Positions 1 to 32,000 are shown, counted from the stretch's first letter. The stretch: DNA of 32,000 nt from Pseudomonas aeruginosa (GCF_001457615.1 NZ_LN831024.1:2730001-2762000); one strand, 5' to 3'. Notes: a model not told the origin generated them from the sequence alone. Translations and numbers: made by a program.

Positions 1-1
1 G

Positions 2-691
2 GCGGGGCAGGAGATCGAACTGCTGGAGTCGGAGTTGCGCGGCGAACTGCGCCTCGCCGCGCCGCCGTCGTTCGCCGCGGCGTTCCTCCAGCAGGCCTGC
101 GCCAGCTTCCTCGAGGCGCATCCGCGGATCAGCCTGCGGGTGGACCTCGACGAAACCTTCCTCGATCTCAGCGAAGGCGGCTACGACCTCGGCCTGCGCG
201 ACGGCCCCATCGACCTGCCGGGGCTGGTGGCGCGGCCGCTGGCGCCGAATCAGATCGTGCTTTGCGCCAGCCCCGCCTACCTGGCGCGGCAACCCGCGCC
301 GCAAGGCCCGGAGGACTTCGAGCGGCACGCCTGGCTGGTCTTCCAGCACCCTTCGCTGAACCAGAACTTCTGGTGGATGGAGCGCGACGGCGCCCGCCAG
401 CGTATCGACCAGCCGCGCCCGCGACTGGCCAGCGACAACTACGACTTCCTGCTCGCCCACCTGCTGGCCGGGCTGGGCCTGCAGTTCTGCCCGCAGTGGA
501 GCGTCGCGCCGCTGCTCGGTGAAGGGCGGCTGGTGCGCCTGCTCGGCGACTACCACTTCGACCCGGGGCCGTTCGGGCCCTCCATCCATGTCCTCTATCC
601 GGGGCACCGGCGCAACACGCGGAAGGTCCGCGCGTTCCTCGAGCACCTGCGCGCCAGCTTGCAGCGACAGGGGCTGTGCCATCGGCTGTAA
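2..691 (+). CDS. LysR-family transcriptional regulator, C-terminal effector-binding part (5' end lies upstream of the window)
   Basis: The frame is open from base 2 (AGQEIELLESELRGELRLAAPPSFAAAFL...) and ends at stop TAA 689-691. The layout is typical of a LysR substrate-binding domain (GYDLGLR, LVARPL, LASDNYDFLLAHLLAGLGL) and third-position GC is high. Its position next to the gcv cluster fits my recollection of PA2447. Confidence 0.85.
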   Translation, partial: AGQEIELLESELRGELRLAAPPSFAAAFLQQACASFLEAHPRISLRVDLDETFLDLSEGGYDLGLRDGPIDLPGLVARPLAPNQIVLCASPAYLARQPAPQGPEDFERHAWLVFQHPSLNQNFWWMERDGARQRIDQPRPRLASDNYDFLLAHLLAGLGLQFCPQWSVAPLLGEGRLVRLLGDYHFDPGPFGPSIHVLYPGHRRNTRKVRAFLEHLRASLQRQGLCHRL

Positions 692-805
692 CGCTTCGGT
701 TACGAGTGGAACGAATTCGTTCCGATTGCCGGAAAAACCTTTGCTGTCAGGCGTTTGCGCTCTGGTTCGGGAAATGTCCGGCGGGTCTGTAACGAAAGCG
801 TTCCA
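687..805. promoter_or_regulatory. Three tandem 18-bp enhancer-binding-protein sites of the form TGTAACG-N4-CGTTCCG (TyrR/GcsR-like UAS)
   Basis: The three sites are 687-704 TGTAACGcttcGGTTACG, 707-724 TGGAACGaattCGTTCCG and 788-805 TGTAACGaaagCGTTCCA. The core of the second site, 708-723 GGAACGAATTCGTTCC, is a perfect 16-bp palindrome. They lie 65-185 bp upstream of a sigma54 promoter. Confidence 0.6.
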
Positions 806-870
806 TGGCGGCCCTGTCCGGGTTTCCCCCGCGCCCGGCCACGCCCCGTGGCGACAGGGTCGGGGCCGCT

Positions 871-886
871 TGGCACCCTGCTTGCT
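871..886 (+). promoter_or_regulatory. sigma54 (RpoN) -24/-12 promoter
   Basis: TGGCAC-cctgc-TTGCT matches the TGGCAC-N5-TTGCW consensus. It sits 64 bp upstream of the gcvH2 ATG. Confidence 0.8.
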
Positions 887-949
887 ACGGGCAGCCGCAG
901 AACAAAGTCCCGTCCCGACCGGGCGACCCGCTGACAATGAGGATCCAGC

Positions 950-1333
950 ATGAGCAAGTTGCGCTTTACCACCGACCACGAATGGCTGCGCCAGGACGAC
1001 GACGGGCTGCTGACCGTCGGCATCACCGCCTACGCCCAGGACGCCCTCGGTGACGTGGTATTCGTGCAGTTGCCGGAACTCGGCGAACACGCCGCCGGCA
1101 GTGAAGTGGCGGTGCTGGAGTCGGTCAAGGCCGCCAGCAACATCCTGATGCCGCTGGACGGCGAGGTGGTGGCGATCAACGACGCGCTGCCGGACGCCCC
1201 GGAGCTGGTCAACCAGGATCCGCTCGGCGAGGCCTGGTTCTTCCGTTTCCGTCCGGCCGACGCCGGCGCCTGGGAAAAGCTGCTCGACCAGGCCGCCTAC
1301 GACCGCCTGCTGAACGCCAACGCCGACGCCTGA
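950..1333 (+). CDS. gcvH2: Glycine cleavage system H protein (lipoyl carrier)
   Basis: 127 aa with the lipoyl-lysine motif ESVKAAS and GcvH-like sequence throughout ([34 protein letters not shown]). A GAGGA SD lies upstream. Confidence 0.95.
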
Positions 1334-1343
1334 GGATCCCGCC

Positions 1344-4223
<2,880 letters not shown>

Positions 4224-4365
4224 CGGACGAGGAGGGCGCCGCCAGCGGCGGCGTCCTCGCGTTTCCGGCGATACCCCTTTCCCGGCGCCGCGCTTGCGTA
4301 GCGGCGCCGCGGCCACGCTCGCGCCAGCGAGCGTCCTGACACCGACACGACAAGAGGCCAGCGCC

Positions 4366-5622
4366 ATGTTCAGCAAGCACGACCAGCTCCAGGGCTACGA
4401 CGACGAACTGCTCGCCGCGATGGACGCCGAAGACCGGCGGCAGGAAGACCACATCGAACTGATCGCCTCGGAGAACTACGCCAGCAAGCGGGTCATGCAG
4501 GCGCAGGGCAGCGGCCTGACCAACAAGTATGCCGAGGGCTATCCGGGCAAGCGCTACTACGGCGGCTGCGAACACGTCGACAAGGTCGAGCGGCTGGCCA
4601 TCGACCGCGCCAGGCAACTGTTCGGCGCCGACTACGCCAACGTCCAGCCGCATTCCGGTTCCTCGGCCAACGCCGCGGTGTACCTGGCGCTGCTCAACGC
4701 CGGCGACACCATCCTCGGCATGAGCCTGGCCCACGGCGGCCATCTCACCCACGGCGCCAAGGTGTCCTCCTCCGGCAAGCTGTACAACGCCGTGCAGTAC
4801 GGCCTGGACACCGCTACCGGGCTGATCGACTACGACGAAGTCGAGCGCCTGGCCGTGGAGCATAAGCCGAAGATGATCGTCGCCGGCTTCTCCGCCTACT
4901 CCAAGACCCTCGACTTCCCGCGCTTCCGCGCCATCGCCGACAAGGTCGGCGCGCTGCTGTTCGTCGACATGGCCCACGTCGCCGGGCTGGTCGCCGCCGG
5001 CCTCTACCCGAATCCGATCCCCTTCGCCGACGTGGTCACCACCACCACCCACAAGACCCTGCGCGGCCCGCGCGGCGGCCTGATCCTGGCGCGCGCCAAC
5101 GAGGAGATCGAGAAGAAGCTCAACTCCGCGGTATTCCCCGGCGCCCAGGGCGGCCCGCTGATGCACGTGATCGCGGCCAAGGCGGTGTGCTTCAAGGAAG
5201 CGCTGGAGCCGGGCTTCAAGGACTACCAGGCGCAGGTGATCCGCAACGCCAAGGCGATGGCCGAGGTGTTCATCGGGCGCGGCTACGACGTGGTTTCCGG
5301 CGGCACCGACAACCACCTGATGCTGATCAGCCTGGTGAAGCAGGGGCTGACCGGCAAGGCCGCCGACGCGGCGCTCGGAGCGGCGCACATCACGGTGAAC
5401 AAGAACGCCGTGCCGAACGATCCGCAGAGCCCGTTCGTCACCTCCGGCATCCGCATCGGCACCCCAGCGGTGACCACTCGCGGTTTCCGCGAGGGCGAGT
5501 GCCGCGAACTGGCCGGCTGGATCTGCGACATCCTCGACGATATCGACAATCCCGAGGTCGGCGAACGGGTCAGGGGCCAGGTCGGCGAATTCTGCCGGCA
5601 CTTCCCGGTCTACGCTGATTGA
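4366..5622 (+). CDS. glyA2: Serine hydroxymethyltransferase
   Basis: The start is placed at ATG 4366 ([16 protein letters not shown]) with an AAGAGG SD at 4352-4357. The SHMT signature [16 protein letters not shown] and the HGGHLTHG block are present. The track ORF begins earlier, at 4294, without homology support. Confidence 0.95.
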
Positions 5623-5669
5623 ACAGGAGCGCCGCCATGGTGGCGGCCAATCCGCAAGCGGAGACGAGC

Positions 5670-7046
<1,377 letters not shown>

Positions 7047-7049
7047 ACC

Positions 7050-7082
7050 GCGCCGCTGCGCCGGCGCTTCTTTTTTCTTTCC
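7050..7082 (+). terminator. Intrinsic-terminator-like hairpin plus T-tract inside the operon (between sdaA and gcvT2)
   Basis: The stem GCGCCG (7050-7055) pairs with CGGCGC (7062-7067) across a 6-nt loop. It is followed by TTCTTTTTTCTTTCC (7068-7082). Confidence 0.5.
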
Positions 7083-7139
7083 CGACAATCGATCGCGGCT
7101 CTCCGGCAGACAGGAGGCCGGGATGCCATGGAGTGAAAC

Positions 7140-8261
7140 ATGACCGCAGAAACCCTCGCCAAGACGCCCCTGCACGCCCTGCACCTGGAACTGGGGGCGA
7201 AGATGGTGCCCTTCGCCGGCTATGACATGCCGGTGCAGTACCCGGCCGGGGTGCTCAAGGAGCACCTGCACACCCGCGAGCAGGCCGGTCTGTTCGATGT
7301 CTCGCACATGGGCCAGATCCGCCTGGTGGGCGCCGATGCGGCGCTGGCCCTGGAAAGCCTGGTGCCGGTGGACATCCTCGACCTGCCGGTGGGCCAGCAG
7401 CGCTACGCGTTGTTCACCGACGAGCAGGGCGGGATCCTCGACGACCTGATGGTGGCCAACCTCGGCGATTGCCTGCTGCTGGTGGTCAACGCCGCCTGCA
7501 AGCACCAGGACCTGGCGCACCTGCGTCGTCACCTGGAAGACCGTTGCAGCGTCGAGCCGCTGTTCGAGGAGCGTGCCTTGCTCGCCCTCCAGGGACCGGC
7601 GGCGGTGCGGGTGCTGGAGCGCCTGGCGCCGCAGGTGGCGCAGATGACCTTCATGCAGTTCGCCCGCGTCGAGCTGCTCGGCCAGGACTGCTACGTCAGC
7701 CGCTCCGGCTATACCGGTGAAGACGGCTACGAGATCTCCGTGCCCGCCGCCCATGCCGAGGCCCTGGCGCGGCGCCTGCTGGCCGAGCCGGAAGTGGCGC
7801 CGATCGGCCTCGGCGCGCGCGACTCGCTGCGCCTGGAAGCCGGCCTGTGCCTCTACGGCCACGACATGGACAGCGCCACCACGCCGGTCGAAGCCAGCCT
7901 CGGCTGGGCCATTTCCAAGGCGCGCCGCGCCGACGGCGTGCGCGCCGGCGGCTTCCCCGGCGCCGAGCGGATCTTTGCCCAGCAGGCGCAGGGCGTTGCC
8001 AGCAAGCGCGTCGGTTTCCTGCCGCAGGGGCGGATGCCGGTGCGCGAGGGCGCCGAGATCGTCGATGCCCAGGGGCGGGCGATCGGCAAGGTCAGCAGCG
8101 GCGGTTTCGGTCCGAGTCTCAACGCGCCGCTGGCCATGGGCTACGTGCCGAGCGAGCTGGCCGGCCTGGGCAGCGAGGTGACGGCGATGGTGCGCGGCAA
8201 GCCGGTGACCCTGGTGGTCAGCAAGATGCCCTTCGTGGCGCAGCGCTACTACCGCGGTTGA
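7140..8261 (+). CDS. gcvT2: Aminomethyltransferase, glycine cleavage system T protein
   Basis: 373 aa. It has GcvT-like sequence at the N-terminus ([36 protein letters not shown]) and at the C-terminus. A GGAG SD lies 6 nt upstream. Confidence 0.95.
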
Positions 8262-8267
8262 GCACTG

Positions 8268-8295
8268 GCCCTCTCTCGCCTCGGCGGGAGAGGGC
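8268..8295. terminator. GC-rich hairpin between convergent genes (no clear U-tract)
   Basis: GCCCTCTC (8268-8275) pairs with GAGAGGGC (8288-8295), with further inner pairs. It lies between the gcvT2 stop (8261) and the stop of the minus-strand gene (8307). Confidence 0.35.
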
Positions 8296-8306
8296 GGCGA
8301 CCGGCC

Positions 8307-9011
8307 TCACGGGTGTTTCGGCCGCTGCCGTTGCAGGCCCAGCTTCTTGGCCCGGTGGAATACCGCTGCGCGGGTCTTGCCGGTCTGCTGCGCACACCAT
8401 AGCGAGCCGCGCTGCTGGTAGTGCTGGCGCAACAGATCTTCCTCGGACTTGCTCCAGATCGCATTGTTGCGGTCGCGCCCGCTGTGCGGGGAAAGCTCCT
8501 CGGCCTTGCTGGCGACACTCTGGTAGCTGCGGCCGAGCATGTAGGCGCACCAGGCCAGGCTGCGCTTGCTGCCGTGGCGGCGGATGAACTCGACTTCTTC
8601 GCTGGACCAGGCGGCCGGTGCCTTCGGCGGCGCCTTGCGGTCCAGCGAGCGGGCGAGGGCGGCGCGGGCGCGCGCCACCGCCTGGTCGCCGGGATTGTTG
8701 CGGCGGGTCACGCCGAGGGCGCGGCGCCAGCGCCCCACCAGGCTCGGACTGAAACCCCACCAGAACTGCACCGACTCGGCGCATTCGGTACGTACCGCGC
8801 GCAGCAGGTCGCCGCAGAGAATCGGCGAAGGGCGGCCGCTGCGCTTGCGCGTCGGCCAGCGGAACAGGCCGTCGGTGAAGCCGCCGACCTCCACGGCGCC
8901 TTCCAGCTCGTCGACCAGCCAGTCGCCGGGGATCACCAGTGGGCTGGTGTAGGGCGCGCCGAGCAGCAGGTGGTTGATGGTAGCGACAGAGGTAGGGGTG
9001 TCTGCAGTCAT
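8307..9011 (-). CDS. Hypothetical protein with three Myb/SANT-like helix-turn-helix repeats
   Basis: The start is placed at ATG 9011 (MTADTPTSV) with an AAGGA SD. The protein is 234 aa. Two repeats read WSSEEVEFIRRHGSKRSLAWCAYMLGRSYQSVASKAEEL and WSKSEEDLLRQHYQQRGSLWCAQQTGKTRAAVFHRAKKLG, and a degenerate upstream copy reads SVQFWWGFSPSLVGRWRRALG. The track ORF extension to 9458 is Arg/Pro-rich and unsupported. Confidence 0.75.
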   Translation of the reverse strand: MTADTPTSVATINHLLLGAPYTSPLVIPGDWLVDELEGAVEVGGFTDGLFRWPTRKRSGRPSPILCGDLLRAVRTECAESVQFWWGFSPSLVGRWRRALGVTRRNNPGDQAVARARAALARSLDRKAPPKAPAAWSSEEVEFIRRHGSKRSLAWCAYMLGRSYQSVASKAEELSPHSGRDRNNAIWSKSEEDLLRQHYQQRGSLWCAQQTGKTRAAVFHRAKKLGLQRQRPKHP

Positions 9012-9178
9012 GGGACGATCCTTGCTGATACCGGGCCAGCTGGGCTGGCCATATCCCTGAGAGCGGCGTCGCTGCGGCATGGCGGGCGACGGCGCGTTCG
9101 CTTCCCGTGGTTCGGGCGGTCTTCCGGCGGAGGGCGACTGCCTGTCGCGCCTCCTTGGGAACGGGCTGGAAGCCATGC

Positions 9179-10141
9179 TCATGGGCGGGCTCCACGATAG
9201 ATGTGCCAGGCCAGCCGGCCGGGACGGGCGGCGATCGCCGCATCCACCTCGATGCGCGGCAGGTCCAGCGGGTCGCAACGGGTATCCACCAGGCCATTGC
9301 GCGCGCCGAAGGCGAAGCGGTAGCCAAGCCGACCGAGGGCGGCGCGCAGGCCGGGTTGCGCGGCGGGTGTGGTACGAGCTTGGCAGAACACCGGCAGGGG
9401 GGCGGCGCAATGCTGCTGGAGCTGGCGGTGGGCGCGGCCGAGACAGTCCTCGGCGCAAAGGCCTGCCGATGGGTGCGGCTCCTGTCCGCGCAGGCCGAAG
9501 CGAAGCAGGCCGCTGTTTTCCAGGCGGCGGACCCGCTCCCAGTCGCCAGCGCTGTACAGTGCGGGAACCGGGCAGGCCGCGTGCAAGGCCTGCTGCGAGG
9601 CCGGGTCGAGGCGTTCCAGCTTGCGCAGGAGGAGGTCGAGGTTGCGGCTGCGACGCTGGTCGTCGCCGGTGCGTTCGAACACCGCCATGAGTGCCGCGCC
9701 GCTATAACCCTCCAGCAGTTCCAGCAAGGGTCCGGCGGCAGTCGCATCGGCCTGCCAGAGCGTCTCGGCCACCGCTTCGCGCCAACTGCGCGGGTCACCG
9801 CCGATGAAGGCGCTCGCCGGCATTTCGTAGCGTTCCAGCAGCGGATAGACCTGCTCGGCCAGTTCCGCAGGGTTGCCGTCGACGCTCAGGGCGATCCGCA
9901 GGCAGGCTGGAGCGGGGCCTTCGAGCAGGTGTTCCAGGGGAACGCAGAGGAAGTGCCGCTGTAGCCATAGCAACAGGGTTTCCAGGTCCTGACGATCGAG
10001 GCAGTGACCTTGCCGGTGCGGCAGGGTCGCGCGCCGGCGATCCGCGACTACCGGTCCCAGGCGCAGCACGATACCGTTCTGGCGCAGCCGGCGCTGGCCT
10101 ACGGAGGAGTTCAGGAACGTCATCCCGATCAGGCTTCGCAT
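9179..10141 (-). CDS. Polysaccharide-deacetylase (NodB)-like protein with degenerate catalytic motifs
   Basis: 320 aa with good codon bias. It follows the NodB-like order of blocks: IALSVDGNPAE where TFDDG is expected, LLERYEMPASAFIGG, and ENSGLLRFGLRGQEPH where the His-His motif is expected. A GGGGGAAG SD precedes ATG 10141. Confidence 0.65.
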   Translation of the reverse strand: MRSLIGMTFLNSSVGQRRLRQNGIVLRLGPVVADRRRATLPHRQGHCLDRQDLETLLLWLQRHFLCVPLEHLLEGPAPACLRIALSVDGNPAELAEQVYPLLERYEMPASAFIGGDPRSWREAVAETLWQADATAAGPLLELLEGYSGAALMAVFERTGDDQRRSRNLDLLLRKLERLDPASQQALHAACPVPALYSAGDWERVRRLENSGLLRFGLRGQEPHPSAGLCAEDCLGRAHRQLQQHCAAPLPVFCQARTTPAAQPGLRAALGRLGYRFAFGARNGLVDTRCDPLDLPRIEVDAAIAARPGRLAWHIYRGARP

Positions 10142-10828
10142 GGCTTCCCCCGGCTCATCGACGATCCGTCACCGGCGATCGTTCCCTGCGCGCGGCAGGG
10201 CTTTCGCCAGCCTGTCCGGAGGCTGTGCCATGGACTCCGGCCCCGGCAGTCGATTCGGTCATGGGCGAGCCTCCTGGGGTAATCCGCACAAACGTTTGCT
10301 GCGACCACGCAATGCGTGGCTCGAACCGGGGCTTGGCGAGGCCCCGGCGGTTGTTCGATAAGGACTGCATGGCACCGGATAACGCTACAAAGGATCGATA
10401 TGATTCTTTTTTGACGCTATCACAGTCGATGGTCGGATTATTGACGCTCTGCCGCTGTTATAAAACCGTCAGGCTATGCGAAAAGGCCTGCCGGCTACGC
10501 GTCGAGGCCCGGAATGGCGTGCCTTTGCGGGGGAGATGAGGGCTCCGGTAGGCCTATGCGGATTGGTTATAAGAAATCCGATTTGAATGAAAATTGCCGA
10601 CGAATGGTCGTTTGCACGGATGTCCGGTGGTTTTTCCCGGCTGCTTAGAACCTTTCGATTGGTTAGGTGTTGCCCAGGGTGCTGCACACAGACTCTCGTC
10701 TTCCAGTCAAGAGCCTTGGGATGCAGACTGTTTTTCAAATCATGACAACTTCTTAACGCGCATTGTTATAAAGTTGCGGGCGTTTGCGCCGGCCTGGCCG
10801 GTACCTTCGAGTTTTGCCTGGAGTGAAG

Positions 10829-12829
10829 ATGAGAGTCGACCTGGACGCCGAGGGCGTCGCCGCCGAATCGCTGCCGCGTTTCCAGCAGGCGCCCCGGCAG
10901 TTGCGCCAGCTGTGGCGATGGGCAGCGGCCAGCGTCGCCTTGGCCGCCGCCTGCGCCGTGCTGGGGTTCTTCATCGGCCTGTTCGCCGCCGACTCGCTCT
11001 GGCCGCCGCTGCTGTACAACCTCGGCGCGGCCTGGCTGGTCCTGTTCGCCGGTCTGCACGCGGCCTACCGGGTCGCGGCCTGGCGTTGCGTGGTCCTCGG
11101 CGCGGAGGCCAGCGCGCGGCCTGCCTGGCTGCGCTGGCAGCGGGACGAACCCGACGCCACCGCCGACAGCGCCTATGAACGGCTGCTGGAGCGCCTGGGC
11201 CAGGCCATCGCCCACGGCCTGGCCCAGCTCGGGCACGCTGCGCTGTGGCTGGCGGCGAGCGCGGCGCTGGCGTTGTGCTTGGTAGCCGCCGGCTGGCGTC
11301 TCGACCTGCCGCCGGCCAGTTCCGGGCAAGCGGCCGACCTCGCCATCGGTATCTGCCTGCTGCTGGCCTTCGCGGTGCTGGTGCTGGAACGTCGCCTCGC
11401 CAGCCAAGGGCCGGCGCAGTGGCCGGAAGCCCCGGTCCTCGGGCAACTGGCGCGGGCGTTGATCGGTACCCTGGTGCTGGCCGCCCTCTGTCTGTTCCTG
11501 GCTCGCCAGGGACACCCCTGGGCCCCGCGCCTGGCGGTACTGCTCGGCCTGTTGCCGGCGGCGCTGGCGCTGGAGTTGCTGGGCAGGGCGATCCTGGCGA
11601 TGTTCGCGCCGCAGCGTGCCGGCCTCGAACCGCGCCTGGTCGCCACCAGCCTGCTGGCCGACCTGTTGCGCTGGCCGCCGCGTCCCCTGCAGCGTCTGCA
11701 GCATGAGTTGCACCAGCGCTTCGGCATCGACCTGCGCCAGGTCTGGGCCTTCGGTTTCATGCGGCGGGCGTTCCTGCCGGTGCTGGCGGTGGTGTCGCTG
11801 AGCGGCTGGCTGCTCAGCGGCGTACGCGAGATCGGCATGGATGCACGGGGTGTCTACGAGCGCTTCGGCAAGCCGGTCGCGGTGCTCGGCCCCGGCCTGC
11901 ACCTGGGGCTGCCCTGGCCGCTGGGGCGGGTGTTGGCGGTGGAGAACGGGGTGGTCCACGAGTTGGCCACCAGCGTCGCCGCCGGCGACGGCGGAGCCGA
12001 GCCGCTCGCGCCCGCCGAAGGTCCGGCCCCGGATAGCGCCAACCGCTTGTGGGACGCCTCCCACGTCAGCGAGAAATCGCAGGTCATCGCCAGCCTGGCC
12101 GACCGTCGGCAGAGCTTCCAGATCGTCAACATGGACGTGCGCATCGTCTACCGCATCGCTCTCGACGACGCGGCAGCGCTGGCGGCGACCTACCGCAGCG
12201 CCGACGTGCCGACGCTGGTGCGCAGCACCGCCAGCCGCGTACTGGTGCATGCCTTCGCCTCGCGGACCCTCGATGAGGTCCTCGGCGAGCAGCGCGCGGG
12301 CCTGGCCGAGCAGATCGGCCAGGCCGTGCAGGCCGATCTCGACCGCCTCGGCAGCGGCGTCGAGGTACTGGGCGCGGCGGTCGAGGCGATCCATCCGCCG
12401 GCCGGTGCGGCGAACGCCTACCACGCGGTGCAGGCCGCGCAGATCACCGCCCAGGCGCTGATCGCCCGCGAGCGCGGGCAGGCCGCCGCGCAGCGCAACG
12501 AGGCGCAACTACAGGCCAGCGTGGCGCACGACCGGGCCAGCGCGCAGGCCCGCGAGACCCTGGCCGCCGCGCAGGCCGCCGACCGGCGTTTCGCCGCCGA
12601 GCGGGAAGGCTATGCCGACGCCGGCCAGGCTTTCCTGCTGGAGGCCTACTACCGCCAACTCGGACGCGGCCTGGGCAAGGCCAACCTGCTGCTCATCGAC
12701 CACCGCATCGCCGGCGCCGGCGCGCCGACCATCGACCTGCGCAGCTTCGGCCTCGGCCGCCTGGATTCCCCGTCTTCGTCCCGTCCGTCCGCCGCTCCGG
12801 CGTCCGCGGCCGGGCAATCCGCACCATGA
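10829..12829 (+). CDS. SPFH/band-7 (HflK-like) protein with a ~330-aa polytopic N-terminal membrane domain
   Basis: The start is placed at ATG 10829 (MRVDLDAEG) with a GGAG SD at 10820-10823. Multiple hydrophobic segments fill the first half. They are followed by an SPFH core (GVYERFGKPVAVLGPGLHLGLPWPLGRVLAV, FQIVNMDVRIVYRI, AIHPPAGAANAYHAVQAAQ) and an Ala/Gln/Arg-rich coiled-coil tail. Confidence 0.85.
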   Translation: MRVDLDAEGVAAESLPRFQQAPRQLRQLWRWAAASVALAAACAVLGFFIGLFAADSLWPPLLYNLGAAWLVLFAGLHAAYRVAAWRCVVLGAEASARPAWLRWQRDEPDATADSAYERLLERLGQAIAHGLAQLGHAALWLAASAALALCLVAAGWRLDLPPASSGQAADLAIGICLLLAFAVLVLERRLASQGPAQWPEAPVLGQLARALIGTLVLAALCLFLARQGHPWAPRLAVLLGLLPAALALELLGRAILAMFAPQRAGLEPRLVATSLLADLLRWPPRPLQRLQHELHQRFGIDLRQVWAFGFMRRAFLPVLAVVSLSGWLLSGVREIGMDARGVYERFGKPVAVLGPGLHLGLPWPLGRVLAVENGVVHELATSVAAGDGGAEPLAPAEGPAPDSANRLWDASHVSEKSQVIASLADRRQSFQIVNMDVRIVYRIALDDAAALAATYRSADVPTLVRSTASRVLVHAFASRTLDEVLGEQRAGLAEQIGQAVQADLDRLGSGVEVLGAAVEAIHPPAGAANAYHAVQAAQITAQALIARERGQAAAQRNEAQLQASVAHDRASAQARETLAAAQAADRRFAAEREGYADAGQAFLLEAYYRQLGRGLGKANLLLIDHRIAGAGAPTIDLRSFGLGRLDSPSSSRPSAAPASAAGQSAP

Positions 12830-13860
12830 GGAGAGCGCTCTTGAGCCTCGGTCACTCCCACTCGCACAGCCACCACGAGCATCATCACGATCACGATCAC
12901 GATCACGGCCATGGCGCACAGGCCGCGCCGCCCTGGCGCCGGCTGCTGGTCGCCGCGCTGCTGGTGCTGTTCGCCGTCGCCGCCGCTTGCCTGGTGCAGG
13001 TACGTTCCGGCGAGGCGATAGTCATCACCCGTTTCGGCAACCCGGCGCGGGTCCTGCTCGAACCGGGCCTGGCCTGGCGCCTGCCGTTGCCGTTCGAGAG
13101 CGCGATCCCGGTCGACCTGCGCCTGCGCACCACCTCCAGCGGCCTGCAGGACGTCGGCACCCGCGATGGCCTGCGGATCATCGTCCAGGCCTACGTGGCC
13201 TGGCAGGTCCAGGGCGACGCCGACAACGTGCAGCGCTTCATGCGCGCGGTGCGCAACCAGCCGGACGAGGCTGCCCGGCAGTTGCGCACCTTCGTCGGCT
13301 CGGCGCTGGAAACCACCGCCAGCGCCTATGACCTGGCCGACCTGGTGAATACCGAGGCGTCGCGGGTGCGTATCGGCGACTTCGAAGCGCGCCTGCGCGA
13401 ACAGATCGACCATCAGTTGCTGGCGACCTACGGGGTCAAGGTGGTGCAGGTCGGCATCGAGCGCCTGACCCTGCCCAAGGTGACCCTCGGCGCCACCGTC
13501 GACCGCATGCGCGCCGAGCGCGAGACCATCGCCACCGAGCGTACCGCCGAGGGCCGTCGCCAGGCCGCGGAGATCCGTTCGGCGGCGGAGCGCGACGCCC
13601 GGGTGATCCAGGCCGAGGCTTCGGTGAAAGCCGCGGAGGTCGAGGCCCAGGCACGGGTCGAGGCGGCGCGCATCTACGGCAAGGCCTACGCCGGTTCGCC
13701 GCAGCTATACAACCTGCTGCGCTCGCTGGACACCCTCGGCACCATCGTCAACGGCGATACCCGGCTGGTCTTGCGCACCGATGCCGCACCGTTCCGCGTG
13801 CTGGTCGACGGGCCGCCGGCGCTCCCCGCCGAAGCGCCGGCCAACGGGCGCCGGCCATGA
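12826..13860 (+). CDS. SPFH/band-7 (HflC-like) protein with a His-rich N-terminal tail
   Basis: Its ATG overlaps the upstream stop (ATGA at 12826-12829). The N-terminus reads GHSHSHSHHEHHHDHDHDHGHG and is followed by one TM segment (LLVAALLVLFAVAAACLV). The SPFH core follows (GEAIVITRFGNPARVLLEPGLAWRLPLPFESAIPVDLR). Confidence 0.9.
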   Translation: MRRALLSLGHSHSHSHHEHHHDHDHDHGHGAQAAPPWRRLLVAALLVLFAVAAACLVQVRSGEAIVITRFGNPARVLLEPGLAWRLPLPFESAIPVDLRLRTTSSGLQDVGTRDGLRIIVQAYVAWQVQGDADNVQRFMRAVRNQPDEAARQLRTFVGSALETTASAYDLADLVNTEASRVRIGDFEARLREQIDHQLLATYGVKVVQVGIERLTLPKVTLGATVDRMRAERETIATERTAEGRRQAAEIRSAAERDARVIQAEASVKAAEVEAQARVEAARIYGKAYAGSPQLYNLLRSLDTLGTIVNGDTRLVLRTDAAPFRVLVDGPPALPAEAPANGRRP

Positions 13861-14897
13861 GCGGCGAAGCGCACGAGGGGCTGCGCAGCCCCTGGCTGCA
13901 GGCCGGACGCCTGGCGTTCCTCGCACTGTTCGGCGTGACCCTCCTGGCGGCGCTGGCCTGGGCGTTTTCCAACGTCCGTCAGATCGGCCCGGAGAACCGC
14001 GCCGTAGTGCTGCGCCTGGGCGCGCTGGAGCGCCTGGCCGGTCCCGGCCTGCTGCTGGCCTGGCCGCAGCCGCTGGAGCAGGTGGTGCTGCTGCCGTCCG
14101 CCGAACAGGTGATCGAACGCCGCGTCGAGGGCCTGCTGCGTTCCGAGCAGGCGCGTCGCGCCGATCTCGACGTCAGCCTGTCCAGCGACGCGCTGGCCGG
14201 CTCCGGCTACCTGCTGACCGGCGACGCCGGGGTGGTGCAACTGGACGTGCGGGTGTTCTACAAGGTCGACGACCCGTACGCCTACGTCCTCCAGGGCGCC
14301 CACGTGCTGCCGGCGCTGGACCGGCTGGTGGCGCGCAACGCCGTGCAGGTCTGCGCCGCGCGCGACCTGGACACCATCCTGGTGGCGCGCCCGGAGTTGC
14401 TCGGCAACGACAGCGCGGTCGCCGAGCGCCGCGAACGCCTGCGCGGCGACCTGGTGCAGGGCATCAACCACAGCCTGGCGGCGTTGGCCGCGGCCGGCAG
14501 CGGGCTGGGCATCCAGGTGGTGCGGGTCGACGTGCAGTCGAGCCTGCCGCGCAATGCGGTAAGCGCCTTCAACGCGGTGCTGACCGCCAGCCAACTGGCC
14601 GAGCAGAACGTCGCCAAGGCGCGCACCGAGGCGGAGAAACTCACCCAGGCCGCCACCGAGGGGGCCGACCGCACCCTGCAGCTCGCCCGCGCCGAGGCCG
14701 GCGAACGGCTGGCCCAGGCGCGCCGCGACACCGCCAGCATCGTTGGCCTGGCCCCGGCGCTGGGCGCGACCGATGCCGGCCTGCTCTGGCACCTGTACCG
14801 CGAACGGGTGCCGGCGATCCTCGGCAAGGCCGGTTCGGTCGGCAGCGTCGATCCGCGCGACGATGGCCGCCTGATTCTGCAAGGTGGGCAGCCATGA
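13857..14897 (+). CDS. Third SPFH/band-7 family protein
   Basis: An ATGA overlap occurs at 13857-13860. The protein has an N-terminal TM segment (LAFLALFGVTLLAALAWAF), then ENRAVVLRLGALERLAGPGLLLAWPQPLEQVVLLP and GDAGVVQLDVRVFYKVDDPYAYV, and an Ala-rich coiled-coil region. Confidence 0.85.
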   Translation: MSGEAHEGLRSPWLQAGRLAFLALFGVTLLAALAWAFSNVRQIGPENRAVVLRLGALERLAGPGLLLAWPQPLEQVVLLPSAEQVIERRVEGLLRSEQARRADLDVSLSSDALAGSGYLLTGDAGVVQLDVRVFYKVDDPYAYVLQGAHVLPALDRLVARNAVQVCAARDLDTILVARPELLGNDSAVAERRERLRGDLVQGINHSLAALAAAGSGLGIQVVRVDVQSSLPRNAVSAFNAVLTASQLAEQNVAKARTEAEKLTQAATEGADRTLQLARAEAGERLAQARRDTASIVGLAPALGATDAGLLWHLYRERVPAILGKAGSVGSVDPRDDGRLILQGGQP

Positions 14898-15050
14898 GCC
14901 GCTGCCCGACGGTGCCCTTCGCGGGCTGTGAAACAATGGACGGACAAGCGAACGTGAAACGGCTACCCTGCGTCGGCATCAACCTTCGGTACGCGCTTCC
15001 GCCAGCGGAACGCGGCGCCGAGTCGAACAACCAGGCGAACGGGACGGGCA

Positions 15051-15485
15051 ATGACGGCAGGCGGTATTCCATTCACGGGCAACGGTGCGCGGCTATCACC
15101 CGGCAGGGCCCTGCTGTGCGGGCTGGCGCTGTTGCTGTGCGGCGGCGAGGCGCTGGCGCGGCAGTTGCCGAGCGACATGCTGGTGGGCTTCGTGGCCAGC
15201 GCGCAGTACCCGGTCATCACCCTGAAGAAGCCCAAGCAGAGCCTGCTGCGCAGCGTGCTCACCCTGGGGCTGGGGAAGAAGACCGTCAGCTATTCGGTGG
15301 CGCCGTCGGTGCGCATCCGCACGGCGCAGAACCTGTTCATCGTCTATGGCCGCATGCCCCAGCTCAAGGGCAGTTTCGTCGGCCTGAAGAGCGACAACAA
15401 CGGGCAGGTCAAGCAGATCTGGGAGCTCACCGAGAAGGAAGCCCTGGACTACGTACGCCGGCCGGACGCGCGCTTCCCGCAATAG
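15051..15485 (+). CDS. Hypothetical secreted protein (signal peptide)
   Basis: 144 aa with very high GC3 and typical codons. A predicted signal peptide reads ALLCGLALLLCGGEALA followed by RQ. ATG 15051 is the only start codon after the in-frame stop at 14955. Confidence 0.7.
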   Translation: MTAGGIPFTGNGARLSPGRALLCGLALLLCGGEALARQLPSDMLVGFVASAQYPVITLKKPKQSLLRSVLTLGLGKKTVSYSVAPSVRIRTAQNLFIVYGRMPQLKGSFVGLKSDNNGQVKQIWELTEKEALDYVRRPDARFPQ

Positions 15486-15513
15486 CCGCCGCGGCTCGCC
15501 CCGGGAGGTGCGC

Positions 15514-17499
15514 ATGAGCGAGCCGACCGCCCACGGCAGCCATGGCGGCTGCGCGCATCACCATCATCACCTGCCGTTCGGCGGCGGCCTGCTCAGCCGC
15601 GACGAGCAGCGCCGCGCCGCGCGCCAGCTGAGCCTGGCGATGCTCGCCCTCGGCCTGTTGCTGCTCGGCCTGGCCTGGCGCTGGCTGGCGGCGGACCAGG
15701 CCGGGGTCAGCCAGATCCTGCTCGGCGTCGCGTCGCTGCTGGTGGCGCTGCCGGTGGCCCGCTCGGCCTGGGACAGCCTGCGGCATCCGAGCCTGCACGG
15801 CGTCACCGACCAGTTGATCGCGCTGGCCATGCTCGGCGCCTGGGCCAGCGGCGACCTGCTGACCGCCGCGCTGCTGCCGATCATCATGATCTTCGGCCAC
15901 GTGCTGGAGGAGCGCAGCGTGATCGGCTCCCAGGAGGCCATCGCCGCCCTCGGCGAGCTGACCCGCAGCCATGCCCGGCGGATCGAGGCCGACGGCAGCC
16001 TGAGCGAGGTGGACAACGCCAGCCTGCGAGCGGGCGACCAGGTGGAAGTGCGCGCCGGCGACCGGGTTCCGGCCGACGGGCGGGTCCTGCAGGGCCAGGC
16101 CAGTCTCGACACCGCGCCGATCACCGGCGAGTCGGTGCCGCTCGAGGTGGCGCCGGGGATGGAGGTCTACGGCGGCGCGATCAACCTCGACGGCCTGCTG
16201 CGCATCGAGATAACCCGTACCGGCGAGGCCTCGACCCTGGGCAAGGTGATCGGCCTGATGCAGCAGGCCGAGCGCGCCAAGCCGCCGATCACCCGCCTGC
16301 TGGAGCGCTACGCCGGGCAGTACATGTTGCTGGTGTTGCTGATCGCCGCGGTCACCTGGTTCGTCACCAACGATGCCCAGGCCATGCTCGCCGTGCTGGT
16401 CGCCGCCTGTCCCTGCGCCCTGGTGCTGTCCGCCCCGGCCACGGCTATCGCCGGGATCGCCGTGGCCGCCCGTCATGGCATCCTGATCCGCAGCTCGGCC
16501 TTCCTCGAGGAACTGGCGGACCTGACTTCGCTGGTGGTCGACAAGACCGGCACCCTGACCCATGGCAGCCTGCGCCTGCAGGCGCTGCGCCTGGCCGATG
16601 CCGCCGAGGAGGCGTCGGTGCTGCGCCTGGCCGCTAGCCTCGGCGCCGCCAGCAGCCATCCGGTGAGCCGAGCGCTGGCAGCCCTGGCGGCGCACGATGC
16701 CTATCATCCATTGAGCGATATCCGCGAACGCCAGGGGTTCGGCGTGGTCGCACGAACAGCGGCGGGCGAAGCCGCCCTCGGCCGGCCCGAACTGTTCCAG
16801 CAACTGGGCATCGACGCCAGCGAGGTGCCGGAGCATGAGGGACCGATCGCCGGAATCGCCCTGGACGGGCGCTTCCTCGGCTGGCTGCTGCTGGCCGACA
16901 GCGTACGCGCGGAGGCCGCCGAGGCCCTGGCCGATCTGCGCGAACTGGGTCTGGGCCGGCAACTGTTGCTGACCGGCGATCGCCGGGCGGTGGCCGACGC
17001 CGTGGCCAAGCAGGTGGGGATTCGCCAACTGGTGGCGCAGGCGTTGCCGGAGGACAAGCTGCGCCAGGTCGGCGCGGAGATCGGCAGCGGTTTCCGGCCG
17101 ATGGTGGTCGGCGACGGCATCAACGATTCGCTGGCGCTGAAGGCCGGTGTGGTCGGGGTGGCAATGGGCGCCGGCGGCGCCGACATCGCCCTGGCCTCGG
17201 CGGATATCGTGCTGATCGGCAGCGACCTGCGCCGCCTCGGCACCTGCGTGCGGCTCAGCCGGCAATGCCGGCGGACCCTGCAGGTCAACGTGGCGATCGG
17301 CCTCGGCTGGACCCTGGCGATCGTCGCCGCGGCAGCCTTCGGCCTGCTCGGCGCGGCCGGGGCGATGGTCGCGGCGCTGCTGCACAACCTCAGCACCTTG
17401 CTGGTGCTGGGCAATGCCGGACGCCTGCTGCGTTTCGAGGAGCCCCTCGGGCAGCCCCGGCCGGCCGTGGAGGGACGCGAAGAGGAGGGTACACCGTGA
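15514..17499 (+). CDS. hmtA: P1B-type heavy-metal transporting ATPase with a His-rich N-terminus
   Basis: ATG 15514 has a GGGAGG SD 5 nt upstream. The transmembrane CPC motif is at 16408-16416, the phosphorylation motif DKTGTLT starts at 16540, and the hinge GDGINDS is present. The N-terminus reads HGSHGGCAHHHHH. The symbol comes from my recollection that this locus (PA2435) is HmtA. Confidence 0.93.
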   Translation: MSEPTAHGSHGGCAHHHHHLPFGGGLLSRDEQRRAARQLSLAMLALGLLLLGLAWRWLAADQAGVSQILLGVASLLVALPVARSAWDSLRHPSLHGVTDQLIALAMLGAWASGDLLTAALLPIIMIFGHVLEERSVIGSQEAIAALGELTRSHARRIEADGSLSEVDNASLRAGDQVEVRAGDRVPADGRVLQGQASLDTAPITGESVPLEVAPGMEVYGGAINLDGLLRIEITRTGEASTLGKVIGLMQQAERAKPPITRLLERYAGQYMLLVLLIAAVTWFVTNDAQAMLAVLVAACPCALVLSAPATAIAGIAVAARHGILIRSSAFLEELADLTSLVVDKTGTLTHGSLRLQALRLADAAEEASVLRLAASLGAASSHPVSRALAALAAHDAYHPLSDIRERQGFGVVARTAAGEAALGRPELFQQLGIDASEVPEHEGPIAGIALDGRFLGWLLLADSVRAEAAEALADLRELGLGRQLLLTGDRRAVADAVAKQVGIRQLVAQALPEDKLRQVGAEIGSGFRPMVVGDGINDSLALKAGVVGVAMGAGGADIALASADIVLIGSDLRRLGTCVRLSRQCRRTLQVNVAIGLGWTLAIVAAAAFGLLGAAGAMVAALLHNLSTLLVLGNAGRLLRFEEPLGQPRPAVEGREEEGTP

Positions 17500-18041
17500 G
17501 GCAGGCGCAAACGCGACGCAACGGCTGGCGCTGGCTGGCCCTGGCGGTCGGCACGCTGTCCGCGCTGAGCCTGGCCGAGGCGTCGATGGCGCGCTGGCCG
17601 GCGGGCTGGCAGGTCAGCGACCTGCCCGCCGCGCAGCCCGGCCAGGCCGGCGCCGGCCAGCGCCAGCGCGCGGTCAAGTTGCAGGCAGACGGCTCCCAGG
17701 CACTGGTGATGGAGGTGACGCGGATGCCCCTGCAGAGCGGGCAGGCAGTGAACCTGGAGAAAGTCCTCGGGCACATGCGCAAGCTGGTGCAGATCGAGTT
17801 CCTGCGCAACGGCCTGCAGACCGCCTGCACCTCGCCGCAGCCGTCCACCACCGGCGGGCTGGCGGCGCTGGAGACCACCTGCACCATTCGCCAGCGCGGC
17901 GCCGTGGTGATGAAGCAGACCTTGCTCGCCGCGGCCGGCAAGACCTCGGCCTATTCGCTGTCCTATGCCGGCCTGGCCGAGGCCTACGACGCCAGCCAGG
18001 CGGAAATCCGCGCGGTACGGGAAAGCCTGCGCTTCGAGTGA
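17496..18041 (+). CDS. Hypothetical secreted protein, translationally coupled to the ATPase
   Basis: The GTG start overlaps the ATPase stop (GTGA at 17496-17499), and an AGGAGG SD lies 7 nt upstream. A signal-peptide-like N-terminus reads WRWLALAVGTLSALSLAEA. The protein is 181 aa. Confidence 0.65.
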   Translation: MRQAQTRRNGWRWLALAVGTLSALSLAEASMARWPAGWQVSDLPAAQPGQAGAGQRQRAVKLQADGSQALVMEVTRMPLQSGQAVNLEKVLGHMRKLVQIEFLRNGLQTACTSPQPSTTGGLAALETTCTIRQRGAVVMKQTLLAAAGKTSAYSLSYAGLAEAYDASQAEIRAVRESLRFE

Positions 18042-18079
18042 GCGAAATCGGACGCGGTCGGGGCGGGGGCTGGAGTGTC

Positions 18080-18158
18080 GGCGGATAACGCCTGCGGCGC
18101 TATTCGCCCTGCGGAGGGTCGCATTGGGGTAGGACGGATAACCGCTTGCGGTTATCCG
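18080..18158. repeat. Two tandem REP-like palindromic elements between convergent genes
   Basis: The first is an imperfect hairpin, GGCGGATAACGCC (18080-18092) with GGCGCTATTCGCC (18096-18108). The second is near-perfect, 18135-18158 CGGATAACCGCttGCGGTTATCCG, and is preceded by GTAGGA. This is typical REP architecture. Confidence 0.5.
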
Positions 18159-18176
18159 CCTTGCGTCTGTCGCGGA

Positions 18177-18446
18177 TCATTTCTTGCCGGTGTTCTGCAG
18201 GATCTGCAGGGCCTGGGTGGTGGCGGTGATGCAACCTTTGGTGTCGCCGCTGGCCTGGTCCTGCCTGGCCTTGGCCTGGAGTTCCTTGACCTCGGTGACC
18301 CGCGCACCGGTGACCGAGGTCTTGCCGCGCACGGCGAGGATATCGTCCAGCTTCTGCAGGTTGGCGCCGCACAGGTCGGTGCTTTCGGCGGCTTGGGCGG
18401 TGCCGCCGAGCAGGGCGGCGGCGATGAGCAGGGTACGCACGATCAT
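18177..18446 (-). CDS. Small secreted hypothetical protein (89 aa, two Cys)
   Basis: The start is placed at ATG 18446 (MIVRTLLIAAALLGGTAQA, then AESTD) with an AAGGAG SD. The N-terminus is a clear signal peptide. Confidence 0.7.
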   Translation of the reverse strand: MIVRTLLIAAALLGGTAQAAESTDLCGANLQKLDDILAVRGKTSVTGARVTEVKELQAKARQDQASGDTKGCITATTQALQILQNTGKK

Positions 18447-18560
18447 GGCAGTTCTCCTTTGTGGGCCGAGTGGCCGGACGGGGGAGAGACGACAGGCTCC
18501 TGGGAGTCTTCTCCGCATGCCCAGTATCTGACCGGAGCCTCGCGGGAATGGTTCGGTCGC

Positions 18561-19475
18561 TCAGCCGTTGCCCCAGGGCGGGATCGACAGCGCCTGCTGG
18601 AGATGCTGGATGAACGCCTTGACCTTCGGCGACATCGCCGCCGCCCGCGAATACATCGCGTAGATCACGTCGTCGAGTGGGCGCAGGCCGGGCGCGGCGT
18701 CCACCAGGCGGCCGTTCTTGAGGTCCTCGGCGACGATGAACAGCGGCAGCAACGCCAGTCCCTGGCCGCGCAGGGCGGCGTCGCGCATGGCCTGGCCGTT
18801 GTTGCTGCTGAAGCGTCCGCGTGGCGAGACGGCACGGGGCTTGGCGCCGGGGAACGCCGGTTCGAAGGTCCAGACCTGGCTCGGCGTGGCGTTGTTGTAG
18901 CCCAGGCACTCGTGCTGCATCAGTTGTTCGAGGGTGTCCAGCGTGCCGTGGCGTTCCGCGTAGTCGGGGCTGCAGCAGACCACCCGCTGGCTGTTGGCCA
19001 GCGGCCGGGCGATCAGCGAACTGTCGTCCAGGCGGGTGACGCGGATGCTCAGGTCGTAGCCTTCCTTCTCGAAGTCGGTGAGGCGGTCGTCCATCTGCAG
19101 GACGATCTCCAGGCGCGGGTGCTGGCTCATGAAGTCGGCGATGATCGGCGACAGCCAGAGGGTGCCGAAGCTCATCGGGGTGACGATGCGCAATTCGCCG
19201 CACAGGTCGTTCTCGCGCAGGGCGACGATCTCCGCGGCGTTGTTGAGTTCCTGCAGCGAGGCCTTGGCGGCCTTGTAGAAGAAATGCCCGGCCTCGGTCG
19301 GCTCGACGTTGCGCGTGGTGCGGTAGAGCAGGCGGACGCCGAGGCGTCGTTCGAGATCGCTGACACGCTTGCTGATCACCGACTTGGACAGGCTCATGCG
19401 CTCGGCCGCCGACGTCACGCTGTTGAGTTCGGCGACGTTGAGGAAGGCTTCGATATCGTCGAAACGCAGGCTCAT
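18561..19475 (-). CDS. bexR: LysR-family transcriptional regulator
   Basis: The N-terminal HTH reads FLNVAELNSVTSAAERMSLSKSVISKRVSDLERRLGVRLL and is followed by a LysR effector domain. The start is placed at ATG 19475; the track start at 19487 is a GTG. The symbol comes from recollected synteny (PA2432) and was not verified. Confidence 0.88.
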   Translation of the reverse strand: MSLRFDDIEAFLNVAELNSVTSAAERMSLSKSVISKRVSDLERRLGVRLLYRTTRNVEPTEAGHFFYKAAKASLQELNNAAEIVALRENDLCGELRIVTPMSFGTLWLSPIIADFMSQHPRLEIVLQMDDRLTDFEKEGYDLSIRVTRLDDSSLIARPLANSQRVVCCSPDYAERHGTLDTLEQLMQHECLGYNNATPSQVWTFEPAFPGAKPRAVSPRGRFSSNNGQAMRDAALRGQGLALLPLFIVAEDLKNGRLVDAAPGLRPLDDVIYAMYSRAAAMSPKVKAFIQHLQQALSIPPWGNG

Positions 19476-19875
19476 CGGTGGGCCCACGATACAGTGGCAA
19501 TCGCTCGACGCATTCTCGGCTCCTCCTGGTCGTTTTCCTTGGGCTTTCTATCCGCTTGATTCGCAAGCTAAATCGATCCAGCCTTGAGCAAGCTTACCCA
19601 ATCGAAAGGCGCCGCAGCGTTCGTTCTCAGCGAAAACGGTTTTCGCCTGGACGCGCTACCGGGAAGGCTGTCGGGGCTTTTACCCTGTAGCCGCGACTCG
19701 TCGCTCCGTGGCCGACCGCACCTGCCCGCCCCCGTAGGCGGCCACGGATTTCCTTGCGCCTTCTAGACTGGAAGCGAACCCGCCGCATGAACCCCGAACG
19801 AGAAACCAGCATGTCGAGTCGCTTCATCGCCGCCTGGTCCGCGGCCAACCGTTGCCTGGAGGTGTGGGGCCGGGC

Positions 19876-22050
19876 ATGGAAGGGCTGAAATTCTACGCCC
19901 GCTTGCTCTGGCGGCCGCCGCGGGAAACCCTGCTGTTCGCCCTGCGCACCGTCGCCGCCGGGCTGCTGACCCTCTACCTGGCCTTCCTCTTCGACCTGGA
20001 GCAGCCGAAGTGGGCGCTGATGACCGTGGTCATCGTCAGCCAGCCGCTGGCCGGGATGGCTCTCAAGCGCAGTTTCGCCCAGGTCCTCGGTACCTTCGCC
20101 GGCGCCGTGGTGGCGGTGCTGATCATGGCGCTGTTCGCCCAGCAACCGTTGCCGTTCTTCGTCGCCCTGGGACTCTGGCTGGCGCTCTGCACCGCCGGCG
20201 GCACCTTGCTGCGCTACACCGACTCGCACGCCTTCGTGCTCAGCGGCTTCACCGCGGTGATCGTCGCCGTGCTGTCGATTCCCGATCCGGAAAACACCTT
20301 CATGCTCGCCGTGGTGCGGGTCACCGAGACCCTGCTGGGCGTCGCCTGCGTGGCCCTGGTCAGCCTGCTCAGCGCGCGACCGCAGGCGGTGGCGAAGGGC
20401 TACTTCGCCCAGGTCGACGGCCTGATCCGCAGTACCGCGCGGCACGCCGCGGCGGTGATCCGCGGCGACGAGGGCGACGAGTCGTTCAACCAGCGGCAGA
20501 TGCAACTGGTCGCCAGCATCACCGCGCTGGACGGCCTGCGCCGGCACCTCTATTTCGACGCGCCGAACCTGCGCCGCGCCGATGGCCTGGTGCAGTTGCT
20601 GGGTAACCTGCTGGTGCTGATGGCCTCGCGGCTGTTGCTGCTGCGCCAGCATCGCCTGCTGGTGCGGGCGCACTGGGTCGGGCCGTTGCCGGCGGATATC
20701 CAGGCACTGCTGGATCGTGCGTTGCGGGTGCTGGACGCGCTGGCCGAGCAGGGGCGGGCGGTACCCTCCGAGGTGCTGGAGGAGTTCCAGGCGGTGCGCC
20801 AGGCCTTCGATGCCGCGGCGACGCGCGCGGAGTCCTACGACGAGGCGCTGAGCCCGGCGCTGCGCCCGCAGGTGGCGATCCTGCGCTGGGAATACGCGCG
20901 GCTGTTCCAGCGCCTGGGCGAAGTGCTCGAACTCAACGATGCGATCCAGTCCGGCCGCCAGGCCAGCAGTTTCTACCGCCGTGGCCAGGCGCAGGCGCTG
21001 CACCTGGACTGGGCGCTGGCCTCGATGAACGCCGTGCGCGCTTTCGTCGCCTTGTCCTGCGCCGCCTGGCTGTGGATCACCAGCGCCTGGAACGGCGCCC
21101 TCAGCAGCCTGCTGCTGGTCGGCGTGATGTGCTCGCTGATGGCGACCTTCCCGCGTCCGCTGCTGGCGGCGCAGAACTTCCTGCGCGGGCTGCTGCTGGC
21201 GATCCTGATCTCGGCGGCGCTGCTGTTCGTGCTGTTGCCGGCATCCGCCGACTTCGAGTGGCTGGCGCTGTGGATGGCGTTGCTGCTGTACGTGGTCGCG
21301 GTCGGCTTGAGCAGCCCGCTGAGCGCCGGGATCGCCATGGGCATCGGCCTGGAGACCCTGCTGATGGTGGCGCCGCAGAATATCGCGGTCTACTACAGCA
21401 ACGCTTCGCAGTGGTTCGAGTTCGTCGGCGGCTTCCTCGCCGCGGCGGTCCTCGCCGTGCTGGTGTTCGCCCTGGTCTATCCGTTCCGCGCCGACCCGCG
21501 CCTGCGCCGGCTGCTCTACCTGTCGCGCCAGGACGTCGCGGAAATGTCGCGCTGCGAGGCCAGCGAGACGCAGCGCTTCGCCTTCGAGACGCGGATGATC
21601 GATCGCCTGGCGGTGATGGTCGGCCTGCTGCCGGCGAGCCAGGAGCCGGCTGCGGCGGAACGTTTCCAGTGCGCCCTGGGCTGCGTGGTGATGGGCGTGG
21701 CGTTGAACCGCCTGCGCGAGCCGCTGCATGACGCCGGGGTGGTGCCGCTGGAGTTGCAGCCGCTGCTGGGCGAGGCGCTGCGCGAGGTCGCCGCCTACAT
21801 AGCCGGCGGCGCGGACGCCCCGCGGCAGGACCTCGCCCTGGCCGCCCTGCGGCGTTTCGGCCGGGGCCTGGAGGCCTTGCTGGCGCAGCCGTCGAAGGAC
21901 CTCGGGGCGACGCGGCAGCGCTTCATCATGAATGTCGCGGTACTGATCCTGCAGCAGTCGCTGCAACGCTATCGGACGCTGCTGGAGGAGGACCGCGGCG
22001 CACCGGCGGTCGTCGAAGAACCAGAAGAGGAGGGCGGACATGCCCGCTGA
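19876..22050 (+). CDS. FUSC/AaeB-family efflux membrane protein (fusaric-acid / aromatic carboxylic acid resistance type)
   Basis: 724 aa from ATG 19876. It has the two-lobed polytopic membrane layout with a central soluble region that is typical of AaeB/FusC. The N-terminus reads LRTVAAGLLTLYLAFLFDLEQPKWALMTVVIV. The start codon choice is uncertain because there is no good SD. Confidence 0.85.
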   Translation: MEGLKFYARLLWRPPRETLLFALRTVAAGLLTLYLAFLFDLEQPKWALMTVVIVSQPLAGMALKRSFAQVLGTFAGAVVAVLIMALFAQQPLPFFVALGLWLALCTAGGTLLRYTDSHAFVLSGFTAVIVAVLSIPDPENTFMLAVVRVTETLLGVACVALVSLLSARPQAVAKGYFAQVDGLIRSTARHAAAVIRGDEGDESFNQRQMQLVASITALDGLRRHLYFDAPNLRRADGLVQLLGNLLVLMASRLLLLRQHRLLVRAHWVGPLPADIQALLDRALRVLDALAEQGRAVPSEVLEEFQAVRQAFDAAATRAESYDEALSPALRPQVAILRWEYARLFQRLGEVLELNDAIQSGRQASSFYRRGQAQALHLDWALASMNAVRAFVALSCAAWLWITSAWNGALSSLLLVGVMCSLMATFPRPLLAAQNFLRGLLLAILISAALLFVLLPASADFEWLALWMALLLYVVAVGLSSPLSAGIAMGIGLETLLMVAPQNIAVYYSNASQWFEFVGGFLAAAVLAVLVFALVYPFRADPRLRRLLYLSRQDVAEMSRCEASETQRFAFETRMIDRLAVMVGLLPASQEPAAAERFQCALGCVVMGVALNRLREPLHDAGVVPLELQPLLGEALREVAAYIAGGADAPRQDLALAALRRFGRGLEALLAQPSKDLGATRQRFIMNVAVLILQQSLQRYRTLLEEDRGAPAVVEEPEEEGGHAR

Positions 22051-22249
22051 TGTCGAGGTCGGGGGCGCCTACCTGCCGCCGATCGCCCAGGCGCTGCTGC
22101 TGGCCTGGCTGATCCTGCTGCTGCTCAACCCGCTGTTGCGGCGCTTCGGCGTGTTGCAGCGGGTCTGGCACGAAGCGCTGTTCCAGGGCGCGTTGTACTG
22201 CGCGATCTGCGCCGGTCTGATCCTGTGGATGGGAGAGATGTCCCGATGA
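22040..22249 (+). CDS. AaeX-like small membrane protein (DUF1656 type)
   Basis: 69 aa. The block VWHEALFQGALYCAICAGL parallels E. coli AaeX VWHPALFNTALYCCLFYL. A GAGGAGGG SD lies 5 nt upstream, and the gene overlaps the upstream gene by 11 nt. Confidence 0.8.
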   Translation: MPADVEVGGAYLPPIAQALLLAWLILLLLNPLLRRFGVLQRVWHEALFQGALYCAICAGLILWMGEMSR

Positions 22250-23250
22250 ACCTGTTGCAAGGCAAATGGCCGCGCCTGGCCACCCTGCTGGCGGTGCTGG
22301 TGGCGGCGGCGCTGGTGTTCCTCGCCTGGGAACGCTACACCCGCACGCCCTGGACCCGTGACGCGCGGGTCCGCGCCGATGTGGTGACGCTGTCGGCGGA
22401 CGTTTCCGGGCTGATCACCCGGTTGCCGCTGAGCGACAACCAGCCCGTGGAGAAGGGCGAGCTGCTGCTCAGCATCGATCCGGCGCGCTATGAACTGGCG
22501 GTGCTGCGCGCCGAGCGCGCGGTGAACGTGGCGCGGGCGGCGCTGGGCGAGTCGCGCGCGGCGATCGAGGCCAGCCAGGCCCAGTTGCGCCAGCGCCGCA
22601 GCGAGGCGCAACGGCGCTCGGCATTGCAGAAGCGCTCGATGCTATCGGTGGAAGAGAACGAAAAGGCCCAGACCGACGTCAGCCTGGCCCAGGCCGAGTT
22701 GCTGAGGAACCAGGCCAGCCTCGGCCTGGCCCAGGCCAACGTGGAGCTTGCCGAAGCCGCCTTGCAGCAGGCCCGTCTCGACCTCGAACGTACCCAGGTG
22801 CGCGCCCCGGTCAGCGGCTACGTGACCAACCTGCAGACCCGCGAGGGCGACTACGCCCACGCCGGGGTGCCATTGCTGGCGCTGGTGGACCGCGATTCGT
22901 TCTATGTCAGCGGATACTTCGAGGAGACCAAGTTGCCGGGCATCCACGTCGGCAGCCGGGCGCGGGTGGAACTGATGAGCGGCGAGCGCTTCGACGGGCG
23001 CGTGCAGAGCATCGCCCATGCCATCACCGACCGGGAGAATGCCGAGGGCTCGCGCCTGCTGGCGAACATCAACCCGAGCTATACCTGGGTCAAGCTGGCC
23101 CAGCGAATTCCGGTGCGCATCGCCATCGATCCCGCCTATCGCCAGCGCAACACCTTGCGCGCCGGCGTGACCGCGACCATCCGGGTGCTGCCCGCGGAGG
23201 ACACCGCGAAAGTCGATTCCGCGGCGCCCGGGACTGCCTTGCGGCCTTGA
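22246..23250 (+). CDS. HlyD/AaeA-family membrane fusion (periplasmic adaptor) protein
   Basis: An ATGA overlap occurs at 22246-22249, with a GGGAGAG SD upstream. The protein has an N-terminal TM segment and a lipoyl-like hairpin (ADVSGLITRLPLSDNQPVEKGELLLSIDPARYE). A coiled-coil region follows, and the beta-barrel block reads VRAPVSGYVTNLQTREGDY. Confidence 0.9.
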   Translation: MNLLQGKWPRLATLLAVLVAAALVFLAWERYTRTPWTRDARVRADVVTLSADVSGLITRLPLSDNQPVEKGELLLSIDPARYELAVLRAERAVNVARAALGESRAAIEASQAQLRQRRSEAQRRSALQKRSMLSVEENEKAQTDVSLAQAELLRNQASLGLAQANVELAEAALQQARLDLERTQVRAPVSGYVTNLQTREGDYAHAGVPLLALVDRDSFYVSGYFEETKLPGIHVGSRARVELMSGERFDGRVQSIAHAITDRENAEGSRLLANINPSYTWVKLAQRIPVRIAIDPAYRQRNTLRAGVTATIRVLPAEDTAKVDSAAPGTALRP

Positions 23251-23286
23251 GTCAGGCCGAACCGGTCAGTCTGTGCCGGTCATGGC

Positions 23287-23532
23287 TCAGGGTTGTTCGC
23301 GGACGATTTCCGCCAGGTGCAGGATCAATCGCTCGTCAGCCTGGTTGCCGCTCTGCTGGCGGAATTGCCTGGCCTCCTCGCGGGCGCGCTGGAAGGCCGC
23401 ATCGACGCTGGCCTGGCCATGGCTGTCGCGAATCCACAGGTAGAGGCCCATGACCAGGCTCTGCAGGGTGGCCAGGTCGCTGCTCTGGGCGTTCAGCGCA
23501 TCGATGAGTTGCTGTTTGGAAAACGCTTGCAT
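23287..23532 (-). CDS. Small hypothetical protein (81 aa), no recognisable motif
   Basis: The start is placed at ATG 23532 (MQAFSKQQLIDALN) with a GGAG SD about 8 nt upstream. Codon bias is reasonable. I recognise no homology. Confidence 0.5.
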   Translation of the reverse strand: MQAFSKQQLIDALNAQSSDLATLQSLVMGLYLWIRDSHGQASVDAAFQRAREEARQFRQQSGNQADERLILHLAEIVREQP

Positions 23533-23713
23533 GGTCGATCTCCGATCAATGGCGCCGCAAGGGCGCGGTTCGCCCCGGCGGTCGCCGGGGTGCGCGGAGC
23601 ATGTGGAAAGTGCGGAGAGGCTGGCCAGCTTAGGCCAAGTCATTCAAATGATTAGGGAATTTTCTGACTTTCAGTGACCTTTCGACTGTTTTCGACGGCG
23701 GGCGATCGCTACG

Positions 23714-23759
23714 TTTTCATCGAACCGTCACCAAACCGTCATGAAGACGCGCCTAGCAT
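23714..23759 (+). promoter_or_regulatory. Candidate PhoB-type promoter: 11-bp-phased heptamer repeats (Pho-box-like) plus a -10 element
   Basis: TTTTCAT-cgaa-CCGTCAC-caaa-CCGTCAT spans 23714-23742; the Pho box consensus is CTGTCAT-N4-CTGTCAT. TAGCAT (23754-23759) lies 11 nt downstream, and the PPK2 ATG is at 23794. Confidence 0.4.
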
Positions 23760-23793
23760 TCGCGGTATTTCGGCATGACGTGGAGAGCAGCGC

Positions 23794-24708
23794 ATGGACT
23801 CCTATGGCGATACCTCGGGCCGCATCGGTCGCGACTGGCTCGATCGACACGACGAAGAGCTGGAGCAGGAACTGCTCGACGACGAGCTGAACCTGGACGA
23901 GCTGTTCGGTCCCGAGCAGGAGGATGCGCCCGGCGAATTGAGTCGGCGCCGCTATTTCCGCGAACTGTTCCGCCTGCAACGGGAACTGGTGAAACTGCAG
24001 AACTGGGTGGTGCACACCGGGCACAAGGTGGTGATTCTCTTCGAGGGACGCGACGCGGCGGGCAAGGGCGGCGTGATCAAGCGCATCACCCAGCGCCTCA
24101 ACCCTCGGGTCTGCCGGGTTGCCGCGCTGCCCGCGCCGAACGACCGCGAGCAGACCCAGTGGTATTTCCAGCGCTACGTCTCGCACCTGCCGGCCGGTGG
24201 CGAGATCGTCCTGTTCGACCGCAGCTGGTACAACCGTGCCGGGGTCGAGCGGGTCATGGGTTTCTGCAACGACGAACAATACGAGGAATTCTTCCGCAGC
24301 GTGCCTGAGTTCGAAAAGATGCTGGCGCGCTCGGGCATCCAGTTGCTCAAGTACTGGTTCTCCATCTCCGACGCCGAGCAGCACCTGCGTTTCCTCAGCC
24401 GTATCCACGATCCGCTCAAGCAGTGGAAGCTCAGTCCGATGGACCTGGAGTCGCGGCGGCGCTGGGAGGCCTACACCAAGGCCAAGGAAACCATGCTCGA
24501 ACGCACCCACATCCCCGAGGCGCCCTGGTGGGTGGTACAGGCCGACGACAAGAAGCGCGCGCGGCTGAACTGCATCCACCACCTGTTGCAGCAGATGCCC
24601 TACCGGGAAGTTCCGCAGCCGCCGGTACACCTGCCGGAGCGCCTGCGCCACGCCGATTACGTCAGGCATCCGACGCCCGGCGAGATCATCGTGCCGGAAG
24701 TCTACTGA
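23794..24708 (+). CDS. Polyphosphate kinase 2 (PPK2 family, single-domain)
   Basis: 304 aa. It has the PPK2 Walker A FEGRDAAGKGG plus the blocks WYFQRYVSHLP, FDRSWYNRAGVERVMGF and APWWVVQADDKKRARLN. A GGAGAG SD lies upstream. Confidence 0.92.
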   Translation: MDSYGDTSGRIGRDWLDRHDEELEQELLDDELNLDELFGPEQEDAPGELSRRRYFRELFRLQRELVKLQNWVVHTGHKVVILFEGRDAAGKGGVIKRITQRLNPRVCRVAALPAPNDREQTQWYFQRYVSHLPAGGEIVLFDRSWYNRAGVERVMGFCNDEQYEEFFRSVPEFEKMLARSGIQLLKYWFSISDAEQHLRFLSRIHDPLKQWKLSPMDLESRRRWEAYTKAKETMLERTHIPEAPWWVVQADDKKRARLNCIHHLLQQMPYREVPQPPVHLPERLRHADYVRHPTPGEIIVPEVY

Positions 24709-24821
24709 GCCAGTGGGCGCCGCGTACTTCGCTCACTCGGGTTCTTCCTTGTTCCTCCGGCCGCGCCTCTGGATGACGCTGGCGCCTCGACGCGCGCGTT
24801 GCCGCCTGGCTCGCGCGCGCT

Positions 24822-24845
24822 TAAATTTCCTCCTTCACATGACGT
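24822..24845 (+). promoter_or_regulatory. PvdS-dependent promoter (iron-starvation IS box)
   Basis: This is an exact match to TAAAT-N16-CGT: TAAAT at 24822-24826 and CGT at 24843-24845. It lies 36 bp upstream of the pvdY ATG. Confidence 0.7.
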
Positions 24846-24880
24846 TCCTCTGAGAACAACTCCGTGTCTCGAGTCCGATC

Positions 24881-25894
24881 ATGCCCCTGTTGAATTCCCT
24901 GACTGTATTGCCGTTGCCTGGCGGGCAGCGTTTGAGTGGCGACGAAACCGATAGCCGGCTCAGCCTTGCCCTGGATGGTGCGTTGCTGTTGCGCCTGCGC
25001 CTGGAGCGCACAGACACGGAAATACGGCTGGCGGTGGAGGAGCTTCCCGGCGGCGATGCCGAGCATGCGTTGTGGGCCGCCAGCTACTGGCTGTTCGCCC
25101 GCGATCCGGATTGCCAGCGGCTCGTCTGGTCGCTGTCCTGGGAACCCGAAGAGTCCCTGGCGAAGGGGATGCTGACAGGAGCCGCCGCAGCGGGCACCTA
25201 TGTCTGCGAGAGGGGCCGGTTCTGGCAGTTGCCATGGCCCTGGCTGCCGCTTGCCCAGCCGTGCTATCCCCAGTCGATGCAACTTACCGATGGAAAGCGT
25301 CATCCGCTGCGCCGGCCGAAGCCCAGGGGAGAGGTCTACCGGCGCTTCGATGCGCGATTGGGATGCTGGATATCCTTGCGTACCCTGGACATCGAGAGGG
25401 ACCTGGAGCGTTTTCATCGCTGGCAGAACTCGCCCAGGGTGGCGGAGTTCTGGCAGGAGGATGGAAGCCTGGAACAACATCGCGAGCGTTTGCGCCAGCT
25501 CGAGGCGGATCCTCATGCACTGGGGCTCATCGGCTGTTTCGACGATGAGCCCTTCGCCTATTTCGAGGCCTACTGGGCGAAGGAGGATCGCATCGCGCCG
25601 TTCTACGTGGCCGAAGACTACGACCGCGGGATCCACATGCTGGTCGGCGAGGAGGCCCACCGGGGTCCGCACAAGGTCGCCTGCTGGCTATCGGCACTGG
25701 TCCACTACCTGTTTCTCGACGACCCGCGCTCGCAGCGAGTGGTGGCGGAACCGCGCGCAGATAACGCGCGGATGATCGGTCACATGCACAACCTGTGCTT
25801 CCACTGCGAGAAGGAGTTCGACTTTCCGCACAAGCGGGCGGCGCTGATGATCATCGGCCGCGAACGGTTCTTCGAGCGCTGTCGTCTGGCCTGA
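24881..25894 (+). CDS. pvdY: IucB-like siderophore N-acyltransferase family protein
   Basis: 337 aa. The C-terminal half matches the siderophore acetyltransferase pattern (FHRWQNSPRVAEFWQE, FEAYWAKEDRIAPFY, RGIHMLVGE, VAEPRADNARMI). An IS box lies upstream and the gene sits next to pvdS. Confidence 0.85.
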   Translation: MPLLNSLTVLPLPGGQRLSGDETDSRLSLALDGALLLRLRLERTDTEIRLAVEELPGGDAEHALWAASYWLFARDPDCQRLVWSLSWEPEESLAKGMLTGAAAAGTYVCERGRFWQLPWPWLPLAQPCYPQSMQLTDGKRHPLRRPKPRGEVYRRFDARLGCWISLRTLDIERDLERFHRWQNSPRVAEFWQEDGSLEQHRERLRQLEADPHALGLIGCFDDEPFAYFEAYWAKEDRIAPFYVAEDYDRGIHMLVGEEAHRGPHKVACWLSALVHYLFLDDPRSQRVVAEPRADNARMIGHMHNLCFHCEKEFDFPHKRAALMIIGRERFFERCRLA

Positions 25895-25942
25895 CGGGGC
25901 GGGAAGAAGCTCGAGGCGTCCGGCGGACGCCAATAGAGAAAC

Positions 25943-25963
25943 GGGCAGGCGTAATGCCTGCCC
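25943..25963 (-). terminator. Rho-independent terminator of pvdS (possibly bidirectional with pvdY)
   Basis: GGGCAGGC (25943-25950) pairs with GCCTGCCC (25956-25963) across a 5-nt loop. On the minus strand it is followed by GTTTCTCTATT. A second hairpin, GGCGTCC-ggc-GGACGCC, lies at 25915-25931. Confidence 0.6.
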
Positions 25964-25970
25964 CTGTGTC

Positions 25971-26534
25971 TCAGCGACGCGCGCTCAGGTTCGCCAGATT
26001 GTCGCCCTGGCGCTCGGCGGTGACCTTGCGGCAGTGCACCAGGGCGTCGCGGATCATGAAGTTGACCAGGGTCGGCGAGACGCCCAGTTCCTTGGCGATG
26101 TCCTTCTGTGGCACGCCGTGCAGGCGGTACATCTCGAAGGCGTAGCGGGTGCGCTTGGGCAGCTCGGTGAGGGCATCCGCGATGTGTTCGAGGGTCGCGT
26201 AGTTGATGTGCGAGGTTTCCGGCGAGGCGCCCTGGATCACCACGTTCAGGCCTTCTTCCTCCGGCCCCGAGTATTTCTGTTCGAGCGCCTGCTTGCGGTA
26301 GTGATCGATGGCCAGGTTGCGGACGATCTGGAACAGGTAGCTGAGCTGTGCCTTGAACGACGAAGTGATCTGCGGCGCCGACTGGAGCCTGAAGAACGCA
26401 TCCTGGACCACATCTTCGGCTCGCGAGCGGCAACCGGTAATGCGGGCGGCGATCTTCACCAGGATCGTACGGTTATCGACGAATGCCTGGAGGAGCGGGG
26501 TATCGCATCTGCGGGTAGACAGTTGTTCCGACAT
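25971..26534 (-). CDS. pvdS: ECF sigma factor PvdS (iron-starvation sigma)
   Basis: 187 aa from ATG 26534 (MSEQLSTRRCDTPLLQAFVDNRT). The region 2 block is EDVVQDAFFRL and the region 4 HTH is KDIAKELGVSPTLVNFMIRDALVHCR. The track ORF start at 26591 adds 19 unsupported residues. Confidence 0.97.
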   Translation of the reverse strand: MSEQLSTRRCDTPLLQAFVDNRTILVKIAARITGCRSRAEDVVQDAFFRLQSAPQITSSFKAQLSYLFQIVRNLAIDHYRKQALEQKYSGPEEEGLNVVIQGASPETSHINYATLEHIADALTELPKRTRYAFEMYRLHGVPQKDIAKELGVSPTLVNFMIRDALVHCRKVTAERQGDNLANLSARR

Positions 26535-26603
26535 GGAAATCACCTTGCTGCGGAGGGGGCTGCAGAGCACTGGCGGTGGGGTAAGACCCACACATGGCGC
26601 AAC

Positions 26604-26636
26604 AAATTATGTTGAATGATAATGATTGTCAATTAC
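26604..26636 (-). promoter_or_regulatory. pvdS sigma70 promoter overlapped by a Fur box
   Basis: On the minus strand the promoter reads TTGACA (26632-26627), 17 nt, TAATTT (26609-26604). The plus-strand 19-mer GATAATGATTGTCAATTAC (26618-26636) matches the Fur consensus GATAATGATAATCATTATC at 13 of 19 positions and covers the -35 and spacer. Confidence 0.7.
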
Positions 26637-26910
26637 GAAGAAATAACCAATCTCACCTTTATTCGTGAATGGTCCGCATGCTGGCAAATAGCCGCTGCGA
26701 ATGATGGAGGGGAGAAATTCTTCGGCGTTTCAGAAGGATGGCCGCGCCAATGTTGCAGTCATGCGTCGCAGACGAAATTTTTTTAATAATCTTTAGGAAT
26801 CAGCTAGTTAGAAATCGTTATTGACCGCCTCGCCGCTCCTGCCGGCGTTCCGCGCAAGAACTGCGCTAAGGCGCTGCGACAACCGTTCCCGGCTGCTCCA
26901 TGGCGTACAT

Positions 26911-26935
26911 CGCTATCGCCGATGCGGCGATAGCG
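26911..26935. repeat. Perfect 11-bp inverted repeat with a 3-bp spacer in the pvdS-pvdG intergenic region
   Basis: The sequence is CGCTATCGCCG-atg-CGGCGATAGCG. I verified base by base that the arms are exact reverse complements. Confidence 0.9.
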
Positions 26936-27021
26936 CCGGGCACAACCCATCAGAATGGATAGGGGTTGGCGTCCTTTCGCGCAATGCTCCGCGGTTGCCC
27001 GGAGATTGCGGTTACATGCGC

Positions 27022-27045
27022 TAATTATTTGCCGTTGTTATCCGT
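27022..27045 (+). promoter_or_regulatory. Variant IS-box-like PvdS promoter candidate upstream of pvdG/pvdL
   Basis: gCTAATT-N16-CGT: TAATT at 27022-27026 and CGT at 27043-27045. There is one mismatch to TAAAT and the spacing is exact. It lies 133 bp upstream of the pvdG start. Confidence 0.4.
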
Positions 27046-27177
27046 TCCCCTCTGTGACAGCGCGGGCAGGTGCCCGGCGCCCCGGCGTGCGCAGCAGGAG
27101 ACGGAAATGCCGATCGATCATGGGAAAGCGCTCTGCCCCGGACGAGGGCCACGACAGCGGCGCAAGGAGGTCGGCAG

Positions 27178-27942
27178 GTGAGCCCGGCCGTTTCCCTGCA
27201 ATTGTTCTGCCTGCCTTATTCGGGGGCCAGCGCCACGCTGTTCCGCCGCTGGCAGCCCAGCCTGCCGGGCTGGATCCGCTTGCTGCCCCTGGAATTGCCG
27301 GGGCGCGGCCTTCGCTTCGGCGAGGCCCTGCATACCGATGCCGCCAGCCTGGTCGCGCAATTGGCCGGCGAGCTGCACGGCACCCTCGATAGCGCTTCTC
27401 CCTACGCCTTCTTCGGCCACAGCCTGGGCGGGCTGCTGGCCTTCGAACTGGCCCATGCCATGCGTCGGCGCGGCCTCGAAGGGCCGCTGGCGCTATTCCT
27501 CTCCGGCGTATCCCCGCCCGCCGAAAACGATGTCAGCGGCTACCGGCGCGCCAAGGCCGACGCCGAACTGGTCGCCGCGTTGCGCGACTACCGGGGTACT
27601 CCGGAGGCCGTCCTCAACGATCCGTCGCTGATGCAGATGCTGTTGCCAGTGGTGCGAGCGGACTTTCTCGTCACCGGCAGCTACCGCTACCAGGCGCATG
27701 GGCCGCTGGAAGCGGCGCTGCACCTGTTCGGCGGACGCGAGGACAGCCTGCGCAGCGCCGAGTTGCTCGGCTGGCTGCATGAGGCCGGGGGCGACTTCAC
27801 CCTCGACCTGCTCGACGGGCAGCACTTTTTCATCCGTGAACAGCAGGGGCAGTTGCTGCGCCTGCTGCGTCGCTACGCCGGCCAGCATCTGCTGCGCTGG
27901 CACAAGGACAAGGTCCGGGGAAGCATGCGCGCCGCCAGTTGA
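27178..27942 (+). CDS. pvdG: Type II thioesterase of pyoverdine synthesis
   Basis: The GTG start at 27178 has an AAGGAGG SD at 27164-27170, giving 254 aa. It begins LQLFCLPYSGASATLFRRW and carries the nucleophile elbow FGHSLGG. The track ORF start at 27070 is unsupported. Confidence 0.9.
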   Translation: MSPAVSLQLFCLPYSGASATLFRRWQPSLPGWIRLLPLELPGRGLRFGEALHTDAASLVAQLAGELHGTLDSASPYAFFGHSLGGLLAFELAHAMRRRGLEGPLALFLSGVSPPAENDVSGYRRAKADAELVAALRDYRGTPEAVLNDPSLMQMLLPVVRADFLVTGSYRYQAHGPLEAALHLFGGREDSLRSAELLGWLHEAGGDFTLDLLDGQHFFIREQQGQLLRLLRRYAGQHLLRWHKDKVRGSMRAAS

Positions 27943-28014
27943 GGGGCGGCCGCGACGACTGTTTCCGGGACTCACTAGAACTCGATTGCAAGCCGAATTC
28001 AGGCAGGAAAACAC

Positions 28015-32000
<3,986 letters not shown>

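Follow-up and report, generated by a model that had tools for sequence, protein, structure and literature searches.

A four-gene core in Pseudomonas aeruginosa, encoding three SPFH proteins (S1, S2 and S3) and an HmtA-type P1B ATPase, probably constitutes a Zur-repressed zinc-starvation operon in which the client of the SPFH assembly is the pump rather than FtsH. The core lies in the 32,000-nucleotide stretch of DNA analysed here (the window), within a block of six genes that corresponds to P. aeruginosa PA2439-PA2434 (Table 1). No description of the SPFH triad plus pump as a module was found in the literature.

ORF calling in the window placed all six genes on the same strand. Overlaps of 4 bp join S1 to S2 (ATGA, 12826-12829), S2 to S3 (ATGA, 13857-13860) and the pump to the PA2434-like gene (GTGA, 17496-17499), and gaps of 153 bp and 28 bp lie upstream of 15051 and 15514, respectively. 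Shine-Dalgarno sequences precede the ATG codons of S1 at 10829 (GGAG) and of the pump at 15514 (GGGAGG). No promoter-like site was found within the gene block 10829-18041, the sole site detected being upstream and on the minus strand. A scan of 10100-18600 gave no terminator-like site before 18161 and a single one in all, the hairpin 3' of the last gene, which is only a candidate operon end because terminator-like sites were no more numerous than expected by chance. In a Pseudomonas fluorescens locus (L009), 4-bp overlaps run across all four core genes. S1, S2, S3 and the pump are translationally coupled.

Table 1. Genes and candidate regulatory sites of the locus, numbered from the first nucleotide of the window.
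Feature	Position	Strand	Description
Weak Zur box, TTGTTATAAAGTTGCGG	10763..10779		Overlaps -10-like TATAAA at 10767-10772
S1, PA2439-like	10829-12829	+	Long SPFH protein, first gene of the conserved core
S2, PA2438-like	12826-13860	+	HflC-like SPFH protein with His/Asp-rich tail
S3, PA2437-like	13857-14897	+	Second HflK-like SPFH protein
PA2436-like small protein	15051-15485	+	Signal-peptide-like N-terminus
HmtA-type P1B ATPase	15514-17499	+	Pump
PA2434-like DUF4946 protein	17496-18041	+	Signal peptide
Weak terminator-like hairpin	18161..18185	+	5-bp stem followed by a T-rich run, 3' of the last gene

Each SPFH protein has a Pfam Band_7 domain (S1, residues 334-552, E = 4e-28; S2, E = 7e-31; S3, E = 1e-18), and the S1 model displays the long C-terminal coiled-coil helix of the HflK/HflC type, at residues 527-615. 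None of the three reaches the NCBIfam equivalog cut-offs for HflK or HflC: S1 and S3 score 65.6 and 81.6 bits with the HflK model TIGR01933 (cut-off 159.4), and S2 scores 111.9 bits with the HflC model TIGR01932 (cut-off 134.4). Judged by sequence, S1 and S3 are HflK-like and only S2 is HflC-like, which sustains the K-like and C-like assignments first given to S1 and S2 and corrects the picture for the third protein, S3, as it too is K-like. S2 and S3 have one membrane helix each. The nearest solved chain to S2 is HflC 7vhp_G; S3 lacks a His tail and is 27% identical to the SPFH half of S1.

S1 carries in addition a polytopic N-terminal domain of ~330 residues (10829-11827), with ~7 predicted membrane helices ahead of the SPFH domain. 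This domain matches no known family, its model (pLDDT 83, pTM 0.76) has no significant match among PDB folds, and a search of the domain for conserved His or Cys residues found none. In the AF2 model of S1 (pLDDT 78.5), the C-terminal half resembles HflK chain 7vhq_E (E = 1.5e-10), and the structure search also matched every solved cage-forming SPFH protein. At E < 1e-30, homologues of S1 fall into at least 208 clusters of 50% identity; of the 150 representatives listed, the majority are 600-700 residues long and align across most of the query.

The pump matches E1-E2_ATPase (E = 6e-53) and Hydrolase (E = 6e-21) in Pfam and exceeds the cut-offs of TIGR01525 (537 bits against 346) and TIGR01512. 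Its E1-E2 and HAD domains, the DKTGT at 343 and the CPC of the transport helix (residues 299-301) place it among the P1B ATPases; GDGINDS is present as well, and the motifs are kept in distant modules. The cytoplasmic N-terminus is rich in His and Cys (HGSHGGCAHHHHH). The nearest solved chains are sCoaT 7qbz (264 bits) and ZntA 4umv (257 bits), and all solved relatives are exporters. The last helix aligns its HNLST with HEGST of sCoaT, where the P1B-4 type has HEGxT, and the transport helix has CPC where the P1B-4 type has SPC. A P1B-2 exporter of the ZntA/CadA type was considered and rejected: CPC is present, but the ZntA models give 286.6-317.6 bits against cut-offs of 1005-1240, and the segments GLGWT and LLHNLST replace the conserved Lys and Asp of ZntA (K693 and D714, in its last two helices). 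The CopA equivalog is likewise far under its cut-off. The claim that HmtA imports metal goes back to heterologous overexpression which, as cited in reviews, raised cellular zinc and copper and caused hypersensitivity.

Much of this anatomy had been proposed in an earlier note on the same DNA, which described six same-strand ORFs with ATGA, ATGA and GTGA overlaps, an S1 composed of a ~330-residue polytopic domain, an HflK-like SPFH core and a coiled coil, an S2 with a His-rich N-terminal tail, a P1B ATPase with CPC, DKTGT, GDGINDS and a His-rich N-terminus, and the absence of encoded FtsH and NfeD. ORF calls, Pfam, helix prediction, the S1 model, and motif and domain searches agree with it on each point, and the hmmscan comparison that it suggested returned Band_7 in all three SPFH ORFs and both E1-E2_ATPase and Hydrolase in the pump. 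NfeD and FtsH domains were absent from the six ORFs and from the larger neighbouring ORFs scanned, no NfeD partner was found among the neighbours of distant modules, and gene calls in the window and in nine distant neighbourhoods include neither ftsH nor hflX nor hfq.

One line of evidence for a partnership comes from gene order. All 80 Pseudomonas species loci keep the order S1-S2-S3-pump, while the neighbouring genes of P. aeruginosa were found in only one of them (L001), and the flanking genes are unrelated in L009, the sole Pseudomonas locus examined in detail. The same four genes recur with 9 of 9 distant S1 homologues (33-44% identity, alignment A2), each time in unrelated surroundings; these modules include Acetobacteraceae and a Planctomycetota MAG. 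The reverse test, a metagenome scan with a C-terminal motif found only in this pump, yielded 47 testable loci. SPFH genes lie directly upstream of the pump in 45, the two exceptions being truncated pump remnants of 272-275 residues, and all three SPFH genes are present in the 14 loci (14/14) with enough upstream sequence. No intact pump of the HmtA clade without the SPFH triad was found in these 47 loci. Conservation of the four-gene core across very distant bacteria suggests that the scaffold is dedicated to the pump, as its partner, and does not regulate FtsH. The functional link of triad and pump that the earlier note had drawn is supported, with synteny that reaches far outside close relatives in both the forward and the reverse direction. 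Absence of such synteny outside close relatives was among the outcomes that this note had named as refuting its proposal, and the survey came out the opposite way.

A second line of evidence is the His/Asp-rich N-terminal tail of S2 (codons 10-31, 12853-12918), which is predicted to be cytoplasmic and has 12 His in residues 10-29. The tail contains 11-21 His in 80/80 Pseudomonas loci, and the N-terminus of the pump is clearly His-rich (8 or more His plus Cys) in only four of these 80. In distant modules, a tail is found on S2 alone, on the pump alone or on both proteins, and only rarely do both lack it. This distribution suggests that the tail acts as a metal-binding domain in trans, and the alternation between S2 and pump across lineages favours the idea, put forward previously, that the cytoplasmic tail of S2 handles metal together with the N-terminus of the pump. 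The partnership does not depend on the tail, because two distant modules (L081 and L083) lack it on both proteins.

Regulation ties the module to zinc. A position weight matrix built from 9 published PAO1 Zur boxes, which themselves score 21-33, gives its top score across all 32 kb of the window to the box listed in Table 1; at 11.0, this score is weak relative to the training sites. In orthologous promoters the box is strong (TCGTTATATCGTAACGA, score about 20) and lies 41-110 bp upstream. A Zur-box-like palindrome containing GTTATA lies within ~130 bp upstream of S1 in 79/80 Pseudomonas loci; in the other (L029) the same scan places it only at -260. In 63 Pseudomonas loci, the site upstream of S1 is the best matrix match of the whole 20-kb locus, and a Pokkaliibacter box scores 22.2 at -91. 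Znu-type genes adjoin the module in two distant lineages: on one contig (P0213), genes for ZnuA and a Znu-type ABC system run in the same direction as the module and overlap it, and in L087 Znu-type ABC genes are transcribed divergently from it. In L209 a TonB receptor/TonB pair bearing a Zur box lies 5 kb upstream.

Most published data agree. The cluster is induced 5-14-fold in a znuA mutant (PMC4542158), and Zur binds the PA2439 promoter in a Zn-dependent manner in EMSA (PMC8531726). Zinc depletion raises the protein levels of PA2435, PA2437, PA2438 and PA2439, significantly only for PA2438 in DDA data (PMC11761036). Two points count against zinc control of the pump here: the box in the window is itself weak, and in one study hmtA mRNA stayed at a low level whatever the zinc supply (PMC8531726). 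The weak box of the window, the boxes of its orthologues and the published EMSA, RNA-seq and proteomics together place the cluster in the Zur regulon; with the adjacent Znu genes, they bear out the suggested link to metal acquisition. The zinc regulation itself is not new, because induction by zinc limitation and Zur binding to the promoter had already been published, and the statement that no functional description was known was too strong.

The two secreted proteins are additions specific to certain lineages. The PA2436-like protein has no Pfam or NCBIfam match and no His residues. Its gene, inserted between S3 and the pump in a lineage-specific manner, is present in only three of 80 Pseudomonas loci (L001, L003 and L007) and, among 89 other loci, only in the P. 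aeruginosa-like L096. The PA2434-like protein matches DUF4946 (Pfam, E = 3e-76) and occurs only in the P. aeruginosa/paraeruginosa-like loci L001 and L096. The claim that both orphans belong to the system does not hold, since they are restricted to P. aeruginosa-like loci, plus two species for PA2436. They are predicted periplasmic accessories gained in the P. aeruginosa lineage.

In the proposed mechanism, the three SPFH proteins would co-assemble as HflK and HflC do, into a hetero-oligomeric ring or cage with SPFH domains facing the periplasm and N-termini facing the cytoplasm. The fold matches of the S1 model to HflK and other cage-forming proteins, and the presence of both K-like and C-like members, speak for a capacity to form such a cage. 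The unique membrane domain of S1 would probably serve as the adaptor that contacts the pump within the membrane, and the His/Asp-rich tails of S2 would supply a metal-binding domain in trans beside its cytoplasmic face. On import, these tails may take up the zinc (or copper) that the pump releases and buffer it before it is handed on. A role in importing or allocating zinc during starvation is favoured because of the heterologous metal accumulation and the fused or adjacent znuABC-type genes. A bolder proposal, distinctly more tentative than the partnership itself, is that this would be the first bacterial SPFH ring or cage dedicated to a transporter, enclosing an HmtA-type pump that is recruited by the membrane domain of S1 and given the N-terminal metal-binding domain it lacks, in trans, by a ring of S2 tails. 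If so, these pumps would form a distinct and widespread subclass working only with its scaffold, and the scaffold could account for the contested direction, inward, of transport by HmtA. Counting against contact between cage and pump, the SPFH domains would lie in the periplasm, to which P1B pumps present hardly any surface; the lack of conserved His or Cys and of a significant fold match in the N-terminal domain of S1 also weighs against the proposal.

Other explanations retain part of this picture. The partnership may be the same and the pump an exporter, with the S2 tails capturing scarce cytoplasmic zinc and feeding it to the pump, in the manner of PacL1 and of classical N-terminal metal-binding domains, and a periplasmic cage confining the exported metal so that zinc enzymes of the envelope receive it during starvation. 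Precedent lends this some weight, as solved relatives are all exporters (the closest being the P1B-4 exporter sCoaT), exporters typically have metal-binding tails at a cytoplasmic N-terminus, and PacL1/CtpC is an efflux system. We nevertheless judge export unlikely: according to reviews, overexpressed HmtA leaves cells hypersensitive and with more zinc and copper, uptake fits better with a module that Zur represses and that is fused to a znuABC-type operon, and exporting zinc during starvation is counter-intuitive.

Less probable still is that the triad provides alternative HflK/HflC modulators of FtsH under zinc starvation, the pump being merely co-regulated. FtsH is a zinc-dependent metalloprotease, and the triad is homologous in sequence to HflK and HflC. 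The literature labels the triad as FtsH modulators (PMC9431628, PMC11761036), and current annotations imply the same. However, all three proteins fall below the equivalog cut-offs, the 330-residue membrane domain of S1 is not found in HflK, ftsH, hflX and hfq were not found in the window or in the nine distant neighbourhoods, and a near-obligate, two-way linkage to one pump clade across phyla makes FtsH hard to explain as the client. It is very improbable that SPFH genes and pump are independent zinc-starvation functions (membrane stabilization, for example) sharing only a promoter, for although two modules have no His tail at all, order, coupling and co-occurrence persist where the flanking genes, and presumably the regulators too, are entirely different, the reverse test gave no intact pump of the clade without the triad, and the tail alternates between S2 and pump.

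The proposed pump scaffold can be compared with several known systems. The best sequence and fold matches of its SPFH proteins are HflK and HflC of the Escherichia coli HflK/HflC-FtsH complex (PDB 7vhp, 7wi3, 9cz2), which likewise pairs K-like with C-like proteins, has periplasmic SPFH domains, long coiled coils and one N-terminal membrane helix each, and is encoded by adjacent, translationally coupled genes. The module differs in having three paralogues rather than two, subthreshold equivalog scores, the extra polytopic domain of S1 and the His-rich tail of S2; in the loci examined it always adjoins a P1B ATPase and never hflX/hfq or ftsH. Eukaryotic stomatin, bound to membrane transport proteins such as aquaporin 1 (PDB 9zd2), and the SPFH-NfeD pair QmcA-YbbJ (PDB 8z5g) are SPFH rings with a client or partner that is an integral membrane protein, and the S1 model matches stomatin and QmcA chains with E-values of 1e-6 to 1e-8. 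Unlike SPFH-NfeD pairs, the module has no NfeD partner; in contrast to stomatin and QmcA, its client is named from gene linkage only and its assembly would comprise three different proteins.

The PacL1/CtpC system of Mycobacterium tuberculosis, in which a membrane scaffold with the zinc-binding motif DLHDHDH stabilizes a P1B ATPase (PMC9374683), provides a functional parallel. In these effluxosomes (PMC9374683, PMC13043812), as here, an operon combines a P1B ATPase with a scaffold bearing a cytoplasmic His/Asp motif (HSHSHSHHEHHHDHDHDHGHG in this module), and PacL, which is small and membrane-anchored, is proposed to keep the pump stable and pass metal on to it. PacL belongs to DUF1490 and occurs only in Actinobacteria, and its foci are flotillin-independent, whereas the scaffold here is SPFH; no DUF1490 domain was found by Pfam in any ORF, and the likeness is one of function only, in operon pairing and His/Asp motif. 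PacL1/CtpC is also an exporter induced by metal excess, whereas the module is under Zur repression and has links to genes for uptake. Finally, the pump shares the full P1B core (DKTGT, GDGINDS and CPx) with P1B-2 and P1B-4 ATPases of the ZntA/CadA and sCoaT/CzcP types. Its CPC is that of P1B-2, yet its last helix has an HN-x-x-T motif resembling that of P1B-4, and it differs from both groups in being reported as an importer and always encoded with an SPFH triad.

The gene order in the window is that of the published PA2439-PA2434 cluster, whose products have been named HflK family (PA2439), HflC (PA2438), HflC family (PA2437), HmtA (PA2435) and hypothetical protein (PA2434) (PMC4542158). Six packed plus-strand ORFs, three of whose junctions are 4-bp overlaps, are found with the same limits, overlaps and packing as the earlier note had described (see table). 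GGAG precedes the ATG of S1 and GGGAGG that of the pump. The window has a G+C content of ~70%, and its S2 is 97-98% identical to P. aeruginosa proteins. S1, S2 and S3 all score well below the NCBIfam HflK/HflC equivalog cut-offs. The SPFH halves of S1 and S3 share 27% identity, and S2 is too diverged from S1 or S3 for detection by BLASTP.

Genes of the SPFH-pump cluster, with window coordinates
Feature	Coordinates	Strand	Family matches
S1	10829-12829	+	Band_7 (Pfam); NCBIfam nearest HflK
S2	12826-13860	+	Band_7 (Pfam); NCBIfam nearest HflC
S3	13857-14897	+	Band_7 (Pfam); NCBIfam nearest HflK
PA2436-like ORF	15051-15485	+	no Pfam match
Pump (HmtA type)	15514-17499	+	E1-E2_ATPase and Hydrolase (Pfam)
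PA2434-like ORF	17496-18041	+	DUF4946 (Pfam)

Several studies have already tied this cluster to zinc. It is induced 5.6- to 14.4-fold in a znuA mutant, and its Zur site was scored as weak (E=0.11) (PMC4542158). Zur binds the PA2439 promoter in a zinc-dependent manner in electrophoretic mobility shift assays, and hmtA mRNA was found to be constantly low (PMC8531726). In a 2025 proteomics preprint, PA2435, PA2437, PA2438 and PA2439 rise on zinc depletion, significantly only for PA2438 by one of two proteomic methods (PMC11761036). Reviews, drawing on overexpression phenotypes, describe HmtA as an importer of zinc and copper that acts alone. The cluster and its zinc regulation are therefore known. 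Unlike the regulation, the conserved module and the mobile His tail described below had no earlier description that we could find: searches of the open-access literature found no paper on an SPFH-pump module beyond the P. aeruginosa expression studies and no functional account of the SPFH genes of the cluster.

An internal promoter, terminator or attenuator was considered as the source of the divergence between the published hmtA mRNA and the SPFH genes, and was rejected. Within the gene block, consensus scans returned nothing promoter-like (their single site is on the minus strand, upstream of the block), and they gave nothing terminator-like ahead of 18161. For the gap between S3 and PA2436, folding shows no advantage over shuffled sequence (z=+0.46), and an Rfam scan of the whole window found no RNA family.

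The evidence that the SPFH triad and the pump belong together is comparative. A genome scan with an alignment of S2 homologues yielded 80 loci from 80 Pseudomonas species representatives, and tblastn with the window proteins found S1, S2, S3 and the pump in the same order and on the same strand in every one. To the left of the cluster the window has gcvP, glyA, sdaA and gcvT, and to the right a LysR regulator, FUSC, HlyD and GNAT proteins and a thioesterase; among the 80 loci, gcvT, PA2440, PA2433, the LysR regulator and FUSC lie near the module only in P. paraeruginosa. In the P. fluorescens locus, all four genes are joined by 4-bp overlaps and lie among unrelated genes. Between gcvT and the module, the window also carries two overlapping minus-strand ORFs of 383 and 320 aa (8307-9458 and 9179-10141) with no match in Pfam or NCBIfam; the 320-aa ORF is 71% conserved in P. 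paraeruginosa, whereas the surrounding genes are conserved at ~90% or more.

The module extends well beyond Pseudomonas. An exhaustive profile-free search with S1 gave at least 208 clusters (50% identity) with E<1e-30; among the 150 representatives listed, the majority are 600-700 aa long and align over most of the query. Nine distant representatives with 33-44% identity to S1, including Pokkaliibacter, Acetobacteraceae MAGs and a Planctomycetota MAG, were followed to their loci. In all nine, one long and two short SPFH genes and a P-type ATPase gene are tightly packed in unrelated surroundings, and the Planctomycetota pump is 59% identical to HmtA. The linkage also holds when approached from the pump. 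Metagenomes were scanned with a degenerate DNA pattern for the last-helix motif HN[LV]xTLxx[LM][GA]N[AT]GRLL, a pump-only pattern chosen to avoid selecting on SPFH genes. The scan gave 80 loci, of which 47 were testable, with 400 bp or more ahead of the inferred pump start; 45 of the 47 have same-strand SPFH genes directly upstream of the pump. As the motif derives from module pumps, it delimits this clade and does not sample P1B pumps at large. Where the room reaches 4.3 kb or more (14 loci), S1, S2 and S3 are all present, and the pumps recovered are 57% to 94% identical to those of the reference modules. The two testable loci without SPFH genes there, L104 and L126, contain only a 3' remnant of the pump gene (272-275 aa). 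The synteny on which the earlier note had staked its proposal is thus found far outside close relatives.

Two distant modules adjoin Znu-type genes. On one contig, a ZnuA/unknown/ABC_tran/ABC-3 operon leads directly into the module with an overlap; at L087 the module is divergent from ABC-3/ABC_tran genes. In a third case, 5 kb upstream of the module, there is a TonB-dependent receptor/TonB pair that bears a strong Zur box. L087 also carries two minus-strand genes (2246-2530 and 1790-2227), divergent from the module and upstream of the ZnuC/ZnuB-type genes. The first encodes a 94-aa protein with a ribbon-helix-helix-like N-terminus and a Cys/His-rich C-terminus (CPVC...CRRC...C..H), whose single weak Pfam match is DnaJ Cys-rich; it could be a metal-responsive regulator. 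The second encodes a 145-aa protein of no known family, which was considered as a Zur and rejected for want of a Fur-family match in Pfam.

A symmetrised Zur matrix built from nine published PAO1 boxes finds its best match in the whole window at 10763-10779 (TTGTTATAAAGTTGCGG), 50 bp upstream of the S1 start codon. This box scores 11.0, against 21-33 for the training sites. A TATAAA overlapping it, with ATGACA 19 bp further upstream, could be a -10 element by our own reading of the sequence. The orthologous promoters of the 80 other Pseudomonas species match the matrix far better, with the palindrome TCGTTATATCGTAACGA (score about 20). In 79 of the 80 loci, a Zur-box-like site containing GTTATA is found no more than ~130 bp upstream of S1, the GTTATA scan placing it only at -260 in the remaining one (L029), and by the matrix the S1-upstream site is the best match of the entire 20-kb locus in 63. 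The Pokkaliibacter module has a box at -91 scoring 22.2. Given strong boxes in the orthologues and Pokkaliibacter and a weak one in the window, Zur control is the ancestral state of the module in these Gammaproteobacteria and was weakened in P. aeruginosa. The Pseudomonas matrix finds no box in the alpha-proteobacterial and Planctomycetota modules, a result that is uninformative because Zur motifs there may differ.

Other features of these regions were also seen. The intergenic region upstream of S1 (10141-10828) is unusually long (~690 bp) and lower in G+C (61%), matches no Rfam family, and contains two more GTTATAA motifs with low Zur scores, near 10457 and 10566, and its only sigma-70-like consensus match, on the minus strand (10464-10437). 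Very strong extra Zur boxes (for example TTGTTATACTATAACAT, score 31.7) occur 10-13 kb downstream of the S1 start, a few kb beyond the module, in L020 and about 14 other Pseudomonas loci, implying another Zur-regulated gene cluster nearby in those species. The next-best, false matches of the matrix in the window come from an A+T-rich dip (58% G+C) at 26600-26800, which contains ATGATAATGATTGTCAATTACGA, by our reading similar to a Fur box. It is flanked by the GNAT gene (24881-25894) and the thioesterase gene (27070-27942), and the thioesterase gene looks like the start of a pyoverdine region.

A His-rich tail offers a second line of evidence. The S2 N-terminus is predicted to be cytoplasmic and its SPFH domain periplasmic, because of the positive-inside rule (WRR precedes the S2 helix) and homology to HflC. 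Similarly, the seven helices predicted for S1 have their positively charged loops on the even-numbered side, which would place the SPFH domain of S1 in the periplasm. All 80 Pseudomonas loci have an S2 tail with 11-21 His. Clearly His-rich pump N-termini (at least 8 His+Cys) occur in only 4 of the 80, those closest to P. aeruginosa, and the P. fluorescens pump N-terminus has no His. Among the more distant and metagenomic modules, the tail is confined to S2 in L084 and several metagenome loci and to the pump in L086, L087 and L208; L085 and L096 have it on both proteins, and L081 and L083 on neither. A tail that alternates between two cytoplasmic N-termini of one operon is the kind of pattern expected of adjacent termini and a tail able to act in trans. 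At the sequence level, nothing hints more strongly at a physical partnership.

The pump itself passes the general heavy-metal P1B models of NCBIfam and fails ZntA, CopA and the other equivalog models. CPC in the transport helix, GLGWT and HN[LV][SG]T form a signature in seven of eight modules compared, the latter two motifs occupying the positions of the conserved Lys and the Asp of ZntA. The exception, L081 (pump at 14089-15996), has CPA for CPC and QNFS for HNLST and lacks both His tails; as a variant, it may have changed or lost its metal specificity. Among solved chains, the closest are the P1B-4 exporter sCoaT (7qbz, 264 bits), whose HEGST aligns with HNLST, and ZntA (4umv, 257 bits). The signature is a hybrid, matching neither the P1B-2 nor the P1B-4 pattern. 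Import is favored by the regulation, the linkage to Znu genes and the published overexpression data, although every solved relative of the pump is an exporter.

An AF2 model of S1 (pLDDT 78.5) matches HflK (E=1.5e-10) and also the cage subunits of stomatin, prohibitin, erlin, flotillin and QmcA. Modeled alone, the N-domain (10829-11827) is a helical membrane bundle (pLDDT 83, pTM 0.76) with conserved E187, R188, E249, R253 and D301, no conserved His or Cys, and no significant match in a PDB search. Membrane domains of CDF zinc transporters (YiiP 8f6h/8f6i, ZnT7, ZnT1) recur below threshold in two Foldseek searches, which is curious given the zinc context; these matches are non-significant (probability 0.5-0.77, TM-score 0.36 or less), and CDF metal-site motifs are not conserved. 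One might speculate that the N-domain is an in-membrane adaptor for the pump, because it sets the triad apart from HflK/HflC and because almost none of the pump is exposed to the periplasm.

Taken together, the reading with the best support is a conserved four-gene machine under Zur control, in which an HmtA-type pump would have an HflK/C-like hetero-oligomer as its dedicated partner, serving as its scaffold and as an in-trans metal-binding domain. The annotation of the SPFH proteins as FtsH modulators, repeated elsewhere (PMC9431628), is weakened by their failure in the HflK/HflC equivalog tests, by the lack of an ftsH gene in the vicinity and by a linkage to the pump that is near-obligate in both directions. 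Comparative evidence thus bears out the triad-pump link and the zinc role proposed in the earlier note, whereas the two secreted orphans that it had counted as members prove peripheral: by tblastn, PA2436 occurs in 3 and PA2434 in 1 of the 80 Pseudomonas loci. They are lineage-specific, predicted periplasmic additions outside the core system, and with no His in PA2436 and one in PA2434, they bear no metal-binding signatures.

If the four proteins are one machine, the descriptions of HmtA, from an important pathogen, as a stand-alone importer and of the SPFH proteins as FtsH modulators both need revising, and work on HmtA by itself, including the heterologous experiments on which the import claim rests, may concern an incomplete system. 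SPFH biology would gain a genetically tractable bacterial cage with a transporter client, and in-trans metal-binding domains would have a clear model that can be tested.

In function, the nearest parallel is PacL1/CtpC of M. tuberculosis, in which a membrane scaffold serves a P1B pump (PMC9374683; PMC13043812). PacL1 has a DLHDHDH zinc-binding motif and stabilizes and serves its pump (PMC9374683). The two systems differ in that the PacL scaffold is unrelated in sequence and PacL1/CtpC handles metal excess. A four-gene SPFH-pump machine would extend the scaffold-plus-P1B-pump principle, so far known from mycobacteria, to Gram-negative bacteria, and from metal excess to metal starvation.
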